Below are positions 1 to 64,000 of a DNA stretch of 64,000 nucleotides, one piece after another. The stretch lies in contig PCXA01000007.1 of the NCBI GenBank assembly GCA_002796325.1, positions 145,780-209,779 on the forward strand, written 5' to 3'. Source of the stretch: Deltaproteobacteria bacterium CG11_big_fil_rev_8_21_14_0_20_47_16 (GTDB taxonomy: Bacteria; UBA10199; GCA-002796325; 1-14-0-20-47-16). The number at the start of each line of letters is the position of its first letter. Positions within the stretch are counted from its first letter, which is position 1. A model generated the notes under the pieces. The model searched no databases. It worked only from the letters and a program-made list of their open reading frames with translations, and was not told the DNA's origin. The translations under genes and the position numbers were made by a program.

Positions 1-1004
1 ATTGTGGCGCGTGTTTCATCATCGCTGACCACACAACCTGAAATCATAGTGGCCATCTTGGTCGCATCTTGATCAAATAAATGGCTTAAGCGTTCAAAGT
101 TACTGGGGTTACCCACGTCCATTGCGTTGGAAATGGTGTGGTGTGTCGCGTGTGGTGTGAATGTTCCTGATTGCAAATAGCGGGGAAGTGCGTCGTTGGC
201 ATTGCTGGCGGCGACAAAATGCGCAATTGGTGCACCCATACGCTGGGCGATGACTCCGGCAGTTAAGTTGCCAATATTTCCCGTGGGCACAACGATGACA
301 CAGTTAGGGTGTTGAAGAGCTGCAAACCAATAATAGAATGTCTGTGGAATCAGTCGCCCAATGTTGATGGAGTTGGCAGAGGTAAGGTGCCAACCCTGCG
401 GCGCCGGTTGTGTAAGTCGCGCCTTCACTAATCGTTGGCAGTCATCAAATATCCCAGCAACAGAAACGGCCTGCACATTGCCACCCCAAGTGGCAATCTG
501 CTGTTCTTGCACACGACTGATGCGTCCCTGCGGATAGAGAATAATCGTCCGGATTCGTTTTCGGCCATGACATGCTGCAGCCACCGCGCTCCCTGTATCA
601 CCAGAGGTCGCTGTCAATACCAGCGCTTGTTCATTGTCGCGCTCCAAGAGGGTATCAAGGATGCGCATCAAGAATTGTGCAGCAACGTCTTTGAAGCTTA
701 GGCTTGGCCCATGAAAAAGTTCGCAGCAGGATTGGTTGTTGCCCAAGTCCTGTAGTGGGATGTCGAATGTGTAAGCGTCGTGTGTAATCTTTTTTAGAAG
801 AGTCGCATCTAAATTGTCTTGAAACCAAATAGCAGCCAATTGTTCTGCAAGCTGCGCAAACGAAAGTCCCTTCCAGTGTTGCCATGTGGATTTTGCGATA
901 GCTGGAATTTGTTCTGGTAAGTACAATCCGCCATCAGGTGCCAGCCCCTGAAGTAGGGCGGTCTTTAAATCGCTCACTGCACCACGCGTGCTGATGTATT
1001 TCAT
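1..1004 (-). CDS. thrC: Threonine synthase, 3' end outside window (C-terminus missing)
   Basis: Manual reverse translation from ATG at 1004..1002 gives MKYISTRGAVSDLKTALLQGLAPDGGLYLPEQIP..., with FKD, TSGDTGSAVA and SNAMDVGNPSNFERL motifs; open frame continues to position 1. Not in ORF track because no stop in window. Start overlaps thrB stop (ATGA). Confidence 0.85.
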   Translation of the reverse strand, partial: MKYISTRGAVSDLKTALLQGLAPDGGLYLPEQIPAIAKSTWQHWKGLSFAQLAEQLAAIWFQDNLDATLLKKITHDAYTFDIPLQDLGNNQSCCELFHGPSLSFKDVAAQFLMRILDTLLERDNEQALVLTATSGDTGSAVAAACHGRKRIRTIILYPQGRISRVQEQQIATWGGNVQAVSVAGIFDDCQRLVKARLTQPAPQGWHLTSANSINIGRLIPQTFYYWFAALQHPNCVIVVPTGNIGNLTAGVIAQRMGAPIAHFVAASNANDALPRYLQSGTFTPHATHHTISNAMDVGNPSNFERLSHLFDQDATKMATMISGCVVSDDETRAT

Positions 1005-1930
1005 ATGATACGGGCTCCCGGGTTGTGGAGTGTGCCTATCCAGGTGTCGGCCTTTAACCCAGCTTCAGAAAAGGCGCGCACCATTGCGATGGATATTTTT
1101 TCGATCTGGGTCTTTTCATTGCAGAGCGCCAGAACAGACGGACCTGAACCGGAAATGGTGCAGCCCAACGCGCCGGCGTTGAGGGCGGCAAGCTTAACTG
1201 TGTTGTATCCAGGAATAAGTTGCGCACGTACTGGTTCTATAATTTTGTCTTCGAGTGCGCGCCCAACATGGTGCGTATCCCCCGCAGCGAGTGCCGCAAT
1301 CAGCATTGCAACATTCGCCCATTGCTGTGTGGCGTCTTTTAAAGAAACCGTTGCTGGCAAGATGCGGCGCGCATCAGCGGTGCTGACCATGTAATGAGGA
1401 TGCACGACAATATAATGTAATGATGCTGGTGTATGAACATGAATCCAGTCAGCAGGGTCATGTTGACGAATCACCACAAATCCACCTAACAAGCACGGCG
1501 CTACGTTGTCTGCATGGCGTGCACCACTGACAACAGCCTCGCCGTCGAGAGCGCTCTGTAACAGCGCTTCTGTTTTAAGTGGTGATCCCAACAGTGCATT
1601 GACTGCAACGACAGCGGCAACTGCGCTGGCAGCCGAGCTCCCCAGTCCTGAACCGAGCGGAATCCCGGTGTTGCTATGGAGTGACACGCTAGCAGTAGAT
1701 TGAAGTTGTGCCAAAAGTGACAACGCCGCAGCGCCCGCCGTATTCTTCAATGGATCTGTTGGAATCTTGGAGTCATCACAGGATACGGTGACTTTGCTGC
1801 CGGTGGTTGTCGTGAGCGTGGCAGTAACGGACACACATGGTTCAGCGAGTGCGAAGCCCAAGGTGTCAAATCCAGGTCCCACATTGGCAACGGTCGCAGG
1901 TGCAATGGCAGTGATTGATTTTGTCATCAT
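1001..1930 (-). CDS. thrB: Homoserine kinase (GHMP kinase)
   Basis: ANVGPGFD and PLGSGLGSSAA motifs; start overlaps thrA stop. Confidence 0.9.
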   Translation of the reverse strand: MMTKSITAIAPATVANVGPGFDTLGFALAEPCVSVTATLTTTTGSKVTVSCDDSKIPTDPLKNTAGAAALSLLAQLQSTASVSLHSNTGIPLGSGLGSSAASAVAAVVAVNALLGSPLKTEALLQSALDGEAVVSGARHADNVAPCLLGGFVVIRQHDPADWIHVHTPASLHYIVVHPHYMVSTADARRILPATVSLKDATQQWANVAMLIAALAAGDTHHVGRALEDKIIEPVRAQLIPGYNTVKLAALNAGALGCTISGSGPSVLALCNEKTQIEKISIAMVRAFSEAGLKADTWIGTLHNPGARII

Positions 1931-4389
1931 TAACTCGTGAGTAAATTGGCCACTTTCAAAATATCCGCAAACACACCACCCGCAGTGACTTCCGGTCCGG
2001 CACCAGGGCCGCGCACAATGAGCGGATTTTTAAGGTAGCGTTTCGTGGTGAAGATGACCATGTTGTCGCCGCCCACCAAATTGCCAAATGGGGAATTCCT
2101 TTCAACGGCACGCAATTCAATCGCACATTTTCCATCCTTGATACGGCCAATATAGCGTAGCACCTTACCGGAATTTTTGGCAGCTGCCATTTTTTTGGCA
2201 TACAATGTGTCAACCTGTGGCAACTCTTTGAAAAATTCCGCTACCGATTTGGCTTTCCATAACGCTGCGGGCAGGAGTGGTTCGATTTTCACTTTTGATA
2301 GTTCCACGTGAGCACCGCACAAACGCGCGAGTATCACGAGTTTTCGGGCGACATCCATTCCGGACAAGTCGTCACGTGGATCCGGTTCGGTATAACGCAT
2401 CTCGTGTGCTTTTTTGACAATCGCACTAAAGGATTTTTCCTTTTCCAATTCGCTAAACAGATATCCCAATGTGCCCGAAAGTAGTCCTTCAATATGAATA
2501 ATGTCATCGCCACTGTTCAATAAATCTTGCAACGTGGAGATGATGGGCAGTCCGGCGCCCACGCAGGCCTCACAATAATAGTATGAGTTGCGTTTGCGTA
2601 CAGCCGTTTGGAGTTCGTTGTAAAATTTTTGCGACAAGGTGTTGGCCTTTTTATTGGGGGTGACCACGCTAAATCCTTTGCCCAGCCATGTCGGAAATTG
2701 CTGTGCCACCATTTCATTGGCGGTGGCGTCAACGATGATCAAGTTTTCAAGATGGCTTTCTTCAAGCATTGTGGTGAAGTGGTCCAATGTCATTTTGCTA
2801 CGGCAGGCATTGAGTTGTTGTTCCCAGGTCTTGAGCGAAATGCCATCCGTATTGAATAAAAAGTGACGGCTATTGGCAATGCCCACCACCCGTAAATCCA
2901 AGTCGTTGTCGCGGTTGAGTCGTGTCTGTCCATCGCGAATTTGATTGATCAACGCTTTGCCGATGGCGCCCTTACCAATAATAGCCACATGAACATGGCG
3001 TTTGGCCAAGTGAAACGCGCCATGAATGACGTTGAGTGCCTTGATGTGATCAGTGCTGGGCACCACAAACGAAATATTTTGTTCGGATGATCCCTGTGCC
3101 ACCGCAATCACATTAATATGATTGTTACCTAGTGAACTAAAAAGACGTCCCGCAATGCCTGGTGTACCGCGCATGGCAGAGCCCACCACAGCAATGACTG
3201 TAATGTCATCGAGTGTAGCGATACGCCGAATCTGTTTACGTCGGCATTCGGATTCAAATTCATTTTTCAAAACGGCAACCGCGCGCGCGGCATCGCTTTG
3301 TTTGACCACACAACAGATACTTTGTTCGCTAGATGCCTGCGAAATCAGTGTGACGTTGATGCCCGCGCGTGCGAGTGTATCAAAAAGCCGGGCAGAAATT
3401 CCAACCACACCCACCATGCCTGCGCCTTCCAACGTGAGTAGGCTCATGTCTGGAATCGATGTGATTCCTTTGATAATTGGACCACCTAAGTCAGGTTTAT
3501 GGGTAATGATGGTGCCGGGAAATTTTATATTGAGTATGTTGCGCATGACGAGCGGGATGCCCGCTTCAACCGCCGGAATGACCGCGCGTGGATGCAAGAC
3601 CTTGGCGCCAAAGTAGGCAAGTTCCATGGCTTCAGCAAAACTCAGTTGTGTGAGTGGAAATGCATCTTTGACCACGCGGGGATCGGCGCTCAACACGCCA
3701 TCCACATCACTCCAGATTTCAATTTTGTTGGCGTCCAGAAGTGCACCCACGAGTGCAGCGGTGTAGTCTGACCCGTTGCGGCCCACTGTGGTAGGGATGC
3801 CATCTACGGTTGCGGCAATGAATCCGGTAATCACGGGAACTTTCTTCTTCCATTGTGAGGCGGCTGTTTTGGTCAGCTTGCGTGATATAGCCATATCCAC
3901 ATTGGCTGCGCCAAAATTGCTGTCAGTAACAATGAATTGGCGTGCGTCGGCAGCGAGTGCAGGAATCTTTTTGCTCGCGAGCATCGCGGCAATAATTTGT
4001 GAAGAAAGTAGCTCACCAAATCCAATGACACGATCTTGTGTGCGCGGACTGCACTCTTGTAAATGCGCAATACCGTCGCATAGCTCTGTGAGTTCTGAAA
4101 AGAGGTCGTGTATAGCGGCAAGTGCTATTTTTTGCTGAAATTTAGGTACCAGCGCATCCAGTGTGTGCTGATGCAATTGTATCAGGCTTTGTAATTCTTT
4201 GTGCCAGATCTTGCCATTTGAGGATTTGGCAGCGTCAATGAGTGTAAGCAAGCGGTTTGTGACTCCGTAAAGTGCAGAAACCACCACCACAACTGGGCCA
4301 TTCTGATGGGCGGCTCTCACAACATCGGCCACGCGTTTGCAATTCTCAGCATTTTTAAGGGTGCTACCCCCAAATTTCATAATGTGCAT
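1930..4389 (-). CDS. thrA: Bifunctional aspartate kinase / homoserine dehydrogenase
   Basis: 819 aa; N-terminal MKFGGSTL aspartokinase signature and C-terminal homoserine dehydrogenase region. Confidence 0.9.
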   Translation of the reverse strand: MHIMKFGGSTLKNAENCKRVADVVRAAHQNGPVVVVVSALYGVTNRLLTLIDAAKSSNGKIWHKELQSLIQLHQHTLDALVPKFQQKIALAAIHDLFSELTELCDGIAHLQECSPRTQDRVIGFGELLSSQIIAAMLASKKIPALAADARQFIVTDSNFGAANVDMAISRKLTKTAASQWKKKVPVITGFIAATVDGIPTTVGRNGSDYTAALVGALLDANKIEIWSDVDGVLSADPRVVKDAFPLTQLSFAEAMELAYFGAKVLHPRAVIPAVEAGIPLVMRNILNIKFPGTIITHKPDLGGPIIKGITSIPDMSLLTLEGAGMVGVVGISARLFDTLARAGINVTLISQASSEQSICCVVKQSDAARAVAVLKNEFESECRRKQIRRIATLDDITVIAVVGSAMRGTPGIAGRLFSSLGNNHINVIAVAQGSSEQNISFVVPSTDHIKALNVIHGAFHLAKRHVHVAIIGKGAIGKALINQIRDGQTRLNRDNDLDLRVVGIANSRHFLFNTDGISLKTWEQQLNACRSKMTLDHFTTMLEESHLENLIIVDATANEMVAQQFPTWLGKGFSVVTPNKKANTLSQKFYNELQTAVRKRNSYYYCEACVGAGLPIISTLQDLLNSGDDIIHIEGLLSGTLGYLFSELEKEKSFSAIVKKAHEMRYTEPDPRDDLSGMDVARKLVILARLCGAHVELSKVKIEPLLPAALWKAKSVAEFFKELPQVDTLYAKKMAAAKNSGKVLRYIGRIKDGKCAIELRAVERNSPFGNLVGGDNMVIFTTKRYLKNPLIVRGPGAGPEVTAGGVFADILKVANLLTS

Positions 4390-4411
4390 AGCGCGGCCTT
4401 TTGACAGAAAT

Positions 4412-4963
4412 TTACTTGGAATTCGAGGATAAAAAACTAATCAGTGTTTGCCCGTATTTGCGCTCATCGGTCAACTCATAACCTTCAGGTGGCGTTAAGA
4501 CTTCTTTAGGAAAGTGTTCACAGATGATTTTGCCTTCTGGTGCCAGTAAACTTGCATCCACAATTTGTCGAATCGATGGATTGACCAAGTTCTTATTATA
4601 AGGGGGGTCGACAAAGATCAGGTCAAATTGTGCTGATTCCCGACCGAGTTTGGCTATTCCAGTGGCAGCTGCGTAGGGAATGAGCGTCGTTTGGGCCTCA
4701 AATTTGCAAATTGCAATGTTTTTACGAATCAACTCAATGGCTTCACGGCCAGAATCAATAAATGTGGCATGTGAAGCACCCCGCGAAAGCGCCTCCAGAC
4801 CGATGTTGCCTGTCCCTGCAAAGCAGTCCAGCACACGCAAGCCTTCAACATTCCATAGAATATTGAAGATCGCTTCCTTCACTTTGTCGAGTGCAGGGCG
4901 GATGCCTTCTCCCTTAGGTGTGGCAAGTCGTAAGCTCTTTCGAGTACCGGCAATGATACGCAT
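4412..4963 (-). CDS. rsmD: 16S rRNA (guanine966-N2)-methyltransferase RsmD
   Basis: 183 aa; FAGTGNIGLEALSRGA SAM motif and DPPY motif. Confidence 0.85.
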   Translation of the reverse strand: MRIIAGTRKSLRLATPKGEGIRPALDKVKEAIFNILWNVEGLRVLDCFAGTGNIGLEALSRGASHATFIDSGREAIELIRKNIAICKFEAQTTLIPYAAATGIAKLGRESAQFDLIFVDPPYNKNLVNPSIRQIVDASLLAPEGKIICEHFPKEVLTPPEGYELTDERKYGQTLISFLSSNSK

Positions 4964-4989
4964 AATGCGTCATTTACGCGTTTTGCGCG

Positions 4990-5017
4990 TGACAACAAGA
5001 AAATGTTTGCGTAAAAT
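4990..5017 (+). promoter_or_regulatory. Candidate sigma70-type promoter (TGACAA-N16-TAAAAT) for the BON lipoprotein gene
   Basis: Hexamers read directly in the rsmD / lipoprotein divergent intergenic region; GGAGG RBS at 5031..5035 precedes ATG 5040. Confidence 0.3.
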
Positions 5018-5039
5018 GCCCAAAAAATTCGGAGGATTC

Positions 5040-5855
5040 ATGAAAAAAATTATCGTCAAACTCACACTCATCACTCTTGTTGTAACACTTGCAGCTTGTT
5101 CTTCAACACCTGTGCGACGTTCTGCCAAGGAAACATGGACTGACACCATGACGGCTTCCAAAGTGCGCTACAAACTGATGAAGGATAAAGAGGTACACAA
5201 AGGTCGCATGCATGTTGAAGTTTATCGAGGTGAGGTAACTCTGACGGGACGCGCTGCAACTGAAGCTGAGAAGGCCCGGGCGGAAACACTGGCCAAATCT
5301 GTCAAACATGTGACCGGTGTTGAAAATTATGTCCATATCGTGGGTACTGGCAAGCCAGATTCCGCCGTTGCAGTTGCTGCGCCAATTACTCCAGTTGTAA
5401 CAGATACCATTACGGAAAAGGTGCTCGTTAAAGAAGAGGTTGTGGTCTCCGATAATGCTATTGCAGCCGTTCCAACGGTTCGAGAATCCACTGGTAAGCC
5501 TGCACGTTTGATCCCAGGTCGTAAGGCAAGTGAGCCCAAAAAGGTGGCCAGTCGTACCAAGGCACCTGCTAAAATCGGCGAAGATGACAAACCTGCGGCT
5601 ATTCGCAAAGTGCCAGCTGAACCGGCTCAGGTGGTGGGGCGGTCATCAACCGGTCTGCCTTGGGATGGTGAGGTTTACGAGGATGATACCTCCAGTGTGA
5701 CACCAGTAGCGGCCTCAAAGGCCCCTGCTGAGGCAATTGCCACCCGGACGCCAGCCAAGTCTAAAGTCGATAATAAGGCCCCAGTTAGTCAGCCGACGGA
5801 TGATTTGGCCGCGGAAGCCGCTCAGGAGCTCGAAAAACTCCGTTCCAAACGCTAA
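5040..5855 (+). CDS. BON-domain (OsmY-like) lipoprotein with Ala/Pro/Lys-rich tail
   Basis: MKKIIVKLTLITLVVTLAACSS lipobox signal; ORF track start 4680 is an antisense extension into rsmD. Confidence 0.65.
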   Translation: MKKIIVKLTLITLVVTLAACSSTPVRRSAKETWTDTMTASKVRYKLMKDKEVHKGRMHVEVYRGEVTLTGRAATEAEKARAETLAKSVKHVTGVENYVHIVGTGKPDSAVAVAAPITPVVTDTITEKVLVKEEVVVSDNAIAAVPTVRESTGKPARLIPGRKASEPKKVASRTKAPAKIGEDDKPAAIRKVPAEPAQVVGRSSTGLPWDGEVYEDDTSSVTPVAASKAPAEAIATRTPAKSKVDNKAPVSQPTDDLAAEAAQELEKLRSKR

Positions 5856-5917
5856 AAATCCTTGCCCAGTCAGCATTTGCGCGATAGTAAGCCCCCTCCT
5901 ATATGAAAGGGGTTTTT

Positions 5918-6838
5918 ATGAAGCGTTTGATGTTAGTTTTCACAATTCTACTGACTACTCTTCCTGCTTGGGCCGCACCGCAGGCTACCCCCGTCCCAAC
6001 TACAGAGGTTGTCGCAGCTCCTCAAGAAGATCCCTCAGTTTCTGCTGAAGAAGCACGATTTGAAGCCAAGGCTAAAGCGGCTCAAGAGAAGGCTGCACGC
6101 AAAGCTGCAAAAAAAGAAGCGAAGGCCGATAAATTGGCGCAAGATCGTGGTATCTTTTACACCAATGGACGCATGGATTTTGTGAAGTTAGACACCATGA
6201 AGTCCAAATTGGTGAAAGCGCGTAACCCCCAGCACCCTGCTCAAATTAGCGTAGAGCAAATGAAGTTGTATCTGTCTTCTATTATAGTTTCCGAAAACAA
6301 TCTTCTTAAGAAGGCACCTGAAATTGAACGCGTCTATAATGATAGCGCAGTTGATTTTCTGGCTCCTATTATTGTGAAGGCGTTTAACAACGCCAAACCA
6401 GATGAAGCGGTTACAGTCTCATGGTTGACCAAGGATCCTTATTTTGTGATTCGCAATGATCGCATTGCCATTAGCACCATGTGGGTCCAAAACGGTCAAT
6501 TGTATGTTCAGTTCAATAAGCTTCTTGCAAAGTTGGTCGGGGATACAGACAAGAAGGACAATATTAACTTCGTCGTTGGTAATGCCAAGAGCCTGCACAT
6601 TAAATTGGTATCCAACGGTTCTGTTGTGGTGACCAATAAACACAAACACGAAGTGGCTATTAATATGGCAGGTGATTTTTCAAATGTGCAAACACCTGAC
6701 ACAGCAACGGCTCAGACAAGTACTTCCAAATCTACTGTTAAGCAGCGTTTGATGGACTTGGATCAGCTGCGCAAAGATAAAATGATTACAGAGCCAGAAT
6801 ACCTGTCTAAACGGAAAAAGATTTTAGATAACTTGTAA
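5918..6838 (+). CDS. Secreted protein with C-terminal SHOCT-like motif
   Basis: Signal peptide MKRLMLVFTILLTTLPAWA; C-terminal LRKDKMITEPEYLSKRKKIL; AAAGGGG RBS before ATG 5918. Confidence 0.55.
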   Translation: MKRLMLVFTILLTTLPAWAAPQATPVPTTEVVAAPQEDPSVSAEEARFEAKAKAAQEKAARKAAKKEAKADKLAQDRGIFYTNGRMDFVKLDTMKSKLVKARNPQHPAQISVEQMKLYLSSIIVSENNLLKKAPEIERVYNDSAVDFLAPIIVKAFNNAKPDEAVTVSWLTKDPYFVIRNDRIAISTMWVQNGQLYVQFNKLLAKLVGDTDKKDNINFVVGNAKSLHIKLVSNGSVVVTNKHKHEVAINMAGDFSNVQTPDTATAQTSTSKSTVKQRLMDLDQLRKDKMITEPEYLSKRKKILDNL

Positions 6839-6883
6839 TTCATCCGCGTAGGCGTTGGGGGACGCTTGAGCAAAGGAGTTGTT

Positions 6884-7369
6884 ATGAAACAAATATACCC
6901 CCTAGGACTAATCATTGTTGCGGTTGTTGCAACAGCATGTACGCGGTATTCCTATCCATCATCGTCGGCGATGCCGGCACTATCTGCTCAAGCCAATTTG
7001 TCATCATCGACATCGCCAAATTCTCTTAAGTCTTCATCTTCTGCCAAAATTGTAGATGTTGCGTGTGTGGGCAGCGACTATCAATTACGAGTGTCGTATC
7101 AGCAAGATTTTGACAAAGTGATTCAGCAGGACTTGCAGTATCAGGTTTTTCCGGAATCAAGTGAAGAGATTAGGCAGGTAACCCATCCTACGGGAACTGT
7201 TCCTATTGAGACTGTTGCTCCTAAAGGCGAGGTTACATTTGTAATCCCCGCAACCAAATTCCAAGAATCGCAGTCTGATATTGTGTTGCGATTGCGCATC
7301 AAGAGTCAGCAGATTATCGAAGCCACGTCCCCATACGACATTATTCACGTGAGCCACGGCTGCAACTAA
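6884..7369 (+). CDS. Small Ser-rich lipoprotein, hypothetical
   Basis: MKQIYPLGLIIVAVVATAC lipobox; AAAGGAG RBS upstream of ATG 6884. Confidence 0.5.
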   Translation: MKQIYPLGLIIVAVVATACTRYSYPSSSAMPALSAQANLSSSTSPNSLKSSSSAKIVDVACVGSDYQLRVSYQQDFDKVIQQDLQYQVFPESSEEIRQVTHPTGTVPIETVAPKGEVTFVIPATKFQESQSDIVLRLRIKSQQIIEATSPYDIIHVSHGCN

Positions 7370-7378
7370 TCCCTGTTT

Positions 7379-8503
7379 TTATACCACCAGTTTTTTAGGG
7401 AAACTGCCGATGATTTTGCATCCTGTTTTGGTGACCACCACGACGTCTTCAATGCGTACGCCGCCAATTCCCGGATAATAAAGCCCAGGTTCTACTGTTA
7501 CCACATTGCCAGGTTTGAGCACCCATGATGCTGAGCTAATGCGGACGGGGTCTTCATGGAGTGCGAGTCCCAACCCATGTCCAGTGCCGTGGAAGAATCC
7601 AACCAGACGTCCCTTTTCAGGGCGGGTGGTAAAGCCCAATGAATTGAAAAATTCCTGAATGGCAGTATGAATGGTTTGTCCATTAACACCCGGGCGAATC
7701 ATGCGTAGCGCCATTTCCTGCGCTTCACGTACGGCCAAATAAATAAGCTGAAGATCCCGGGATGGTTTGCCTTTACAGAAGGTGCGAGTGGCATCACCAA
7801 AGAACCGTGTCTCCGCATTTTGTGGAAAAATATCGACGATAACGGATTGGTGGGGGCGAACAGGGCCATGTCCTGCATTGTGGGGTTCGGTGCTATCGTC
7901 GCCGCAGGCAATAATAATTCCAGTGGGGCAGTCATAACCTTGTTGCACTAAAAAGGTCTTTGCAGCGGCATGTAAAAATTCGGACGTTAGGACCTTGCCT
8001 TTGTAATATAGCTTACTCCCCGAAATGCGGCTGGCCTTGAGAATAGAGGCCACATGGCCAATGGCCTGGAATGTGACTTTTTGGGCCGCGGCAATTTTTT
8101 GCAACTCTGTGGGCGTTTTGGTCAGGCGCTTGGGGCAAAAGGGATGAGTGCCCAAATTGACTTTGATGCCACTCTTGCGTAGTTGATCCACCAAAATGGC
8201 CGGCATATAGGGGTGGACCTCAACCGTTTTGATGCGAAAATCATTTAAAAGGGCCCGAATCATGTCGGATTCACCTAACCGGCGATTCAACGATTTCATC
8301 TTGCGGAAAAAGTCACTATAGGGAAATATGCGCCGCACTCGGGCCTTCCGCTTCATTTCATCGATTTCGGTGTTAGGGACTACGGCACAGGGTTTGCCCT
8401 GGGCTTCCAGGTAAATGATGGGATCGGCCGAGGTGGCCCCCAAGGCATAAGCAAGGTCGGGGTTTTCAGCAGGAACACCATAGATCAGTCGGTTTTTGGT
8501 CAT
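7379..8503 (-). CDS. M24-family metallopeptidase (Xaa-Pro aminopeptidase / prolidase-like)
   Basis: Pita-bread fold motifs VVDIFP, HGTGHGLGLALHE, GVRIEDVVVVT; start uncertain (8503 or 8563). Confidence 0.75.
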   Translation of the reverse strand: MTKNRLIYGVPAENPDLAYALGATSADPIIYLEAQGKPCAVVPNTEIDEMKRKARVRRIFPYSDFFRKMKSLNRRLGESDMIRALLNDFRIKTVEVHPYMPAILVDQLRKSGIKVNLGTHPFCPKRLTKTPTELQKIAAAQKVTFQAIGHVASILKASRISGSKLYYKGKVLTSEFLHAAAKTFLVQQGYDCPTGIIIACGDDSTEPHNAGHGPVRPHQSVIVDIFPQNAETRFFGDATRTFCKGKPSRDLQLIYLAVREAQEMALRMIRPGVNGQTIHTAIQEFFNSLGFTTRPEKGRLVGFFHGTGHGLGLALHEDPVRISSASWVLKPGNVVTVEPGLYYPGIGGVRIEDVVVVTKTGCKIIGSFPKKLVV

Positions 8504-8528
8504 GGCCTGATCAAAATAGGAGTTGCGT

Positions 8529-8972
8529 ATGAAGTCAATAGTCGTTCGTTGGATTTTAGGCATTTTTATGATGATGGGCGTATGTTTTTTGCCCAGCTGT
8601 CAGCAGCACCATGCATCCAACTATCATTTTAAAAAAACCCACGTTGAAGAACAATCGCATTATACGGCAGAAGGTGTGGCGTCGTGGTATGGACCGGGAT
8701 TTCAGGGACGTAAAACAGCAAGCGGTAAGCGTTTCAACACACACAACCTCACAGCTGCTCATCGCACGCTACCATTTGGAACCAAGGTGCTAGTTACCAA
8801 TCTTGAAAATGACAAAACCGTTGAAGTAGAGATTAATGATCGCGGTCCAGTCAAAAGGACCAAGCGCCTTATCGACTTGTCTCATGCGGCCGCAAAAAAG
8901 CTGGGATTTGCCTCCGCCGGAATTACAAAGGTGCGTGTGGAAGTGATTGAGAAAGATAAAATCGATGGCTGA
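8529..8972 (+). CDS. rlpA: Septal ring lytic transglycosylase RlpA-family lipoprotein
   Basis: Lipobox LPSC; double-psi beta-barrel motif ASWYGPGFQGRKTASG...VEINDRGP; AGGAG RBS. Confidence 0.8.
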   Translation: MKSIVVRWILGIFMMMGVCFLPSCQQHHASNYHFKKTHVEEQSHYTAEGVASWYGPGFQGRKTASGKRFNTHNLTAAHRTLPFGTKVLVTNLENDKTVEVEINDRGPVKRTKRLIDLSHAAAKKLGFASAGITKVRVEVIEKDKIDG

Positions 8973-11607
8973 AGCTGAAATTCCAAAAGCCTATGCACCA
9001 CAAGATGTGGAGCCTCGTTGGTACGCCAGTTGGGAAAAAGCTGGGTATTTTACAGCGCCCCAAACAGGCGCCAATCCGTTTTGTATTGTGATTCCGCCGC
9101 CAAACGTGACCGGATCGCTTCACATGGGCCACGCCCTTAATAATACCTTACAAGATACGCTGACCCGCTGGCACCGCATGAAGGGGGACGCCACACTTTG
9201 GATGCCGGGAACTGACCACGCCGGGATTGCCACGCAAAATGTGGTGGAACGTGAATTGCTTAAAAAAGAGAAGATACGTCGCCATCAAATTGGGCGTGAG
9301 GCCTTGATCGATCGCATTTGGAAGTGGAAGGACCAATACGGCGATCGGATCATCTCACAGCTCAAGGCGATTGGGTCATCATGTGATTGGACACGGACGC
9401 GATTTACGATGGATGAGGGTTTGTCCAAGGCGGTGCGTGAAAACTTTGTGCGTCTGTATGATGATGGGTTGATTTACCGTGGCAAATACATCGTGAACTG
9501 GTGTCCGCGGTGTCAGACTGCGCTCGCCGATGACGAAGTGGAACACGAAGAAAAGAAAAGTCACCTCTGGCACATTCGCTATCCCTATGTGGATAATCCC
9601 AAAGATGGTATTACGGTTGCCACCACGCGTCCCGAGACACTTTTGGGAGATACGGCGGTGGCCGTCAATCCCAAGGACGATCGTTATCAAAATTTAATCG
9701 GTAAACAGGTCACGTTGCCTGAAACGGGTCGCAGCATTCCGATTGTGGGCGATGACTTTGTAGATGCATCGTTTGGAAGCGGTGCTGTTAAAGTCACACC
9801 AGCTCATGACCCCAACGATTTTCAAATTGGCCAACGTCACAATTTGCCGCAACTCAATATTATGAATGCGGATGCAACCATTGCAGATACCGCACCCGAG
9901 AAATATCGGGGACTCAAGCGAGAAGACTGTCGTAACCAGCTTCTGCAGGATTTAACGGATCATGGTTATTTGGTGAAGACGGAAGACCACACCCATTCGG
10001 TGGGGCATTGCTATCGGTGCCATACAGTTGTTGAACCATGGTTGTCCGATCAGTGGTTTGTGAAGATGCAGCCACTTGCAAAGATGGCGATTGCAGCAAC
10101 CAAGAATGGCAAAGTTAATTTTCATCCCAAGCGATGGACTGATTTTTATCTCTCATGGCTCGAAAATGTGCGCGATTGGTGCATTTCCCGTCAGATCTGG
10201 TGGGGGCATCGCATTCCCGTGTGGTATTGTCAGGCGGGTAAAAATTGTAAACCCATTGTTGCGACAATGGATCCTGAGAAATGCCCTCATTGCGGCAGCA
10301 CCGCTTTGGAGCAAGATTCAGATGTTTTGGACACCTGGTTTTCATCGGCCCTCTGGCCATTTTCGACATTGGGATGGCCTGATAAAACACCCGAGTTGGA
10401 GACGTATTATCCTACCAGTGTATTGATCACGGATCGTGGCATTATTTTCTTCTGGGTGGCGCGCATGGTGATGATGGGAATGTACCACATGAAGAAAGAG
10501 CCGTTTAAAGATGTGTACATCAATGGCACTGTTCTGGATAAATTTGGTCGTAAGATGAGTAAGTCTCACCCCGAGACGTGTATTGATCCATTGGACATTG
10601 TGGCGCGCTACGGTGCAGATGCCATGCGTTATGCGCTGGTGCAGTTGACAACCGAAGGGCAAGATATTGCACTAGATGAACAGAAGTTTGAAGTGGGGCG
10701 TAATTTTTGTAATAAGATTTGGAATGCAGCACGGTTCATTCAAATGCAGGAAGCAAGCGCTATTGCGGGTGATGCGATTGAGTTGTCGTTTGCAGATAAA
10801 TGGATTTTGAATCGTCTGCATCACGCCATACATCGCATTACAACTGCACTTGAAAATTATACATTCGATGATGTGGCTAAGACACTTTATGATTTTGTCT
10901 GGCGTGACTATTGCGATTGGTATGTGGAATCGATCAAGCCTATCTTACAAGGGCCGGATAGTATTGCCAAGAAGTCGACGATGGCCACAATGCGTCAGGT
11001 ATTTTTGACGGCACTACAGCTGATGCATCCCGTGATGCCATTTATTAGTGAAGAGCTTTGGCAATCCTTGGGAGGCGAAGGTTCGGTGATGGTCAGTGCA
11101 TTTCCAATGCTGAATGCGCCAGCGCCTTACGCACCCGAAGCGCAGGATTTTGAATTGATGAAGAGTGTGGTGTCGGTAATGCGGAATGTACGTGGAGAAT
11201 ATCAAGTGCCACCATCGCAAAAAGTAGATGCTGTTTTTAAATCCACCCCTAGTGAACAAAAAATACTACTGGCGCAACTTGACTACATTCAGCGCCTAGG
11301 CGGCATTGATAACTGGTCTGCCGTGGGTGCAGATGCTGTGTTTGACAATACAACAGCCGTGGCCGTAGTGAGTCAGGGAATTGAGCTTGGCTTCCCGGGA
11401 TTAGTCGATATTGAAAAGGAAAAGGTACGTCTGAACAAGGCGATTGATAATCTCAAAAAGATGGTAAAGTCTGTTGAAGGAAAGTTGGCTAACAAAGGAT
11501 TTGTGGATCGCGCACCCGCAGACGTGGTGGCCAAAGAACGTGAACGCTTGGCGCAAAATTGTGCGGAGTTATCCAAACTAGAAGACGCATATAAGCGACT
11601 CTTATGA
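8965..11607 (+). CDS. valS: Valine--tRNA ligase
   Basis: PPPNVTGSLHMGH and KMSKS motifs; C-terminal coiled coil; start overlaps rlpA stop. Confidence 0.95.
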   Translation: MAEAEIPKAYAPQDVEPRWYASWEKAGYFTAPQTGANPFCIVIPPPNVTGSLHMGHALNNTLQDTLTRWHRMKGDATLWMPGTDHAGIATQNVVERELLKKEKIRRHQIGREALIDRIWKWKDQYGDRIISQLKAIGSSCDWTRTRFTMDEGLSKAVRENFVRLYDDGLIYRGKYIVNWCPRCQTALADDEVEHEEKKSHLWHIRYPYVDNPKDGITVATTRPETLLGDTAVAVNPKDDRYQNLIGKQVTLPETGRSIPIVGDDFVDASFGSGAVKVTPAHDPNDFQIGQRHNLPQLNIMNADATIADTAPEKYRGLKREDCRNQLLQDLTDHGYLVKTEDHTHSVGHCYRCHTVVEPWLSDQWFVKMQPLAKMAIAATKNGKVNFHPKRWTDFYLSWLENVRDWCISRQIWWGHRIPVWYCQAGKNCKPIVATMDPEKCPHCGSTALEQDSDVLDTWFSSALWPFSTLGWPDKTPELETYYPTSVLITDRGIIFFWVARMVMMGMYHMKKEPFKDVYINGTVLDKFGRKMSKSHPETCIDPLDIVARYGADAMRYALVQLTTEGQDIALDEQKFEVGRNFCNKIWNAARFIQMQEASAIAGDAIELSFADKWILNRLHHAIHRITTALENYTFDDVAKTLYDFVWRDYCDWYVESIKPILQGPDSIAKKSTMATMRQVFLTALQLMHPVMPFISEELWQSLGGEGSVMVSAFPMLNAPAPYAPEAQDFELMKSVVSVMRNVRGEYQVPPSQKVDAVFKSTPSEQKILLAQLDYIQRLGGIDNWSAVGADAVFDNTTAVAVVSQGIELGFPGLVDIEKEKVRLNKAIDNLKKMVKSVEGKLANKGFVDRAPADVVAKERERLAQNCAELSKLEDAYKRLL

Positions 11608-12509
11608 GCAACGACCGCGATATTACAGTAAAAATGCAAGCCAAACGGCATGTGACAGCTAGTCGTACAGCAATAAAATCTCCACTTGCAACTCTGATTC
11701 AAATGGCGCTTGCTGAAGACATCGGCAGTGGTGATGTTACGACCAAAGCTATTGTGGATCCCAAGCTTCAAGCACGTGCGATTATTGAATCTCAGTCTCC
11801 ATTAGTCTTGTGTGGAATGGATGTTGCCCGAAAAGTGGCGCATACAGTGGATGCGCGTCTTACATGGAAAGCTTTTAAAAAGGATGGCGATTTTTGTGAA
11901 GCAGAGGAACCCTTAGCAGAACTTTCTGGAAATGCATCGAGTCTTTTGGTGGCAGAGCGAACAATGCTCAATTTTTTGCAGCATCTATCGGGAATTGCAA
12001 CTCAAACGCACAAGTATGCAGATGCCATCAAACATACCAAAGCCAAAGTGACTGATACACGTAAAACAATTCCGGGTTATCGTGAATTAGCCAAGGCAGC
12101 AGTGTTAGCCGGTGGCGGTGTGAATCATCGCATGGGATTATATGATCGATACCTCGTCAAAAATAATCACATCGACATGGCTGAATCTGTTCCCGATGCA
12201 TTGGAATCCATTCGTATGCACGGTAAGCCAGGGATAATGCTTGAGGTAGAGTGTCGTGATTTCGATGAGCTGGAAGAGGCGATTGAGTTTGGTGCGAAAA
12301 TGGTTTTATTGGATAACTTTCCAATTGATGACGTACGTAAGGCAATCCGCTTGGTAGCGGGGCGTGTTCTGGTGGAAGTCTCTGGCGGTATTACACTTGA
12401 TAATATTGTGTCATACGCTGAATCTGGCCCCAATTTTATTGCTGTCGGTGCACTCACTCATTCGGCGCCCGCAGTGCCCATTCATATGTTGATTGAACCC
12501 ATATCGTAG
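11604..12509 (+). CDS. nadC: Nicotinate-nucleotide pyrophosphorylase (quinolinate phosphoribosyltransferase)
   Basis: TRKTIPGYRELAKAAVLAGGGVNHRMGLYD motif; ATGA overlap with valS. Confidence 0.9.
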   Translation: MSNDRDITVKMQAKRHVTASRTAIKSPLATLIQMALAEDIGSGDVTTKAIVDPKLQARAIIESQSPLVLCGMDVARKVAHTVDARLTWKAFKKDGDFCEAEEPLAELSGNASSLLVAERTMLNFLQHLSGIATQTHKYADAIKHTKAKVTDTRKTIPGYRELAKAAVLAGGGVNHRMGLYDRYLVKNNHIDMAESVPDALESIRMHGKPGIMLEVECRDFDELEEAIEFGAKMVLLDNFPIDDVRKAIRLVAGRVLVEVSGGITLDNIVSYAESGPNFIAVGALTHSAPAVPIHMLIEPIS

Positions 12510-12520
12510 GTAATCTTGTT

Positions 12521-13627
12521 GTGAGTACATCTCTCTACATTCATATCCCTTGGTGTCTGCACAAATGTAGCTACTGCGACTTTTATTCGCTGCCCTCAGC
12601 ATCAGATGCGGTGCCTGGCTCAGGTTATGTGGATCGCTTGATTGAGGAAATAAATGTATCTGCGATCAACGGAACACTCCACTCCATCTTTCTTGGTGGT
12701 GGTACACCGTCTATGATTGCGCCAAGTGACTTGGGGCGATTGCTTAATAGTATTTCAAAAAAATATGATATGCCTTCTGAGATTACACTCGAAGCAAATC
12801 CTGAAACTTTGAATGAATCCGTTCTGCGTGAATTGCGTGCAGTGGGATTTACACGCCTGTCATGTGGAGTGCAGTCATTTGATGCAGGGCAGCTGCAATT
12901 TTTAGAGCGTGTGCACTCTGCAGACAAGGCGCGCGACGCATTGCGCGCCGCCAGTCGCGCTGGTTTTGAAAATCGCAATCTGGATTTGATTTACACGCTC
13001 CCCAGTCAAACGATGGCCGATCTTGAAAATGATTTGCATGACGCCATTGCTCTGGAGCCCACCCATATTTCGGCGTATCAACTGATTGTAGAGCCTGGAA
13101 CGCCATTAGAACGCAAAGTGGAGAGTGGTGATGTGACACTCCCTGATGAAGAAATTGCCATTGCCATGTGGCACCGCGTGCGTAAAATTTTGGGTGAGGC
13201 AGGGTATACAGCATATGAAGTTTCCAATTTTGCCCAGCCAGGTTTTGAATGTATACATAATGTTCATTATTGGGAATGTGGCGACTACTTGGGAATTGGA
13301 ACGGGTGCGGTCTCACGCATTGGTCAACATCGCTGGCGTCGTGCGCGCAATACCAAATCCTATATGATGGGTGAGTTGCATGTGGATCAGGAAGAATATC
13401 TCACCGATCAAGAAATGCGTACGGAGGTCTGTATGTTGGGGTTGCGTATGACGTGTGGACTTGATCTGGAAAGGTTTGAATCGCGTTTTGGAAAATCATT
13501 TGAATCATTTTACCCTGGTAGAATTGCTGCATGGAAAGAAAAGGGCCTAGCCACCGGCGATTCTCATCTTCAGCTAACACCTTCTGGAATGCTCTTGTTA
13601 GATAGTCTTGTGAGCGAATTAGTCTAG
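12521..13627 (+). CDS. hemW: Radical SAM heme chaperone HemW (HemN-like)
   Basis: LYIHIPWCLHKCSYCDF radical-SAM CxxxCxxC; GTG start. Confidence 0.85.
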   Translation: MSTSLYIHIPWCLHKCSYCDFYSLPSASDAVPGSGYVDRLIEEINVSAINGTLHSIFLGGGTPSMIAPSDLGRLLNSISKKYDMPSEITLEANPETLNESVLRELRAVGFTRLSCGVQSFDAGQLQFLERVHSADKARDALRAASRAGFENRNLDLIYTLPSQTMADLENDLHDAIALEPTHISAYQLIVEPGTPLERKVESGDVTLPDEEIAIAMWHRVRKILGEAGYTAYEVSNFAQPGFECIHNVHYWECGDYLGIGTGAVSRIGQHRWRRARNTKSYMMGELHVDQEEYLTDQEMRTEVCMLGLRMTCGLDLERFESRFGKSFESFYPGRIAAWKEKGLATGDSHLQLTPSGMLLLDSLVSELV

Positions 13628-15519
13628 TCGAACCCCGTTTTAAGGTCAAAATTCATGGGAATTTCTGTGTTACCATCCAAAGTGACATTGGCCAGTATGA
13701 CATCGGTAGAACAGCGATCGGAAAACCACAATGCAGACCCGTTTGTTGTATAGAAAGCAAATGTACCATTCCCCAAATCTATGGAAGGAATGGTATTATC
13801 AAATGGGTCTTGTGAATCCACCACAATCAATACAAGGTTGTCGTTGGTATCAGATGTAATCTGCGCCATGTTGACTTGGCAGTCATGTGATGCTGGGTCG
13901 GCATTAAAAGGTGCCCTGTATAAGATGTGAAGTGCGGCAAGTGGTTTTACACCAAGGTTAACTGAATCCCAATTGCCATTAGAGACAGCCAAGTCATAGT
14001 TAGGTTGGTTAATTGAATGATAGTTACGCAATGCAACAGCCTTAATCATTGCCTCTTTGAAAGTCAGATGCGTACCAGCCAGAGTGGCAGCATCGAGTCG
14101 ATGGCCAAAACTTTGGCCATTGGCGCCTTCAAATGCGCGGAACATGGCAGGCAGTGTTGAAATATGTCCATCAGATATCAATGCATAGAATTCAAATGTT
14201 CTATATGGCTCAATGTCGTTTGATGTTGTGTTTAATGGCACTGTCCATTTACGTGGTTGATTTTCAATGGTCCGACTTTGAACGCGACGCGCATCTTCAC
14301 CCACAAAGAAGTAGTTACCTACAAAATCAGCAGTACCTTCTATGAATGCTTTGTTTGTAGTAACTCTTGCGCCACCAGCGCCAGAGCAGCTCGGACACAT
14401 TGCGGCTTGAATGGCGTGTGTCAGTTCATGTGCAACAACATCGCCCGCAACTTCGAGGACTGGTGGGTCATCATATTCTTCGCCAAAGACTAAAAGGCCA
14501 TTGCTGTGAAAGTAACAACCAATGACGCTAGCATGTTCGTCAGTATTCCTGCAGCGCTGGTTGGCATTGGTGAAATAAGCAATGTTATACGCTGCAGTCT
14601 TGTCAGGCATTGCCTGTAGCTGTTCCTTTGTTGGTGTACCGTCATTGCGACTATCGATGAGGTCTTGCACCGTCATTTGTGCCACAATGACATTTGTAAA
14701 TCCTTTCGCAGACATTTTTGTGGAGAGATCGTTCAGTTGATCGCGTAGAGTAAGAACAGGTGAACGTCCTAATCCCAATGCAGGGTCAAATTCTGTGGTG
14801 TTGCAACTCCCTGCGCCATCGTCAGACAATCGATCATTTTCACAAATAACTGCCCATGATTGTTGTCCCAGTGGTGTAAGTACGTTCCGGGAAGTTTTTG
14901 TATGAGTGACACGCTTGCTGGCGTTAGCAGATGGTGCTGCTGATGATGATGATGATGCAACGACTTTGAGTTCTTTTCCAACAACGACAATGGCATGAAT
15001 GGTACTAGCGCTTGCCATTAAGCGAATGGTCATTATTCCTGCATCCATATTTAGACTGCCAATGATGGGTATCCATGTCGGATCGCCTGTACCCACATCA
15101 TCGGCCATTTCATCTCCTTCAATTTTGACTTTGACATAAACAGCTTTGCCGCTCGAAAACGCCTTTTCGAGTAATTGTTTATCGAATGGAATGGAAAGTG
15201 TCATTGGAGCGTCTGCTTTGACACTTTGGATGTTTGAAAATGTGATACTGACCGGAGATGAAATCGCCTCTGCATTGCCAATATCTGAAATATCAACAGA
15301 ACTATTACCATCCAATGTAATATCTAGTGATTTATCGAAACTACCTTCTGAAATTGAAATACCTGCACCGCTGTCACTGAGTGTGGAGTTGCCGCCAGAA
15401 GTTTGGTTGGATGCTGGGATTGATGTGGCTGTTCCACCACCACTGCATGATTGCATCATCAATAATGGCCCCACTACTAAGAGCAGGTGACAAATTATGT
15501 TCTTCAGGGATGATTTCAT
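13624..15519 (-). CDS. Secreted gluzincin-type zinc metalloprotease lipoprotein
   Basis: Lipobox signal MKSSLKNIICHLLLVVGPLLMMQSC; HELTH zinc motif followed about 26 residues later by a glutamate (AFIEGTADF), as in thermolysin-like NExxSD; poly-Ser linker. Confidence 0.6.
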   Translation of the reverse strand: MKSSLKNIICHLLLVVGPLLMMQSCSGGGTATSIPASNQTSGGNSTLSDSGAGISISEGSFDKSLDITLDGNSSVDISDIGNAEAISSPVSITFSNIQSVKADAPMTLSIPFDKQLLEKAFSSGKAVYVKVKIEGDEMADDVGTGDPTWIPIIGSLNMDAGIMTIRLMASASTIHAIVVVGKELKVVASSSSSAAPSANASKRVTHTKTSRNVLTPLGQQSWAVICENDRLSDDGAGSCNTTEFDPALGLGRSPVLTLRDQLNDLSTKMSAKGFTNVIVAQMTVQDLIDSRNDGTPTKEQLQAMPDKTAAYNIAYFTNANQRCRNTDEHASVIGCYFHSNGLLVFGEEYDDPPVLEVAGDVVAHELTHAIQAAMCPSCSGAGGARVTTNKAFIEGTADFVGNYFFVGEDARRVQSRTIENQPRKWTVPLNTTSNDIEPYRTFEFYALISDGHISTLPAMFRAFEGANGQSFGHRLDAATLAGTHLTFKEAMIKAVALRNYHSINQPNYDLAVSNGNWDSVNLGVKPLAALHILYRAPFNADPASHDCQVNMAQITSDTNDNLVLIVVDSQDPFDNTIPSIDLGNGTFAFYTTNGSALWFSDRCSTDVILANVTLDGNTEIPMNFDLKTGFD

Positions 15520-15545
15520 AGTGTTTGTAATTGTACGGGGTAGGT

Positions 15546-15553
15546 GGGGGGGG
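15546..15553. repeat. Homopolymeric G8 tract (C8 on coding strand) in the 5' region of the metalloprotease gene
   Basis: Read directly: ggtggggggggtggg, about 27 nt upstream of start codon 15519. Confidence 0.9.
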
Positions 15554-15582
15554 TGGGCTAGCCAATCGTTTGGCATAAAAAA

Positions 15583-15609
15583 AGGCCCCCAAAAATGGGG
15601 GCCTTTTTT
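15583..15609. terminator. Bidirectional intrinsic terminator
   Basis: AGGCCCCC-aaaaat-GGGGGCCT stem-loop flanked by an A-run and a T-run. Confidence 0.7.
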
Positions 15610-15631
15610 ATAACAAAATCAGTGTGTTAGA

Positions 15632-15976
15632 CTATTTCTTTGCTAAAAATTCACAACCAGTTGGTGGATTTGGGCTGGTCTGCATTTGATCGCAGGTCCA
15701 TTTGCCCAAGCCTGCCACACAAGCATCCAGTTCTGACTTGGTTACTGTGGGGAAAGGCTGACCATTTTTTCCTTCAATGACCTGAGTTGAAAGGGCCTTT
15801 TCACAGTCATCCATGGTAGGTCCACCCTGGGGTAGACATTCAATCATCTTGGCGCACATGGCCTTTGGTAAGACTTTGGCGACTTCTTCCTTGGGAAGCG
15901 AGCCACCCTTACTACAAGCCACGGTGGCAAGCCCAACTGCTGCCAATGCGGCCATAACGAAATATGCTTTTTTCAT
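15632..15976 (-). CDS. Small Cys-rich lipoprotein, hypothetical
   Basis: MKKAYFVMAALAAVGLATVAC lipobox; six further Cys in about 90 mature residues. Confidence 0.6.
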   Translation of the reverse strand: MKKAYFVMAALAAVGLATVACSKGGSLPKEEVAKVLPKAMCAKMIECLPQGGPTMDDCEKALSTQVIEGKNGQPFPTVTKSELDACVAGLGKWTCDQMQTSPNPPTGCEFLAKK

Positions 15977-16085
15977 AATTCCTCCTTGGGAATAGGGGCG
16001 GCATTAGCATGGCCTTGTGCAGAGACCAAGAAAAAACTGAAGCCAAATGGGCAGGTCCTATCCTTGACACGTCCGAGATGGGTTG

Positions 16086-16103
16086 TTAGACCCCCAAGTC
16101 TAA
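16086..16103. promoter_or_regulatory. CIRCE-like inverted repeat (TTAGAC-N6-GTCTAA) upstream of hrcA
   Basis: Perfect 6-bp inverted repeat just before the hrcA start; shorter than canonical CIRCE (TTAGCACTC-N9-GAGTGCTAA). Confidence 0.35.
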
Positions 16104-16109
16104 AACTAT

Positions 16110-17162
16110 ATGCATCTCATGAACTTACAATTAACGGAACGAGAAGCGCTGGTGTTGCGTATGTTGGTGGAGCGTTATTTACATCATGCAGAACCAGTTG
16201 GGTCGCAGGCGCTTGCCGAGGACTTATTAGCGCAGGGCATTACGTTGTCATCAGCGTCAGTGCGTAGCACACTGGGTACATTGTCTTCTGCAGGATTTTT
16301 GGAACAGCCCCATACTTCTGCGGGGCGAATTCCCACACGTGATGGGCTGACGGTTTATGTCCGCCATCTCATGCAGCCCAAAACTTTAAGTAACGGTGAA
16401 GTAATGGCCATTCAAAATCATTTATCATCTCAAACAGGGGACTTGGTGACTGTATTGCGTGAGACCTCGCGTCTGCTGAGTCAACTTTCTCAATATGCTG
16501 CTGTTGTGATGACGCCTCGTACCGAAGTTGTACGCATTAAACATATTGAATTTGTGCAATTAAGCGCACGTCGTGTTTTGGGAGTATTGGTAGCTCAAAA
16601 CGGTACTGTCTTTAATCGCCCTATGGACGCCGATTCTCAGATGACATTGAGTGATCTCGAAAGAATGACTAACTACTGCAATATGTTTTTCTTTGGACTT
16701 ACAATCGAAGAGGCTATTGAGAAAGCCCACACTGAAATGCGTGAGGCAAGCCGTGCCTATGATGAAATTTTAGGACGTGCATTGGCAATGTCTACACAAG
16801 TTTTAGAATGCAGCGCAGGTAATGAGGTTATTATTGATGCCCCTTGGGGTGTGTTAGATCAGCATGCATCAATGCCAATGCTACAAGTGCGTCGGCGCTT
16901 GGCGATTCTGCAGGAGAAAACGCGTCTGGTTCAGGTCATGCAGCAGTTCCAAGAGGCAGGGAAGGCACATGTTGCTGTGGGATGTGATGATCCTCAAGAT
17001 CCATTACATGAATGTGGCATGGTGACTGCACCATATTCCGAGGGGAAAACAGTGTTGGGGTGTATTGGTGTGTTGGGTCCGACTCGCATGGATTATTCTC
17101 GCGTGGTACCAATGGTTGAGTCTGCCGCGCAGTATATCGGTGAATGGTTAACAGGAAAATAA
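16110..17162 (+). CDS. hrcA: Heat-inducible transcription repressor HrcA
   Basis: N-terminal winged-helix region with PVGSQALAE; length and layout typical; start 16110 or 16119. Confidence 0.9.
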   Translation: MHLMNLQLTEREALVLRMLVERYLHHAEPVGSQALAEDLLAQGITLSSASVRSTLGTLSSAGFLEQPHTSAGRIPTRDGLTVYVRHLMQPKTLSNGEVMAIQNHLSSQTGDLVTVLRETSRLLSQLSQYAAVVMTPRTEVVRIKHIEFVQLSARRVLGVLVAQNGTVFNRPMDADSQMTLSDLERMTNYCNMFFFGLTIEEAIEKAHTEMREASRAYDEILGRALAMSTQVLECSAGNEVIIDAPWGVLDQHASMPMLQVRRRLAILQEKTRLVQVMQQFQEAGKAHVAVGCDDPQDPLHECGMVTAPYSEGKTVLGCIGVLGPTRMDYSRVVPMVESAAQYIGEWLTGK

Positions 17163-17165
17163 TTA

Positions 17166-17743
17166 TGACAGAAAAAGCCAAAACGAAAGTGGATGAATTG
17201 AGGGATGCCTTGAAAAAGCGTAAAGAAGTAGAAGAAGCGAATGTCGACTCAGAAGATGCTACAGTTGAGGAAAATAGCTTAGAGGGTGAATTGAATGCTG
17301 CTCGTGAAGAGGCGAAGGAACACTACGACAAGCTTCTGCGCGTTATGGCTGATTTTGATAATTTTCGTCGTCGCAATGAAAAGGAAAAGAAGGAAGCTAT
17401 CAAGTTTGCAAATGAAGAACTGATACAAGAACTTCTGACGGTAATGGACCATATGGACCAAGCACTTTCCCACATCAAGCAAAGCGACAGTGCCGAGGCA
17501 AAAAATTTGGCGCTGGGTGTGGAGCTGGTAGTTAAGCAGCTTGCAAGCACACTAGAGAAATACGGGCTCAAACCCGTGGATGCAGTGGGTCAGGTGTTTG
17601 ATGCCAAACTCCACGAGGCATTACAGATGGTGGATGCTGAAGATGTTGCCCCAGGTACGGTTGTTGCGCAACATAGGCGGGGTTATTTATTGGGGGACCG
17701 TTTGTTACGTCCGGCATTGGTTGATGTTGTTCGTGAAAAATAG
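17166..17743 (+). CDS. grpE: Nucleotide exchange factor GrpE
   Basis: MADFDNFRRRNEKEK motif. Confidence 0.9.
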
Positions 17744-17761
17744 ATTTTTACAGGGGGATAT

Positions 17762-19042
17762 ATGAAGCGGTTGTTATGTGTTGTAGCGGTTTCGGTATTG
17801 GCGCTCAGCCATTGTGCTACGAGTGGAAATAAGTCGAATGGTAGTGGACAGTCTGTTAAGCCAACCAAAGGGACTTTTAGAATCGGTGTTGTCTTGCCAC
17901 TATCTGGTAAGTATAAACTGTACGGCGAGTCTGCATTTCATGGCATTGAATGTGCTGCTGGCGTAGTTGACCCATGTACCAGTCCAATTCATGTTGAGTT
18001 GATTGTTAAAGATTCACGTGGTGATGCTGCGACCGCGGCAACAGCGGTTGAAGAATTGGTCGCTCAAGATCATGTTATGGCAATTATTGGTCCTCTGATG
18101 AGTCGTGAAGTGATTGCAGCCGCTCAGAAGGCGCAGCAACTGCAAGTTCCCCTTATTAGTCTCAGTCAAAAAGACGGTGTAACAGACATTGGTAATTTTA
18201 TTTTCCGGGTGGCATTAAATACATCATCACAAGTTGATACGTTAGTGGATTATGCTGTAAAGCAGAAGGGCTATAAAACGTTTGGCATTTTGTATCCTAC
18301 CAATGCTTATGGTTTAACATTTCGTGCTGCGTTCGCAGAAGCTGTGACCAAAGCGGGCGGCAGGGTTGTTGCAGAACGTGGTTATGGGGAAGAAATTGCA
18401 AATATAGTGGATGCATCGAGCCAGCAAGATGCACCACCTGTTGTTCGGTCTAGGAGTGGTGTTGGAACAGATGGTACTTGGCATGAAGCTGGGAAGAGTA
18501 CACGCAGCAGTGTGCCAATTGGTTCAGAGATACCGGTTGAAGGAATGAGTGTGCGGCCAAAAATCCCAACAATTAAAGGCGCTGAAGTTATTTTTATTCC
18601 CGATTCTTACCGTGCCGTAGTCAATATGGTTCAATATGGTGATGCGGACATGTTTAAGGGGGTACAGCTATTGGGTACCAACCGTTGGGATGAAAGTGGT
18701 TTGCTTGATGTGGCATCCAATGTTGATGGTGCTGTGTTTGTTGATGGTTTTTTTGCCAACAGTGACAACATTGGTGTTCAAAAGTTTGTAGAGACGTTCC
18801 GACAGGCATATCAAATCAAGCCAACAATTTTGGAAGCACAGGCATATGATGCAACCCTCATGGTTGAAAAGGCGATTGAACGTGGTGGACGCAAACCAGC
18901 CAGCATGCGCAATGCACTTGATAATTTGTCCAACGTCAAAGGTTTGATTGGACGTATTAGTTTTGGACCTGGTCGTGATGCAGAGAAGCAGCTGGTGCTA
19001 TTGACAGTTTCCAATGGTTCTATTGTCGAATTACGAAAGTAA
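17762..19042 (+). CDS. Periplasmic-binding-protein type 1 fold lipoprotein (LpoA-like or branched-chain amino-acid binding-like)
   Basis: Lipobox LALSHCAT; FRIGVVLPLSGKY motif; no ABC permease or ATPase nearby. Confidence 0.65.
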   Translation: MKRLLCVVAVSVLALSHCATSGNKSNGSGQSVKPTKGTFRIGVVLPLSGKYKLYGESAFHGIECAAGVVDPCTSPIHVELIVKDSRGDAATAATAVEELVAQDHVMAIIGPLMSREVIAAAQKAQQLQVPLISLSQKDGVTDIGNFIFRVALNTSSQVDTLVDYAVKQKGYKTFGILYPTNAYGLTFRAAFAEAVTKAGGRVVAERGYGEEIANIVDASSQQDAPPVVRSRSGVGTDGTWHEAGKSTRSSVPIGSEIPVEGMSVRPKIPTIKGAEVIFIPDSYRAVVNMVQYGDADMFKGVQLLGTNRWDESGLLDVASNVDGAVFVDGFFANSDNIGVQKFVETFRQAYQIKPTILEAQAYDATLMVEKAIERGGRKPASMRNALDNLSNVKGLIGRISFGPGRDAEKQLVLLTVSNGSIVELRK

Positions 19043-19045
19043 TCC

Positions 19046-20026
19046 ATGCAAGAATTTGAATTTATTCATCGTGTGACTGATATGCTACCAAGCCAGGCAG
19101 AGGGCTTGTTGTGTGGTATTGGTGACGATTGTGCTGTATTTGCTGGAAATGGTGGGCGAGATTGGCTCATTTCTACCGATGGATTTACCGAAGGTGTGCA
19201 TTTTCAGGCTGCATGGGCATCTCCTTCAGATATTGGACGAAGATGTTTGGAAGCTGCAGTGAGTGACATTGCTGCGATGGGTGGTCGTCCTCGTTACGTC
19301 ATGGTTTCAATTTCAATTCCAAACACCATGAGTGAATCTGATGCGATGGCATATATGCAGGGCATTTCTGCATCGGCAGCAGATTACCAAATGATTATCA
19401 TTGGTGGGGATACAACAACCTCTAAGCAGGGACTGCATTTGGCGATTACAGTGATTGGTGATGTTCGGCATGGTGCTTCACTGTATCGCAGAGGCGCACG
19501 TGTGGGAGATGTGGTGTATGTGACAGGTGTTTTGGGTGGATCTATGGCGGGGTTGAATGTTCTGGAGACAAAACGTACTGGATATCAGGAAGAAGTGAAT
19601 CGGTTTCTTCGCCCAACGGCACGTGTGGCAAGCGGTGCCTGGCTTTCGGATACAGGTTGCGTAACTAGCATGATTGATGTGAGTGATGGGTTGATTCAAG
19701 ATTTGGGTCATGTGGCAAAGGCCAGTGGTGTAGGTCTTGTGGTTGAGTCTGGTAGTATTCCATGTTGGCAAACCGAAAAGGGTGCGGTTAACATTGAGAC
19801 AGCATGTGCCAGTGGTGAAGAATATGAACTGGCATTTACTGTAGATGGTTTACGAGATAGTGCATTTCAGCGTCTTTTACCGGCAGCTCTTGGTCAATTG
19901 GGACATCCCATTACACGTATTGGACAGGTAGTTGCAGGATCTGGTGTTATTGTGCGCAAGCCAGACGGTGGTGTGTTGTCCTTGGATAAGTCAGGGTATG
20001 CTCACTGTATTGGTAAATCTGCATGA
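19046..20026 (+). CDS. thiL: Thiamine-monophosphate kinase
   Basis: AIR-synthase-related fold motifs GDDCAV and IIGGDTT. Confidence 0.85.
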   Translation: MQEFEFIHRVTDMLPSQAEGLLCGIGDDCAVFAGNGGRDWLISTDGFTEGVHFQAAWASPSDIGRRCLEAAVSDIAAMGGRPRYVMVSISIPNTMSESDAMAYMQGISASAADYQMIIIGGDTTTSKQGLHLAITVIGDVRHGASLYRRGARVGDVVYVTGVLGGSMAGLNVLETKRTGYQEEVNRFLRPTARVASGAWLSDTGCVTSMIDVSDGLIQDLGHVAKASGVGLVVESGSIPCWQTEKGAVNIETACASGEEYELAFTVDGLRDSAFQRLLPAALGQLGHPITRIGQVVAGSGVIVRKPDGGVLSLDKSGYAHCIGKSA

Positions 20027-21027
20027 ATATTGAATATAGAATAGCGCTTTTGGTGGTACTCATTTTTTGTTCAGCTTTTTTTTCTGGAACAGAAACAGCT
20101 CTGTTTTCATTATCACGTCTTGAGCTTGAGCGACTTCGGGATTCACCGCGTCCCATGGCGGCTGGCATGCTCACGCTTCTTAAGCGTCCACGACAGGTCC
20201 TAACCACCATTTTGTTTGGGAATGAATTGGTTAATATTTCAATCGCAATGGTTTTTGGAACTATTGTGTACGATTATTGTGGTCACTTGGGATGGAGATG
20301 GACCGCTCTTATTTCGGCTTGCGTTGCAACTCCAATACTCTTGTTGTTTGGTGAAATGATTCCCAAAAATTTGGCACTGCGTTATGCACCTATTTTGGCA
20401 CCCATTTTATCTGTGCCGTTGCGATGGTTTTATTGGGCGATTTCACCGATAAGGGTTGTGCTATCTGGAATTGCTAATTGGTGTGTGCGTCGCTTTGGTG
20501 GCGATCCAGATATGGCCAGCCCATTGATCATGGAAGAAGAGTTTCGGCGATTGGTGGATTTGGGCGTTGCCGGAGGTGCAATTAAAACAACTGAACATGA
20601 CTTGATTGACCAGGTTTTTGCATTTGGCGACACCCGTGTTCAAGAATGGGCGACTGCAATTGATCAGACATTCTCCATTCCACTCAAAGCCTCCTTTGAT
20701 GAAGCAGTTGCAATGGTGCGTGAATCAACTTATTCGCGAGTACCCGTGTATCAGGATAATCCGAATGATATTGTTGGAATGATTTATACACGTGATTTAC
20801 TGGTTTCATGGCACCATCGCCGTATGGGACGCATGCGCGAGCTAGAGGAAATTGTAAGGCCAGTACTGTTTATGCCGTTCAATACCCGTGTTGAAGATGC
20901 GCTTCGTGATTTTCAAAAATCAAAAATTCATTTGGCTGTTGTGACAGATGAACAGCAGGTTGCTGTTGGTATTTTGACCATGGATGAGCTGCTAGATCGA
21001 CTCTTTGGTTTGAAAGGTCAATCATGA
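20023..21027 (+). CDS. CNNM/DUF21 + CBS membrane protein (CorC/TlyC family)
   Basis: N-terminal DUF21 helices (FFSGTETALFS) and CBS pair. Confidence 0.8.
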   Translation: MNIEYRIALLVVLIFCSAFFSGTETALFSLSRLELERLRDSPRPMAAGMLTLLKRPRQVLTTILFGNELVNISIAMVFGTIVYDYCGHLGWRWTALISACVATPILLLFGEMIPKNLALRYAPILAPILSVPLRWFYWAISPIRVVLSGIANWCVRRFGGDPDMASPLIMEEEFRRLVDLGVAGGAIKTTEHDLIDQVFAFGDTRVQEWATAIDQTFSIPLKASFDEAVAMVRESTYSRVPVYQDNPNDIVGMIYTRDLLVSWHHRRMGRMRELEEIVRPVLFMPFNTRVEDALRDFQKSKIHLAVVTDEQQVAVGILTMDELLDRLFGLKGQS

Positions 21028-22262
21028 GCTTAGTATTTGTTATTATTTTATTAGTGTTTTGTGTTGTTTCGGAAAGTTTTTTTTCAGGGACCGAAATTGC
21101 CATGGTCTCGGCAGATCGCCTACGTCTAAAGGCGCTAGCAGCCAAGGGGTCTTCTCGTGCGAAGTTGGCTTGTTGGTGGATGTCGCATCCCGCAAAGCTT
21201 TTTAGTACCACATTGATTGGGACCAACTTATCTACAGTTTTGGCTTCAACAATTGCGACTATTTTTCTGATCACGAACTATGGCGAGAAGTATGGCCCTC
21301 TAGCTATTGCCATTGCACCAATAACACTCGTATTTGGTGAGATCATTCCAAAAAGCTTGTTTCAGTCTTATGCAACGCCAATTGCATTGCGCGTATCCCC
21401 GATTCTAACTTCATTTTCTACATTGTTTTTTCCAGCAGTATGGATCTATTCCAAAATCACCAATTTTCTATTGGGTGGTGTACGTGAATATAGTGGTACC
21501 GAAAAGCCTCTGGCGCGTGAGGAACTCCAGTTGTTGATTACCTCAAGCACACATCCCGAAAGTGATTTGCGTCCGATTGAACGCACAATGATTAAGCGGA
21601 TTTTGAAGCTTGCAGAGAAGCGTGTGCGGCATATTCAAATTCCTACAACGGATATGGTAGCAGTCCCGACAACAATGCCAGCCTCTGAGGCGGAGCATAT
21701 TTGTGATATGACGGGGTACTCGCGGTTACCTGTATATGAAGATCGACCCTATCAATTTGTGGGTATCTTACATGACGTGGATTTGATCGATGGTGTTGAT
21801 CATCGCCCCTTATCAGAGCTGATTCATCCACCGCTATTTGTGCCTGAAGAGATGCACTTGAATGATCTGTTTTTGCTTTTTCGTGAACGAAAAGAGGAAA
21901 TGGCGTTAGTTGTTGATGAATTTGGCGGAGTTTCAGGTTTGGTGACACTCTCAGATGTTTTTGAAGAGGTGGTAGGTGAAATTCGTGATGAAATGGATTT
22001 AACCCGTAAGCGTTATCATGCGCTAGGACGCGACCACTATTTGGCCAGTGGTCGACTTGAAATTGTAGAAGCCAATGAAAATTTGTTTTTAAGAATTCCA
22101 TTGGGAGATTATTCAACTATTGCAGGATATTTGTTGTGGCATTTTGGACGGTTGCCCAAGGTGGGTGAGTCAATTGATATTGGAGCGTGGCATTATGTGA
22201 TTCGTGCGGTCAGTCCGCGAGCCATTTTAGAAATCGAAATTAGTCGTGCACAAGACTTATAA
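21024..22262 (+). CDS. CNNM/DUF21 + CBS + CorC_HlyC protein (hemolysin-like, Mg/Co efflux family)
   Basis: Paralogous architecture (FFSGTEIAMVS); ATGA overlap with the preceding paralog. Confidence 0.8.
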   Translation: MSLVFVIILLVFCVVSESFFSGTEIAMVSADRLRLKALAAKGSSRAKLACWWMSHPAKLFSTTLIGTNLSTVLASTIATIFLITNYGEKYGPLAIAIAPITLVFGEIIPKSLFQSYATPIALRVSPILTSFSTLFFPAVWIYSKITNFLLGGVREYSGTEKPLAREELQLLITSSTHPESDLRPIERTMIKRILKLAEKRVRHIQIPTTDMVAVPTTMPASEAEHICDMTGYSRLPVYEDRPYQFVGILHDVDLIDGVDHRPLSELIHPPLFVPEEMHLNDLFLLFRERKEEMALVVDEFGGVSGLVTLSDVFEEVVGEIRDEMDLTRKRYHALGRDHYLASGRLEIVEANENLFLRIPLGDYSTIAGYLLWHFGRLPKVGESIDIGAWHYVIRAVSPRAILEIEISRAQDL

Positions 22263-22276
22263 CTGAGGAGAACAGT

Positions 22277-22831
22277 ATGGCACATCAACCAAAAGGAGGA
22301 CGCCTACCATTTGGTGTTATCGCACCAGATTTTACGCTCCGTGCAACCGATGGTAAGGAATACAGTTTGCACCGTCAAAAGGGACAATACGGAACGGTTG
22401 TAATATTCTCATGCAATCACTGTCCCTATGTGCAGGCCTACGATGAACGAATTAACGCATTAGCCGGAACATACATGCCAAAGGGAATTCAATTTTTTGT
22501 CATTAATTCGAATGATGAACATGTTTATGCAGATGACAGTTTTGAAATGATGCAGAAGAAAGTGATTCAAAATGCATTAGTATACCCATACCTACACGAT
22601 GCGACTCAACAAGTGGCTGTTGAATATGGTGCAGGTTGCACACCTGAAGTATTTGCGTTTGATGATCATTTACGATTAATTTATACGGGTCGAATTGATG
22701 ACAATATGGATCAACCGGAAAAGTCCACCCAGCGCTATTTGCGAGATACGTGTGAAGCTATGTTGGCTCGGCGCCATCCCGAAGTTCGTGAAGTGCATCC
22801 AATTGGTTGTAGCATCAAATGGAAAAGGTAA
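22277..22831 (+). CDS. Thioredoxin-fold protein (redoxin / AhpC-TSA-like)
   Basis: CNHCP active-site-like motif; AGGAG RBS. Confidence 0.7.
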   Translation: MAHQPKGGRLPFGVIAPDFTLRATDGKEYSLHRQKGQYGTVVIFSCNHCPYVQAYDERINALAGTYMPKGIQFFVINSNDEHVYADDSFEMMQKKVIQNALVYPYLHDATQQVAVEYGAGCTPEVFAFDDHLRLIYTGRIDDNMDQPEKSTQRYLRDTCEAMLARRHPEVREVHPIGCSIKWKR

Positions 22832-23706
22832 CGCCAAAGTGCCCCATATTTTATGAATGTGGCGGCTGCCAATTGCAGGATATGGCATATGCTGATCAAC
22901 TGCAATTAAAGTATGTGGCGGTATGTGAGGCCTTAACGCAAATTGCCCAGCTTCGTTCGCCAAATGTTTTACCAACAGTTGCTGCATCTCATCCTTGGCA
23001 TTATCGAACACGCATAACGTTGCATTGTGATCGCAATGGGCGCATTGGTTTTTATCGTAGGGGAACTCATGATGCGATTGAATTTGATGAGTGTCCTATT
23101 GCTGCACCAGGAGTTAATGCAAAACTAGCTGCAGAAAAGAAGAAGATCACAGGACGTCCTGGGCACTACGAAGTGCGTATTGATGATGGTGAAGGATTTA
23201 CGCAAATCAATCCTGAACAGAATAAGGAGCTACAGCAGTTGTTATGTGATGGACTATCGGGACGGTCTGCAACGGTAGTTGTGGAGCTGTTTTGCGGGAA
23301 TGGTAATTTTAGCTTTCCCATCGCTCCATTGGTTGGCAAACTTTACGGGTGTGATTCTCACGAAGGCTCAATTACAGCAGCAATCGCTCAAGCTAAATCC
23401 CAAAAAGTAAAGAATGTGCAATTTGCCGCAGCCGAGTCGCACAAGTTTATGCGGACTCTACAAAATCAGGGTGTGAAAGCAGATGGTTTGGTTTTAGATC
23501 CACCACGTCGCGGAGCCCCTGAAGTGATTCAGTCAATTTTAGAAATGCTGCCACAGTGGATATGTTATATTTCATGCAATCCCGAAACATTTGCCTCTGA
23601 CTTAAAGGCACTTTGCCAGGGTGGTTACAGGTTAGAATCCTGCCAACCCGTAGATATGTTTCCACAGACGAATCATGTTGAAACGATTAGTTGGTTGTCG
23701 CGGTAA
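22819..23706 (+). CDS. Class I SAM-dependent RNA methyltransferase (RlmD/TrmA-like) with N-terminal Cys cluster
   Basis: CPIFYECGGCQ cluster; C-terminal YISCNPETF motif. Confidence 0.75.
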   Translation: MEKVTPKCPIFYECGGCQLQDMAYADQLQLKYVAVCEALTQIAQLRSPNVLPTVAASHPWHYRTRITLHCDRNGRIGFYRRGTHDAIEFDECPIAAPGVNAKLAAEKKKITGRPGHYEVRIDDGEGFTQINPEQNKELQQLLCDGLSGRSATVVVELFCGNGNFSFPIAPLVGKLYGCDSHEGSITAAIAQAKSQKVKNVQFAAAESHKFMRTLQNQGVKADGLVLDPPRRGAPEVIQSILEMLPQWICYISCNPETFASDLKALCQGGYRLESCQPVDMFPQTNHVETISWLSR

Positions 23707-24684
23707 TTACTGACCCAGCAAATATGCAAACATGAGTGGGGCAACGATTGTGGCATCGGACTCAATGATGAACTTGGGTGTTTCTGCGGCCAATTTGCCC
23801 CAGGTGATTTTTTCATTGGGAACGGCACCAGAATATGAGCCATAGCTCGTGGTAGAATCGCTAATCTGACAGAAGTAGCCCCAGAGTGGAACGCTTGTGC
23901 GCTGCATATCTTGGTGTAACATGGGAACGACACAGATGGGGAAGTCGCCTGCAATACCGCCACCGATTTGGAAGAATCCGAGTGATGTGTTCTTTGTGGT
24001 TTCGGTATAATAATCTGCCAACCACTTCATAGTTTGAATGCCGCCCTTAACAGTGGTGACATTTTTGACATTTCCTAACATGCAGTGTGCAGTGTACATA
24101 TTGCCTAATGTGGAATCTTCCCAACCCGGTACAAAGATGGGCAGATTTTTTTTGCTCGCTGCAACCATCCAAGAATCTTTAGGATCAATTTGATAGTGCT
24201 TTTCAATCGCACCACTGCGTAAAATTTTATACATGAATTCGTATGGGAAGTACTGCTCACCCTTATTGTCAGCCATTTTCCATTCTTCCAAAACGACTGC
24301 CTCAATGCGACGCATGGCTTCGCCTTCGGGAATGCAGGTGTCGGTGACGCGATTTAAATGGCGATCCAGCAGCTTTTGTTCATCAGCTGCAGTGAGGTCA
24401 CGATAATGGGGAACGCGTTCGTAGTGGTCGTGCGCTACTAGGTTGTAAATATCTTCTTCCAAATTAGCACCTGTGCAGCAAATGGCATGCACTTTGTCTT
24501 GGCGGATCATTTCAGCCAATGTCAGTCCCAATTCGGCGGTACTCATGGCTCCTGCGAGCGTCATGAACATTTTGCCACCTTTGGCCAAATGGGCCTCATA
24601 GGCCTTCACCGCGTCCATGAGTGCCGCAGCATTAAAGTGACGGTAGTTGTGCTCGATAAATTGTGAAACGGGACCTTTAGCCAT
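23707..24684 (-). CDS. Deoxyhypusine synthase-family protein (possible homospermidine synthase-like)
   Basis: Family recognised from overall sequence; AAGGAGG RBS before ATG 24684; ORF track start is a 5' extension. Confidence 0.75.
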   Translation of the reverse strand: MAKGPVSQFIEHNYRHFNAAALMDAVKAYEAHLAKGGKMFMTLAGAMSTAELGLTLAEMIRQDKVHAICCTGANLEEDIYNLVAHDHYERVPHYRDLTAADEQKLLDRHLNRVTDTCIPEGEAMRRIEAVVLEEWKMADNKGEQYFPYEFMYKILRSGAIEKHYQIDPKDSWMVAASKKNLPIFVPGWEDSTLGNMYTAHCMLGNVKNVTTVKGGIQTMKWLADYYTETTKNTSLGFFQIGGGIAGDFPICVVPMLHQDMQRTSVPLWGYFCQISDSTTSYGSYSGAVPNEKITWGKLAAETPKFIIESDATIVAPLMFAYLLGQ

Positions 24685-24779
24685 GATGCGCCTCCTTGAT
24701 TCTGTTTGCGTGATAAATATAGATGCTGTAAAGCCTCGATTAAACCGATCTGTCAAGAAATTCTGAAAGGATGATTCCC

Positions 24780-25955
24780 ATGGCACAGCTCAAAACCACT
24801 GATTATTTCAACATTAGCGGGCTTTTGACGGATGACGAAATTCAAATTCAGAACATGGCGCGTGATTTTGTGGTGGATGAAGTTCTGCCGGTGATTACGC
24901 AACATTATCGTGATGGCACGTTTCCCATGGAGCTGGTACCTAAGATGGGGCAGCTGGGATTTTATGGTGCCAATCTGCCAGAGGAATATGGCTGTGCGGG
25001 CTTGAATAACGTTGCCTACGGTATTTTGATGCAAGAGTTGGAGCGCGGTGATTCCGGTGTTCGCAGTTTTGCGAGCGTGCAGGGTGCACTCGTGATGTAT
25101 CCGATTTTTGCGTATGGTTCTGAAGAGCAAAAGAAGCATTGGTTGCCTAAACTGGCCAAGGGCGAGAAAATCGGATGCTTTGGTTTAACGGAGCCCGATC
25201 ATGGGTCTGACCCTGCGGGCATGGAAACCAAGGCACGTCGCGATGGCAACGACTGGGTGTTGCATGGGGCCAAGATGTGGATCACGAATGGAACCATTGC
25301 TGACGTAGCGGTGGTGTGGGCCAAAGATGAAGCGGGTGTGGTGCAAGGATTTTTGGTGGAGAAGGGCATGAAGGGATTTTCGGCGCCTGAAATGACCGGG
25401 AAATTAAGTCTGCGCGCATCGGTGACATCGGAGTTGGTGTTGGATGAGGTGCGTGTACCCGATGCCACGCATCGCTTGCCCAAGACACAGGGACTTAAAT
25501 CCGCACTGGGGTGCTTGACGCAGGCACGTTACGGCATTGCGTGGGGTGGTGTGGGTGCTGCGATTGCGTGTTATGAATGTGCGCTGGAATACGCCAAGAG
25601 TCGTGTGCAATTTGACAAACCGATTGCAGGGTTTCAATTGGTGCAGCGTAAACTGGTGGAGATGCTAACCGAAATTACAAAAGGGCAGTTGTTGGCATTG
25701 CAACTTGGTCGCCTCAAAGACAAAAATGAAGCCAAATTTTTTCATGTGTCGATGGGCAAGATGAATAATATTCAACTCGCTCGCGACTGCGCGCGCACCG
25801 CACGCGAAATTTTAGCAGCGAATGGTATTTTGGATGAGTACCCTGTGATGCGCCACATGATGAATATTGAATCGGTCTACACCTACGAAGGCACCAATGA
25901 CATGCACACCTTAATTTTGGGTGAGCACATCACAGGTATTCCCGCGTATCGGTAG
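24780..25955 (+). CDS. gcdH: Acyl-CoA dehydrogenase, glutaryl-CoA dehydrogenase-like
   Basis: GCFGLTEPDHGSD and YEGTNDMH motifs; about 390 aa. Confidence 0.8.
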   Translation: MAQLKTTDYFNISGLLTDDEIQIQNMARDFVVDEVLPVITQHYRDGTFPMELVPKMGQLGFYGANLPEEYGCAGLNNVAYGILMQELERGDSGVRSFASVQGALVMYPIFAYGSEEQKKHWLPKLAKGEKIGCFGLTEPDHGSDPAGMETKARRDGNDWVLHGAKMWITNGTIADVAVVWAKDEAGVVQGFLVEKGMKGFSAPEMTGKLSLRASVTSELVLDEVRVPDATHRLPKTQGLKSALGCLTQARYGIAWGGVGAAIACYECALEYAKSRVQFDKPIAGFQLVQRKLVEMLTEITKGQLLALQLGRLKDKNEAKFFHVSMGKMNNIQLARDCARTAREILAANGILDEYPVMRHMMNIESVYTYEGTNDMHTLILGEHITGIPAYR

Positions 25956-26465
25956 TTACAAAAATCCAATCTTGCGTTTGGATGTGGATGTGGGTGGTGT
26001 CATGAGTTGGCGCAGGGCATCGAAGACCACCTTGAATTTCTGATCGTAACCTTTCTCCATTTTGTGCAACTTTTTCGCGAGGTCTTTGTGGTTGATGAGG
26101 AGTTGTCTTAATTTTACAAATGTTCGCATGATCTCAATATTGACCTGTATGGCGCGTCGGCTATTTAAAACGCTGGAGAGCATGGCGACACCCTGTTCTG
26201 TAAAGACATATGGAATATACTTTCGGTGTTCTCCGCGGCCCACTTTTAAGGTCGCAATTTGCGACCTTAAAAGTGCAACTTCTTGATTATTAAGGGAAAA
26301 CATGAAATCCTCAGGAAAACGCTCAATATTGCGCCTTACCTGCTCATTGAGCCGCTTCGTGGGGACTCCGTAAAGTGTGGCCAAATCGCTATCCAACATC
26401 ACCTTGTGCCCCCGAATCAACAAGATCTTCTGTTCAATATGTTCCTCTGGTAGCAATGCTGTCAT
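25956..26465 (-). CDS. ORF6N (KilA-N-like) domain DNA-binding protein
   Basis: IRGHKVMLDSDLATLYGVPTKRLNEQVRRNIERFPEDFMF; stop abuts convergent gcdH. Confidence 0.75.
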   Translation of the reverse strand: MTALLPEEHIEQKILLIRGHKVMLDSDLATLYGVPTKRLNEQVRRNIERFPEDFMFSLNNQEVALLRSQIATLKVGRGEHRKYIPYVFTEQGVAMLSSVLNSRRAIQVNIEIMRTFVKLRQLLINHKDLAKKLHKMEKGYDQKFKVVFDALRQLMTPPTSTSKRKIGFL

Positions 26466-26595
26466 CTGACACCTCCGAAAGTCTTTCAGCAAAAACAATG
26501 CCAGCGCCTAATGATCGATGTATGCAACTTGAAGTGCGATGCTGTTGCAAAACTGAACAAGTCGCTCTAAAAAGTGCTCATCAAAGGGGGATTCA

Positions 26596-27045
26596 ATGAT
26601 CGCAGCATTCTTTAATTGGTTTACCGTCATCATGATGGTTTGTGGTCTTTTAGCTGTATGGCGCTGCAAAAGGGCCCAATGGTTTTTCTTATTTGCGGTG
26701 GGTGTGGTTGGGATTTGGGCATTTATTTTTCATGTATTCTTTTCTGAATTAGCTTCCTCAAGCATTGGCTGGGCGCCATCCCCGTTTGAATTTGAAGTCG
26801 GTGTGGCCAATTTGGGCATGGGTGTGGCCGGGATTATGGCACTCTGGTTTGGACTGGAATTTGCGATTGCGGTAGCAGTCATTAATACCTGTTTCAATTG
26901 GGGTGCGGCTTATGGTCATGTGCATCAGATGATTGTGGCGCACAATTTTGCAGTAAATAATGCAGGCCCCATTTTCTGGACGGATATTTTGATTCCGATT
27001 GTACTGTGGATTTTAATCCAACGTTGGCGTAAGGCGGGTGCATGA
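26596..27045 (+). CDS. Hypothetical integral membrane protein
   Basis: Four predicted hydrophobic helices; ATGA coupling to yjbQ. Confidence 0.5.
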
Positions 27046-27461
27046 AATCTTATCGCAAAGAATTGTGGTTTAATATCCCGTCGCGATGCGGCTTTGTGAA
27101 TATCACGTCCGATGTTGAAAAATGCCTCAAGGAAAGTGGTGTGCAAGAAGGTTTGGTGTTGGTAAATGCCATGCACATTACGGCATCGGTTTTTATTAAT
27201 GATGATGAGCGTGGCTTGCATCATGACTATGATAAATGGCTAGAAAAGTTGGCACCCCATGCACCGACGGATCAGTATCGCCACAATGACACTGGCGAAG
27301 ATAACGCGGACGCCCATATGAAACGTCAGATTATGGGGCGCGAGGTGGTGGTGGCGATTACTCAAGGCAAATTGGATTTTGGGCCGTGGGAGCAAGTTTT
27401 TTATGGTGAATTTGATGGGCGTCGCAAAAAGCGCGCATTAATCAAAATTATTGGAGACTAA
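27042..27461 (+). CDS. yjbQ: YjbQ/UPF0047 family (secondary thiamine-phosphate synthase)
   Basis: [27 protein letters not shown] motif. Confidence 0.8.
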
Positions 27462-27463
27462 AA

Positions 27464-28027
27464 ATGGCTGAGAAGTGTCGGTGTGCCTGGGTAACAGACG
27501 ATCAAATTTATAAGGACTATCATGACAATGAATGGGGCCGTCCTGTTCATGACGACCAAAAATTATTTGAAGCGATTGTGTTAGATGCCTTTCAGGCGGG
27601 GCTTTCCTGGCTTACCATTCTTAAAAAGCGCGAAAATTTTCGCGAGGCATTCCATGGGTTTGATGTGCAAAAAGTGGCTAGTTACAACACGCGCCAAGTG
27701 GATTTGTTGATGCAAAATGCAGGTATTGTGCGCAACCGTCTTAAGATTCAAGCGGCTACAACAAACGCACGTCTCATTATTCGCATGCAAGAGCATCACG
27801 GATCGTTTGATAAATATATTTGGCAGTTTGTAAATGGTAAGCCCATCATCAACCATCGCAAAACAATTGCGGAAATACCAGCAACGAGCCCGGAATCAGA
27901 CGCCATGAGCCGTGATCTGAAGAAAAGGGGATTTAAGTTTATTGGATCGACGATTTGTTATGCATTCATGCAGGCCACAGGCATGGTGAATGACCATACC
28001 GTGGATTGTTTCCGATATAAGGCTTAA
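27464..28027 (+). CDS. tag: DNA-3-methyladenine glycosylase I
   Basis: Strong match to Tag signature: YHDNEWG, GLSWLTILKKRENFR, GSTICYAFMQATGMVNDH. Confidence 0.9.
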   Translation: MAEKCRCAWVTDDQIYKDYHDNEWGRPVHDDQKLFEAIVLDAFQAGLSWLTILKKRENFREAFHGFDVQKVASYNTRQVDLLMQNAGIVRNRLKIQAATTNARLIIRMQEHHGSFDKYIWQFVNGKPIINHRKTIAEIPATSPESDAMSRDLKKRGFKFIGSTICYAFMQATGMVNDHTVDCFRYKA

Positions 28028-29004
28028 ACCTTTCCGTGGGTTTCCCAGTTATACGCTGTTTCACAGATCGTGCGCAGGTTGTTGTACTGTGGTTTCCACC
28101 CCAGAACCCTTTGAATTTTATCTGAGTTGGCAATGAGTGCGGGTGGGTCACCTGCACGACGTGGCTTTTCAACGCACTTAAACTTCTTTCCACTCACATC
28201 CATAACCATGTTGAGAACTTCGCGAACGGAAGATCCTTGGCCATAGCCACAGTTCATGATTTCGGATTTTCCACCTTTTAACAAATAATCCAGCGCTGCA
28301 ACGTGGGCGTTGGCTAGGTCAACGACATGAATATAATCCCGAATACCGGTGCCGTCGGCAGTATCAAAATCAGTGCCGTAAATATCCACGTGGTCTCGTT
28401 TGCCACAGGCAGCTTCGCATGCCACTTTAATGAGGTGCGTGGCCTCGGGTGTTGCTTGTCCCAAGCTACCGTCGGGTTGAGCACCTGCCACGTTGAAATA
28501 CCGAAGTGCAACATAGTTAATGGCACCTGTTTTGGCCACATCGGCCAAAATCTTTTCAACCATTAGTTTGGATTCCCCATACGGGTTGATGGGGTTGGTG
28601 GGAGACGTTTCATCAACCATAGTTGTTTCGGAAACACCATACACCGCGGCGGTGGATGAAAAGAGGATGTTTTTAACGCCACTATCTGTGCAGGCTGCAA
28701 TCAGGTTTCGGCTCGCACAGGTGTTGTTAGCGTAATATTTAAGCGGATTCGCAACGGATTCTGGAACAACCGTGTAGCCTGCAAAGTGAATGACAGCACT
28801 GACTGCGTTGTCACGCATGAGTTGTGACATGAGTGCAATATCGCCGGCGTCTCCCTCGATAAATTTGGCATTTTTGGGAACGGCCCAACGGTGACCCGTG
28901 TATAAAGAATCTACAAGCACGAGTTTGAAACCAGCCTCATTCAGTTGCCTACATGTGTGAGACCCGATGTAACCCGCGCCGCCTGTGACCAGAATTGTGT
29001 TCAT
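28024..29004 (-). CDS. galE: UDP-glucose 4-epimerase
   Basis: ILVTGGAGYIGSH Rossmann motif and YGESK catalytic motif. Confidence 0.85.
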   Translation of the reverse strand: MNTILVTGGAGYIGSHTCRQLNEAGFKLVLVDSLYTGHRWAVPKNAKFIEGDAGDIALMSQLMRDNAVSAVIHFAGYTVVPESVANPLKYYANNTCASRNLIAACTDSGVKNILFSSTAAVYGVSETTMVDETSPTNPINPYGESKLMVEKILADVAKTGAINYVALRYFNVAGAQPDGSLGQATPEATHLIKVACEAACGKRDHVDIYGTDFDTADGTGIRDYIHVVDLANAHVAALDYLLKGGKSEIMNCGYGQGSSVREVLNMVMDVSGKKFKCVEKPRRAGDPPALIANSDKIQRVLGWKPQYNNLRTICETAYNWETHGKV

Positions 29005-29065
29005 ATGCTCCACAAAAGCATCTTTACTGCTCGATTGTCTACGATCTTTTTGATATAGAAAATCT

Positions 29066-29668
29066 ATGTCAAAACATTCAGCAGCTATTGCGCTGTTAGT
29101 CACGATACTTGCGCTTGGAATATCCTATATCGGTGCCTTTGATCGCTTGACCTGGTTTTTAGAGTCGCTTCCAGTGTTGATTGGCATTCCAATATTGGTT
29201 TTATCCCACAAGCGATTTCCACTATCGTCGTTACTTTATGGTCTTTTAGCCTTTCATGCAATTGTGTTGCTGGTGGGTGCGCATTATACATATGCCCGTG
29301 TGCCGCTTTTTGATTGGATTGGTGCTTCGTGTGGCTGGGGCCGTAACAATTATGATAAGTTTGCTCATTTTATACAGGGATTTATTCCGGCAATCCTGGT
29401 GCGTGAAGTTTTGATTCGTACGTCACCGCTTAAGGGAAATCGGTGGTTACCTCCATTGGTTGTAAGCACCTGTCTTGCGATTAGTGCAGCTTATGAATTA
29501 TTTGAATGGCTTGTGGCGGAAGCATTGGGTATTTCGGCAGATGACTTTTTAGGGATGCAGGGATATATTTGGGATACTCAAACTGATATGACAATGGCAT
29601 TGGTTGGGGCGATAATGGCATTGATTATTTTATCGCGGTATCATGATCGCTCAATAGCCAATATTTAG
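29066..29668 (+). CDS. DUF2238/YjdF-like membrane protein
   Basis: Multi-helix hydrophobic protein; family assignment by recall. Confidence 0.55.
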   Translation: MSKHSAAIALLVTILALGISYIGAFDRLTWFLESLPVLIGIPILVLSHKRFPLSSLLYGLLAFHAIVLLVGAHYTYARVPLFDWIGASCGWGRNNYDKFAHFIQGFIPAILVREVLIRTSPLKGNRWLPPLVVSTCLAISAAYELFEWLVAEALGISADDFLGMQGYIWDTQTDMTMALVGAIMALIILSRYHDRSIANI

Positions 29669-29686
29669 AATAGTTTAGGAGAAGCG

Positions 29687-31627
29687 ATGTCTACATCAAT
29701 TATTAATACACGCAAAATTGTACGTATGTTTTCAATTGTGCCCATGGTTATAGGTGGGGGAGTAATTCTGCTTTGGATTATCCATGAGACCCTGCCACCA
29801 TTATTTGATGAAGTGCTGGTCATGAAGCTCAATCCCTCAATTGGAATTTTTTTGTCAGGGGTGGCTATTTGGTTGTCACAAAGTGACTCTGCGCGAAATC
29901 AGTTAATACGCCGAATTTGTGGTATTATCATCTTGGCAATTGGTGCTATCGCAGTAATTGAATATCTATTTCATATCAATCTTGGAATTGATCAGTTATT
30001 AGTTGTGGATCACTTCCGTACAATTGAAGACCTTCCAGGTCGCATGCCGCCCCGTGCAGCGTTTAGTTTAACGTTATTGGGCATGGTTTTTCTATTTTCC
30101 GCGCAAAATTTAAAAACACGATACTTAAATTCATTTGTGTTTCTTATTGTAGGTCTGTCGTCATTGCAGGCGTTAATTGGGTACCTATACACAGCGCCAG
30201 CACTCTATTCATATACGCCGATTATTCGTATGCCCATACATGGTGCGATTGCATTTCACTTGTTAGCGCTAGGTGTGTGTCTGGGATACACGCGAGTGGC
30301 GATAATGGATGTTTTAGTTGCCAAGGGTAGTGGTGGGCGCATTTCTAGACGTTTGATTCCCGCAATAGCCTTTTTGTTATTATTGATTTGGTGGCTACGT
30401 TTGGAAGGACAGCGTGCCGGTCTATATAGTTTGGAAATGGGATCGGTAATTACCATTTTTATATCACTCAATGTGGTGGGCGCGCTAGTTTTATGGGGAT
30501 CCAATATTGTTCAAAAGTCTGAAGCGGTTTTAGAAAAGGAAACAGAGATTGCTGAGCAGGGTCGCCAACGACTTTATAAAATTTTGAATAACACCCCTGC
30601 CATTGTCTTTATCAAAGATGAAAAGGGTCATTACATTTTTATTAATAGCCAATTTCAAAATTTGTTTGGTGTGACACCTGAAAAATTTTTGGGAAAGACC
30701 GATTACGAACTTTTTTCAAAAGAATATGCCGATGTATTTCGTAAAAATGATGAGCAAGTAGCGCGGGAAGATAGGGCGATTCAAATGGAAGAAATCGTAC
30801 CTTTGGTTGACGGAAATCATTATTACTTGTCTGTTAAGTTTCCGTTGATTGATCCTGTGTTGGGCGTTCGCGGAATTTGTGGTATTGCAACGGATATTAC
30901 TGAGCGTAAGAAGGCCGAAGAGGCGTTAGAAACTGCTGCACAAATGAAGTCCAGCTTTGCATCAATGGTGTCGCACGAATTGCGTACGCCGTTGACGGTC
31001 ATTAAGGGCGCAGTGGAAATGGTTGAAGACGGTATTGACGGTCCCATCAATGAAAAGCAGAAGCAACATTTGGAAATTGCCAATCGCAATGTGGACCGAT
31101 TGAATCGGCTCATTGATAATATTTTGGATTTCCAAAAGTTGGAATCGGGGCAGATTAAGCTGAATATCACGTTAACTAATATCAATACCCTTATTAACGA
31201 GGTTGTCGAAGGGTTTGATCAAGTGGCTGCTGCAAAAAATATTCAAATTGTTCAAAATTTGCAAACCACCTTGCCAAAAGTGTGTTGTGATAAAGATTCA
31301 CTTATTCAGGTGCTGACGAATTTAATTAACAATGCCATCAAATTTATGGATCAGGGTAAAATTACAGTGACCTCTCAGCAAAAAGGCCAAAATGTGGAGC
31401 TGTGTGTGGCTGATCAGGGTGTTGGCATTCAGAAAGATGATATTCCAAAGTTGTTTCAGGCATTTAGTCGAATTGCCACCCCAGGGCACAAGTCACCGGG
31501 TACTGGATTAGGTTTGGTCATCTGTCAGAAAATTATCGAGGCCCATAAAGGGCGTATTTGGGTCGAATCAGAATTTGGTAAGGGAACACAATTCTATGTG
31601 TCGTTGCCAATCTCTCAAGGCTGTTAG
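29687..31627 (+). CDS. Membrane sensor histidine kinase with PAS domain
   Basis: N-terminal TM helices; PAS region; HisKA H-box SHELRTPL; HATPase_c G-boxes. Confidence 0.85.
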   Translation: MSTSIINTRKIVRMFSIVPMVIGGGVILLWIIHETLPPLFDEVLVMKLNPSIGIFLSGVAIWLSQSDSARNQLIRRICGIIILAIGAIAVIEYLFHINLGIDQLLVVDHFRTIEDLPGRMPPRAAFSLTLLGMVFLFSAQNLKTRYLNSFVFLIVGLSSLQALIGYLYTAPALYSYTPIIRMPIHGAIAFHLLALGVCLGYTRVAIMDVLVAKGSGGRISRRLIPAIAFLLLLIWWLRLEGQRAGLYSLEMGSVITIFISLNVVGALVLWGSNIVQKSEAVLEKETEIAEQGRQRLYKILNNTPAIVFIKDEKGHYIFINSQFQNLFGVTPEKFLGKTDYELFSKEYADVFRKNDEQVAREDRAIQMEEIVPLVDGNHYYLSVKFPLIDPVLGVRGICGIATDITERKKAEEALETAAQMKSSFASMVSHELRTPLTVIKGAVEMVEDGIDGPINEKQKQHLEIANRNVDRLNRLIDNILDFQKLESGQIKLNITLTNINTLINEVVEGFDQVAAAKNIQIVQNLQTTLPKVCCDKDSLIQVLTNLINNAIKFMDQGKITVTSQQKGQNVELCVADQGVGIQKDDIPKLFQAFSRIATPGHKSPGTGLGLVICQKIIEAHKGRIWVESEFGKGTQFYVSLPISQGC

Positions 31628-31640
31628 AAAGTAGCGTGCG

Positions 31641-32657
31641 ATGAAACGATTAAAAATAAGTTTAGTGCTTTTAACATTGGTTTGCGCAGGGATTGCATAT
31701 GCCATTCCTATGGATCAGGTGCCCAATCCAAAATCCAGTGCGGGCCTTTGGGTGCAAGATCAGGCTCAGATTTTGGGTCCTGCATATATTCAACTTATTA
31801 ATAACGTGGCTGAGCAATTACATGACAAGGCGGGTGTTGAAATGGCACTTGTCACTGTCGATAATCTGGATGGGGAGTCCGTTGAAAATTATGCCAACAC
31901 GCTGTTTAATCGTTATGGTGTGGGTGAGGCAGGCAAAGATAACGGTATTCTCATTTTAATTGCGCGCGATGATCGCAAAACGCGAATTGAAGTGGGCTAT
32001 GGCTTGGAAGCCGTGATTAACGATGCCAAAGCAGGGCGTATTTTAGACCAGACCGCCATTCCATGGTTCCATGATAATCAATTTGGTCGCGGCCTGTATG
32101 AAACCAGTAAAGCTCTAGCTGTTGAAATTTCGGGAGCGATTGGCTCAACGCTGAGTGTGACAGATCCCGCGACTTGGCCAGAACAACCCACAGTTACATT
32201 TGAAAAAGCCCCTCTACGTAAAGGGGTGGTGGTGCTGGTCATTATGTTGGTGTCAATTTTGTTTGGAATCCCAACAATCCTGTTGTTGCTATGGTATGGC
32301 CTGCGATATGCACTTCAAAAATCACCTGAAAAGAAACTGCTGGCCGTGTCGCCGAACGATTCAGTGGAAGCGGCGTTTTTGTTTATGGGGCCCATTGTTG
32401 CAGGCATGATCGGATACGATCAAGGAAATCTATGGGTTGGATTAATTGGCGCGCCCATTCCCATCTTCTTTTGGTGGCTGGTTCGAAAATTTCGCGTGCG
32501 TCTTGCAAAACCACTGCTTGATGCAGGAGTTAAGTTGCCCAAGGAAGAAATAGAAAAACGACGTAAGAAATTGCATTCGAGTAGTCACGGTGGTGGTTCT
32601 CGTAGTAGCTTTGGTGGTGGCAGTTCCGGTGGTGGTGGAGCAAGTCGTAGCTTTTAA
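31641..32657 (+). CDS. TPM-domain (YgcG-like) membrane protein with Gly/Ser-rich C-terminal tail
   Basis: Signal peptide; TPM core GILILIARDDRKTRIEVGYGLE; two TM helices; tail HGGGSRSSFGGGSSGGGGASRSF. Confidence 0.7.
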   Translation: MKRLKISLVLLTLVCAGIAYAIPMDQVPNPKSSAGLWVQDQAQILGPAYIQLINNVAEQLHDKAGVEMALVTVDNLDGESVENYANTLFNRYGVGEAGKDNGILILIARDDRKTRIEVGYGLEAVINDAKAGRILDQTAIPWFHDNQFGRGLYETSKALAVEISGAIGSTLSVTDPATWPEQPTVTFEKAPLRKGVVVLVIMLVSILFGIPTILLLLWYGLRYALQKSPEKKLLAVSPNDSVEAAFLFMGPIVAGMIGYDQGNLWVGLIGAPIPIFFWWLVRKFRVRLAKPLLDAGVKLPKEEIEKRRKKLHSSSHGGGSRSSFGGGSSGGGGASRSF

Positions 32658-32670
32658 ACGGAGGCGTAAA

Positions 32671-33384
32671 ATGCAATCAAAAATAAAATGGGTTGTTTGT
32701 ATGGCTGCAATGATGATGATCTCTGGCACGGCACATGCCTACAAAATTAAATCAAAGTCGATTACAATCAATAAACCCAAAGAGCGTTATGAAGTGTCTG
32801 TGTCATATCCCGTTATTAAGGGATTAAAGAATAAAGATATCGAAGCGACACTGAATCAAACTATGTTGGATTGGGCACAAGCGCGCATTACCCAGTTCGA
32901 CAAGGTAATTGCAGAGATGCAAAGTGAAGGAATGGGTTCTAATTTGCCAGGTGAAAATGCGCTCAGTATTACATTTAATGCAAGGGTAAAGAGTGACGTG
33001 ATGTTGGGCATTTCGTGGGATGTGTATAAAAATTTTATTGGCAATGCACACCCGAGCGAAGTGCTAAATCCAATTATGTATAATCTTGAAACGGGCAAGG
33101 TCATTGCGTTGGCCGACCTTTTTAAACCCGGGAGCCATTATCTCAAGCGACTATCTAAAATTTGTACGGAACGTCTCAATGAAAGTTTTGCAGGCTCGGG
33201 CTTTACATTATTTGAAGACGGACTCAAACCCACTACTGAAAATTACGCCAACTTCTTAGTGCGACCCGAAGGGCTCTATTTCGTATTCAACCCTTACCAG
33301 GTTGCTCCGTACGTTGCTGGGATTCAAGAAGTGGTCATTCCTTATCCATTCCTACAAGATATTTTGTTGACTAAGTATCAGTAG
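32671..33384 (+). CDS. DUF3298/DUF4163 (RsiV-like) secreted protein
   Basis: Signal peptide MQSKIKWVVCMAAMMMISGTAHA; domain by recall. Confidence 0.6.
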   Translation: MQSKIKWVVCMAAMMMISGTAHAYKIKSKSITINKPKERYEVSVSYPVIKGLKNKDIEATLNQTMLDWAQARITQFDKVIAEMQSEGMGSNLPGENALSITFNARVKSDVMLGISWDVYKNFIGNAHPSEVLNPIMYNLETGKVIALADLFKPGSHYLKRLSKICTERLNESFAGSGFTLFEDGLKPTTENYANFLVRPEGLYFVFNPYQVAPYVAGIQEVVIPYPFLQDILLTKYQ

Positions 33385-33424
33385 GGCATCGCCTAAACCT
33401 TGCATTTTTAGCGTATCTATATAT

Positions 33425-33467
33425 AAACGCCACGAGAGTTGATCGAAGGAGACCGCGTGGCGTTTTT
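33425..33467 (+). promoter_or_regulatory. Perfect 10-bp stem hairpin (AAACGCCACG / CGTGGCGTTT) with 21-nt loop and T-run, enclosing the aminotransferase RBS and start
   Basis: Read directly; loop holds GAAGGAG, stem holds the GTG start candidate at 33457. Confidence 0.5.
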
Positions 33468-34776
33468 GCATCCCCACATTAAAACCAAACTTCCCGGACC
33501 TAAATCCAAAAGGGTCCTGGCACTCGATGAAAAATACGTCTCACCGTCTTATACCCGTAGCTATCCTCTTGTTGCCAAAAGTGGTCGTGGGTCGTTTATT
33601 GAAGACATGGACGGCAACGTCTTTCTCGATTTTACATCCGGCATTGCAGTGACTGCGTCAGGCCATTGTCACCCACGTGTGGTAAAGGCGATTCAAGAGC
33701 AAGCCGCCAAACTCATTCACATGTCAGGCACCGATTTTTATTATCCCCAACAAGCAGAGCTTGCTAAGCGCCTGGTGAACCTGTTTCCTGGTGGAAAGGG
33801 CAGTGGTAAGGCATTCTTGACCAATTCGGGCGCAGAATCCGTCGAAGCCGCATTAAAGCTCGCCCGCTGGGTGACCAAACGTCCGCAGATCATTTCATTT
33901 TTGGGGGCTTTCCATGGGCGTACCATGGGCGCGTTGTCCGTGACTGGGAGTAAAATCACACAAAAGGAACGATTCTTTCCGCTCGTTCCAGGTGTGACGC
34001 ATGTGCCGTATCCGGATCCGTATCACACGCCCAAAGGGATGACACCGGATGACTATACCAACTTTTGTTTAGACTGGATTTCTGAACGCATTTTCAAAAC
34101 GATTGTGCCACCATCTGAAGTTGCTGCAATTATTGTCGAACCCATTCAAGGTGAGGGTGGATATATTGTCCCTCAAAATAGTTTCTTCAAAGGATTGCGC
34201 AAAATTTGTGATGCACACGGCATTTTGCTGATTGTTGATGAAGTACAAAGCGGAATTGGACGCACGGGCAAAATGTTTGCAATCGAACACACGGGTGTAA
34301 CACCGGATATTATTTGTATCGCCAAGGGCATTGCTTCAGGATTGCCGTTGGGTGCCATGATCGCGCGCGGGTCTATTATGCATTGGACAACCGGTGCACA
34401 CGCCAACACATTTGGGGGTAACCCTTTGGCCTGTGTGGCGGCAACCGCCACGTTGGATTTGTTAGATGAAGGCATGATGAAAAATGCGGCCAAGCAAGGT
34501 GAGTATTTGATGAAAAATTTGCAGGGCATGATGCGTCGCCACTCTGAAATTGGAGATGTGCGGGGCAGAGGCCTCATGGTGGGTGCTGAAATCGTGTCTG
34601 ACCGCAAACGTAAGACCCGCGCACCCAAACGGCGGAACGACATTGTCGATAAGGCGTTTCGCAAGGGGCTTCTGCTTTTAGGCTGTGGCCCCAATACCAT
34701 TCGGTTTGCGCCACCGCTTTCTGTGACGCGTGCCGAAGTGGATATGGCACTCAAAATATTTGAGGCATGTTTATGA
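33457..34776 (+). CDS. Class III PLP-dependent aminotransferase (GabT- or lysine-aminotransferase-like)
   Basis: KLPGPKS N-terminus and DEVQSGIGRTGKMFA lysine region; start is GTG 33457 or TTG 33439. Confidence 0.85.
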   Translation: MAFLHPHIKTKLPGPKSKRVLALDEKYVSPSYTRSYPLVAKSGRGSFIEDMDGNVFLDFTSGIAVTASGHCHPRVVKAIQEQAAKLIHMSGTDFYYPQQAELAKRLVNLFPGGKGSGKAFLTNSGAESVEAALKLARWVTKRPQIISFLGAFHGRTMGALSVTGSKITQKERFFPLVPGVTHVPYPDPYHTPKGMTPDDYTNFCLDWISERIFKTIVPPSEVAAIIVEPIQGEGGYIVPQNSFFKGLRKICDAHGILLIVDEVQSGIGRTGKMFAIEHTGVTPDIICIAKGIASGLPLGAMIARGSIMHWTTGAHANTFGGNPLACVAATATLDLLDEGMMKNAAKQGEYLMKNLQGMMRRHSEIGDVRGRGLMVGAEIVSDRKRKTRAPKRRNDIVDKAFRKGLLLLGCGPNTIRFAPPLSVTRAEVDMALKIFEACL

Positions 34777-36329
34777 AAGATAAAATCAGTTTATTATCGG
34801 GTAGCGTTGTTGAAACGGGCACCAAGACATTTACCTCTATCAATCCTGCCGACACATCAGACACAGTTGCCACATTTGCGCATGCCAGTCGTGACCAGGT
34901 GAAAGTCGCCTGCGAGCGTGCACGCAAAGCATTTGCCAGTTGGAAAAAAGTACCTGCACCGGTGCGAGCGGGCATTATTCAAAACTGGGGTCGCTTAATT
35001 GAATCCAACAAAGAAGCGTTATCGCAATTGGTGAGTCGCGAAATGGGCAAACCATTGCGCGAAGCGCGCGGCGATGTGCAAGAAGCGATTGATACATGCA
35101 ATTTTTTTGTGAGTGAAGGGCGCCGCTTGTATGGCATGACCGTTCCATCAGAGATGGCCAATAAAGAGTGTTATACCTATCGCCGTCCGATTGGCGTCTT
35201 TGGTTGTATTTCTGCTGGCAATTTTCCGGTTGCGGTGCCGTCCTGGTATTTTGTGCCGGCGTTACTCTGTGGCAACACCTGCGTGTGGAAGCCCTCGGAA
35301 GATTCACCACTGACATCCTACTACCTGACGCAACTATTGTACAAAGCAGGCCTGCCAGACGGCGTGTTTTCAGTCGTGTTTGGTTCGGGTGCCAAGGGGC
35401 CAGGGGAATATTTAATTGATGGCGTGAATGACGGATGGATCGACAAATTTGGATTTACGGGGTCTACTGAAGTTGGTCGCCATATCGGCGAAGTCTGCGG
35501 CAAAAATTTACAAACGCCGTGTCTAGAGCTGGGTGGCAAAAATCCTATGGTCGTCATGGACGATGCGGACTTGGAATTGGCCACGACGGGCGCGCTGTGG
35601 TCTGGATTTGGTACCGCTGGCCAACGCTGCACCAGTCTGGGTAATTTGATTCTTCATACTCAAATTCGCGAAAAATTTCTCGGCATGCTCATGAAAAAAC
35701 TGGCCGCCATGGTGATCGGCGATCCTGCGAACCCCACAATTACATATGGTCCCATGATCAGTGAAAAATTCATGAATGATCACTTACGTAATCTGGACAA
35801 GTTGGTTAGTAAAACCCATAAGCTTTTGACGACGCAAAATGGCCGTATTACAGAGAAGAATCCCTGGGCTAATTGGGTTGGGGAATCTCCTGACGATGGC
35901 TACTTTTGTTTTCCCACAATTGTGGACAATGTCACACCAGACGATGAAATTTATCGGACCGAAACGTTTGGTCCCATGTTCAATGTCATGACGTGCAAAA
36001 ATTTAGATGAGGCTATCCGGTTGGCAAATGGTACCGGTTACGGCCTCTCATCAGCCATTTACACGAACACACCGGCGTCCGTGTACCAGTGGAAGGAAGA
36101 CATCAACGCCGGGATGACGAGTATTAACAATTCAACCACGGGTGCTGAGGCCCATTTGCCCTTTGGGGGCAATGGGAAGTCCGGCAACGGGTCGCGCCAA
36201 TCCGGCGTATGGGTATTGGATCAATTCACACGGTGGCAGTCCGTGAACTGGGATATGAGTGGAAAACTGCAGCTGGCCCAAATGGATACCGGATATGTAA
36301 GCGCAGATCTAGAGTACCGCATTCCCTAA
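34773..36329 (+). CDS. NAD(P)-dependent aldehyde dehydrogenase
   Basis: LELGGKNP and FTGSTEVG motifs, catalytic Cys in GQRCTS; ATGA overlap with aminotransferase stop. Confidence 0.85.
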   Translation: MKDKISLLSGSVVETGTKTFTSINPADTSDTVATFAHASRDQVKVACERARKAFASWKKVPAPVRAGIIQNWGRLIESNKEALSQLVSREMGKPLREARGDVQEAIDTCNFFVSEGRRLYGMTVPSEMANKECYTYRRPIGVFGCISAGNFPVAVPSWYFVPALLCGNTCVWKPSEDSPLTSYYLTQLLYKAGLPDGVFSVVFGSGAKGPGEYLIDGVNDGWIDKFGFTGSTEVGRHIGEVCGKNLQTPCLELGGKNPMVVMDDADLELATTGALWSGFGTAGQRCTSLGNLILHTQIREKFLGMLMKKLAAMVIGDPANPTITYGPMISEKFMNDHLRNLDKLVSKTHKLLTTQNGRITEKNPWANWVGESPDDGYFCFPTIVDNVTPDDEIYRTETFGPMFNVMTCKNLDEAIRLANGTGYGLSSAIYTNTPASVYQWKEDINAGMTSINNSTTGAEAHLPFGGNGKSGNGSRQSGVWVLDQFTRWQSVNWDMSGKLQLAQMDTGYVSADLEYRIP

Positions 36330-36363
36330 TGGGACTTGTGCACCTGTAGAAACGAGTTTCACA

Positions 36364-37776
36364 ATGTTTGGTCGCTTAGCTGTAAATCGCGATCAGGTGG
36401 ACGAATGTCGCAATAAGGCGCGCCTTATTGCCGAGCATATCCGCAAGATTGCAGAACATCACACAACCCTATCTGTTGAACAAGCCACATTGCGTGCGTT
36501 GGGTGCAGCAGGGAATTCACCGCAACCCATCATTCATGCCATTGCCAAAAAACTCGGTCCACAGTCGCTTAAGCTAGGTGTGGCGGGTTGGTTGGGGCGC
36601 ATCATGGTGGCACACAAATTGTCTCCGGAAAAGGCAGCTCAATTTTTAGCGCATCATGGATTGGGTAAGCCTGATTCTTTAAAGGATGTCCCCTGGAGTC
36701 AGGCACAGCGGGTGGTGCGCGAGTCTTTTGATAAATGGTCACGTAGTTTGCCGAAGCGCAGCAATGGGCGCATGAGGAATGGACAGTTTCGAGTGGCGGT
36801 ACAGGTGGAAACGGGCGACGCTCAAAAAGATTTAGCGCAGCTTTACTCTGCTTGGAAGGAATCTGATTTGGCCGTGGTGCAGGTGCCATATGGTTTGTCG
36901 GCGGATGGTATTGCCTCTCAGCGAGGTGGATTTATTTTTAAGAAGGGTTATCCTTTGCAAAAACAGATGCGTCGGGCGGTAGCAAAAAATGGTTCCGACG
37001 AAAAGTTGGTTTGCTGGGCAGGGGCAATGGCGCCTGAAACCGCAGTTGTGGCCGCTGAAATCCCTAGAACTCGTATGCGTGTGGACCCGATTTCCCGCAT
37101 TCATCAGGAAAAGATGGATCCACGCAAGGCTGTTATCGAATACAATATGATTTTGCGATTGTCGGCACGCACAGGTCTGCGATTGCACAATAATTTACAA
37201 GCATGGACTAGTTCCGCGTACGAAACCCACTTTTATCAAGCGATAGCCATGCAAATTGTTCTAGAGCAGTGGCTTATGTATTATCGCGGTGAACCCGAAG
37301 CCCAAGTAATTGTCTTGCCTGAGATCGCATCTCAAAATGGGGTACCCGATTTGGTTTCTGCGTTGGCGCGTAATCAATTGTGTCGCGAAATTTTTCCCCA
37401 GTCTGAAATGTGGCAACACACAGATGCCCCAAGTGCTGCATGGGACTCTGGTGTTGCGGCTGTTATTGGTCAAAGTGGTGTGATGGTGCCACAGACTGTT
37501 GATCGCAAATCAATTGCTGCGCTAGGAGCGGTATTCAAGCCACTTGCGTATGAATGTCAATTCAGCGATCACGGTCAACTCAGTCGTCTAATGCATACAT
37601 TGCTCGATCGCAGTATGAAGGAATTGCTTCGCCTATATCGCAACACCTGGAGTAAAGTTGTTCAACAGGATCATAGTGGTTTATTTGCCATGTCCAAGTT
37701 CACACATGGCAGTGATACTGTAATTGAAAAGGATCGCCGTTACTGGAACCCAATGGAAGAATGGTTCGGAGGTTAA
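36364..37776 (+). CDS. Lysine 5,6-aminomutase alpha-subunit (KamD)-family protein, orphan
   Basis: N-terminal EHHTTLSVEQATLRALG, internal CREIFPQ and C-terminal KDRRYWNPM resemble KamD motifs as recalled; no B12-binding beta subunit adjacent. Confidence 0.5.
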   Translation: MFGRLAVNRDQVDECRNKARLIAEHIRKIAEHHTTLSVEQATLRALGAAGNSPQPIIHAIAKKLGPQSLKLGVAGWLGRIMVAHKLSPEKAAQFLAHHGLGKPDSLKDVPWSQAQRVVRESFDKWSRSLPKRSNGRMRNGQFRVAVQVETGDAQKDLAQLYSAWKESDLAVVQVPYGLSADGIASQRGGFIFKKGYPLQKQMRRAVAKNGSDEKLVCWAGAMAPETAVVAAEIPRTRMRVDPISRIHQEKMDPRKAVIEYNMILRLSARTGLRLHNNLQAWTSSAYETHFYQAIAMQIVLEQWLMYYRGEPEAQVIVLPEIASQNGVPDLVSALARNQLCREIFPQSEMWQHTDAPSAAWDSGVAAVIGQSGVMVPQTVDRKSIAALGAVFKPLAYECQFSDHGQLSRLMHTLLDRSMKELLRLYRNTWSKVVQQDHSGLFAMSKFTHGSDTVIEKDRRYWNPMEEWFGG

Positions 37777-37777
37777 T

Positions 37778-38704
37778 ATGTCCGGAGTTGGCATTATTTT
37801 AAATCCGCATTCGCGTAGTAACCGCCGCAATCCCGGTCGTGTCAGGCGTTTGGGGTTCATTGTAGGTGATAAAGGGTCGTGCCACGCGACCAAAGATATT
37901 TTGGATGTGGGGCGAATTGCGCAGCAATTTAAGGAGCGTAATGTAGAGATATTGGGGATTAGTGGTGGTGATGGTACCAATCATTGTACGTTGACGCGTG
38001 TGCTTCAAGTGTATGGCGACGCCAAGCTACCTAAAATTGCATTCCTACGTGGTGGGACCATGAATAATGTGGCAAATTGCATTGGAATCAAAGGAACGCC
38101 CGAGCAAATTTTAGCTAATTTGATTAGTAAGCATGACGCAGGTGAAGAATTTAAGACGGTTGAGCTGGATATGATGACTGTGAATGGAGAATATGGATTT
38201 TTGTTTGGTGTTGGTGTGGTGGAGCGCTTTATGGAACATTATTACCGAGTGAAGGGATCAATGGTTTGGGCGGGTGTTTTGCTTGCACGTTGCATTCTTG
38301 CGCAGATTTTTAGGACACCATTTATCGATGAAATGTTTGAACGCTTTGACTGTAAAATTGAAGTAGATGGTGAGGTGTGGCCGTATAAAAATTATAATAT
38401 CATCCATGCCGGAACGGTTGAAACCTATGGATTAGGTTTCGATCCCTTCTATCGTGCACGTGAAAGGGAAGGGCACACACATATTATCGGATCGTCTGTT
38501 TTGCCATCCGATATTGGTTGGTCGCTCCCTAAGATCTGGATGCGCAAACCCACAAACTGTGAAAATGAATTAAGTTCTGTGGCAAAGCGTGTTGTAATCA
38601 CGTTTTCTGAGCCTCAGCCATATTTTGTAGATGGGGATATCAAAGCACCTACCACCCGCATTGAAATATCCTGTGATAAGCGAATTAGTTGTATTGTGAG
38701 TTAA
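37778..38704 (+). CDS. DAGK_cat-family lipid kinase (diacylglycerol / sphingosine / ceramide kinase-like)
   Basis: GGDGT motif; GGAGG RBS; start 2 nt after KamD-like stop. Confidence 0.7.
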   Translation: MSGVGIILNPHSRSNRRNPGRVRRLGFIVGDKGSCHATKDILDVGRIAQQFKERNVEILGISGGDGTNHCTLTRVLQVYGDAKLPKIAFLRGGTMNNVANCIGIKGTPEQILANLISKHDAGEEFKTVELDMMTVNGEYGFLFGVGVVERFMEHYYRVKGSMVWAGVLLARCILAQIFRTPFIDEMFERFDCKIEVDGEVWPYKNYNIIHAGTVETYGLGFDPFYRAREREGHTHIIGSSVLPSDIGWSLPKIWMRKPTNCENELSSVAKRVVITFSEPQPYFVDGDIKAPTTRIEISCDKRISCIVS

Positions 38705-38706
38705 TC

Positions 38707-41283
38707 TTACTGAAAATCATACATCTCTATGCCGCGCTCGGGATTGGCGGCAAAGACAATGCTACCAGAAGAATCAATGTCGGTGAATTGACATTCGGAG
38801 CAGTTCTCTCCAAACCCGCCATCCAGATCCAAAAGGGCAGCAGGATGTAATCCGTTCGTGCCGTTTAATTGGACAAGGTAATGACCACCAGCTGACACTA
38901 CTTTTCCTGTGGGGGCATCAACTGCTTCCTTAAAGATATTGAAACCGATATCCAAAATACGTGTGGTGGTAGCGCTTTCAATCCAACGCAGGAAACCATT
39001 GGGGTGTAAGTTGATAAACGTGTTCTGAAGTCGAACAGCAGATAGGCCAGATGCAGTATCGGCTTGTGGAAGTGGTGTAATTTCACCAGTTGGATTACAT
39101 GAATTGATGTCGGGTGCCATTTGTGGGCTAACATGCATATTCATTAACCACACATTGTACGTAGGGTTATAATGTTGGAAGAATCCCCTTAGGACAAAGT
39201 CACCTGCTTGAGGATCTGGAACAACACTTAGGCGACCCAAAAATTGAGCTTGATCATTGAGCTTTCCATAGCTGGTATTCCATGAATAATTATTGTTGGG
39301 ATCAACGATATCGCTGCATCCTTGAATAGTTGCTACGCGATTGAACATGGAAGCTGCAGAAATGTCCATTTGTGCAACGATAACGCGATACCGATTGGCA
39401 ATACCGTCCCATCCATGAACTAAAATTGCAAGATGGTAGATATTGGGTAATGCAGGATTGGTAAATACTTTGATATCATCAACACGTTCAAACTCACCGT
39501 TAACTCCCATTCCGCTAAATGCTCCCAAGGTATATAGATCAAATATACCAGTTTTATTGGAAGCCTTACTTAGAGAAAAGGCCATGACGGCAGGACCCTT
39601 GATGGCAGTGCTGATATTGTCACCAGTAATGGTATCCTTATAGACCCTCACACGTGGTCCTAGTGTGCCATGGCGCACATCAAAGATGAGACCACCCGAG
39701 TGAAATAGTCTGGCATTATTAGCGTCTGCCACGGAGTCATTATCTTGAGCATTGACGATCGGAAATGATGCATAATCATCAGATACTGTACTCTGAAATA
39801 CAGTCGCGTTCTTGGCCGTGTCGTTATAGCTGACAGATCTATTGCCAATGTTCAGTACTTTTGTGATGGCGGTGTATGGTACAGTCGTTGGTTCCCCTAG
39901 ACCATTTTGATAGTCTTTGTGCTCCCAAATAGCCGTTGTGGGACCAGTTGGTAGAAACTGTGGTACTGTGACAATCGTCTTAACGCCTACGTTGATTTCG
40001 TCAGTAGTAGATCGCATTGTTGCACTACGAACATAATCAAAAGGTTGTTTGGTGGGCCACACAGACCATTTTTGTTGAGTTGGTCCGGCAAAAAAGTTGT
40101 CAACGCGCGCAATGCTGTCCAAGCCACGAATGAATGCTGTAGAAACAAAAGTGTCCATGCGCCCCATTCGGAAATCACCAAGTTTTGCAGGAATGCCAGA
40201 CCATAGGTTTGCGATTGGAGTGCCAATGGGTGTGTTATAAGTTGCAATACCACTTTCCAAAACGGTGGGTGCTGAGAGTTGATAGCTTGTGCCAAATAAG
40301 AATATGGCTGTGGAGGTAATGTTAATATCTGACGCAAAGAATCGATCAAACTTTCCAAGTTGCATCACAAATGGCTCAACAGGTGTCTGACGAGCAATAT
40401 CGATCAAATATGCAGTTGATTGAAATGACAGCCATTCGTTTTGTAATGCCAGCTTGAACTGATCTGCACTTACAAATTCTTCTGGTAATCGTGATGACGT
40501 TAAGAATGCAGCTAATGTACTATCTGCTACAACTTTAGTGGGATGAAAGAGGCGTTTATCCTTGGCATTTGCAGGATCCACAGGATGATCCTTGGCTTGA
40601 TACGCAACAAACATGCAGCCAAACCCCAATTGAAGATCAGAAAGCTTTGCAATGAGTACGTTGTCATCAGCCACCATGTAGACCATTTCAGTAGGCTGCT
40701 CTCCTGCAGATAAAATTTGGTTTTTGGCAGTGGCAACGGATCGGATGCGCGTGATGGCATCTACGGACTTTTGGGATACAACTGAAAATGAATTCCCATT
40801 GTAATTCAGGCCAATAATATCGAGACCGCCGTCTGTTCCAACAAGCACTGTTGGATTGCTCGCATTTCCAGTAATAATAATGCTGCGGATCATGTTGTGG
40901 GTAGTCAAGGAAAGCGAATCACCAATATGTAATTTCCGTCCCTCATTCCATACCGGAATATAGCCAGAGAGTTGCTTGATGATGGCATATGCTGTTGTGG
41001 TTCCACCCCAGCTTTTACGATAGGCCCGCTGCATGGCAGTAGTGGCATATGTGGTTAAACTGACGGGGTTACCTGTTGTAATGTCTGAAAAGGCCCATTG
41101 TCCTGGGAGAGTGCCACATTCAGAGACCTTGGTGACGTTGCCAACGGCAGGGGCCTCAATAGTGGTAGGAGTAATGGTCGTTGTCGGGTTTTCAGGCGTT
41201 ATGTCGCCACTGCCGCCACATGCAGTCAAAAGTGTGGCAGTTAACAGTGTAAAAATAAAGGGTTTTTTAATAAGATCCCCCAT
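38707..41283 (-). CDS. Large (858 aa) lipoprotein, no recognisable domain
   Basis: Lipobox LLTACGGS; GGAGG RBS; Thr/Asn/Gly-rich, beta-rich composition. Confidence 0.6.
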   Translation of the reverse strand: MGDLIKKPFIFTLLTATLLTACGGSGDITPENPTTTITPTTIEAPAVGNVTKVSECGTLPGQWAFSDITTGNPVSLTTYATTAMQRAYRKSWGGTTTAYAIIKQLSGYIPVWNEGRKLHIGDSLSLTTHNMIRSIIITGNASNPTVLVGTDGGLDIIGLNYNGNSFSVVSQKSVDAITRIRSVATAKNQILSAGEQPTEMVYMVADDNVLIAKLSDLQLGFGCMFVAYQAKDHPVDPANAKDKRLFHPTKVVADSTLAAFLTSSRLPEEFVSADQFKLALQNEWLSFQSTAYLIDIARQTPVEPFVMQLGKFDRFFASDINITSTAIFLFGTSYQLSAPTVLESGIATYNTPIGTPIANLWSGIPAKLGDFRMGRMDTFVSTAFIRGLDSIARVDNFFAGPTQQKWSVWPTKQPFDYVRSATMRSTTDEINVGVKTIVTVPQFLPTGPTTAIWEHKDYQNGLGEPTTVPYTAITKVLNIGNRSVSYNDTAKNATVFQSTVSDDYASFPIVNAQDNDSVADANNARLFHSGGLIFDVRHGTLGPRVRVYKDTITGDNISTAIKGPAVMAFSLSKASNKTGIFDLYTLGAFSGMGVNGEFERVDDIKVFTNPALPNIYHLAILVHGWDGIANRYRVIVAQMDISAASMFNRVATIQGCSDIVDPNNNYSWNTSYGKLNDQAQFLGRLSVVPDPQAGDFVLRGFFQHYNPTYNVWLMNMHVSPQMAPDINSCNPTGEITPLPQADTASGLSAVRLQNTFINLHPNGFLRWIESATTTRILDIGFNIFKEAVDAPTGKVVSAGGHYLVQLNGTNGLHPAALLDLDGGFGENCSECQFTDIDSSGSIVFAANPERGIEMYDFQ

Positions 41284-41378
41284 CGTAGGGCCTCCATACC
41301 TATTATCGGTAGAAATTGCAAAAAGTTGCCTAATATGAACCTTTTTATTTCCGTCATCTCCTTGAGGGAGAGGGCTGC

Positions 41379-41927
41379 CTACTTTGCCATTTTGCGTGCC
41401 CAGTTACCCACCGCAATGGAAGCAGCAGCATAGAGTAGCGGAAGCCACATGGGGATTCTGAGAAAGTCAGGATAGGTGTAGTGGAATTCACCAATGTAGC
41501 TCAGTGTGCTTTCAATGGTGCAGCCAATAATGACTGTAATAACAAGGGGTGGAATTGCGTGCCAACTTCGGTTCCAACGCCATGCCATCAGAAACACCAA
41601 AATACTCAGAACAATGGTTTTGCCAAAATCCGAATAAGATAGAAAAGCACTTGCGGCATATACCATGAGAAAAGCAATCAATCCGGTGACGACCTCGGAC
41701 CACGACAGATTTTTTGAGGAGACGTGAAAGACACGATCATAATATAAATGACCATAAGCAACTGCAAGTGTTGCAGATCCAAACAAAATTGGAACCCACC
41801 ACGCCGTATTTAGGATCCAAGGATCAGTGTAATATAAAATGCCAGAGATATTGTGGAAGCCATCAGAAATGGCACCGGCGATTCCGCCAATGACAAACAT
41901 TATGATGGCGCGTTTCCATGTCAACAT
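41379..41927 (-). CDS. Hypothetical integral membrane protein
   Basis: Five or six hydrophobic helices; immediately downstream of murU-like gene. Confidence 0.5.
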   Translation of the reverse strand: MLTWKRAIIMFVIGGIAGAISDGFHNISGILYYTDPWILNTAWWVPILFGSATLAVAYGHLYYDRVFHVSSKNLSWSEVVTGLIAFLMVYAASAFLSYSDFGKTIVLSILVFLMAWRWNRSWHAIPPLVITVIIGCTIESTLSYIGEFHYTYPDFLRIPMWLPLLYAAASIAVGNWARKMAK

Positions 41928-41929
41928 GA

Positions 41930-42658
41930 CTATGACCTCATGTGTACCGGGTTTAAGCGAATAATACCGTCTAAAATATCAATGCGGGTCTTTTCGTATC
42001 GTTCAATAGTGCCAATATCGTTCCAATATCCAGTATGACAAATAGTGTCAAAAATCGCACCACTTGCAATAAGTGGTTTGTAACCATCGTTGATCACGGA
42101 TGATTCACCGTCTGGTAGTTGAGCAATGAGTCTTGGCGTGACAATTTGGACGCCTGCAAAAGTGACATCACCTTCACCAAATCCTGTGAGACGTCCATTG
42201 TCTGCAACACTCACAAGGCCATAATTATCTTCTGCTGAAACAGGGCAGGTGACCATAAGGCCTGCATGTTCGGGATTAAATGCTGCTATAACCGTTTTTA
42301 AATTGATGCCCATGAGTGTGTCGGCATTGATCGCAATGAATGGTTTATCTTCAAAAAATGGTGCTGCCTTCTTGAGTCCACCACCACTTCCTAAAATAGT
42401 GGGTTCTTCAGAATATGAAATACGCATTCCCCATTGGGATCCATCACCACAATACTCTGAGACTTGCTCACCTAAATAATGCAGATTGATTATGACATCA
42501 CGAATGCCCGCCGTTTGCAGTAGGCCTAGGCTATAGGCAATAAGTGGATGACCATCCATGGGAAGCATGGGTTTGGGTGTGCTATCGGTGAGTGGACGCA
42601 ACCGCGTTCCAAACCCAGCAGCAAGGAGCATAGCTTTGGTAATAGTCATGACTGCCAC
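41930..42658 (-). CDS. murU: Sugar-1-phosphate nucleotidyltransferase, MurU-like
   Basis: LLAAGFGTRLRPLTDSTPKPMLP nucleotidyltransferase motif; paired with AmgK-like kinase. Confidence 0.7.
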   Translation of the reverse strand: MAVMTITKAMLLAAGFGTRLRPLTDSTPKPMLPMDGHPLIAYSLGLLQTAGIRDVIINLHYLGEQVSEYCGDGSQWGMRISYSEEPTILGSGGGLKKAAPFFEDKPFIAINADTLMGINLKTVIAAFNPEHAGLMVTCPVSAEDNYGLVSVADNGRLTGFGEGDVTFAGVQIVTPRLIAQLPDGESSVINDGYKPLIASGAIFDTICHTGYWNDIGTIERYEKTRIDILDGIIRLNPVHMRS

Positions 42659-43680
42659 TCCGGGACATATGGGGTGAGTAGTGCCAGCAATTCAGGTCCG
42701 TCGTTAATTCGGTTTAATGCATCGCGAGCGTATCCCAGTGAAGTAGGAATAAATTCTAGGTAGTTGGGGTTTCCCTTAACGCGATCAATATATACAAAAC
42801 GTCCTGCATCTTTTAACTTGCGCTGCACAGTCACCAAATCAAAAGCACTTTGTACTTCTAAAAGAGGCATGTCCCGTAATGCTGCATATTGACCTATCAA
42901 CTTTTGCAAGACATCTGCAGATAAGGTGACGTAAGAATCGCGCAACAATGCGACCAGATCGTAAATATAAGGTCCACGAAGGGCATCCTGAAAGTCAATC
43001 ACTACAAGTGAGTCATTTTGGATGAGGATGTTCCGACTCTGATAATCACGGTGGGTAAATCCGTATGGGAGCTCGGTGATGGCCTTAGTAATACGATTTG
43101 TAATTGCTCTACATTCCTTTTGAACTTTTTCAGGTAGCGCTTCATTACGTCGTGCATCAATTGCCCATTCAATAAAGTGGGCAAATTCCCAGTTAAGCAA
43201 GGTGGCATCGAATGAACGCTGTAGGGCGATACATTCATGCGGACGTGCGGTGCCACATTGTGCCTGAATGGTTGAGAGTAAATCAACAGCCTTCCCATAC
43301 CAGAATAATTTGTCTGTATCTGAGGTTTGCGCAACCTTGGTGTAAAGTAATGTGTCGCCACAATCTTCAAGTAACATCATGCGAAGATCAGGGCTAAAGA
43401 ATATAATGTCTGGGACGGGAATTGCGTTTGATTTTAAAAATCTTTGAACATTCTGAAATGGGGTTTCTTCGATCGTCCCAGAAAAATTGGTAATTTCTTC
43501 AGATGCACTTGCCTTACCCTCTGGCAGTTGCATGACAATGTAGCTTCGACCATCTTTTAGGAATAATCGATAGTAGGTGCGATACGAGGCATCACCATGC
43601 AATTTAGTAATGGATTCAACTGTTGGTGCTTCTGCAAATGCTTCACTTAATAAGTGTGTGATTTTAGTGTCAGTAGTCAT
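42646..43680 (-). CDS. amgK: Aminoglycoside-phosphotransferase-fold kinase, AmgK-like (anomeric MurNAc/GlcNAc kinase)
   Basis: HRDYQSRNILI catalytic loop and IDFQDA; overlaps murU-like start. Confidence 0.65.
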   Translation of the reverse strand: MTTDTKITHLLSEAFAEAPTVESITKLHGDASYRTYYRLFLKDGRSYIVMQLPEGKASASEEITNFSGTIEETPFQNVQRFLKSNAIPVPDIIFFSPDLRMMLLEDCGDTLLYTKVAQTSDTDKLFWYGKAVDLLSTIQAQCGTARPHECIALQRSFDATLLNWEFAHFIEWAIDARRNEALPEKVQKECRAITNRITKAITELPYGFTHRDYQSRNILIQNDSLVVIDFQDALRGPYIYDLVALLRDSYVTLSADVLQKLIGQYAALRDMPLLEVQSAFDLVTVQRKLKDAGRFVYIDRVKGNPNYLEFIPTSLGYARDALNRINDGPELLALLTPYVPEWQS

Positions 43681-43724
43681 GTGGCCGCTATTAGCGGGCC
43701 GCAGGGACAAATGCAACGATGCAA

Positions 43725-44129
43725 TTATGGTGTAATTGTCATTTGTTTGTCAGCATTGCTCAGGTTGGTAATGACAAGTACGGCAATGTTCTGAAGACCT
43801 AATGGGGCATCTGCGGGAATGACAAAAGTGAGGGTTTCACCAGCACTTGCAACCCCATACTGAATGCCAGTGGTTTGCACTGAATCAGCATTGGTACCCA
43901 CCATAACAATGTCAAACGCCTCAAGCGTTGAAAATCCGATACCTGTGAGCGTGACTGTGTCTCCGCGGGCTGCAGTTGTTGGGCTAATTGAAAAAATGAG
44001 TGGTGGTTCCAGGCCTGTTGGTATGCTGGGGTCGACATCAGTTGTAACTGTATCTGCACCCACTTGGGCACCACCACATCCAGATATGAAGAGCAGACCC
44101 AAGATTAGCAATGGTTTGAGATGTTTCAT
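43725..44129 (-). CDS. IPT/TIG-domain lipoprotein
   Basis: Lipobox LLFISGCGG; Ig-like PTTAARGDTVTLTGIGF. Confidence 0.55.
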   Translation of the reverse strand: MKHLKPLLILGLLFISGCGGAQVGADTVTTDVDPSIPTGLEPPLIFSISPTTAARGDTVTLTGIGFSTLEAFDIVMVGTNADSVQTTGIQYGVASAGETLTFVIPADAPLGLQNIAVLVITNLSNADKQMTITP

Positions 44130-44161
44130 TGCGATGACGGTATCTCGAGAAATAAGGGGAG

Positions 44162-44764
44162 TCAACAGTTTGAAGAACCTGGATGTTTTGCCACGGGCAA
44201 GATGCCTTCTTGTACTAAAACATCACGCAGCCGCTGGTCGCCAGTTGCTAAAAAGCGCTCATAGCATTCTAAAAGATTAATATCAGTCAAGTTGCGGCCT
44301 GCCTTACCAACGTCGTTTACAACATCTACTAAATGACGAAACTTAATGCCCATCTCTTCAAAAACCTCCGAAAATCCACGCTGTCCCGGCATGGACGAGG
44401 CTAGGGTAAGGTAAGCACCACCGCCCATTCGGATATAATAGTCGAGTGTTTTAAAGCGACGAGTGGCACGTTCAGGAAAAATGCCAGCCACAAACAGGGC
44501 GTTATCTCCCAAAAACTTAAGGGTACGAACCCGTGTTGCGGTATCCCCATGGACGGCGCGTTCTAGCAGCAATGCCAGAGGTGTGTCTTCTGGTTGACCA
44601 CCAACACAATCAAATGCCTTGTCTGTTTTTTTGAGCTCAGAGAGTAGATTGACGATATAGAATTCGCTGTCTTCGGTGAGCGAGATCTTATGTTTTACAA
44701 TGGCCCTTCGGACGAGGTCCCTAAAGAATGACAACAGACTACTGTTTTCAACGACATCTGCCAT
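44162..44764 (-). CDS. Hypothetical cytoplasmic protein (200 aa)
   Basis: Codirectional ORF with no recognisable motif; heads the amgK-murU gene string. Confidence 0.45.
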   Translation of the reverse strand: MADVVENSSLLSFFRDLVRRAIVKHKISLTEDSEFYIVNLLSELKKTDKAFDCVGGQPEDTPLALLLERAVHGDTATRVRTLKFLGDNALFVAGIFPERATRRFKTLDYYIRMGGGAYLTLASSMPGQRGFSEVFEEMGIKFRHLVDVVNDVGKAGRNLTDINLLECYERFLATGDQRLRDVLVQEGILPVAKHPGSSNC

Positions 44765-44805
44765 ACTGCTAAATTTTAAAGATTATTTGCCCTAGTGTCA
44801 ATTGG

Positions 44806-46137
44806 CTAATTGGCAGGGGGGGTGGGAGGGGTCTTGGTCGCGGGCGCCGCCACTGTGGGAGGTGTTTCGAGGAGGTAGCGATAACTATCCGCCAAACTAT
44901 GATACAGATTACGGGTTCCCATCAAACGTGCCAAGAGATAGGCAATGAGTGCAGCTAACATGATGGGTAGGAGCATTTGGTGATGTCCTGTCATTTCAAA
45001 AATAATAACAAAAGCGGTCATGGGTGCTTGAATGGCACCCGATAGGAAAGCGGCCATACCAATCATGGCACAGGCGCTAATTGGTGCGTTTAGCCAATGA
45101 CCCATATTGGCGCCTAACGCTGCGCCCATGGATAAGGATGGTGCAAAGATGCCTCCCGCAATTCCTGACCAATAGGTAAACAAAGTGGCACCCATTTTAG
45201 TCCAGGGGAAAATGAAGACCCAATTGTCATAATCACCATTTACCAAACGTTGGGCGGCTTCGTTACCAGGGCCTAGCACGTTGGGGCCACTAATGGTGGC
45301 AAGACCCAGAAGCGCAAATGACAAAATGACAATCAATATGATTTGGGATCGACGGCTATAGAAGAGGCTCAGTACTCGGCGACCATTGAGGAGTGCAGCA
45401 GCAAATAGAATTCCGGCTAAACCAGAAAACACGCTAACGGCCAAGATCGCGTCCAAACGAATAGCGGGTGGGTCTGCGAGTTTACCAAAATAGGTGTAGT
45501 CGCCGGTAAATGTTTTGGCGGCAATGGCTGCAATAATGATAGACATGAGCACCACATCTTTAATGCTGCCAAAATATTCGGGCATGAGTTCTTCAATGGC
45601 AAATGTTACTCCAGCCAGTGGGGTATTAAACGCGGCGGCTAAACCAGCTGCGCCACCCGCTACCACTGCTGATTTCATGTCAAAGTTCAAACCTAAGAAA
45701 CGTCGGAACAAAAGTAAAATGCCTACAAAGACGCAGGCAGCCACATGGACGGTTGGGCCTTCACGGCCGGTTGATGCACCGGCCCAAATAGCAATGTAAA
45801 GAGCGAGTATTTTAACAACGAGTGTCTTAAATGATGTGAGCGGTGCAAGCTTATGCTGGTTATGCACTGTTGCATGTTCGGCCGCAAAAACGGCTTGTGG
45901 GATACCAGCGCCTGCTGCACAAGGTGCTAACCAGCGAATCATGGTAACGCTGATAATGAACAATATGGGGGTGGTAAGCCATGCCCAGTAGCCAATATGC
46001 CAAAAATCCAATCGTTCATAGATGACCGCATCAAACCCAAGCATGAATAAAACGCAGGCGACCCCGGTAATTGCAGCCGCAGTTAAATAGCCAAACAGGG
46101 TTAAGCCATAGCGATGTTTGAGGAACTCTTTAAACAT
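44806..46137 (-). CDS. ClC-family chloride channel / H+-Cl- antiporter
   Basis: GREGP and GIAGGIFAPSL selectivity motifs. Confidence 0.85.
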   Translation of the reverse strand: MFKEFLKHRYGLTLFGYLTAAAITGVACVLFMLGFDAVIYERLDFWHIGYWAWLTTPILFIISVTMIRWLAPCAAGAGIPQAVFAAEHATVHNQHKLAPLTSFKTLVVKILALYIAIWAGASTGREGPTVHVAACVFVGILLLFRRFLGLNFDMKSAVVAGGAAGLAAAFNTPLAGVTFAIEELMPEYFGSIKDVVLMSIIIAAIAAKTFTGDYTYFGKLADPPAIRLDAILAVSVFSGLAGILFAAALLNGRRVLSLFYSRRSQIILIVILSFALLGLATISGPNVLGPGNEAAQRLVNGDYDNWVFIFPWTKMGATLFTYWSGIAGGIFAPSLSMGAALGANMGHWLNAPISACAMIGMAAFLSGAIQAPMTAFVIIFEMTGHHQMLLPIMLAALIAYLLARLMGTRNLYHSLADSYRYLLETPPTVAAPATKTPPTPPAN

Positions 46138-46143
46138 GATGGG

Positions 46144-47145
46144 TTATTGTTCAGTATTCATATCGGTGGTTGCTGGTGGTTCAAAAAGATCCTTGGATAC
46201 CCGTGTTAGATAAAATGCACCGACGATGGCCTTAAGTAACATGTTTCCGAAAATCCATAGCAAGCTAGAGCTGAGAATGATGGCTGCAGCTGTGAGTTCG
46301 CCACTGGCAATTAATGGTGACTGTACACTGTTTTGCAGCAGTTCAATGAGTGCACTATTGGTGATTCCCAATCCGCTTGGGCTAATGGGTAAAATTCCCA
46401 AAATAAAAGCAATTGGAGTGGCCCCAAGAACGGTCAAAAATGGGGCATGTGCATTGTAGGTGAGTAGTACGACATACATACAAGAAATAATGCTGGCATG
46501 CACGGGAGTGCGCATCAATGCCATTTTGGCATAGTCGCTAAGATGCGCTTCATGGAAGATCCGAAGAAACTTCTTTTGACGCAACCATTGGGTGACGCGC
46601 CATGGCTTGTTACTCCAGTAGTGCCAGTAGAAAAGATGTAAGATAAGTGCAACGGCAGCAAAGGCACCAAACCCACGTACTGTAGGACCCAAGTGCACGC
46701 CACGAATTTGAAAGTCCTCAAAGAAGGATCCTAAAACTGCCATTCCGATTAGCCAGTATAGATCTACAAGCGCTACGAAGGCAAATGTGCCCAGAACTTC
46801 CCATATGGGAATTTGCTTAGTGCGCTTTAAGTAATAGGCGAAGGCGCCTTGGCTGGCACCGTAATTGAGAATCATGATGAGATAAGTGACAGCGCGTGCG
46901 GGCATGAGTTCTTTAAAGCTAATGGGATGATGGAATCTAGACAGTACTGCAGAGAATGCCCAGTTATCCAACGCAAAGACAAAGAAGAAATAGAAAAGCG
47001 AAAAACCAGAAAACCACAATAAATTTGCGTGTTTAGCGGCGTTTATGAGGGAGGAGATAGGGTAGCTGTGGAAGAGCCAAGCAAAGATTCCAATGGCGAC
47101 TGCCCAAGGTCCAACCAATTTGAATATGTGAATTATGCGTTTCAT
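46144..47145 (-). CDS. Lysylphosphatidylglycerol-synthase-TM-like (flippase-like, UPF0104) membrane protein
   Basis: Polytopic membrane protein; family by recall; start uncertain (47145 preferred because 47292 sits inside a terminator hairpin). Confidence 0.55.
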   Translation of the reverse strand: MKRIIHIFKLVGPWAVAIGIFAWLFHSYPISSLINAAKHANLLWFSGFSLFYFFFVFALDNWAFSAVLSRFHHPISFKELMPARAVTYLIMILNYGASQGAFAYYLKRTKQIPIWEVLGTFAFVALVDLYWLIGMAVLGSFFEDFQIRGVHLGPTVRGFGAFAAVALILHLFYWHYWSNKPWRVTQWLRQKKFLRIFHEAHLSDYAKMALMRTPVHASIISCMYVVLLTYNAHAPFLTVLGATPIAFILGILPISPSGLGITNSALIELLQNSVQSPLIASGELTAAAIILSSSLLWIFGNMLLKAIVGAFYLTRVSKDLFEPPATTDMNTEQ

Positions 47146-47297
47146 TGTTTTTTCTAAGCAACTTTTTCCGTAACCAACCGATAACCTACATGAGTGAGGA
47201 TGAATACAAAAAAACACCAAAAGTAAATGACTTGGTGGGGCACGGGGGAAGGAGATACGCCCCATCCCATAATCCCCCACTCCTTCTCCCAAACAAA

Positions 47298-47332
47298 ACG
47301 CCTTCGCTTATGCGAGGGCGTTTTTGTTTTTT
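47298..47332. terminator. Intrinsic terminator downstream of proC
   Basis: ACGCCTTCGC-ttat-GCGAGGGCGT stem followed by T-rich run on both strands. Confidence 0.55.
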
Positions 47333-47334
47333 CA

Positions 47335-48147
47335 CTATTCGAGCTCCTGAGCACGTTGGATAGCGGCAGCGACTGTTTCAGAAAGAATGTCGGCACAGTC
47401 ACTACTGTTCAAATGTTTTAATCCCTCAATTGTAATACCACCTGGTGAGCTAACTTCATGAATCAGCTCAGGGAGGGTGGCGTATCTCTTTTGTGCTAAC
47501 AAGCTGGCGCCTGAGAATGTTTGGAGTGTCAGATCGGTTGCTAGTTTTTCTGCAAGACCTGCTCTTGTGCCGGCTTTGATGAATGCTTCCATCAGCCAAA
47601 ATACAAATGCAGGACCCGATCCAGCAAGTGCCATAACGGCGTTGGCTTGGGATTCCGGAACTTCGGCAACAGTACCCACGGCCTCACACAAACGCAGTAC
47701 CCATTGCTTTTGTGCATTTGTACAGATGGGGTCAAAGCTGACAGCTTGGGCTGCCATGCCGATACGTGCCGCAGTATTACTCATCACACGTACGACAGGG
47801 ACATCCTTGCCAATCGTTTCCTTAATTTTAGCGATTGAGGCACCTGTTGCGAGCGAAATAATCAGGTGCTTGTCAGTAATGCGATCTGATATTTCCGTTA
47901 GTACGCTGGTAAGATCAATGGGTTTAACCGCCAAGATGATTGTGTCAGATGTGTCAACCACATCTGAGTTGGTTCGTGTTGCCAATATTTGAAAGTCATG
48001 GTGCAACCGCTGTTGGCTTGTACTTGTTTTGGTATGCACAACAATATGTTGAGGCGGACATATTTTTTTGGCCAGAACGCCTGCAATAAATACGGTAGCC
48101 ATTTTGCCACCACCGATAAATCCAATTTTGTGACTATGGTTGGTCAT
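47335..48147 (-). CDS. proC: Pyrroline-5-carboxylate reductase
   Basis: IGFIGGGKMA Rossmann motif and C-terminal dimerisation region. Confidence 0.9.
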   Translation of the reverse strand: MTNHSHKIGFIGGGKMATVFIAGVLAKKICPPQHIVVHTKTSTSQQRLHHDFQILATRTNSDVVDTSDTIILAVKPIDLTSVLTEISDRITDKHLIISLATGASIAKIKETIGKDVPVVRVMSNTAARIGMAAQAVSFDPICTNAQKQWVLRLCEAVGTVAEVPESQANAVMALAGSGPAFVFWLMEAFIKAGTRAGLAEKLATDLTLQTFSGASLLAQKRYATLPELIHEVSSPGGITIEGLKHLNSSDCADILSETVAAAIQRAQELE

Positions 48148-48159
48148 ATATCCTCCAAT

Positions 48160-51081
48160 TTATTTTTCTAGCATTTCTGGTGCAAATCCACGTCTCATCG
48201 TGTTTTCCGAAATGTTGCGTGGTTCCATAAATTGCAGCAAGTAATCTGGACCACCTGCTTTACTACCCACACCTGACAACTTAAATCCACCAAAAGGGTG
48301 GCGGTGCACAATGGCGCCGGTGCACGGACGATTGATATATAAATTACCCACATTAAAATCACGTTTAGCGATTTCAATGTTGATCGGTGAGCGCGAATAG
48401 ACACCGCCTGTCAATGCGAACGGCGTACCATTTGCAATAGCAATGGCGTCTTCAAATGTTTTAACTTTAATGATGGCAAGGACGGGTCCAAAAATTTCCT
48501 CTTGGGCAATGCTGTGGTCAGGTTTCACATCAGTAAAGATGGTAGGTGGTACAAAATATCCATCTGTTGGAACGCTTCCCTGATAAATCATGTGTGATTG
48601 TTGGCTTCCCTTTTCGATGTAACTCAATATTTTTGTCTGTGCGTCGTGATCAATCACGGGTCCCATGACGGTTTCTGGAACTATGGGGTCACCAATGACC
48701 ATACTCTTTGTGGCATCCACCAATCGTTCCACAAAGCGGTCATAATTTTCTTCCAGCACAATAGCGCGTGAGCAGGCAGAACATTTCTGTCCCGAAAATC
48801 CAAATGCGGATTTTAAAACACCTGCTACCGCTTCATCCAAATCAGCATCCGCATCGACGATAATGGCATTTTTACCACCCATCTCAGCAACGATGCGTTT
48901 GACGTGATCTTGCTGGGCTTCAAAATGATTGGCATGTTGAATGATGGACAGTCCCACTTCACGCGATCCTGTGAATGTCACAAATGAAGTATGACTATTT
49001 TCTACTAAATAGTTTCCAACCACTGATCCCTTACCCGGTAAAAAATTTAAAACACCATCGGGTAGGCCCGCTTCTGTGAAGAGCGCCATGAGTTGCGTGC
49101 CAACAATCGTGGATTGTTCAGACGGTTTATAAATAATACAATTACCCGTCACAAGTCCTGCGGCCACCATGCCCATCGAAATAGCGAGTGGAAAATTCCA
49201 TGGTGCAATGACGACACCGACACCTTTGGGAATGTAGTGATACCAGTTGGTTTCACCTGGAACACTGCCGCTCATATCACCAGAAGCGATGCGCTCCATC
49301 TCTTGTGCGTAATAGCGTAGAAAATCGATCGCCTCGCAGACATCGGCATCTGCTTCAGCCCAGGGTTTACCCACTTCTAATACTTGCATTGCGGATAGCT
49401 CGAATCGTCGTGATTCTGCAATGTCTGCGGCATTGCGCAAAATAGTGGCACGTTCTTTTACTGGAACATAGCGCCACGTTTGAAATGCCTTCTGTGCGGC
49501 AGCAATGGCTTGGTCGGCATGCATCGTATCGGCCATCGCATAGGTGCCAATGATTTGGTCGGGATGTGTGGGATTGACAGAGGTATTGCGTGTCTTACTA
49601 TCAATTGATTTTCCCCCAATGATGAGCGGATAGTGTCTGCCCAATTGGGATTTTACGCTTCGCAATGCTGCGATCATTTTGTCACGTTGATTGGCATCCC
49701 CAAAATCAGCCACAGCGATGTTGGCAAAGCTTGTATGGGGGGGTGTCCACGACTTATTCTTTGCAACGGGTGTAGCAAGTAACGTATCGATACTGGTCTC
49801 GTCAGCAAAACTCATTTTAAGCCAGGATTCATTTGATGTATTTTCAAGCAATCGTCTTACTAGATACGCCATGCCGGGAATAAGTGCGCCAACCGGTGCG
49901 TATTCACGTACCTGATATCCCATTTGAATAATGGCCTGCTTGATGGGTTCTGCCATGCCGAAGAGTGTTTGAAATTCAAACGCGTTGGCATCAAGCCCGC
50001 AGTCTTTGGCGCAGACCATTGCATGTGCAATACTGCGGACATTGTGACTTGCAATGGCGGCGCCCACATAAGTATTATTTTGCAAGAGTAGGGCGGTGAT
50101 GCGTTCAAAACTTGCATCCGTGTCAGCTTTGTTAATGAATACGGGACATGGCCAATCTTTCTGTGAGGCGTTCAAGGCTTCGTAATCCCAGTAGGCACCC
50201 TTTACCAATCGTACCGTGATGCGGACGTTCTGTTCTTTTGTCCATGCGATGAGATCTGCCACATCACGTTCGGTGTCACGCAGGTAAGCCTGCATCGCAA
50301 TGCCCGCAAGGGTATAGCCCGCCATGCTGGGATCACTCACCACATCTTTGAATGCCTGTAGCGTTACAGCTTTGTGCGCGTAGCTTTCCATATCCAAGTT
50401 GATGAAAACGCCCAATTCTTTGGCCAATTGAAATATGGGCAAGAGTCGTTTTTTCAATTCTGAAACAGTGTGGTCAAATGCAGCAGGATTAATTTGCGAG
50501 TATATCGCAGATAGTTTGACAGATACGTTAAGAGGTTTGCGAATTTTTTCAGCAGATTTCCATTTGGGAACTTCAGCATGCAATGTGCGAATGATATTTA
50601 AATACTCATTTTGGTAATGGCGCGACTCTGTTTCTGATAATGCCGCTTCGCCCAAAATATCAACAGTGAATGCATAACCATTGTCTGTGATTTTATGGAG
50701 ACCTTTGAGTGCATCATTTGCATTTTCACCCACAATAAATTGGCGCGCCATTTGTTCGATGTTTTTCTTAATGGCAGTGCCCGCAATTTTGGACCCAATC
50801 CCTGTTGCGGCAATGGACCCAATGCCCCACTGAAAAAATGGAGGCAGCTCCTGACCATCCCCCATAAAATATTCTTTCAGGTGTTTGCCGACTTGTTCGG
50901 AAGAGTTCAAATAGGGAAGGACGTCAACAAAGCGAAACAGAGAAACTTTGAATTCGGGTTTTTGCATGGCCCAATCCATCATTTTTCCAGTCCACCAACT
51001 TTTATCGAAGATGGATGCCTTTTGGCCCTTCATGGCATCCAAAATGCGCTTACCTGTTTCGAAAATCTGATCTTGTGACAT
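48160..51081 (-). CDS. putA: Bifunctional proline dehydrogenase / L-glutamate-gamma-semialdehyde dehydrogenase
   Basis: 973 aa; N-terminal PRODH barrel and C-terminal ALDH; no N-terminal ribbon-helix-helix DNA-binding domain. Confidence 0.9.
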
Positions 51082-51166
51082 GCCAGCCCCAATGATTTAG
51101 CGATTTTAGGTTGAAAGAGTAAGGCACCTTATGGCACTGCTCGCCACCTAACAGCAAGGAGATCAT

Positions 51167-51571
51167 ATGAAAAAATTTTTAATTGCAGCTGTCGTGATTC
51201 TAACAGTGCCGCTATTGGCACAAGGAGCAACTAAAATGACAAAGCCAGATGGATTGGTGATTGAAGATATCAAAGTGGGTACCGGTGCAATGGCGACCCC
51301 TGGCCATGTTGTAAGCGTGCATTACACAGGTTGGTTAACCAACGGCACCAAGTTTGATAGCTCGGTAGATCGTAAGCAGGCATTTGAATTCCCCTTGGGT
51401 GAAGGGCGCGTCATCAAGGGTTGGGACGAAGGCGTTGCCGGTATGAAAGTGGGCGGTAAGCGCAAACTCACCATTCCACCACAATTGGGGTATGGCGCAC
51501 GTGGTGCGGGTGCGGTCATTCCGCCAAACGCAACTCTCGTATTTGATGTGGAATTGTTGGGTGTGAAGTAA
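51167..51571 (+). CDS. Secreted FKBP-type peptidyl-prolyl cis-trans isomerase
   Basis: Signal peptide; [16 protein letters not shown] and [21 protein letters not shown] motifs. Confidence 0.85.
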
Positions 51572-51579
51572 GGTAAAAG

Positions 51580-51612
51580 CCCCGGTTATCTTTTAGATGA
51601 CCGGGGTTTTTT
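51580..51612. terminator. Intrinsic terminator after FKBP gene
   Basis: CCCCGGT / ACCGGGG stem, 13-nt loop, TTTTTT. Confidence 0.7.
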
Positions 51613-52231
51613 GATTATCCGGATTAAAAAACTGCAAGGAAAAGCCCGCAAATGAAGCTGTAGCCCCCCCTGTTTCGGCAAACAGTGCACAGATTCCACC
51701 AACAAAGGCAGTTGCATATCCCAAGGCTTTAAATGTTGGCGATGTCCACCAAGCCCTCGTGATAGATACAGGAGACTTCTCCCGAAAGAGAGAAAGTTGA
51801 ACAGGTACTGTCGCTGGCCTTTTGCTGCGCACCACAGCAGGTGTCGGTGGTGGAGGTGGAGGTGGCTGACAGTCATCGGGGTGGTCGTCGAGATACTGTC
51901 GCGCAACACGATGTCTGAATTCCGCTTTTTCCTGTGGTGTGCTGAAGCGATGAGAGTGCGCCTGCCTAAAATTTGAGTCTGCAGCCCAACTCATCGGACG
52001 TCTGGATGTTGATTCCCAACGCCAATTTGCTGCCTCATAGGAACTATTTCTGGCGGGTTGACGTATCATATTGGTATCAAGATTCGAAAAATCCACTAGA
52101 TCATCGTACCGCGAATTCCAATCGATTCTAGATCCACCATTCGACCGTTCACCACACAACGCATTAATGCAGCTTGGAAGGTTTTGAAAGCATCCTTGAG
52201 GGGGAGTTGCATTGTTTGGCGGTATACCCAT
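51593..52231 (-). CDS. Hypothetical Pro-rich protein with C-terminal hydrophobic anchor
   Basis: Good RBS (AAAGAGAGGA); CxxxxxxxCxxxC near N-terminus, PPPPPPPTP tract, C-terminal hydrophobic segment. Confidence 0.5.
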   Translation of the reverse strand: MGIPPNNATPPQGCFQNLPSCINALCGERSNGGSRIDWNSRYDDLVDFSNLDTNMIRQPARNSSYEAANWRWESTSRRPMSWAADSNFRQAHSHRFSTPQEKAEFRHRVARQYLDDHPDDCQPPPPPPPTPAVVRSKRPATVPVQLSLFREKSPVSITRAWWTSPTFKALGYATAFVGGICALFAETGGATASFAGFSLQFFNPDNQKTPVI

Positions 52232-52356
52232 AATAAGAGTCCTCTCTTTACTCTGTTAGGGTATCGGCTGTCATGTGAAAAGGTTGCTATGGTTACTAAA
52301 ATATAGATATCAACCATCTAATTTTTATATGTTTTCTATGATTGTGCTTCTGTGGG

Positions 52357-52947
52357 TTATTTTCGCCCAGTTGCGACAATATAGACTTCGGTTGATCCCT
52401 TACGGGTAGCCTGGGTATGAACGATCTGGGCTTTTTGGAAGTGGGGGCGAATGGCCTCGAGTAATTTGGGAGTGTCTTCACCAAACAGCAACTTAATGAC
52501 CAAATTTCCGCCGGGTCGGAGGAGCTCTTGCGCCCACTGCCAGGCCAGTTCACCCAAATCGTAGGATCGACACTGGTCCTGAAACTTAACACCGCTGGTG
52601 TTGGGTGCCATGTCGGATAGGACGCAGTCATAAGTGGGGCTGTGCTCACGAGCGGCAAAATAGGTGGCGTTGGCCTCTAAATCTGCCTGAATCACACGAA
52701 TATTGCCCGCAGATTGAATTTTGACCGGTAAACGGTCAATTCCTACGACAATTCCGCTTGAACCGACCTGTTTTGCCACAAATTCCAGCCAACTGCCGGG
52801 TGCACAGCCCAAGTCCAGCACGCTGTCACCTGGCCCAAATAATCTAAATTTTCGATATAATTCTTCGAGTTTGTAGACCGCTCGGCTCGCATGACCCTCA
52901 CGCTTGGCCTTGTCATAATAGTGATCTTTCCGTTTATACTGTGCCAT
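52357..52947 (-). CDS. rlmE: 23S rRNA (uridine2552-2'-O)-methyltransferase RlmE/FtsJ
   Basis: SRAVYKLEEL and DLGCAPGSW motifs. Confidence 0.85.
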   Translation of the reverse strand: MAQYKRKDHYYDKAKREGHASRAVYKLEELYRKFRLFGPGDSVLDLGCAPGSWLEFVAKQVGSSGIVVGIDRLPVKIQSAGNIRVIQADLEANATYFAAREHSPTYDCVLSDMAPNTSGVKFQDQCRSYDLGELAWQWAQELLRPGGNLVIKLLFGEDTPKLLEAIRPHFQKAQIVHTQATRKGSTEVYIVATGRK

Positions 52948-53107
52948 AGAATTATTTGCGCCTTCTCACACAACTTTTACCCAAATCCAGCCGATAATAC
53001 AATTGAGGGTAGTGTTTGTTCCCCACTTTGGGGCCAAAACTCCCCACTTCGTTAGGGCGCCTAACACAGGTCCTAATGAGGGGATAGAAAAAAGATAAGG
53101 AAAATCA

Positions 53108-53185
53108 ATGGTTTTAGGCATTCCGATTTCCGTGATTTTTGTTTGGGTACTTGGCCTGGCTTTTGCTTATCTAGCAGGTAGGTAA
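53108..53185 (+). CDS. Possible small ORF encoding a 25-aa hydrophobic peptide
   Basis: ATG preceded by AAGGA at about 9 nt; single predicted TM helix; below ORF-track size cutoff. Confidence 0.3.
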   Translation: MVLGIPISVIFVWVLGLAFAYLAGR

Positions 53186-53224
53186 GTTGGCCCATGGTGG
53201 GCCAGCCAATATAAAGAGGATGTT

Positions 53225-53533
53225 ATGGCAATGATCGTTCCAAAAATTCCAGCAAGTTCTGCAGAGGCCATTCGCGTGGCCCAGCAGATTATGACTGGCG
53301 AACCATCAGCGGACGCTACATCGATGACAGAATGTGGTGTAAGCGAATTTGCCGCTCGTGGTTTGGTGCGATCTTCAGGTCAGGGGCGTGTTGCAGGTTC
53401 TATGTGGGCACCCAAGGCCAAAGTGGGACCAGACTACGATCGACTGGCTGCATTTATTGATTCATTACCAGCTGAGTTGCAGGCCGATGTGATGGTAGCG
53501 ATTGCGCAAGATGCGTTTAAGGGGGCCATATGA
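53225..53533 (+). CDS. Hypothetical protein (102 aa)
   Basis: AAAGAGGA RBS; ATGA overlap with downstream gene; no recognisable motif. Confidence 0.5.
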   Translation: MAMIVPKIPASSAEAIRVAQQIMTGEPSADATSMTECGVSEFAARGLVRSSGQGRVAGSMWAPKAKVGPDYDRLAAFIDSLPAELQADVMVAIAQDAFKGAI

Positions 53534-53838
53534 AGCAGACATGGACACGTGAGTCATTAACCAAATTGACAGAAGCCCTGATTGTGCGTGGGAGCAAGGC
53601 ACTGACCAATCGCCATTTTCGTACCAAGTTGGATCGTGATCAGAATTTGTTCATGAATCAGATTGTACGCGAAGCCAATGGGAATATTGCGTACAAGTCG
53701 GTGGACTTTGATTTGAATGGTAAAACGGACGAAGAAATCTGGAGCCGTATTGAGCAAACGCCGTATTTGGACGTCATTGAAGAGAATGCGGCCGTGGCAA
53801 TCATCAAGATGGCAGAGAAACTTAAATTAGTGAAATAA
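53530..53838 (+). CDS. Hypothetical protein (102 aa)
   Basis: Translationally coupled to the previous gene; no recognisable motif. Confidence 0.5.
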   Translation: MKQTWTRESLTKLTEALIVRGSKALTNRHFRTKLDRDQNLFMNQIVREANGNIAYKSVDFDLNGKTDEEIWSRIEQTPYLDVIEENAAVAIIKMAEKLKLVK

Positions 53839-53986
53839 TTGTGTGACAGACGCAACTTTTTCAAAAATTTGCCGATAATATAATTAGAAGGTCAAAAACT
53901 TAATAACCCGGGGGAGTGAGAAAGGTTTTTTATGAAGCTCTTCCGGTTTTTTAATGTTTGGATGTGGTGTATTCGCAGCTAGAGCT

Positions 53987-54023
53987 AAAAAGGCCAACGC
54001 CCTAATAGGGGCTTGGCCTTTTT
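53987..54023. terminator. Stem-loop / terminator between the hypothetical genes and tRNA-Phe
   Basis: AAAAAGGCCAA ... TTGGCCTTTTT stem with inner CCCT/AGGG helix; U-run on both strands. Confidence 0.5.
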
Positions 54024-54044
54024 GTTTGTGGCAAATGCGCTGCT

Positions 54045-54120
54045 TGGTGGACAGGGAGGGAATCGAACCCCCGACACGAGGATTTTCAATCCTCTGCTCT
54101 ACCGACTGAGCTACCTGTCC
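54045..54120 (-). tRNA. tRNA-Phe (anticodon GAA)
   Basis: Hand-folded cloverleaf: acceptor GGACAGG/CCTGTCC, D-arm GCTCAGTCGGTAGAGC, anticodon loop TTGAAAA, T-arm GGGGGTTCGATTCCCTC, encoded CCA; 76 nt. Confidence 0.9.
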
Positions 54121-54438
54121 CGATAGGGAGCGGCGTCATTAGTATAGGACGCAATTTGAGTCAAGATTTGGCTGAATAGGTTTTGGAAATAAAGAAGATA
54201 CATAGCAAGTTGCAAGAATCGTCATGAAGGAAGTAGGTGTGACTTGCTGATATTGCTCATGGATTTGGCAAAAATTGGGGGAGTGGTGGCGTAATTGACG
54301 CCTGCAGTTTGGTGTGATATAAGGCGCACCAAGTTTTTCGGCAGAAATCGCCACAACGTCTTGAATTTGAAGACTTATGTCGGTCTATTTTTTGACCAGG
54401 CTTTAGGAGATTTTTACCCAATTTTAAGGAGGTTTTGA

Positions 54439-54942
54439 ATGAGCAAGAGATCACAAGAGTTCAAAGTAGGCGATATCGCAGTTTATCCCGCACATGGTGT
54501 GGCAAAGATCTCGAGCATTGAGAGCCGTGAGATTATGGGCATGAAGCAAAAGTTCTACATCTTGAGTATCTTGGACAATGGCATGACGATCATGGTGCCA
54601 ACGGGTAATGTCAAGGCCGTGGGCTTGCGCGAGGTCATTGGCAAAGAAGAAGTGGATGCGGTTTATGCCATTTTACAAGAACGCGACATTGCCATTGATA
54701 ACCAGACCTGGAATCGCCGCTATCGCGAATACATGGACAAGATTAAAACGGGTTCGGTTTATGAAATTGCCGAAGTCATGCGCGATTTGTCACTGTTACG
54801 CTTCGATAAGGAACTTTCATTCGGTGAACGTAAAATGCTAGACACCGCACGTAGCTTGATTATCAAAGAATTGGCAATTGCCCAGAAGAAGGATGAAGCC
54901 AAGATTGCAGAAGAAATTGATACGATTTTTGAAGCTGCTTAA
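54439..54942 (+). CDS. carD: CarD/CdnL-family RNA-polymerase-binding transcription factor
   Basis: FKVGDIAVYPAHGVAKI Tudor-like N-terminus; AAGGAGG RBS. Confidence 0.85.
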   Translation: MSKRSQEFKVGDIAVYPAHGVAKISSIESREIMGMKQKFYILSILDNGMTIMVPTGNVKAVGLREVIGKEEVDAVYAILQERDIAIDNQTWNRRYREYMDKIKTGSVYEIAEVMRDLSLLRFDKELSFGERKMLDTARSLIIKELAIAQKKDEAKIAEEIDTIFEAA

Positions 54943-54962
54943 TTGTCCCCCCAAATGAGAAG

Positions 54963-54996
54963 GGCCCGTTGAATTACCATTCAACGGGCCTTTTTT
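54963..54996 (+). terminator. Intrinsic terminator after carD
   Basis: 12-bp stem GGCCCGTTGAAT / ATTCAACGGGCC, 4-nt loop, TTTTTT. Confidence 0.85.
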
Positions 54997-55023
54997 ATTG
55001 CGTTTCATGAGCGACCGCTCTAG

Positions 55024-55728
55024 ATGTCCCGCACGTTTATGAGCGTTACAGCCATTATTCCTGCAGCAGGCCAAGGTACCCGTATGGGTGCCACTCTCCC
55101 TAAGTCACTGATACCGATTGCTGGTGTTCCATTGGTTATTCATACACTGCGTCGATTTGATGCGGCGCCCTCTATTGATGAAGTGGTGATTGTGGCATCC
55201 CGGCAAGTGATGGAGCAGCTCCCAGAGTTGCTTGAGTCTTATGGCATTGAAAAAGTTACAACCGTAGTTTTGGGTGGAAAAGAACGTCAGGATTCTGTGC
55301 GTATCGGATTTGAAAATTGTGATGCAGATAACTGTGATGTTGTCGTGGTGCATGATGCGGCACGCCCATTGGTGACACCAGAAGAAATTGATGCGGTGGT
55401 GACGGCCGCGCGCGAATCAGGTGCCGCCATTTTAGGAGCACCACTAAAAGAAACAATTAAACAAGTTACGGGTGAAACGATTGATAAGACAATTGATCGT
55501 AGCCTGTTGTGGGGTGCGCAAACGCCACAGGCATTTCGATATGAAATCTTTGCAAGAGCTGTTTCAGAATCTGTAAGTGCAGAATTTTTAGGAACAGATG
55601 AGGCTAGTATTGTAGAGCGAATTGGAATTCCAGTGACGATGGTGCGAGGAAGCTATCGCAACATCAAGGTGACAACGCAAGAAGATGCCGATATTGCTGC
55701 CATGTGGTTGGCAAAGGAGATGCTATGA
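55024..55728 (+). CDS. ispD: 2-C-methyl-D-erythritol 4-phosphate cytidylyltransferase
   Basis: IIPAAGQGTRMG motif; start 55024 or 55039. Confidence 0.85.
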   Translation: MSRTFMSVTAIIPAAGQGTRMGATLPKSLIPIAGVPLVIHTLRRFDAAPSIDEVVIVASRQVMEQLPELLESYGIEKVTTVVLGGKERQDSVRIGFENCDADNCDVVVVHDAARPLVTPEEIDAVVTAARESGAAILGAPLKETIKQVTGETIDKTIDRSLLWGAQTPQAFRYEIFARAVSESVSAEFLGTDEASIVERIGIPVTMVRGSYRNIKVTTQEDADIAAMWLAKEML

Positions 55729-55730
55729 GC

Positions 55731-56204
55731 ATGCGTGTGGGAATGGGTTATGATATTCACAAGATGTCGCCAGGGCGCCCGTGTATTTTGGGTGGGGTTA
55801 CCATTCCGTCGCCATTGGGTCCGGAGGGTCATTCAGATGCAGACGTTGTCATCCATGCCTTGATGGATGCAATGTTGGGTGCACTAGGGCAAGGTGATAT
55901 TGGTCAGCATTTTCCCAATACAGATCCAAAATACAAAGATGCCAACAGCATGGAGTTGCTGTCACATATTATGAAAATCGTCGTACAGCGCGGCTATCGT
56001 GTGGTGAATTGCGATATTATGGTCATTGCAGAAGAACCAAGAATGGGACCCCATATTCCAGAAATGCGCACGGTTATTGCGAAGGCGCTTGCCGTTGGGA
56101 CAACCAGTGTGAGTGTGAAAGCCACAACCAATGAGGGCTTGGGGGCAATCGGTCGTAAAGAGGGCATTGCTGCGCAGGCCGTGTGTCTTTTAGAAACTCT
56201 ATGA
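55731..56204 (+). CDS. ispF: 2-C-methyl-D-erythritol 2,4-cyclodiphosphate synthase
   Basis: GMGYDIHKM and GHSDADV motifs; AAAGGAGA RBS; start 55725 or 55731, overlapping ispD stop. Confidence 0.9.
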   Translation: MRVGMGYDIHKMSPGRPCILGGVTIPSPLGPEGHSDADVVIHALMDAMLGALGQGDIGQHFPNTDPKYKDANSMELLSHIMKIVVQRGYRVVNCDIMVIAEEPRMGPHIPEMRTVIAKALAVGTTSVSVKATTNEGLGAIGRKEGIAAQAVCLLETL

Positions 56205-57652
56205 CGTTACAACTCTATAATACATTAAAACGTAAAAAAGAAGAATTTAAGCCGATTACACCTGGGCAGGTGAAGATGTACGTCTGCGGTGTGACAGTGT
56301 GGGATTATTGCCACTTGGGTCATGCACGCGCAGCCGTAACGTTTGATATGGTCGTTCGGTATCTGCGCTATTTGGGAAATAAAGTCACCTATGTGCGGAA
56401 CTTCACCGATGTGGATGATAAAATTATTAATCGTGCCAACAAAGAAAAGCGTGATTGGAAGGAGTTGGCGCAATTTTATATCGATGATTACGAAAAATCC
56501 ATGTCGCTGCTGGGTTGCGAATCGCCCAGTGATGAACCCAAGGCCAGTGAGTACATTCAGAACATGCAGGACATGATTGCGCAGTTGATCGACAACGGCC
56601 ATGCCTATGCCGCCAGTGGTGATGTATTCTATGCGGTGCGGTCATTTAATGGGTACGGCAAACTGTCGGGCAAAAAAATTGATGATTTGGAAAGTGGTGC
56701 GCGTGTTGAAGTGGGGGAAACGAAGCGTGACCCGCTGGACTTTGCACTGTGGAAGGCAGCCAAGCCAGGGGAACCTGCCTGGAAAAGCCCGTGGGGCGAG
56801 GGTCGGCCAGGATGGCATATTGAATGCTCATGCATGGCGAAGGCATTGTTGGGAGACACGTTTGATATTCATGGTGGTGGTCGCGATTTGATTTTCCCCC
56901 ATCATGAAAATGAAATTGCGCAATCCGAAGGGGCGAACGGTTGTGAGTTTGCACGTTATTGGATGCACAATGGAACGCTCGATATTGATTCTGAAAAAAT
57001 GAGCAAGTCGCTGGGCAATTATTTTACCGTACATGATGTGCTCAAAAATTATGATCCTGAAGTCGTGCGTTATTTCTTGCTCTCGGCCAATTATCGTTCG
57101 CCTTTGAATTACACGACGCAGGCGCTGGATGATGCGAAGAAGGCGCTCGATAAAATTTATGAGACGTCCGCACGTGTTAAATCAAATAGTGCGGGTCCTG
57201 CCGCCGATGGGAATCCCACTTTCGCTGCGGCTCAAGCGGGATCCCTCCCCTCGGCGTCACCCGCGCACATGTGGTTTCAGAAATTTACCGATGCCCTCAA
57301 TGATGATTTCAACACCCCCAAGGCCTATGCAGTAATCTTCGATGCTGTACGCGATGTGAATCGTGGGGATGCAGATGCGGTTGCGGCATGGCCACGGTTT
57401 ATTGAAGTGGTGTCAGAAACATTGGGGTTTGCAGGAAGCAATGCAGATGCCTATATAGAGCGCCAGACCCAGCTTGCCACGCAAAAATCGGGCGTGGATC
57501 CCGCTCAAATTGAGCAACTCCTGGCCGATCGCAAGGCCGCACGCGCTGCAAAGGACTTCAAAAAATCCGATGAAATTCGGGATCAGTTGACTGCTATGGG
57601 GGTCACCATCAAAGACCGTCCCGATGGCACGACCGAGTGGAAACTTAGTTAG
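56201..57652 (+). CDS. cysS: Cysteine--tRNA ligase
   Basis: HLGHAR (HIGH-type) and KMSKSLGN motifs; ATGA overlap with ispF. Confidence 0.9.
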   Translation: MTLQLYNTLKRKKEEFKPITPGQVKMYVCGVTVWDYCHLGHARAAVTFDMVVRYLRYLGNKVTYVRNFTDVDDKIINRANKEKRDWKELAQFYIDDYEKSMSLLGCESPSDEPKASEYIQNMQDMIAQLIDNGHAYAASGDVFYAVRSFNGYGKLSGKKIDDLESGARVEVGETKRDPLDFALWKAAKPGEPAWKSPWGEGRPGWHIECSCMAKALLGDTFDIHGGGRDLIFPHHENEIAQSEGANGCEFARYWMHNGTLDIDSEKMSKSLGNYFTVHDVLKNYDPEVVRYFLLSANYRSPLNYTTQALDDAKKALDKIYETSARVKSNSAGPAADGNPTFAAAQAGSLPSASPAHMWFQKFTDALNDDFNTPKAYAVIFDAVRDVNRGDADAVAAWPRFIEVVSETLGFAGSNADAYIERQTQLATQKSGVDPAQIEQLLADRKAARAAKDFKKSDEIRDQLTAMGVTIKDRPDGTTEWKLS

Positions 57653-58290
57653 GATTTAAGCTGTTGAATGGCCTTCGCATAATCCCCAGACTTAAACACC
57701 GCATTCCCTGCAACAAGGATTGATGCGCCAGCATCCAGGAAAAGTTTGAGTGTGTCGGGTGTGACGCCGCCGTCGGCTTGGATTGGAATCGCGTGATTCA
57801 ATTCTTTGAGTTTGTCCCGCACGATCTTCATTTTTTCCAAACAATCGGGGATCATTTTTTGTCCTGCGTAACCCGTTTGTACGGTCATGACCAAAACATA
57901 ATCAGCGAGTGGTAAGTAAGGGAGTAGTTCTTCAACCGGCGTCTTGGCGTCCACAACAATGCCGGCCTTGCAGCCCAGTTTTTGAATGGCTGGCAGTGTG
58001 ACTTTGGGATCGCAGGTTTCCACATGCACCGAAATCATCTGGCAGCCCGCCTTGGCGACGTCTTCAATAATAGCATCGGGATTGGTGACCATTAAGTGCG
58101 CATCAAACGGGAGTTGGGTGGCATTGCGAAGACCCGCAATGACTGGTGGGCCAAAGGTCAAGTTGGGATTGTAATGCCCGTCCATGATATCCCAATGAAT
58201 GATATCGGCGCCGGCGGCTTCAATGGCACGGATTTCATCGCCGAGTTTGGCAAAGTCAGCAGCTAAAATGGATGGCGCGATTTGAATCAT
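57649..58290 (-). CDS. rpe: Ribulose-phosphate 3-epimerase
   Basis: IAPSILAADFAKLG and HWDIMDGHY motifs. Confidence 0.9.
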   Translation of the reverse strand: MIQIAPSILAADFAKLGDEIRAIEAAGADIIHWDIMDGHYNPNLTFGPPVIAGLRNATQLPFDAHLMVTNPDAIIEDVAKAGCQMISVHVETCDPKVTLPAIQKLGCKAGIVVDAKTPVEELLPYLPLADYVLVMTVQTGYAGQKMIPDCLEKMKIVRDKLKELNHAIPIQADGGVTPDTLKLFLDAGASILVAGNAVFKSGDYAKAIQQLKS

Positions 58291-59213
58291 AGAAATTTAT
58301 CTCCTGCTTTGAGTGGATGTCCGTTTAAAAAATCTGCAGCGGTCATGGCACGGCTGCCTTCCATTTGCAATTGTGTGATGGCCAAACGCCCTTGCCCAGT
58401 CGCGACAACAATTTTGTCGTCCGCTTTTAGAATAGTACCCGGCGTTTCAGATGAGGCGAGTGGAATATCATGCGCCATATGAATCTTCACCAGTTTCCCA
58501 TTCCATTGCGTATGCGCCATGGGCCACGGGTTTAAACCGCGAACGAGGCGTGCAATGACGTCTGCGGGCAGCTCCCATTTGATGGCGCCGTGTTCCTTGC
58601 TCAGCTTTTCAGCATACGTGGATTTGCTGTCGTCTTGTTTTTGCGGCGTAATCTTGCCGGATTCCAACCCCGCCAGTGTTTCCACCATGACGCGTGCACC
58701 AATTTTGGCGAGTTTGTCGTGCATGTCACCGGCGGTATCCGTATCCGAAATGTTTACGGGGTACTGCATGAGCACGTCGCCTGCGTCGAGCGCTTCAACC
58801 AAATACATCGTGCTGACACCTGTTTTGCTATCCCCTTGAATGATCGGCCAGTTGATGGGGGCGGCGCCTCGATACAACGGTAGAAGTGATGGATGGAGAT
58901 TTACGCATTTGTACTTTGCAGCAGTCAGTAGTTCATTGGGAATAATTTGTCCGTAGGCCACGACCACAAAAATATCTGCGTTATGTGCAAGACAGTGGGC
59001 AATGGCTGCAGGATCACGCAGCTTTTCGGACTGAAAGAGGGAAATGCCTTTGGTGCGCGCATGCTCACCCAATGGTGGTGTGGCAAGCTTTTGGCCGCGC
59101 CCCGCAGGGCGATCGGGTTGGCAGACGACTTCGCAGATGTCGTGGCCTGCATCCATGAGTGCATCGAGTGTGGGGATGGCAAATTCAGCAGAGCCAAAAA
59201 ATAGAATTTTCAT
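58287..59213 (-). CDS. fmt: Methionyl-tRNA formyltransferase
   Basis: N-terminal formyltransferase fold with PSLLPLYRGAAPINW. Confidence 0.9.
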   Translation of the reverse strand: MKILFFGSAEFAIPTLDALMDAGHDICEVVCQPDRPAGRGQKLATPPLGEHARTKGISLFQSEKLRDPAAIAHCLAHNADIFVVVAYGQIIPNELLTAAKYKCVNLHPSLLPLYRGAAPINWPIIQGDSKTGVSTMYLVEALDAGDVLMQYPVNISDTDTAGDMHDKLAKIGARVMVETLAGLESGKITPQKQDDSKSTYAEKLSKEHGAIKWELPADVIARLVRGLNPWPMAHTQWNGKLVKIHMAHDIPLASSETPGTILKADDKIVVATGQGRLAITQLQMEGSRAMTAADFLNGHPLKAGDKFL

Positions 59214-59214
59214 G

Positions 59215-59751
59215 TCAACCCATCATGGTGGTGGGGTCACCACCGTCTTTGAGGATTTTTTTCAAACGGCGCAGGTAAAGATCACGCTTTAAGCGGCTTA
59301 CGTTGTCGATCAGCAGTTTGCCATGCAGGTGATCAATTTCATGTTGTAGGATTACTGCCAAAAATTCATCGGCATCAATGGTAATGTCTTTGCCGTCGCG
59401 ATCAATGGCCTCAACGATTACGTGCGAATTGCGTGTCATGGGCAGCAAAAATCCGGGAATGCTTAAACATCCTTCTTCCCACTCAATTTCACCTTCAGCA
59501 AATGTGATCTTGGGATTTACCAGCTGATAGAGCTGGGGTTTTGCATTTTCGCGATTGCTACTGGGATCCAATACAATGAGTTGCTGGCTCACGCCCACTT
59601 GCGGTGCGGCCAAACCCACGCCTGGCGCGGCATACATGGTCTCTGCCATGTCATCGAGCAGTTTGCGGATATCGTCTGTAATCTTGGCAACAGGTTTTGC
59701 CACCTGCTTTAAGACGGGTTCTGGAAATAATGTAATGGGAAGTACGGCCAT
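59215..59751 (-). CDS. def: Peptide deformylase
   Basis: GVGLAAPQVG, EGCLSIPG and HEIDHLHG motifs. Confidence 0.92.
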   Translation of the reverse strand: MAVLPITLFPEPVLKQVAKPVAKITDDIRKLLDDMAETMYAAPGVGLAAPQVGVSQQLIVLDPSSNRENAKPQLYQLVNPKITFAEGEIEWEEGCLSIPGFLLPMTRNSHVIVEAIDRDGKDITIDADEFLAVILQHEIDHLHGKLLIDNVSRLKRDLYLRRLKKILKDGGDPTTMMG

Positions 59752-59782
59752 ATGCGCTGGCTAGCATGGGGAAATTCTGGGG

Positions 59783-61801
59783 TCAAACAAAGTTCAACGG
59801 ATCAACATCAACGGTGACTTGCACGCCCGATGGGGCTTCAGCTGCGCTATGTTTTAAAATACAATCGGCAATGCCTGGAATTTGAGTGGCCGAATTGAGC
59901 TTAAGAAGCAGTTGCATGCGCGTTTTTCCGCGAAGTCGATAGAGGAGTGCGGGTGCTGGGCCCAAGACGATGCAGTCTGGCGCATGTCGCTCTAAAGTGG
60001 TTTGTAAATATTTCCCCAACACATCTGCGTAGTCAGTTCCCTTTTTTTCAACATTGCTGGCAATGGTGCAGGTGATGAGGCGACCGTATGGCGGATAACG
60101 CAGTTCCTCGCGGTTGTGTAATTCGGCGTCGGCAAATCCAGTATAGTCATGCTTGATCACATGCTGCAGGCAATAGTGCTCGGGTTGCATGGTTTGAATG
60201 AGTACATCACCTGGTAAATGTGCGCGGCCTGCGCGTCCGCTGGCTTGAGTCAGCAGCTGAAAGCTGCGTTCGGGTGCGCGAAAGTCAGGCATGTTCAAAC
60301 TCATCTCTGCCGAAATCACACCAACAAATGTAACGTGCGAAAAGTCATGGCCCTTGGCAATCATTTGGGTGCCGACCAAAATATCGATGTCTTGATTGTG
60401 CATGGATTGCAAAAGTTCGGTGCGTTGGGTTTGTGTGGAAACGGTGTCGCTGTCGAGGCGTGAAATGCGCGCTGTAGGAAAGTGGCCTTTTAAAATATCT
60501 TCAATGCGTTCTGCCCCAGCGCCAATGGGTTTCAAATCGATTCCCTTGCAAAGTTCGCAGCTATCCGGCGCATCCGTACAATAGTCACAATAGTGGCAGC
60601 GCAATTCATGTTTGCTGTGGTGATATGTCAGACTTAAATCGCAATTGGGGCAGGTATCGACGTGTCCACAAGATTCACACACCACAAATTGCGAAAACCC
60701 ACGGCGGTTGATGAGCAGTAAACTTTGTTCTCCGACATCCAATCGTTTTTGAAGTGCAGCCAATAGTTGTGGTGAAAAAAGTGGGAGCGGCTTTCCTTCT
60801 TCTTTGAGTGCGCGCATGTCCACCAATTGCACGTTGGGCATGACTTGGCCGGTGGCGCGTTCTGTGAGTGTGATGAGTTGGTATTTTCCCTGACGCGCAT
60901 TAAAAATGGATTCGAGCGATGGTGTCGCAGATCCTAAAACGACCGGAATCTTTTCCATCTTGGCGCGCATGACAGCCACATCGCGGCCGTTGTAGCGGGG
61001 TGAGCTGTCTTGTTTGTAAGAGGAATCGTGTTCTTCATCGACGATGATAAGGCCACACTTAGGTGTCGGAGCAAAAATTGCTGAACGTGTGCCGACGACA
61101 ATTTTGGCTTCGCCAAGTGCAATGCGTTGCCACTGGTGCGCGCGTTGTAATTCGGTGAGCGCGCTGTGATAGACTGCAACGGCATCGCCAAAGCGCTCGG
61201 TGAATCGCCCCAAGAGTTGTGGGGTCAGTGCAATTTCGGGCACCAATACGATGGCTTGTTCATTGCGTGCCATGGCTTCTGCGCAAGCGGCCATGTAGAC
61301 TTCTGTCTTACCGCTTCCGGTGACACCCTGAATCAAAATGGGTGCGAACTGCCCAAACTTCGCTGTGATTTGAGAAACGGCATCTTGCTGCGGCGTAAGA
61401 AGTATGGGGGCGTTAATGCCCTCGCGTGCCACGTGCGCGGTGTGCGCTTCGGCAAGTCGGCCTTTGCGCGTTGATTTTTTGGCAGCCTTCCAAAAGTGGG
61501 GTGGCAATGCGGATTGAATCACTTCCCCAATAGGTGCGGCGTAATAATCTGAAATCCATTTGCAAAGAGCAAGCGTGGCGGGCGACATGACCTGTTGTGT
61601 GTCGAGTAACTCATCAATGGGTCGGATCTTGGCATGCGCTGGTGCCGATGTATTAAGCGCCGTTACCATCGCGATGGCCGATTTTCGGCGCATGGTGATA
61701 CGGACGCGCATGCCGGGTTTGAGTGTGGCAACAAATTCTTCCGGTGCATCGTATGTAAATGTGGTGTTCAGTGGAACGGGAATGGCGACATCAATCAACA
61801 T
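59783..61801 (-). CDS. priA: Primosomal protein N' (replication restart helicase)
   Basis: Walker A GVTGSGKT, DEEH box, Cys-rich zinc-binding insert; ORF-track start is a 5' extension. Confidence 0.85.
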   Translation of the reverse strand: MLIDVAIPVPLNTTFTYDAPEEFVATLKPGMRVRITMRRKSAIAMVTALNTSAPAHAKIRPIDELLDTQQVMSPATLALCKWISDYYAAPIGEVIQSALPPHFWKAAKKSTRKGRLAEAHTAHVAREGINAPILLTPQQDAVSQITAKFGQFAPILIQGVTGSGKTEVYMAACAEAMARNEQAIVLVPEIALTPQLLGRFTERFGDAVAVYHSALTELQRAHQWQRIALGEAKIVVGTRSAIFAPTPKCGLIIVDEEHDSSYKQDSSPRYNGRDVAVMRAKMEKIPVVLGSATPSLESIFNARQGKYQLITLTERATGQVMPNVQLVDMRALKEEGKPLPLFSPQLLAALQKRLDVGEQSLLLINRRGFSQFVVCESCGHVDTCPNCDLSLTYHHSKHELRCHYCDYCTDAPDSCELCKGIDLKPIGAGAERIEDILKGHFPTARISRLDSDTVSTQTQRTELLQSMHNQDIDILVGTQMIAKGHDFSHVTFVGVISAEMSLNMPDFRAPERSFQLLTQASGRAGRAHLPGDVLIQTMQPEHYCLQHVIKHDYTGFADAELHNREELRYPPYGRLITCTIASNVEKKGTDYADVLGKYLQTTLERHAPDCIVLGPAPALLYRLRGKTRMQLLLKLNSATQIPGIADCILKHSAAEAPSGVQVTVDVDPLNFV

Positions 61802-62576
61802 GGTAATTATATCCAATATCGGTGGTAACACCGGTGGGAAGCTGGTCCGGTGCCATTTCGATCGCAAAGCGCAGCACTTGTCCACGCTTAACTTTAAAGG
61901 GTTTTCGAATCGGTAAAAACCCCTGCTTCCAATGGGTTGGCGCCGCATTAGGCGATGTCGAAAACGAAATGCCTTTGGCAAGTGTTAAGTCAAACCAGCC
62001 CGCGAATCCGGACACGGTTGCATCGCGGGTGATCGTAAACTGGGTTTCAATTGTAAAAATGGGATTTGTTTCAGTTAAAAAATGAATTGATGTTGCGATG
62101 GGGGCTGCTAAAAGTTGCGCTTCTGGAATGTGCTGCACCTTTGCGCGTGATTTTGTAGCCGCGGGTGCTAAGAGTAAGTCGACGTGATCGGGAATGATGG
62201 CGCCCCCTTTTTTCAAGAAGCGTTTTCGCGCATCAATGAGTGTGGGGAGCGTATTTTCATCGAGTGCTAAACTCCCCAACGTTTCACTGACAATCACATC
62301 TACTTTTTCAGGTAATTTGATTTCGCCGGACAAGCCTTGCACCCAGGTGATGCGATCATCTTTTTCAGCAAGCTGGATTGTCTCTTCATCAAATTCAATG
62401 GCGTACACTTTGCTGGCACCGGCATCTAATGCCATGTGTGATAGCACGCCCAAGCCTGCACCGATATCCGCCACCACCATACCCGGCTTAACGACTGCCT
62501 GAATGGCTTTTCGGTAAGCATCCATACGGATGCTGTCTTTTAATAAAATGGCATGGGTAGATAATAGTTCCGACAT
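61791..62576 (-). CDS. PRMT-like class I SAM-dependent methyltransferase (protein arginine methyltransferase fold)
   Basis: Motif I VADIGAGLGVLS, post-I VYAIE, VDVIVSETLG, and THWKQ loop; AAGGGG RBS; 3' end overlaps priA start. Confidence 0.6.
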   Translation of the reverse strand: MSELLSTHAILLKDSIRMDAYRKAIQAVVKPGMVVADIGAGLGVLSHMALDAGASKVYAIEFDEETIQLAEKDDRITWVQGLSGEIKLPEKVDVIVSETLGSLALDENTLPTLIDARKRFLKKGGAIIPDHVDLLLAPAATKSRAKVQHIPEAQLLAAPIATSIHFLTETNPIFTIETQFTITRDATVSGFAGWFDLTLAKGISFSTSPNAAPTHWKQGFLPIRKPFKVKRGQVLRFAIEMAPDQLPTGVTTDIGYNYHVD

Positions 62577-62790
62577 AGGAGCCCCTTATCAAAATGAGGA
62601 CTAAGTCCCAATAGAAAAGCCGTTGGTAGGCATGCTTCCTGCAACAGATAATCTCCGCCGTTTATTTATTTTGAGTACTGAGGGGGAAATGGCGTCTAAC
62701 ATGTTAAAATATAACAAAAATGATATTGGGGAGGGGGGTAAAACGCACCAATGTGCGAGGTGTCAATTTACCCCAATCAGGGCCTCTATA

Positions 62791-64000
62791 ATGCAGCGCA
62801 TTTTTGTTGTGTTGGGCGTAATCCTTCTAGGGGCAGGTTTAGCATGGGCCGCAGAAACCCTCAATTGGACATTCAGCATTGATAATCCCATTCAATTTGA
62901 CAGTTCTGAAATTGCACTTTCCAACGACATGGTTGTGTTGAAGGCCCAAAATCAAACCGCTAATAATAAAAATACATTTGATAGCGGCAAGTTTATTAAT
63001 AGCCTTTGGGATGACGTGAATCAGTATTTAGTGGTTCAGTCTGTCATCACATTGCCCAATAATGGTGGATCAACTGATTGGGCCAACATGGCGCAGAATC
63101 AAGTGCTGATTCATGCAGATGCATCCCCCGTATTTGATGGGTTCAATGAAGCGTTTCCCAATAGTTCCGGTCAGGAGATTCAAGCTACTTGTACAATGCC
63201 AAGTTGTCCTCAAGTTGACGCGACTGGTAAGATTGCAACATCGCTCTTTTTCGATGGTGTGAATGACTATCTTGCACTTTCTGGGACCTGGGGTGGTGCA
63301 GATTGGAATGAAGCTACAATTGAAGCATGGGTGCGTGTTGATGCGGTAACATCGGATATGCAAGCTATCGTATCTACGACTGCCGCGGACATGTTCGTTC
63401 ACTTCCAAATGCTCAAAACCGGAGATAAGTTTAACGTAGCTGTTTACGCAGATAATGGCAGCAAAGTGATCGACTTCGATCCATCCGCAAGTACACTCAC
63501 TGTTGGTGAATGGCATCATGTGGCAGCCAGTGTCAAGTCTGGGGATATTGCACTTTATGCGGATGGTATCAAAGTGGGTGGCAGTAATTTCACGTTTGGG
63601 TCATTGAAGCCTATCATTAATGGTAATGAATTTCGTGTGGGTAGTGGCTATGGTAAGGCACGTTTCTTTAGAGGAAAAATGGATGAGGTAGCGGTTTACA
63701 AGCGAGCTCTTACATCTGATGAAATTAAATCACACTTCGATAAGCAATCCGCAGGACTTGCCAGTTCGTACGAGTCCCGACTCTTTGTAGCTGGATCACC
63801 AGTGGTATGGAATGAGTTGTCATGGATGCCTGCCGGTCCAAATGGTGTGCAACTTCCAGATGATGCCCAAAAGGAATCATCTTACTATGCTGGTAATGCC
63901 GACATGACTGGCAACGTGATGTTGCTGCATTTCAATGATGAAGAAGGCACAAGTATGGTGGATTCATCAGGTCTAAAGAATAATGCAGTCTGTAGTGGCG
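62791..64000 (+). CDS. Secreted LamG / concanavalin-A-like lectin-domain protein, 3' end outside window
   Basis: Signal peptide MQRIFVVLGVILLGAGLAWA; FDGVNDYLAL...WHHVAA...FRGKMDEVAVYKRALTSDEI; frame open to window end by manual translation. Confidence 0.6.
   Translation, partial: MQRIFVVLGVILLGAGLAWAAETLNWTFSIDNPIQFDSSEIALSNDMVVLKAQNQTANNKNTFDSGKFINSLWDDVNQYLVVQSVITLPNNGGSTDWANMAQNQVLIHADASPVFDGFNEAFPNSSGQEIQATCTMPSCPQVDATGKIATSLFFDGVNDYLALSGTWGGADWNEATIEAWVRVDAVTSDMQAIVSTTAADMFVHFQMLKTGDKFNVAVYADNGSKVIDFDPSASTLTVGEWHHVAASVKSGDIALYADGIKVGGSNFTFGSLKPIINGNEFRVGSGYGKARFFRGKMDEVAVYKRALTSDEIKSHFDKQSAGLASSYESRLFVAGSPVVWNELSWMPAGPNGVQLPDDAQKESSYYAGNADMTGNVMLLHFNDEEGTSMVDSSGLKNNAVCSG

Follow-up and report, generated by a model that had tools for sequence, protein, structure and literature searches.

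Several described systems resemble parts of the locus analysed here. Regulatory hierarchies in which RpoN is followed by FliA, with a FliA-dependent flgM, have been reviewed (PMC3930126). The dual promoters of flgM-type junction genes join the previous tier to sigma-28 feedback, in sigma-54/sigma-28 cascades such as those of Vibrio, Campylobacter, Helicobacter, and Pseudomonas, and the product is small and partly disordered. In attack-phase Bdellovibrio bacteriovorus, sRNAs and numerous genes unrelated to flagella are under the FliA motif TTAAG-N16-CCGATA (PMC3627812), in a dense regulon with many uncharacterised proteins of surface type and independently transcribed sRNAs. The -10 consensus of sigma-28 is GCCGATAA (PMC12784957). 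Enhancer-dependent sigma-54 promoters are built of a UAS, an IHF bend, and a TGGCAC-N5-TTGC core. The Csr/Rsm decoys, CsrB and RsmY/Z, are short, terminated RNAs with SD-like purine motifs, GGA being presented in loops. Type II toxin-antitoxin pairs are two small adjacent genes with a stop/start overlap and a variable upstream partner.

A window of 64,000 nucleotides (64 kb, the whole stretch of DNA analysed) contains this locus. It lies between rlmE, encoding an FtsJ-type 23S rRNA methyltransferase (52357-52947, minus strand; Pfam FtsJ E 4.7e-44), which is the divergent left border, and the tRNA-Phe (GAA) gene identified with ARAGORN (54045-54120, minus strand; Rfam tRNA 73 bits), which is the convergent right border. 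Between them are two genes, referred to as A and B. In related loci too rlmE is the neighbour of A/B, and the position of tRNA-Phe is conserved in relatives, the tRNA being present in seven further loci. Approximately 40 related loci keep the gene order rlmE / A B / tRNA-Phe / carD-ispD-ispF-cysS, with synteny of the A/B unit holding down to about 50% identity in B. There is no repeat of the tRNA-Phe 3' end in the window, its 3' 20-mer being unique even with 3 mismatches allowed, no compositional shift at the A/B locus (GC is 0.43-0.50 throughout), and no integrase was found when the locus was assessed as a tRNA-associated genomic island. The kept order, the lack of an att repeat, and the even GC argue that the A/B unit belongs to the core genome rather than to a tRNA-flank island. 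On comparison of sequences, the stretch from rlmE to tRNA-Phe is a chromosomal unit conserved within an uncultured lineage that resembles the deltaproteobacteria. The suggestion in the preliminary description that this is an accessory module at a tRNA flank is therefore contradicted by the synteny in some 40 loci and by the absence of a tRNA 3' repeat and of a compositional shift.

Genes A (53225-53533, plus strand, with the SD sequence AGAGGA at 53214-53219) and B (53530-53838, plus strand) each encode 102 aa and overlap by ATGA, the start of B lying across the stop of A. The pair is real, as first described, with 50 close homologues of B and an A-like ORF preceding B in 19 of the 20 loci inspected first. 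The A product is Ala/Lys/Gly-rich, largely disordered apart from two helices at its C-terminal end, and fast-evolving (8-33% identity). The B product is a highly conserved, all-helical domain of five helices with the motifs FRxxLxRDxNLxxNQxxREANGNIAYRSVD and IEENAAVAxxKMAEKL; its N-terminal half is basic, with invariant Arg, Asn, and Gln residues. Median pI is 5.2 for B (acidic) and 9.7 for A (basic), and the two are oppositely charged, with the polarity swapped in the window. An M-x-S/T-G-G N-terminus is conserved.

Sister lineages encode A and B as a single fused chain of approximately 205 aa, which aligns collinearly with A as its N-terminal half. These single-chain fusions indicate that A and B make one functional unit. 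In the structure predicted on a natural A-B fusion, residues 1-60 are of low confidence and helices occupy residues 66-83 and 88-101, and the confidence of the B domain is better in the fused than in the separate context. The two halves are not paralogues of one another, since BLASTP gives no alignment between them.

Gene A has no match in Pfam, NCBIfam, or PADLOC, and gene B none in these or, as a relative, in the PDB. There were zero Pfam matches among 19 A and 50 B sequences, and searches with family members against Pfam, PHROGs, NCBIfam, and PADLOC gave sub-threshold noise only, including DUF905 (E 0.11), FliG_M (E approximately 0.1, in 3 of the 19 A sequences), and PHROGs without an assigned function (E 0.0016 and 0.0055). 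Neither a relative of A/B nor a known regulator fold was found in the PDB by sequence and by fold. Matches to designed TIM barrels in the PDB came from the repeated word 'IAYRS-D' summed over four repeats and do not represent homology. Homology to FlgM (PF04316) was likewise rejected, with no Pfam match and hhalign probabilities below 1% for the A and B profiles against an approximate Salmonella FlgM sequence. From these comparisons, A and B are two halves of one family-less helical protein. The preliminary description was thus right that neither product belongs to a recognised family, and its small two-component module survives as a pairing, through the natural fusions, although not as anything toxin/antitoxin-like.

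The spacer of 277 bp from the end of rlmE (52947) to gene A, previously noted as a leader between rlmE and tRNA-Phe, is present as described. It contains the predicted sigma-54 promoter P2, with the -24/-12 core TGGCCTGGCTTTTGC (53152-53166, plus strand; TGGC-N7-TTGC) and a predicted start at about 53177-53180. An exact TGGC-N7-TTGC is found in 33 of 37 non-redundant loci and TGGCAyG-N4-CTGC is at the same place in the other four; across loci the core is 18-58 nt upstream of the A start. The consensus, TGGCA(A/G)G-N4-TTGCAT, has nothing atypical for a sigma-54 promoter. Further upstream, at 53019-53064, are CCCC/GGGG inverted repeats (TCCCCACTTTGGGG ... CTCCCCA ... TTAGGGCGCCTAA), a candidate site for the enhancer-binding protein. 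Their CCC...GGG columns are invariant in close relatives, and distant loci without P1, the promoter upstream of these repeats, have repeats of the type CCCCAAA-N-TTTGGGG in the same relative place. Between the candidate enhancer site and the core is a box, AATCAA-N4-TTx (AAAATCAA, 53102-53114), which is a candidate IHF site by its likeness to the consensus. AAAATCAA is invariant in alignments of close relatives, and AATCAA-N4-TT(A/G) is found 25-45 nt upstream of the -24 element in most loci. The spacing, the IHF-like box, and the repeats of P2 all agree with an enhancer-dependent promoter, the -24/-12 spacing exactly and the UAS and IHF site at the level of motifs. In single-window statistics neither TGGC-N7-TTGC nor GCCGATAA is significant alone, so it is conservation across loci that supports both elements.

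A 25-codon ORF (MVLGIPISVIFVWVLGLAFAYLAGR, 53108-53185, plus strand), proposed earlier as a peptide gene, consists of T-rich spacer DNA and the sigma-54 core read as codons. The core is in all loci. The ORF is present only in the window and two other loci (L058 and L001), is altered in L060, and its segment is absent from L059, L005, and all of the distant loci. Compared with L058, an 85% relative, the window has approximately 8 non-synonymous and 2 synonymous changes. It is judged to be promoter DNA rather than a gene; it might conceivably serve as a uORF on the P1 leader within this subclade. A small hairpin in the 5' UTR of A (UGGCCCA-UGG-UGGGCCA, 53188-53204, plus strand) is specific to this genome, not being conserved in L058 or other loci.

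Two further promoters of a second class are predicted on the plus strand. P1 (52970-52997; aCAAC-N16-CCGATAA) has its -10 octamer GCCGATAA at 52990-52997 and a predicted start at about 53005. It is approximately 180 nt upstream of P2 and would read through the enhancer region into A-B; about half of the loci have an element of its class, approximately 180-230 nt before A. P3 (53851-53878; GCAAC-N16-CCGATAA, with GCCGATAA at 53871-53878) begins 13 nt after the B stop codon, and an element of this class occurs at most 250 nt after B in 36 of 40 non-redundant loci. Across loci the -10 is (G/A)CCGATA(A/C) or GACGATAA, the -35 in all copies is (G/A)CAAC(T/A)TTT, and the spacing is AAC-N16(15-17)-CCGATA. 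The octamer is identical to the sigma-28 consensus and the spacing is also that of sigma-28 promoters, and the TAAA of the sigma-28 -35 (TCTAAAG in P. aeruginosa fliC, TTAAG in Bdellovibrio) is absent, with only the central AA shared. The -10 hexamer and the 16-nt spacing are the same as in the Bdellovibrio FliA regulon; the -35 here is GCAAC, the lineage is a different, uncultured one, and the likeness lies in the motifs and in the make-up of the regulon.

The class is present six times in the 64-kb window, where 0.31 are expected. Two of its other members in the window are family-less envelope-type proteins, an 858-aa lipoprotein and a Pro-rich protein. It is also found at paralogues of 680-790 aa, which have low-complexity Ser/Thr/Ala/Pro-rich N-termini and carry the A-helix and B module at the extreme C-terminus, under GCAAC-N16-CCGATAA; the genomic context of these large paralogues showed no functional neighbours. 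Since the class drives the large paralogues and the two envelope-type proteins as well, its regulon appears to be broad, as that of Bdellovibrio FliA is. Every promoter of the class has the purine-rich 5' segment, and so do the 5' UTRs of the paralogues. A heat-shock (sigma-32) class was considered and rejected, the 858-aa gene with the promoter encoding a family-less lipoprotein and not ClpB. So was a housekeeping promoter, tRNA-Phe having a -35 of the TTGACT type. Genes for FliA, RpoN, other sigma factors, flagellar proteins, and enhancer-binding proteins are all lacking from the 64-kb window.

P3 is predicted to give a candidate small RNA of approximately 67 nt (53886-53952, plus strand), its 5' end being placed from the -15 to -8 position of GCCGATAA (PMC12784957). 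It has a purine-rich 5' end, an A-rich linker, a hairpin (CCGGGGGAG...CUCUUCCGG, 53908-53946), and a U6 tail (53947-53952). In an alignment of 28 non-redundant homologues, the GGGGGAG of the 5' arm is at least 90% conserved and the 3' arm drifts from C to U, keeping G-U pairs, with little true covariation in the stem; the length and the linker differ among loci, over a range of 36 to 73 nt. With a covariance model, a single copy is detected in the window (E 2.8e-6). There is no small RNA family in Rfam for this sequence, the best non-tRNA match scoring 19 bits where the gathering score is 44, and the small RNA is likewise negative in Rfam at seven other loci. GGGAG/GGAGG is enriched strand-specifically (2.9, versus 0.46 and 0.77). 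Of the 2-3 GGGAG-type boxes in the RNA of the window, one is hidden in the stem of the terminator, and several lineages expand the region into GGGGAGUC arrays of 7-11 GGGAG(UC) units. The ~67-nt RNA is thus a candidate for a previously undescribed small RNA. Like the Csr/Rsm decoys it is short and terminated, with SD-like purine motifs, but it has GGGAG as its motif where they have GGA in loops, and the decoy families give it no Rfam match.

The 16-codon ORF (MKLFRFFNVWMWCIRS, 53932-53982, plus strand) crosses the 3' arm and U-tail of this conserved terminator, CUCUUCCGGUUUUUU giving LFRFF. Most homologous RNAs have no ATG or have it in another frame, and there is no conserved counterpart in the 28 aligned loci. 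The ORF, noted earlier as an aromatic-rich mini-ORF, is judged not to be a gene. Downstream there is a bidirectional intrinsic terminator (53987-54023; A5-GGCCAACGCCC-loop-GGGGCUUGGCC-U5), recognised by its fold and by a terminator scan, which is predicted to be common to the plus-strand transcripts and the convergent tRNA-Phe. On the minus strand it folds at -29.3 kcal/mol (z -3.55), the stem being followed by UUUUU. An equivalent second hairpin is in L001 and L005, and the fold of 53839-54044 as a whole has z = -4.0. Rho-independent terminators are therefore recognised at 53908-53952 (in 28 loci) and, on both strands, at 53987-54023; what had been seen as a compound hairpin is present as hairpins, but as two separate intrinsic terminators. 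Phylum-wide conservation of the region, together with a lack of signs of translation for the small ORFs, had been named at the outset as something that would count against the preliminary description, and this is essentially what was found.

With moderate confidence, we favour a reading of the locus as a conserved unit wired to both sigma-54 and a sigma-28-type factor, with A/B as a stage-coupling regulator and the small RNA co-regulated. P2 would drive the translationally coupled A-B bicistron as an enhancer-type sigma-54 promoter, and P1, with its FliA/sigma-28 -10, would read into the same operon. Expression of A/B may then be licensed first by a sigma-54 activator, with a sigma-28-type factor adding reinforcement or feedback afterwards, and the two products may assemble into one helical unit. 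From P3 would come the separate ~67-nt RNA ending at its intrinsic terminator, the GGGGGAG arm of which is itself under sequence selection. This RNA could belong to that regulon and act post-transcriptionally within it, either by base pairing or as a G-rich, SD-like decoy, and the bidirectional terminator would insulate the A/B unit from tRNA-Phe. In biochemical terms, A/B probably serves to regulate, or to couple the stages of, a programme that runs from sigma-54 to a sigma-28-type factor. It is the promoter logic of flgM-type junction genes, which likewise combine an earlier-tier promoter with a sigma-28 -10, that points to a stage-coupling regulator or partner rather than to an enzyme, a toxin, or a mobile-element gene. 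As there is no FlgM resemblance and no known regulator fold, the regulator reading is an argument from promoter logic. Compared with flgM, A/B is two genes, or one fusion of 205 aa, with a five-helix domain, and has a -35 of GCAAC, not TAAA.

The same promoter arrangement could serve a different kind of product. In Salmonella, the genes that have both a class 2 and a class 3 promoter include those of chaperones and hook-associated proteins, besides flgM. A/B may be a structural, secreted, or chaperone-substrate part of an organelle for motility or of the cell surface, built under sigma-54 control and subsequently under that of a sigma-28-type factor, with the basic, disordered A as export substrate or adaptor, the acidic, helical B as a partner domain, and the paralogues as cargo. 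We think this unlikely. The opposed charges of a small helical B and a disordered A, the conserved N-terminus, and the lipoprotein and Pro-rich protein in the promoter class of the window are all in keeping with it, and paralogues with the module at the C-terminus and the same promoter fit it at least as well as they fit a regulator. The envelope-type character of those regulon members would also suit an ECF (group 4) sigma, rather than one of FliA type (group 3), as the reader of the GCAAC-N16-CGATA promoters, with sigma-54 added to an envelope-stress-like regulon. ECF promoters typically have an 'AAC' core in the -35 and 16 nt to a 'CG', as the elements here do, and the canonical sigma-28 -35 is missing. 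The ECF -10 is usually of the CGT type, however, and the octamer here is in full the sigma-28 consensus and, N16 included, the Bdellovibrio FliA motif; the regulon, with 6 sites per 64 kb, also seems large, as that of Bdellovibrio FliA is. An ECF sigma is rather improbable for these promoters.

The small RNA could be without a function of its own, P3 and its terminator being a relic, such as a duplicated promoter and 5' UTR of a paralogue, or an insulating device that shields the tRNA gene from polymerase. The purine-rich segment shared by every promoter of the class, the weak covariation, and the variable length and linker would be expected of this, but retention in 36 of 40 loci while B identities fall to about 50%, a near-invariant GGGGGAG arm opposite a drifting 3' arm, which a mere terminator does not need, and the GGGGAGUC arrays in several lineages make it quite improbable. 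At the other extreme, A/B and the small RNA could form a ribonucleoprotein control system, a functional analogue of CsrA/CsrB from an unrelated fold. B would then be an RNA-binding protein for G-rich GGGAG / GGGUUAGGG boxes in the 5' leaders of mRNAs from the sigma-28-type regulon, among them the long leader of its own transcript and those of the large paralogues. The neighbouring sRNA, in some lineages in the form of arrays, would act as a decoy for B. We regard this as a long shot. A toxin-antitoxin-like or defence module beside tRNA-Phe, accompanied by small peptide genes, is scarcely credible. Two small, overlapping, family-less genes do adjoin a tRNA, and the upstream partner is labile and disordered-looking where the downstream partner is conserved. 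However, the pair is strictly core-syntenic and lacks an att repeat and a GC shift, it has no PADLOC or toxin-family match, its promoter is conserved and of the enhancer-dependent sigma-54 kind, not an autoregulated operator, A and B are naturally fused, and the mini-ORFs are not conserved. A recognised fold, a patchy distribution, and two separable polypeptides, by which type II systems are known, were not found.

The mini-ORFs illustrate how promoter and terminator DNA can mimic mini-protein genes, the T-rich -24/-12 region appearing as a transmembrane-like peptide and a terminator arm with its U-tail as an aromatic-rich one. Current understanding is not overturned by this locus, which is of value in giving experiments, or the mining of metatranscriptomes, a well-defined place to start. 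If the favoured reading is true, a short intergenic stretch would be a regulatory map for an uncultured lineage, with a clade-wide sigma-54 enhancer promoter and an undescribed small RNA family. The GCAAC-N16-CCGATAA variant of the sigma-28-class motif would then allow a whole regulon to be predicted across the genome, and an orphan family of split and fused helical proteins would be tied to that regulon.

The open reading frames, the ATGA overlap, the folding stretch and the tRNA gene of the preliminary description are all present in the window. Two 102-codon genes, A (53225-53533) and B (53530-53838), overlap by ATGA on the plus strand between rlmE, which ends at 52947 on the minus strand (Pfam FtsJ, E 4.7e-44), and tRNA-Phe(GAA) at 54045-54120, also on the minus strand. 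Beyond the tRNA gene are carD, ispD and ispF on the plus strand. A 25-codon ORF (53108-53185) precedes A and a 16-codon ORF (53932-53982) follows B, both on the plus strand, and the interval 53839-54044 folds strongly (-67.7 kcal/mol, z = -4.0). The order rlmE (-), A-like ORF and B (+), tRNA-Phe (-), carD, ispD, ispF and cysS (+) is identical in every long contig examined and is supported by a further 17 species-representative genomes and 29 metagenome contigs. The window holds no second copy of the 3' 20 nt of tRNA-Phe, allowing up to 3 mismatches, GC content is flat at 0.43 to 0.50, and no integrase or other mobile gene is near A and B. Together, these features indicate that the region belongs to the vertically inherited core genome of its clade, and they contradict its interpretation as an accessory module at a tRNA flank. 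The 64 kb window and its flanks contain housekeeping genes only, with no rpoN, fliA, flagellar or activator gene in the window.

B has 50 database homologues of 100 to 116 aa at 50 to 100% identity; the few that are named are all 'hypothetical protein' from uncultured 'Deltaproteobacteria/Pseudomonadota bacterium' MAGs. Two motifs of invariant or nearly invariant residues are present, F-R-x-x-L-x-R-D-x-N-L-x-x-N-Q-x-x-R-E-A-N-G-N-I-A-Y-R-S-V-D and I-E-E-N-A-A-V-A-x-x-K-M-A-E-K-L, and five helices are predicted in the AlphaFold model (mean pLDDT 85, pTM 0.51). A positional orthologue of A was found in 19 of the 20 loci first examined, at only 8 to 33% identity between loci; between the window and the relative with 85% identity in B, the divergence of A far exceeds that of B. 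A is rich in Ala, Lys and Gly, starts with M-x-S/T-G-G in many members, and has short motifs in common, a central '...A-x-x-F-G/A...' and a C-terminal helix 'R...A..L...P...L'. The family median pI is 9.7 for A and 5.2 for B, so that the charges are complementary. This polarity is reversed in the window (A 4.9, B 9.0), as if complementary rather than absolute charge were maintained. In the subclade nearest the window (L001 3588-4004, L005 3651-4001), the N-terminal part of A is rich in Lys, Ala, Pro and Val, e.g. PKAVKVKQPAVAGFAPAVKKPAPAAAKAA, a composition reminiscent of histone-H1-like bacterial proteins that is not family-wide. Homology of A and B to FlgM was tested and rejected.

An exhaustive HMMER search of 1.84 billion cluster representatives with the B profile returned only 37 proteins. 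About a third of these are 202 to 259 aa, with B as their C-terminal half; the N-terminal halves bear the A motifs, and the whole aligns collinearly with concatenated A and B pairs; these are natural A-B fusions. In the model of one such fusion (P0060) the B domain rises to pLDDT >90, and the first ~60 residues of A are of low confidence and are followed by two helices. Since natural fusions exist, A and B must act together, and they are halves of one protein, forming one unit. The suggestion of a two-component pair is thus borne out by the single-chain forms; its toxin/antitoxin-like version is unsupported, the locus being inherited core genome.

The distant matches to the B profile (E 1e-6 to 5e-4) are proteins of 344 to 787 aa with Ser/Thr/Ala/Pro-rich N-termini, a common central region that has no Pfam match, and an 'A-type helix + B-like domain' at the extreme C-terminus. 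One large B-domain protein shares its MAG with a split A/B pair and is therefore a paralogue within the lineage. Large paralogues of ~720-750 aa at L056 (7140-9341) and L057 (5283-7590) likewise combine this C-terminus with low-complexity N-termini, and no Pfam domain was found in them.

In the alignment of the spacer between rlmE and A, invariant columns within the 25-codon ORF read TGGC-N7-TTGC. This spacing is the -24 GG / -12 GC geometry of sigma-54 promoters, and the core in the window is TGGCCTGGCTTTTGC (P2, 53152-53166, plus strand). As the motif is no more frequent in the window than by chance (7 against 5.0 expected), the case for a sigma-54 core is its conservation across loci. Of 37 non-redundant loci, 33 have it exactly, in the same position 18 to 58 nt ahead of the A start, and the other four have TGGCAyG-N4-CTGC there. 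Between the consensus, TGGCA(A/G)G-N4-TTGCAT, and the start of A is a strong SD of AAGGAGG type. An AATCAA-N4-TT(A/G) box, 25 to 45 nt upstream of the -24, is presumably IHF-like, taking the IHF consensus as WATCAANNNNTTR. Inverted repeats of the form CCCC(A)n...TTGGGG, 70 to 150 nt upstream, are also present in loci without the distal promoter P1, which argues for a candidate DNA-level activator site.

The 25-codon ORF, proposed as a peptide gene, overlies this conserved core. Only L058 (85% B identity) and L001 (67%) share it with the window; the L060 version differs in its start and has charged residues, and a segment of ~20 nt is missing from L059, L005 and all distant loci. Between the window and L058 there are about 8 non-synonymous and 2 synonymous changes. 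We read it as a chance reading frame across T-rich spacer and promoter core. An SD-like AAGGA ahead of it leaves a small chance of a subclade-specific upstream ORF on the long leader instead.

The window has the 15-mer GCCGATAATAyAATT at two places, 52990 and 53871. The full motif is (G/A)CAAC(T)TTT-N11/12-(G/A)CCGATA(A/C), i.e. AAC-N16-CCGATA. The consensus -10 of sigma-28 (FliA) promoters is GCCGATAA (PMC12784957), and in Bdellovibrio TTAAG-N16-CCGATA is found at 92 of 140 attack-phase promoters attributed to FliA, driving many non-flagellar genes and three sRNAs (PMC3627812). The class described here matches in its -10 and spacing, but its -35 is GCAAC rather than TTAAG. There are six CAAC-N15-17-CCGATA in the window against 0.31 expected, a number reached in 0 of 100 shuffles. 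About half of the loci have P1 (in the window 52970-52997, plus strand) ~180-230 nt ahead of A. On the minus strand, 52262-52287 is ~30 nt ahead of a 212-aa Pro-rich ORF (51593-52231) adjoining rlmE and 41304-41329 is ~20 nt ahead of an 858-aa family-less lipoprotein gene (38707-41283). Two antisense copies, within the 5' part of an LPG-synthase-like gene (47158-47183, plus) and within ORF 22819-23706 (23255-23281, minus), could be chance or could make antisense RNAs. The large paralogues of L056 and L057 have a promoter of this class exactly 34 nt ahead of their start codons. Every copy is followed by a T(A/G)GAG(A/G)G-like purine-rich start region (window 52998-53012 and 53879-53892, and in other loci), which may contribute to promoter recognition or serve as a 5' leader tag across the regulon.

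Ahead of the tRNA-Phe gene (54136-54164, minus) are a canonical TTGACT -35 box and a TAcTAAT/TAATGA -10-like sequence. This points to ordinary sigma-70-type housekeeping promoters here and, by that token, to an alternative-sigma regulon for the GCAAC class. The full extended -10 octamer tilts the balance towards a FliA-like (group 3) sigma as its reader; an ECF sigma is the other candidate.

P3 (53851-53878), a further copy, starts 13 nt past the B stop; of 40 non-redundant loci, 36 have such a promoter within 250 nt of B. Downstream of it come an A-rich linker, a hairpin with a 5' arm that is almost always (C)GGGGGAGC, and a U-run. The arms in the window are CCGGGGGAG (53908-53916) and CUCUUCCGG (53938-53946), with U6 at 53947-53952. 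With the start set 8 nt past the octamer, by analogy with the P. aeruginosa fliC promoter (PMC12784957), the predicted sRNA would span about 53886-53952, roughly 67 nt. Across an alignment of 28 sequences, positions of the 5' arm are at least 90% conserved, variation in the 3' arm is mainly C-to-U with G-U pairs kept, and only 3 of the 7 core pairs show a double change. Pairing is therefore preserved, yet what selection keeps constant is the G-rich arm itself, beyond the needs of a plain terminator. A covariance model derived from this alignment finds exactly one copy in the window (E 2.8e-6), and no Rfam family matched in the window or seven other loci. The sRNA thus appears to be a new family of a known kind of element.

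GGGAG/GGAGG boxes are strand-specifically enriched over the 220 nt downstream of P3 (averaging 2.9, against 0.46 on the complement and 0.77 in a coding control). Tandem arrays of GGGGAGUC type, 4 to 11 units, follow P3 in L021 (about 990-1090), L013, L028 and L040; these resemble protein-sponge RNAs and have no Rfam match. A GGGUUAGGG box is directly ahead of the large-paralogue start codons (L056 about 7185-7200, L057 about 5330-5343). As GAGGGUUAGGG(C/U)C it recurs between B and tRNA-Phe in many loci, being downstream of the sRNA hairpin in L008, L009, L010, L013, L018 and L021; it is absent from this region of the window.

The 16-codon ORF, put forward as a mini-ORF, starts inside the hairpin loop and covers the 3' arm and U-tail, where CUCUUCCGGUUUUUU encodes L-F-R-F-F. 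In most homologues the ATG is missing or the frame differs, and we judge the ORF not to be a gene. The last hairpin, A5-GGCCAACGCCC-UAAUA-GGGGCUUGGCC-U5 (53987-54023), has a fold and a U-run on each strand; lying between convergent transcription units, it is probably a bidirectional terminator for plus-strand read-through and tRNA-Phe.

The locus is real, conserved and well-structured, and its elements, alternative-sigma promoters and an orphan protein family, are of kinds already known. The architecture of the A-B, promoter and sRNA unit is, on comparative grounds, very probably as described. A and B would be expressed from an enhancer-dependent sigma-54 promoter and, in many lineages, from the upstream sigma-28-class P1, which would read across the enhancer region and place the operon under dual control; P3 would separately produce the short terminated RNA. 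In Salmonella, genes such as flgM are under dual class 2/3 control. RpoN-then-FliA hierarchies with a FliA-dependent flgM are described in a review (PMC3930126). Controlled by an earlier tier and a later sigma, flgM stands at the junction of two flagellar stages, and the promoter layout of A-B is alike. On the strength of this junction-gene pattern, A/B is proposed, tentatively, as a stage-coupling protein; about equally likely, it is a structural, secreted or chaperone-like component of what the regulon builds. As a stage-coupling protein, A/B might be a regulator or partner within the cascade, with the sRNA as its co-regulated post-transcriptional element.

Follow-up and report, generated by a model that had tools for sequence, protein, structure and literature searches.

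Protein arginine N-methyltransferases (PRMTs) are regarded as a eukaryotic signature. What kind of enzyme, then, is encoded by a bacterial gene that carries their motifs and runs into the start of priA? We studied this question in a window of 64,000 nucleotides, the whole stretch of contig PCXA01000007.1 that was analysed. The source organism is a groundwater bacterium. The original prediction, made from the letters alone, was that a 261-aa protein heading a priA-def-fmt-rpe string has the SAM-binding motifs and THWKQ loop of eukaryotic PRMTs. Here, we show that this protein is a genuine, stripped-down member of the PRMT family, and we discuss what it may do and why its position next to priA must be interpreted with care.

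Results

The gene heads a housekeeping string

The predicted open reading frame, its strand and its ATG start were all confirmed (Table 1). An in-frame TAA four codons 5' of this ATG excludes a longer N-terminus. The product is identical to NCBI PIR20867.1, annotated as 'hypothetical protein COV45_04755' in the Deltaproteobacteria MAG CG11_big_fil. The true start of priA is the ATG at 61801 (MLIDVAIPVPL...): from residue 4 its product aligns with the N-terminus of the Klebsiella and E. coli PriA, and it also aligns with positions 1-96 of the Pfam PriA_3primeBD model. With this start confirmed, the overlap between the two genes is of 11 nt (61791-61801), as had been proposed. The methyltransferase gene indeed comes first, and priA, def, fmt and rpe follow it in the same direction, all on one strand; these four genes are spaced by 31 nt or less, or overlap by 4 nt. 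Its GC content (0.49-0.50) is the same as that of the flanking genes. A scan for promoters and terminators, based on consensus and compared with shuffled expectation, revealed no convincing promoter and no signal above expectation. The string priA-def-fmt is common in bacteria, and the novel element is the methyltransferase ahead of priA, nothing else.

Table 1. Features of the methyltransferase locus (window coordinates; aa, residues of the 261-aa protein).
Feature	Position	Strand	Remarks
Shine-Dalgarno-like AAGGGG	62582..62587	-	5 nt upstream of methyltransferase ATG, read from sequence
PRMT-like methyltransferase gene	61791..62576	-	ATG start, 261 aa
N-terminal helix motif HAILLKDSIR (aa 8-17)	62526..62555	-	D14, R17 invariant; no YFxxY helix X before it
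Motif I VADIGAGLG (aa 35-43), SAM-binding glycine loop	62448..62474	-	G39, G41, G43 invariant
Post-I motif VYAIEFD (aa 57-63)	62388..62408	-	E61 conserved in at least 90% of sequences
Motif II and double-E loop VDVIVSETLGSLALDENTL (aa 92-110)	62247..62303	-	E98, E107, N108 invariant
Motif III LKKGGAIIP (aa 121-129)	62190..62216	-	ends in invariant P129, the PRMT inter-domain cis-proline position
Site of absent dimerization arm, APAATKS/RAKVQH (aa 137-149)	62130..62168	-	~30 residues gone
THW loop PTHWKQG (aa 213-219)	61920..61940	-	T214, H215, W216 invariant in 29-sequence alignment
Overlap of methyltransferase 3' end and priA start	61791..61801	-	11 nt, ..TACCATGTTGATTGA..
priA	59783..61801	-	672 aa: 3'BD, helicase lobes, Cys-rich ribbon, C-terminal domain
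def (peptide deformylase)	59215..59751	-	
fmt (methionyl-tRNA formyltransferase)	58287..59213	-	
rpe (ribulose-phosphate 3-epimerase)	57649..58290	-	4-nt overlap with fmt; last gene of the string, converges on cysS

The protein belongs to the PRMT family

The sequence, the profile matches and the predicted structure agree on a class I Rossmann SAM-binding domain followed by a PRMT-specific beta-barrel, with a conserved proline in between. The best phmmer match in the PDB is PRMT3 (E 7.1e-30) and all matches listed are PRMTs. The Pfam models PRMT_C (9.5e-14) and PRMT5_C (6e-09) both exceed their cut-offs, and a profile of the family matches PRMT3 from end to end (E 4.8e-60). The AF2 model of the protein is of high confidence (pLDDT 94.3, pTM 0.90, Rossmann fold at pLDDT >90), and in the structural comparison, as suggested along with the original prediction, the best 50 Foldseek matches are all PRMT6, PRMT3 or CARM1 (TM 0.78-0.86).

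Could it still be an ordinary bacterial methyltransferase, either PrmA, the L11 lysine methyltransferase, or an rRNA methyltransferase of the RsmC/MTS type? Placement with PrmA or RsmC had been named along with the original prediction as a ground for giving it up. The Pfam PrmA model matches the Rossmann domain (3.2e-08) and PGAP gives some relatives the name 'L11 methyltransferase'. But this match is confined to aa 23-128, and the PRMT beta-barrel, which PRMT_C detects, makes up the C-terminal half. The NCBIfam prmA model scores 25 bits for a cut-off of 183, the MTS domain (PF05175) scores 18.4 bits, below its cut-off of 23, and no RsmC model is among the NCBIfam matches listed. What is shared with PrmA is the class I Rossmann fold, the structural match being limited to 134 Rossmann residues; the N-terminal L11-binding domain by which PrmA recognises its substrate is absent. 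The targets of PrmA are lysine and the N-terminus, and neither the double-E nor the THW loop is present in it. Hence, the Pfam, NCBIfam and structural matches lead us to reject both identities, to which we give next to no credence. A role in anti-phage defence or an origin as a phage methyltransferase was also rejected: matches in PADLOC and PHROGs cover the Rossmann domain only. The single PADLOC match, mad2 (5.1e-16), spans aa 28-129 of the protein for a model of 492 positions, and the neighbouring genes are housekeeping ones, with no defence partners.

The catalytic set is complete

Using the motif definitions of PMC8623767, we found motif I of the Rossmann domain, the acidic post-I position, both glutamates of the double-E loop, the THW loop and the C-terminal beta-barrel, while the dimerization arm and the N-terminal helix X with its YFxxY motif are absent. 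The presence of motif I, the double-E loop and the THW loop is far above chance. We assessed conservation in an alignment of 29 prokaryotic sequences with a mean column identity of 41%, in which D14, R17, G39, G41, G43, E98, E107, T214, H215 and W216 are invariant. The double-E loop, SETLGSLALDEN, holds E98 and E107, which line up with the corresponding glutamates of PRMT3 and PRMT6 and are invariant in both family alignments; the absence of this loop had been named as a reason to abandon the PRMT assignment. The loop reads D-E-N-T, whereas eukaryotic PRMTs have (F/Y)-E-S-M, and the asparagine is invariant in the bacterial family. T214-H215-W216-K-Q pairs with THWKQ of PRMT3 and PRMT6. We take D14 and R17 to be the equivalents of two PRMT1 residues, the aspartate that partners the THW histidine and the arginine that binds the SAM carboxylate. 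E61 is expected to be the acidic residue that binds the ribose hydroxyls. The dN/dS of the gene is 0.11-0.23, near the 0.07-0.20 of priA, with dS saturated, and this pattern of substitutions shows purifying selection on the whole methyltransferase.

The dimerization arm and helix X are missing

The original prediction is supported, with the caveat that the protein falls short of a complete PRMT core. Between aa 143 and 144 it lacks about 30 residues that an orthologue (P0022), the bacterial family at large and the eukaryotic PRMTs all have. The alignment with PRMT3 falls into two blocks that skip about 30 PRMT3 residues, and the profile of the bacterial family aligns across the PRMT3 arm where the clade of the window is gapped. 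Predicted models agree: P0022 has an extra helix (147-157) and coil, and the window protein has no arm helix. A priA-linked relative at 52% identity retains the arm. At the other end, the protein begins with MSELLSTHAILLKD, where no aromatic motif, and hence no YFxxY helix X, is found; the next helix (H..LL.D..R) is present. Eukaryotic type I cores (PRMT6, PRMT3, PRMT2, CARM1, PRMT1/8) have both the arm and the YFxxY helix X, and span about 310-320 aa, in contrast to the 261 aa of the window protein, which also lacks accessory N-terminal domains. The pseudo-dimeric tandem enzymes PRMT7 and PRMT9 and the T. brucei PRMT1 enzyme-prozyme, following the descriptions of solved PRMT structures, still pair their modules in a dimer-like way by arm-type contacts, whereas the window protein has one module only, and this module has lost its arm. 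With the arm precisely deleted and helix X absent, the canonical ring dimer of PRMTs would not be possible.

This may bear on activity. According to PMC8623767, type I PRMTs need to homodimerize through the arm in order to be active, and helix X acts as a lid on the SAM pocket; by analogy, an enzyme devoid of both could, on its own, be weak or inactive. One might speculate that the protein is a catalytically dead or regulatory PRMT fold, serving as a prozyme-like subunit or a SAM sensor and binding to PriA or some other partner; the losses of arm and helix X would then mirror a lost enzymatic function. Both elements reported as needed for type I activity are missing (PMC8623767), and inactive partner paralogues do exist among PRMTs, since the T. 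brucei PRMT1 enzyme-prozyme (6dnz) is among the structural matches. Yet prozymes typically lose the catalytic and SAM-binding residues, which are invariant here in the armless clade and in the family, and the constraint acting over the whole protein argues against a dead enzyme. We regard this possibility as quite improbable.

A patchy family of prokaryotic PRMT-like proteins

The window protein nests in a prokaryotic PRMT-like family, with 35-73% identity and the same invariant residues. [quoted passage not shown] The fold had been called uncommon in bacteria. This holds in the sense that its distribution is patchy: our GTDB scan, made with exact peptide patterns on species representatives only, so that the genome of the window and its close relatives were not recovered, found it in many phyla and in some archaea. 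It does not hold for metagenomes, where such proteins are not rare (301 clusters at 50% identity for E<=1e-30). Annotations are inconsistent, JGI using 'PRMT1' and PGAP often 'L11 methyltransferase', e.g. '50S ribosomal protein L11 methyltransferase' for P0023, P0037, P0043 and P0103. Most members are about 290-335 aa long and have kept a segment homologous to the arm (FWxxIxGIDFSP), and many keep an N-terminal Y/F-x-x-F/Y-Y motif, both of which are absent from the window protein; as a further difference, many carry a C-terminal SEC-C zinc motif. The arm is reduced in some other short members, whereas the clade of the window has no arm at all.

The best-characterised homologues are all eukaryotic, which might suggest that the gene was recently acquired from a eukaryote or that eukaryotic DNA contaminates the MAG. 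Several observations are at odds with this. The 11-nt overlap with a bacterial priA, the Shine-Dalgarno-like site and the match in local GC speak against both scenarios, as do orthologues with the same junction in four independent assemblies. Identity is 35-73% within the prokaryotic family and about 26-32% with eukaryotic PRMTs. The best 120 relatives (162-570 bits) are metagenomic, and every one with a named source is bacterial; the best eukaryotic PRMT in the PDB scores 108 bits. The junction, the GC content and the nesting among prokaryotic relatives thus lead us to reject both scenarios, and we consider the chance of either to be minimal.

The priA overlap is conserved in one lineage

Unlike eukaryotic type I PRMTs, the gene stands in a bacterial string and overlaps priA. 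The identical 11-nt overlap is found in all three relatives with a readable junction (L001/L002, L025 and L026). priA is the sole downstream neighbour that is always retained, def-fmt no longer following it in L001. The synteny with priA that was to be checked is thus present in one lineage, and it breaks down in relatives at 49% identity or less, which among the loci examined are never beside priA and share no common gene context. Searches with PriA, Def, Fmt and Rpe (tblastn) on 22 GTDB loci found no PRMT-priA linkage, nor was it found on four outgroup contigs, and we reject a general linkage on these grounds. None of the prokaryotic PRMT-like members examined outside the lineage of the window is next to priA, and their contexts vary (a PKS cluster, two-component systems, ribosomal L21/L27/Obg). 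The overlap is found in a narrow lineage, whose members have PriA proteins 64-66% and Fmt proteins 75-81% identical, and the upstream genes are syntenic too (LamG protein, DJ-1/PfpI, RlmH, PolX, EndoIII). Because the linkage occurs in a single lineage, with synteny extending over the entire neighbourhood, it is weak evidence for a functional link, and the adjacency may be conserved from shared ancestry rather than function. In agreement with the original prediction that the arrangement was undescribed, our literature search found no paper reporting it.

Gene context also bears on the nature of the substrate. According to PMC3417536, the bacterial PRMT-like proteins nearest to the eukaryotic ones are encoded in operons for peptide antibiotics, together with NRPS, dioxygenases and amine oxidases. 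A distant relative of our protein (P0054) directly follows a cluster of PKS, AMP-ligase and phosphopantetheinyl-transferase. The protein might hence methylate the guanidino group of a peptide or a small molecule, in natural-product tailoring or metabolite methylation, instead of modifying proteins, a role that has been proposed for bacterial groups sister to the eukaryotic PRMTs, and an armless enzyme of monomer size would fit a small substrate. But neither the window nor L001, L025, L026 and L028 have NRPS, PKS, RiPP precursor or tailoring genes in the neighbourhood of this gene, and its downstream co-directional neighbours are all housekeeping genes; the contexts of other relatives are heterogeneous. 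We find this explanation unlikely. As for protein substrates, a search of the window for RG/RGG-rich candidates had a sole match, a stretch at ~44772 in a plus-strand ORF beside minus-strand ORFs, which is probably spurious.

Discussion

The reading that we favour, with a probability of roughly 0.7, is that of a predicted active arginine N-methyltransferase whose oligomeric state would be non-canonical and which would be expressed together with PriA. Under the accepted PRMT mechanism, SAM would be held in the Rossmann domain and served by R17 and E61. E98 and E107 would clamp and polarise the guanidinium of the substrate arginine, whose terminal nitrogen would attack the methyl group of SAM, and the T214-H215-W216 loop would work with its partner D14 in the catalytic set. 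That the loop reads THW, and not FSW or DHW, speaks for an enzyme of type I or type III, making asymmetric dimethyl- or mono-methyl-arginine. The armless enzyme would have to act on its own, as a monomer, pair up through a different surface or lean on a partner protein. The methyltransferase reading frame ends 11 nt into priA. This position, and the conservation of the junction in all relatives of the lineage with a readable junction, suggest that the two genes are transcribed together and translationally coupled.

What might be methylated? With low confidence, gene order leads us to guess at a nucleic-acid-binding protein with a housekeeping function. The first candidates would be PriA and its primosome partners, because priA alone is always retained downstream, followed by proteins associated with the ribosome or translation. 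One can go further and imagine a naturally monomeric PRMT, devoid of arm and helix X, translationally coupled to PriA and methylating arginines of PriA, of other primosome proteins or of SSB, that tunes replication restart in this lineage. We see this as a long shot. If true, it would be the first housekeeping role of a PRMT in bacteria and, by a natural example, would contradict the rule that these enzymes need arm-mediated dimerization to be active.

We conclude that the protein is real and uncharacterised, and that it represents a variant within a known enzyme family and not a new kind of system. Automated annotation names members of the family either 'hypothetical protein' or, wrongly, 'L11 methyltransferase'. 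The conserved overlap with priA provides a concrete first hypothesis on a substrate or partner for bacterial arginine methylation. With 261 aa, all the catalytic residues and no arm, helix X or accessory domain, the protein is close to the smallest PRMT core that one could design. If active, it would be a handy minimal model of PRMT catalysis and would allow testing whether dimerization is intrinsically required.

Family assignment and active site

The original prediction placed the 261-aa window protein among the protein arginine N-methyltransferases (PRMTs), and sequence and structure both bear this out. A single-sequence PDB search gave PRMT3 as best match (7.1e-30), followed by PRMT6, PRMT8, CARM1, PRMT1, PRMT2, PRMT9, PRMT5 and PRMT7, with only PRMTs among the matches listed. 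The C-terminal half matches Pfam PRMT_C (9.5e-14) and PRMT5_C (6e-09) above gathering thresholds, and a profile built on 29 relatives from prokaryotes aligns along the entire PRMT3 core (4.8e-60). The AlphaFold2 model built on the alignment of these relatives (pLDDT 94.3, pTM 0.90) retrieved solely PRMT6, PRMT3 and CARM1 in the Foldseek top 50 (query TM 0.78-0.86). A PrmA-type identity was rejected, since the Pfam PrmA match (3.2e-08) is limited to the Rossmann part and every NCBIfam model stays well short of its cut-off (prmA, 25 bits vs 183). The evidence for a PRMT thus speaks against placement with PrmA or RsmC, the double-E loop is present, and the class, a PRMT-type arginine N-methyltransferase, is well supported.

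Residue conservation was read from the 29-sequence alignment (mean column identity 41%). Beyond the invariant positions (table), at least 90% of sequences share E61 in the post-I motif. In HMMER alignments E98 and E107 fall on the double-E glutamates of PRMT3 and PRMT6, and the THWKQ loop, singled out in the original prediction, pairs with THWKQ of both. In PRMTs these glutamates salt-bridge the substrate guanidinium and the THW loop completes the arginine pocket (PMC8623767, review). Against four orthologues, methyltransferase dN/dS is 0.11-0.23, comparable to PriA (0.07-0.20); dS is saturated and the values rough, and they point to purifying selection.

Features of the window and residues of the methyltransferase
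Feature	Position	Strand	Remark
Methyltransferase gene	61791-62576	-	ATG start, 261 aa
priA	59783-61801	-	672-aa PriA
Laminin_G_3 protein gene	62791-64000, runs off window end	+	upstream of methyltransferase, divergent; domain E 1.2e-28
Second deletion	aa 70-74, about 62355-62369	-	comparison with P0022/P0023
Helix motif H..LL.D..R	D14, R17		invariant in 29-sequence alignment
Motif I	G39, G41, G43		invariant in 29-sequence alignment
Double-E loop, SETLGSLALDEN	E98, E107		invariant in 29-sequence alignment
PRMT inter-domain cis-proline position	P129		invariant in 29-sequence alignment
THW loop	T214, H215, W216		invariant in 29-sequence alignment

Absence of helix X and of the dimerization arm

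The YFxxY helix X and the dimerization arm are among the PRMT hallmarks (PMC8623767). Helix X is absent from the window protein, which starts MSELLSTHAILLKD and cannot be extended upstream because an in-frame TAA lies four codons 5' of the ATG; a Shine-Dalgarno-like AAGGGG stands 5 nt ahead of this ATG. Many more distant bacterial relatives in the alignment have Y/F-x-x-F/Y-Y at the helix X position. With PRMT3 the protein aligns over aa 7-137 and, as a separate block, over aa 171-242, skipping ~30 PRMT3 residues; the bacterial family profile runs through the PRMT3 arm, pairing 'kflkkiagidfsp' with 'AFWDDVYGFNMSC'. The window clade has a clean gap at the arm site in the 29-sequence alignment (between APAATKS and RAKVQH). 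The model of P0022, a 52%-identical relative (pLDDT 94.2), has an extra helix (147-157) and coil, neither present in the window model. Since P0022 overlaps priA yet retains the arm segment, and the window clade is gapped, the arm was most probably lost within the priA-linked lineage, later than the fusion to priA, by parsimony from gene contexts rather than a tree. Shortened arms also occur in several other prokaryotic relatives of 264-289 aa; the window clade is the extreme case of a reduction not unique to it.

For type I PRMTs, arm-mediated homodimerization is reported to be both conserved and essential (PMC8623767), and because the arm is missing the enzyme would have to assemble in a non-canonical way or rely on a partner protein. 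Absence of arm and helix X would also fit a pseudoenzyme, but the catalytic residues are invariant, which contradicts this reading.

Most of the armless clade, window protein included, has a second, smaller deletion of ~6-7 residues (LAEK------DDRI). It leaves a shorter helix behind the post-I motif (64-69 in the model of the window protein vs 63-76 in that of P0022).

Distribution in prokaryotes

The window protein has an identical NCBI entry, PIR20867.1, annotated as 'hypothetical protein' and derived from a Deltaproteobacteria MAG of the CG11_big_fil series. About 20 metagenomic proteins of similar length are 59-73% identical to the window protein, and a large set, mostly 290-335 aa, is 35-44% identical, many of these with a C-terminal SEC-C zinc motif. 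Searched exhaustively, 1.84 billion cluster representatives gave 301 clusters at E<=1e-30; at E<=1e-10 the number rose to 4811, with eukaryotic PRMTs and generic methyltransferases among them. At 50% identity the armless priA-linked clade falls into one cluster. A scan of GTDB species representatives by sequence pattern, which detects closer relatives only, yielded 22 loci in Deltaproteobacteria, Oligoflexia, Myxococcota, Planctomycetes, Poribacteria, KSB1, Cyanobacteriota, Terriglobia, CPR lineages and two archaea. Hence, the PRMT-like fold is patchy yet phylogenetically broad in prokaryotes. Eukaryotic import was rejected as origin of the window gene. Our literature search found no paper with biochemical characterisation of a bacterial PRMT.

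The SEC-C tail (CPCGSGKKYKKCC, PF02810; alignment columns ~370-415) ends many PRMT-like relatives of 320-340 aa (P0033, P0037, P0042, P0046, P0054, P0092, P0100, P0103, P0105). This motif connects SecA with SecB and with the ribosome; its combination with a PRMT is common in the prokaryotic family and absent in the window protein. The SEC-C-tailed P0054 is encoded directly 3' of a polyketide-type cluster (L029 1-5892: 2322-aa KS-AT-DH protein, KAS III, AMP-ligase, reductase, phosphopantetheinyl transferase), a setting resembling the natural-product surroundings known for PRMT-like enzymes of bacteria. Annotation is inconsistent: the NCBI pipeline (PGAP) names P0023, P0037, P0043 and P0103, all clear members of the PRMT family, '50S ribosomal protein L11 methyltransferase', and JGI names some relatives 'protein arginine N-methyltransferase 1' ('PRMT1').

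Linkage to priA

In the mechanical ORF list priA begins at a TTG (61981). Its true start is the ATG at 61801 (MLIDVAIPVPLNTTFTY...), because PriA read from there aligns, from residue 4 onward, with the N-termini of the Klebsiella and E. coli proteins (E 1.5e-138) and matches Pfam PriA_3primeBD positions 1-96. This start puts the methyltransferase stop 11 nt within priA, the overlap originally proposed. Downstream, def, fmt and rpe follow on the same strand with strong Pfam matches; the gene does head a priA-def-fmt-rpe string, itself convergent with cysS-ispF-ispD-carD.

The overlap (..TA(C/T)CATGTT(G/A)(A/C)TTGA..) recurs in contigs L001/L002 (protein 69% identical), L025 (72%) and L026 (52%). 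The last two have def-fmt-rpe after priA; in L001 a different gene follows on the opposite strand, so priA is the sole constant downstream gene. Contig L028 (61% identical) ends 50 nt past the gene, with the junction beyond reach. The adjacency carries limited functional weight, because the priA-linked genomes are closely related (PriA 64-66%, Fmt 75-81%, Rpe about 80% identical) and share an upstream block (LamG protein, DJ-1/PfpI, RlmH, PolX, EndoIII). None of the outgroups P0023, P0124, P0031 and P0027 (44-49% identity) adjoins priA, neither priA nor def nor fmt lies near the PRMT-like gene in any of the 22 GTDB loci, and no recurrent context was seen among distant members: the linkage is restricted to one lineage. 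The arrangement had been called undescribed, and the literature search turned up no paper mentioning it.

From the 3'BD to the helicase core, window PriA has only ~32 intervening residues (~102-134), vs ~96 in Klebsiella PriA (chain residues 118-214), where they form the winged-helix domain; this domain appears mostly missing from window PriA. PriA orthologues of 673 aa are of the same length. The Laminin_G_3 protein has a hydrophobic N-terminus, a putative signal peptide by the look of its sequence; its gene adjoins the methyltransferase likewise in L001, L025 and L026, and orthologues (1043-1364 aa) carry two LamG domains with He_PIG and Big_9 repeats. A DciA-family gene (L032 6879-7196) lies two genes downstream of that of P0124 (47% identical, nearest outgroup with reduced arm), on the opposite strand. 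DciA is a replicative helicase loader, and this second replication-related neighbour is probably a coincidence.

Predicted function

The feature is real and was correctly read. Most likely, the window protein is an active SAM-dependent arginine N-methyltransferase, whose active site, of the THW type, hints at a product of type I or III. Having lost the canonical dimerization device, it would act in a non-canonical oligomeric state and would be co-expressed with PriA, probably via translational coupling. Bacterial relatives in the literature agree with methylation of guanidino groups in peptides or small molecules, which does not fit the housekeeping context of the window gene. For an arginine N-methyltransferase of proteins, our guess at the substrate is PriA or the primosome first and ribosome- or translation-associated proteins second.

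An RG-rich stretch (GRGGGRGLGRGRRHCGR) lies in a + strand frame at ~44772, between and beside minus-strand ORFs (44162-44764 and 44806-46137); this frame is probably not a real gene.

Nothing in the present data so far indicates a new mechanism or system. Within the prokaryotic PRMT-like family the window protein is a minimal member that lacks the arm, with a lineage-specific fusion to the priA string, and it offers a testable minimal PRMT together with a concrete substrate hypothesis.
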